NCBI GenBank assembly: GCA_000004985.1
Contig: GG739338.1
Length of the DNA: 1,716 nt
Direction: 5' to 3' (one strand)
Source of the DNA: Naegleria gruberi
Lineage: Eukaryota
The stretch's first letter is position 1. Each line of letters opens with the position of its first letter. A model generated the notes under the pieces. It did not search any database. It was not told where the DNA came from and worked only from the letters and a program-made list of their open reading frames with translations. Below are positions 1 to 1,716 of this stretch, piece after piece. A program made the translations under genes and the position numbers.

Positions 1-916
1 ACAAGTCTAGAAAGTTTCCCTTCTGGAATTTGGTTGACTTTCCCATGTATCCTAAAGAAAATTCAACACATTCCTCAAATTCATATCTTTCCACATTCTC
101 AAAATAATATCCACTATTGAATTTGTAAGTTCCATTCTTGAAACAAAAACCGAAAGAATGTTCTCCAATAGTATCTCTATTAGCGGCATTTAGAACTGCT
201 TTGAATGGAGAAAATCCATTCATGAATGAAAAGCCTTTCACCCAAATCTGATTATACTTTCTGTATCCAATGCTCAATTGATGTAGAACTGGTTCAATAT
301 GTGAATGATTCCCACTTGGATCGAACATTCCCATTGCCATATCACATGTCGTTTTGATCATTTGGGAGGGTTCATCCACAAAGAACAAATTAGGATTAAT
401 TATCATACATCCCTCACTAGTCACACTCTTATCAATGCAATGTGGAGCAAACAATTTCTCAGCCACCTTTGCAATTGGCATTCCAATATATTCCTCTTTC
501 AATTCAATCATGAAAATTTTACTCTCTGCAGCAATTCGTCCAACAAATAATGAAACACTCTTCTCCAATTTAAAATCCTCAATCAAGACAATCACTTGCT
601 TCTTTTCAATGCAATACTTGCTGATGGAAAATTTAATTTCACCACTGCGTTCTTTAGGATAATTAATTATCAATTTGTATCGTTTCTCAGACTTTCCTCC
701 TTTCAATTTTTCAAACTTGACTTGAACTGCATTTTCATCACCTTCAGTTTCGAATTCCAGTTCAACTTGTTGTTTTCTATTCGATAGTGCTGATGAAGAT
801 GATGAATTTTTATTTTTGTTGTTGTGATGAATCGAACCCGATGATGATCCAAACACTGAATCAAAAGCTTGAGTCATTTCAGAGATCATTAGTTTGTGTT
901 GTACGAGTTTTGCCAT
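1..916 (-). CDS. Protein-coding gene, 5' end complete (ATG at 916-914), 3' end beyond the window start. Uncharacterised protein, N-terminal 305 aa in window: MAKLVQHKLMISEMTQAFDSVFGSSSGSIHHNNKNKNSSSSSALSNRKQQVELEFETEGDENAVQVKFEKLKGGKSEKRYKLIINYPKERSGEIKF...FKNGTYKFNSGYYFENVERYEFEECVEFSLGYMGKSTKFQKGNFLDL
   Basis: Manual reverse-complement translation shows 305 consecutive sense codons with no stop in 32%-GC DNA, which is vanishingly unlikely by chance. An in-frame TGA lies just upstream (937-935), so the ATG at 916-914 is the first start in the frame; it sits in an AAAAAAATG context. Codon bias is strong and consistent: GGA is 14 of 20 Gly codons, CCA dominates Pro. There is no N-terminal hydrophobic signal peptide. 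The frame is absent from the supplied ORF track only because it has no stop inside the window. Introns cannot be excluded, but none is needed within 1-916. Confidence 0.8.
   Translation of the reverse strand, partial: MAKLVQHKLMISEMTQAFDSVFGSSSGSIHHNNKNKNSSSSSALSNRKQQVELEFETEGDENAVQVKFEKLKGGKSEKRYKLIINYPKERSGEIKFSISKYCIEKKQVIVLIEDFKLEKSVSLFVGRIAAESKIFMIELKEEYIGMPIAKVAEKLFAPHCIDKSVTSEGCMIINPNLFFVDEPSQMIKTTCDMAMGMFDPSGNHSHIEPVLHQLSIGYRKYNQIWVKGFSFMNGFSPFKAVLNAANRDTIGEHSFGFCFKNGTYKFNSGYYFENVERYEFEECVEFSLGYMGKSTKFQKGNFLDL
782..850 (-). other. Low-complexity Ser/Asn/His-rich segment (GSSSGSIHHNNKNKNSSSSSALS) near the N-terminus of the 1-916 protein; probably a disordered linker
   Basis: Codons 23-45 of the minus-strand ORF. 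On the plus strand this appears as a GATGA/GTTGTTG-rich tract (tgatgaagatgatgaatttttatttttgttgttgtgatgaatcgaacccgatgatgatcc). Confidence 0.6.
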
Positions 917-981
917 TTTTTTATATTTGAATTGTCAATTTTTACAAAATGAAAGATCAATTTGGGGTTGGAGAACTTTCT

Positions 982-987
982 TGATAA
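982..987 (+). promoter_or_regulatory. TGATAA GATA-factor motif about 70 bp upstream of the ATG of the 1-916 gene. A second WGATAR site (GATAAG) lies at 1048-1053.
   Basis: cttGATAAtagg at 982-987 and gagGATAAGg at 1048-1053 both lie in the 917-1124 upstream region of the minus-strand gene. TGATAA(G) is the binding site of nematode intestinal GATA factors such as ELT-2. Short motifs like these are common by chance in AT-rich DNA. Confidence 0.25.
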
Positions 988-1124
988 TAGGCTGAGTGTG
1001 GTCTCTTAATAAAATGCAATGTCGTGTATTGTCATAGATTTGAAGAGGATAAGGCAATTTCTAAAAGAGCAATAATAGATATTGGTTTCGAAGATTATAT
1101 TTTTAATTAAATTATCAAATGTAA

Positions 1125-1195
1125 TCGGGTGTGGTATAGTGGTAGCATTCCAGACTGTCACTCTGGCGACCCGGGTTCAATTCCCGGCACTCGAG
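1125..1195 (+). tRNA. tRNA-Asp, anticodon GTC (anticodon at 1157-1159), 71 nt, no encoded CCA
   Basis: Cloverleaf folded by hand. Acceptor stem TCGGGTG(1125-1131)/CACTCGA(1188-1194) with 6 Watson-Crick pairs plus one G.U; discriminator G1195. U8 at 1132. D-stem GTAT/GCAT with D-loop AGTGGTA carrying the conserved GG. Anticodon stem CCAGA(1150-1154)/TCTGG(1162-1166); loop CTGTCAC with U33, anticodon GUC, A37. Variable loop CGAC (4 nt). T-stem CCGGG/CCCGG with T-loop TTCAATT. Internal A box TGGTATAGTGG (1132-1142) and B box GGTTCAATTCC (1174-1184) both fit the Pol III consensus. Overall layout and the D- and T-arm sequences resemble eukaryotic tRNA-Asp(GUC). Confidence 0.85.
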
Positions 1196-1201
1196 TAATA
1201 A

Positions 1202-1206
1202 TTTTT
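1202..1206 (+). terminator. RNA polymerase III terminator (T5 run) 7 nt downstream of the tRNA 3' end
   Basis: TTTTT at 1202-1206, immediately after the discriminator base plus taataa. A run of four or more T residues is the canonical Pol III termination signal for tRNA genes. Confidence 0.6.
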
Positions 1207-1289
1207 ATATTTTCTAGTTCAATATTCCTTATTTTTCGTTCAATTTTCAAATAATGGTAGTTTAGATATCCTGCTTGAATATAGTATTT

Positions 1290-1295
1290 TTTATT
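1290..1295 (-). other. Candidate polyadenylation signal (AATAAA on the minus strand) for the 1462-1716 gene. A second copy at 1461-1466 overlaps the stop codon.
   Basis: tttatt on the plus strand at 1290-1295 and at 1461-1466 reads AATAAA on the minus strand, downstream of the TAA stop. Either could direct 3' end formation, giving a 3' UTR of about 190 nt or under 30 nt. AT-rich sequence produces such hexamers easily by chance. Confidence 0.3.
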
Positions 1296-1461
1296 TTTTA
1301 AAATTTTATGTATTTCCTTTTTTAGAAGCCTCAGTTTGAACCGTATTTTTTTCTCATTCAAAAATGTCCTAAAGATATAATGCTTCTTCATAGAATACCC
1401 ACCACATCATTCTATCAATTTTGTGTCACATATTGAATGTGGACTTTCATCAGAAAGTGTT

Positions 1462-1716
1462 TTATTTCTTTTTCATGTTTTCAATCTTAATTCTTCCAAA
1501 ACAACATCTGAAAGTTAGGAAAAGAAGTGAAAGAGCAATTGAGCTAACGAAAATCAATGGAATATTAAGTTGAATATACCAAGAAAGTTTGGTGGAAACA
1601 TCTCTCAAATGTTCATCCAAATGATCAAAAGCAACATCAATGATAATTTCACCAGCAGTCAACACATTATTCGAAACTATTTCAGTAACGTTCTTGAATG
1701 ATTCTCCAAAACTTTG
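1462..1716 (-). CDS. 3'-terminal coding exon of a second minus-strand gene, continuing upstream beyond the window end. C-terminus of a predicted single-pass or C-terminally anchored membrane protein: ...QSFGESFKNVTEIVSNNVLTAGEIIIDVAFDHLDEHLRDVSTKLSWYIQLNIPLIFVSSIALSLLFLTFRCCFGRIKIENMKKK*
   Basis: The frame is open from the window edge (1716) down to TAA at 1464-1462: 84 sense codons with no stop. It encodes a coherent topology. An acidic hydrophilic segment with an N-V-T sequon is followed by a roughly 20-residue hydrophobic helix (LNIPLIFVSSIALSLLFLTF, about 1510-1569), then a basic stop-transfer tail RCCFGRIKIENMKKK. An AATAAA signal on the same strand overlaps the stop (1466-1461) and another lies at 1295-1290. 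The track's 67-aa ORF is the same frame, truncated at an internal GTG that the track takes as a start. Where the exon begins cannot be determined. Confidence 0.65.
   Translation of the reverse strand, partial: QSFGESFKNVTEIVSNNVLTAGEIIIDVAFDHLDEHLRDVSTKLSWYIQLNIPLIFVSSIALSLLFLTFRCCFGRIKIENMKKK

What the first reader, a model, noticed from the sequence alone, without database searches (positions are those of the whole stretch)
1..916. Long minus-strand gene missing from the ORF track and encoding an unrecognised protein
The strongest coding signal in the window is a 305-codon stop-free frame on the minus strand with nematode-type codon bias. The supplied track misses it entirely because it has no in-window stop; the track shows only three antisense artefact ORFs over the same DNA. 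I cannot place the protein in any family. The N-terminal 20 residues carry no signal peptide. A Ser/Asn/His low-complexity linker (residues 23-45) follows. The next roughly 260 residues are rich in aromatic and beta-branched residues with alternating hydrophobic patterning (e.g. KGFSFMNGFSPFKAV, GFCFKNGTYKFNSGYYFENVERYEFEECVEFSLGY), which suggests a beta-sandwich-type globular domain. There are no obvious catalytic motifs. It may belong to a lineage-specific nematode family.
Basis: partly seen in the sequence, partly recalled or inferred. Interest (0 to 1): 0.5.

Follow-up and report, generated by a model that had tools for sequence, protein, structure and literature searches.

The report
Truncated Naegleria orphan gene copy
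The long minus-strand frame is a real, single-exon protein gene of the amoeboflagellate Naegleria gruberi (not a nematode); it is already in GenBank as a "predicted protein", is cut short by the contig end, and belongs to a tiny Naegleria-restricted family of unknown function, so it is ordinary.

Summary
Minus-strand 916..2 is a 305-codon open frame that starts at the first in-frame ATG; 0 of 2000 shuffles reach that length. It is missing from the ORF track only because it runs off the contig.

The window is a complete 1716-bp Naegleria gruberi contig, not nematode DNA. The gene is already deposited as EFC35345.1 ("predicted protein, partial"). It is 300/305 identical to the full-length 346-aa NAEGRDRAFT_74612 on a 245-kb scaffold, so this copy is most likely an allelic or redundant contig lacking the last 41 codons.

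The frame is under purifying selection (dN/dS about 0.24 against two paralogs). Exhaustive sequence searches find only three N. gruberi paralogs, one N. lovaniensis protein and one metagenomic protist protein.

My best functional guess, held weakly, is a soluble cytosolic beta-rich binding protein. It is a taxonomically restricted orphan gene of low interest.

The parts
2..916 (-). Coding sequence, codons 1-305 of a 346-codon gene. It starts at ATG 914-916 and is cut off by the contig end, so it has no stop. It is the window's copy of N. gruberi NAEGRDRAFT_74612; its own deposited partial model is EFC35345.1.
935..937 (-). In-frame stop codon upstream of the start. It fixes ATG 914-916 as the first possible initiator.
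   Evidence: translation ...FCKN*QFKYKKMAKL...
851..910 (-). Residues 3-22: conserved N-terminal alpha-helix (QHKxMxSE...F..VFG).
   Evidence: Helix 3-22 in both AF2 runs, pLDDT 78-83 in paralog P0002; conserved in alignment A1
776..850 (-). Residues 23-47: Ser/Asn/His low-complexity, probably disordered linker. Its length varies among paralogs, and two of the five differences from P0009 (N32S, A43S) lie in it.
   Evidence: (pLDDT below 50 at the equivalent P0002 25-36)
449..769 (-). Residues 50-156: N-terminal beta domain of seven consecutive antiparallel strands followed by the helix IAKVAEKLF. This is the only part of the family modelled with moderate confidence.
290..397 (-). Residues 174-209: conserved central segment NPNxFFVDEPS...TCDxAMGMFDP, with invariant N174, P175, E182, P183 and C191.
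   Evidence: Alignment A1 invariant columns
2..247 (-). Residues 224-305: C-terminal beta-rich conserved region (VKGFxF, GxCFKNGxY, FEECxE at 62-79, FQKG). It continues beyond the contig end. The missing 41 residues carry the invariant YxRGxV and WKRLxI motifs.
   Evidence: This region is poorly modelled, with pLDDT below 50.
917..1124 (.). A 208-bp AT-rich spacer between the gene's ATG and the divergently oriented tRNA-Asp gene; presumed promoter and 5' UTR region. This is inference only.

Best explanation
What it is (about 0.95). The frame is the first 305 of 346 codons of an intronless nuclear gene of Naegleria gruberi. It sits on a 1.7-kb unplaced contig that is most likely an alternative-haplotype or redundant copy of the locus annotated as NAEGRDRAFT_74612.

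It encodes a soluble, basic protein (pI about 9) of about 39.6 kDa at full length. It has no signal peptide and no membrane segment. It belongs to a very small family seen only in Naegleria (three N. gruberi paralogs, one N. lovaniensis protein) and in one unidentified protist from metagenomes.

Shown anatomy. It has a conserved N-terminal helix, a variable low-complexity linker, and a seven-strand antiparallel beta domain capped by a helix. These are followed by a conserved beta-rich C-terminal half that carries nearly all the invariant polar residues: NPN, DEPS, Cys191, FEECxE, and in full-length members YxRGxV and WKRLxI.

How it most likely works (inference only, about 0.2-0.25). It is a non-enzymatic cytosolic binding or adaptor protein. 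The C-terminal beta module would recognise a ligand or partner through its conserved Glu/Asn/Lys/Arg/aromatic surface. The N-terminal helix, on its flexible linker, would act as a tethered interaction element.
For: Identity:
- 100% match to EFC35345.1 on a contig of length 1716.
- 300/305 identity, with the same start, to P0009 = NAEGRDRAFT_74612 (346 aa, 245-kb scaffold).

Coding and selected:
- 0 of 2000 shuffles reach the ORF length.
- dN/dS is 0.236 and 0.248 against two paralog orthologs.
- Codon-position identity is 0.74/0.81/0.56.

Single exon: colinear with uninterrupted ORFs on L001, L002 and L004.

Narrow family:
- Exhaustive phmmer over 1.84 billion representatives gave 4 hits.
- Two profile searches added none.
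- The viral scan and two metagenome scans were negative.

Soluble.

Anatomy.

Binding rather than catalysis:
- There is no invariant His and no recognisable catalytic motif.

Haplotype reading: Naegleria is described as mainly a heterozygous diploid (PMC9928731).
Against: The mechanism is not supported by any significant match.
- The AF2 model of the window protein is unusable (mean pLDDT 37).
- The paralog model is below pLDDT 50 across the conserved C-terminal half.
- Invariant Cys191, Cys283 and the acidic FEECxE cluster could equally mark a catalytic or metal site.
- With only five or six sequences, 'invariant' carries little weight.
- Allele versus recent duplicate could not be tested, because the DNA of the 245-kb scaffold was not retrievable.
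- No expression data were found for any family member.
Confidence: 0.75

Rival explanations
1. The window is a separate, recently duplicated paralogous locus of NAEGRDRAFT_74612, not an allelic or redundant haplotype contig.
For: There are five amino-acid differences in 305 residues. The family has clearly duplicated in N. gruberi, giving three diverged paralogs.
Against: The contig is only 1716 bp and both flanking genes run off its ends, which is typical of unplaced haplotigs. Four of the five differences lie in the fast-evolving helix and linker, and one is at the contig edge. Naegleria is reported to be mainly a heterozygous diploid (PMC9928731).
Confidence: 0.2
2. The protein is an enzyme or metal-binding protein. 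Its active site would be built from the invariant Cys191, Cys283 and the acidic FEECxE and DEPS motifs of the C-terminal half.
For: Invariant polar residues are concentrated in the C-terminal half: N174, E182, C191, K227, N246, N261, Y264, E281, E282, C283 and E285.
Against: There is no invariant His. No library or PDB profile match exists. The ExE, Nudix-box and Cys-His-Asp patterns I considered do not fit the spacing or conservation seen in alignment A1 (my own reading). The region is predicted to be beta strands, but with low confidence.
Confidence: 0.15
3. The N-terminal beta domain is an Lpt/OstA-like or beta-taco hydrophobic groove, and the protein binds or shuttles lipids in the cytosol.
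Confidence: 0.08
4. The frame is a chance open frame or a decayed pseudogene, not a functional coding sequence.
For: It has no stop in the window. The deposited model is partial.
Against: 0 of 2000 shuffles reach this length. dN/dS is about 0.24 and third positions are the most diverged. There are no frameshifts or stops over 305 codons relative to a 346-aa full-length copy. The missing stop is explained by the contig end.
Confidence: 0.02

Closest known systems
NAEGRDRAFT_74612 (XP_002670328.1 / D2VZT5_NAEGR), N. gruberi predicted protein, 346 aa
   Same: 300/305 identical over the whole window frame, with the same start codon context and the same domain order.
   Different: The window copy lacks the last 41 residues because the contig ends. 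It has five substitutions: T15S, A17T, N32S, A43S and L305F. The function of both is unknown.
Paralogs NAEGRDRAFT_75838 (D2W367, 334 aa) and NAEGRDRAFT_73179 (D2VVY0, 336 aa); N. lovaniensis C9374_013010 (297 aa); metagenomic protist protein P0004 (309 aa)
   Same: They are colinear over the full length at 60%, 44%, about 30% and about 30% identity. They share the invariant motifs NPN, DEPS, FEECxE, YxRGxV and WKRLxI.
   Different: The linker varies in length. N. lovaniensis lacks part of the N-terminal beta domain in its gene model. None is characterised.
Lpt/OstA beta-jellyroll domains (LptA, LptC, LptD N-terminal domain)
   Same: An elongated stack of consecutive antiparallel strands. These are the best structural matches to the paralog model.
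Ig-like beta-sandwich Pfam families DUF3244 (PF11589) and Ig-like_KY (PF23265)
   Same: One member (P0004, residues 36-88, the first strands of the N-terminal domain) scores weakly.
   Different: It scores 17.6 and 13.3 bits against cut-offs of 25 and 27. The window protein and the other members give no hit.

Membership tests
Naegleria orphan family (NAEGRDRAFT_74612 / 75838 / 73179, C9374_013010) | Significant, colinear, full-length sequence similarity to the other members | tested here: met
   E 7e-133 to P0002 over 305/305 residues; E 1.4e-50 to P0003, 1e-12 to P0004 and 1.3e-08 to P0005; 98% identity to P0009
Naegleria orphan family (NAEGRDRAFT_74612 / 75838 / 73179, C9374_013010) | Invariant motifs NPN, (D/E)EP, Cys191, FEECxE | tested here: met
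   All are present in the window protein at N174-P175, E182-P183, C191 and F280-E285
Naegleria orphan family (NAEGRDRAFT_74612 / 75838 / 73179, C9374_013010) | C-terminal invariant motifs YxRGxV and WKRLxI | not testable with these tools
   They lie beyond the contig end. They are present in the 98%-identical full-length copy P0009.
   All named relatives are Naegleria gruberi or N. lovaniensis. The window equals a 1716-bp N. gruberi contig.
Ig-like beta-sandwich (PF11589 DUF3244, PF23265 Ig-like_KY) | Score at or above Pfam's gathering cut-off | tested here: not met
   17.6 bits against 25 and 13.3 against 27, in one member only; none for the window protein
PH-like domain superfold | Seven strands followed by a C-terminal helix, AND structural matches to PH/PTB/EVH1 domains | tested here: not met
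Beta-trefoil or other internally repeated fold | Detectable internal sequence repeats in the C-terminal half (VKGFxF / CFKNGxY / FQKGxF) | tested here: not met
   hhalign of sub-alignments gives probabilities of at most 2.3%

The most novel reading that the evidence does not exclude
The family is a genuinely new fold or function restricted to Heterolobosea. It could be, for example, a cytosolic lectin-like or lipid-binding beta module built around the invariant NPN / DEPS / FEECxE / YxRGxV / WKRLxI residues, with no counterpart in other eukaryotes. It has been retained in three paralogs under purifying selection.
Probability: 0.12. Interest if true: 0.4.

Novelty: already known. Interest (0 to 1): 0.15.

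Why it matters
It matters little beyond annotation hygiene. The gene and its paralogs are already public as "predicted proteins".

What this check adds:
- The correct source organism.
- The deposited partial model EFC35345.1 is too short at both ends. It should start at the Met at 916 and run to the contig edge.
- The contig is probably a redundant haplotype copy of NAEGRDRAFT_74612.
- The family is under purifying selection, yet it cannot be placed by sequence or by current structure prediction.

Taxonomically restricted genes of unknown function are abundant in Naegleria (PMC9928731). This one becomes interesting only if a structure or phenotype reveals a new fold or activity.

Tried and rejected
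1. Nematode origin: rejected by exact matches to N. gruberi records.
2. Pfam, NCBIfam and PHROGs scans of the window protein and all family members: nothing near any cut-off. The FlgB and phrog hits at E of about 0.03 fall on or next to the low-complexity linker or are very short.
3. PDB sequence and profile searches: only Septin-8, an integrase and 4eco_A at E 0.012-0.3. The 4eco hit is two stretches, each with i-Evalue of at least 9.7. Rejected.
4. Structure:
   - The window protein model is unusable (pLDDT 37).
   - The paralog model is partly usable.
   - The AFDB libraries were unavailable.
5. Internal repeats or a beta-trefoil in the C-terminal half: rejected.
6. Giant-virus or other viral origin: no relatives in IMG/VR or BFVD.
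7. More relatives in metagenome contigs: two scans, none confirmed.
8. DNA of the full-length locus, to test allele against paralog: not on record.
9. dN/dS from the closest pair, P0004 and P0007: only 2 differences, uninformative. The paralog comparison was used instead.
10. Expression and literature: no paper mentions any accession. The supplementary tables searched did not hold the IDs, and the relevant table was stored truncated.
11. By-eye motif ideas (Nudix box, ART R-S-ExE, a Cys-His-Asp triad, a PH beta1-beta2 at the C-terminus): none fits the conservation or spacing in the alignment.
12. Conserved antisense genes: the three plus-strand ORFs are not conserved opposite the paralogs.

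Full report
**1. The observation**

The window is 1716 bases at 32% G+C. Translating the minus strand from 916 to 2 gives 305 sense codons beginning MAKLVQHKLMISEM. The open run is 311 codons. An in-frame stop sits at 935-937, and the ATG at 914-916 is the first initiator after it.

In 2000 dinucleotide-preserving shuffles of the window, the longest stop-free run in any frame averaged 90 codons (sd 19, maximum 194), and none reached 305. From base composition alone, the chance of 305 open codons is about 5e-12.

The ORF lister states that it omits ORFs running off the source. At its default threshold it shows three plus-strand ORFs of 81, 102 and 63 aa over this DNA.

**2. What it is**

The first homology search returned two proteins. 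One is a 283-aa "predicted protein, partial [Naegleria gruberi]", 100% identical, on a contig of length 1716. The other is a 334-aa N. gruberi predicted protein at 60% identity. The window is therefore an entire small contig of the N. gruberi assembly, not nematode DNA.

The 90%-identity cluster of the partial model also contains a full-length 346-aa protein. This is NAEGRDRAFT_74612 (XP_002670328.1, D2VZT5_NAEGR), on a 245-kb scaffold.

The window translation matches it at 300 of 305 positions with no gaps and the same first residue. The differences are T15S, A17T, N32S, A43S and L305F. Four lie in the N-terminal helix or linker, and one is the last codon at the contig edge. The window gene thus lacks the final 41 residues only because the contig ends.

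The deposited model of the window gene (EFC35345.1) starts at Met10 and stops at Gly292.

**3. Is it really coding, and is it one exon?**

Close orthologs of two paralogs are available as DNA on metagenomic contigs: L004 for 75838 and L002 for 73179.

- Codon-aligned Nei-Gojobori estimates against the window CDS give pS 0.587 and pN 0.226 (dN/dS 0.236) for L004, and dN/dS 0.248 for L002.
- Identity by codon position is 0.74, 0.81 and 0.56.
- This is the signature of purifying selection on the protein, although dS is near saturation.

All relatives on genomic contigs are uninterrupted ATG-to-stop ORFs of 309-336 codons and are colinear with the window frame. No intron is therefore expected within 2-916.

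The plus-strand ORFs opposite the gene are not conserved in place or length opposite the paralogs; L002 has only one, at the 5' edge. They are by-products of the coding frame.

**4. Allele or paralog?**

I could not retrieve the DNA of the 245-kb scaffold, so this rests on inference. Several points favour an unplaced alternative-haplotype or redundant contig (about 0.75) over a recent duplication (about 0.2):

- The contig is 1.7 kb and both end genes are truncated.
- It shows 98.4% protein identity to the scaffold copy.
- The differences are concentrated in the fast-evolving linker.
- Naegleria is described in print as mainly a heterozygous diploid (PMC9928731).

**5. The family**

An exhaustive phmmer pass over 1.84 billion cluster representatives found only four proteins at E of 0.001 or better:

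- the window's own model;
- NAEGRDRAFT_73179 (44% identity);
- a metagenomic 309-aa protein (32%);
- N. lovaniensis C9374_013010 (32%).

With NAEGRDRAFT_75838, that makes three diverged paralogs in N. gruberi. Two profile searches, one with the low-complexity linker removed, added nothing. The scan of viral contigs and two scans of metagenome contigs also added nothing.

The metagenomic member lies on a eukaryotic contig between Nop16 and an unknown gene, downstream of a Ras-family GTPase, at 39% G+C. The same arrangement recurs at 99.3% identity in a second, independent metagenome. That organism is an unidentified protist distinct from N. gruberi.

**6. Anatomy**

The full-length protein is 39.6 kDa with pI 9.1. 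It has no segment hydrophobic enough for a membrane helix and no signal peptide.

The alignment of five or six members and the AlphaFold2 model of paralog P0002 were mapped to the window through the pairwise alignment. They give the following layout:

- A conserved helix at residues 3-22.
- A Ser/Asn/His linker at 23-47 that varies in length and is modelled below pLDDT 50.
- Seven consecutive beta strands (about 51-139) followed by the helix IAKVAEKLF (148-156). This is the only region with pLDDT around 70-83.
- A conserved segment, NPNxFFVDEPS...TCDxAMGMFDP (174-209).
- A beta-rich C-terminal half carrying VKGFxF, GxCFKNGxY, FEECxE (280-285), FQKG and, beyond the contig end, YxRGxV and WKRLxI.

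Most invariant polar residues lie in this C-terminal half, which AlphaFold2 could not model (pLDDT below 50). The model of the truncated window protein itself is unusable, with mean pLDDT 37.

**7. Comparison with what is known**

- No Pfam, NCBIfam or PHROG model reaches its cut-off for any member.
- The best Pfam hits are DUF3244 (17.6 bits against a cut-off of 25) and Ig-like_KY (13.3 against 27). Both fall on the first strands of one member.
- PDB sequence and profile searches give nothing credible.
- Foldseek against PDB and against BFVD finds nothing at E of 0.001 or better. The AFDB libraries were not available.
- A suspected three-fold repeat in the C-terminal half was not supported; hhalign probabilities were at most 2.3%.
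- The strand-then-helix order resembles a PH-like superfold, but no PH-like structure appears among the hits.

**8. How it most likely works**

Shown: it is a soluble, intracellular, beta-rich, two-part protein. It is kept under purifying selection in three paralogs.

Inferred, with a probability of roughly 0.2-0.25: it is a non-enzymatic binding or adaptor protein. The conserved C-terminal module would provide the recognition surface (Glu, Asn, Lys, Arg and aromatic residues). The N-terminal helix on a flexible linker would be a tethered interaction element. The grounds are the lack of an invariant His or any recognisable catalytic pattern, and the fact that every weak similarity points to binding folds.

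The rivals are:

- an enzyme or metal site built on Cys191, Cys283 and FEECxE (about 0.15);
- an Lpt-like lipid-binding groove in the N-terminal domain (about 0.08);
- something not yet conceivable from these data.

No expression or literature information could be found for any member.

**9. Verdict**

It was, however, assigned to the wrong lineage, it is already annotated in public records, it is truncated by the contig end, and it is probably a redundant haplotype copy.

Genes of unknown function are abundant in Naegleria genomes (PMC9928731), so an orphan like this is ordinary. Interest is low (0.15). The residual novel reading is a new heterolobosean-specific fold or binding activity, with probability about 0.12.

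Noticed in passing
window 1125-1195 (+), with T-run 1202-1206: A nuclear-type tRNA-Asp(GUC) gene (ARAGORN; Rfam tRNA 57.1 bits). It has no encoded CCA, a B-box-like GGTTCAATTCC, and a T5 run 7 nt downstream that looks like a Pol III terminator. It is divergent from the protein gene, 208 bp from its ATG. No tRNA lies next to the paralogs on L002 or L004.
   Followed up: partly
window 1462-1716 (-): A second gene fragment also runs off the contig. It is the last 84 codons of a protein, with its stop at 1462-1464 and one strong transmembrane helix (LIFVSSIALSLLFLTFRCC, Kyte-Doolittle 2.09). The ORF track shows only a 67-aa GTG-started piece of it. There is no Pfam hit above cut-off (DUF5392, 17.3 bits against 25).
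   Followed up: partly
window 41-889 (-) versus 2-916 (-): The deposited GenBank model of this gene (EFC35345.1, 283 aa) starts at Met10 and ends at Gly292. Conservation with P0009 and the paralogs supports Met1 (ATG at 916) and coding sequence through to the contig edge, so the public model is too short at both ends.
   Followed up: yes
window 1-7 (-): At the contig edge the minus strand reads GAC TTG T (Asp-Leu-...), whereas the full-length copy has Asp-Phe-Val (GAY TTY GTN). The L305F 'substitution' could therefore be a one-base loss or poor sequence at the contig end. This cannot be tested without the scaffold DNA or the reads.
   Followed up: no
L001 1-4478 and L005 1555-4458: Two contigs from independent metagenomes (JGI 3300002220 and ENA ERZ27315067) are 99.3% identical. 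Both carry the same order: Ras-family GTPase, Nop16, family member. Their G+C is 39% against 32% for N. gruberi, so the family also occurs in an unidentified protist, which I presume but have not shown to be a heterolobosean.
   Followed up: partly
L002 613-1623, L003 490-1500, L004 46-1053: Metagenome run ERR1078381 (PRJEB11402) contains a Naegleria very close to N. gruberi. It has orthologs in the same 90%-identity clusters as paralogs 73179 and 75838, on genomic contigs of 32-33% G+C. No ortholog of the window gene itself was recovered from it.
   Followed up: partly
window 1158-1391 (-): A 77-aa ATG ORF in the AT-rich (24-31% G+C) spacer overlaps the tRNA gene in antisense. Its translation is Lys/Ile/Asn-rich and looks like a composition artefact.
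   Followed up: no
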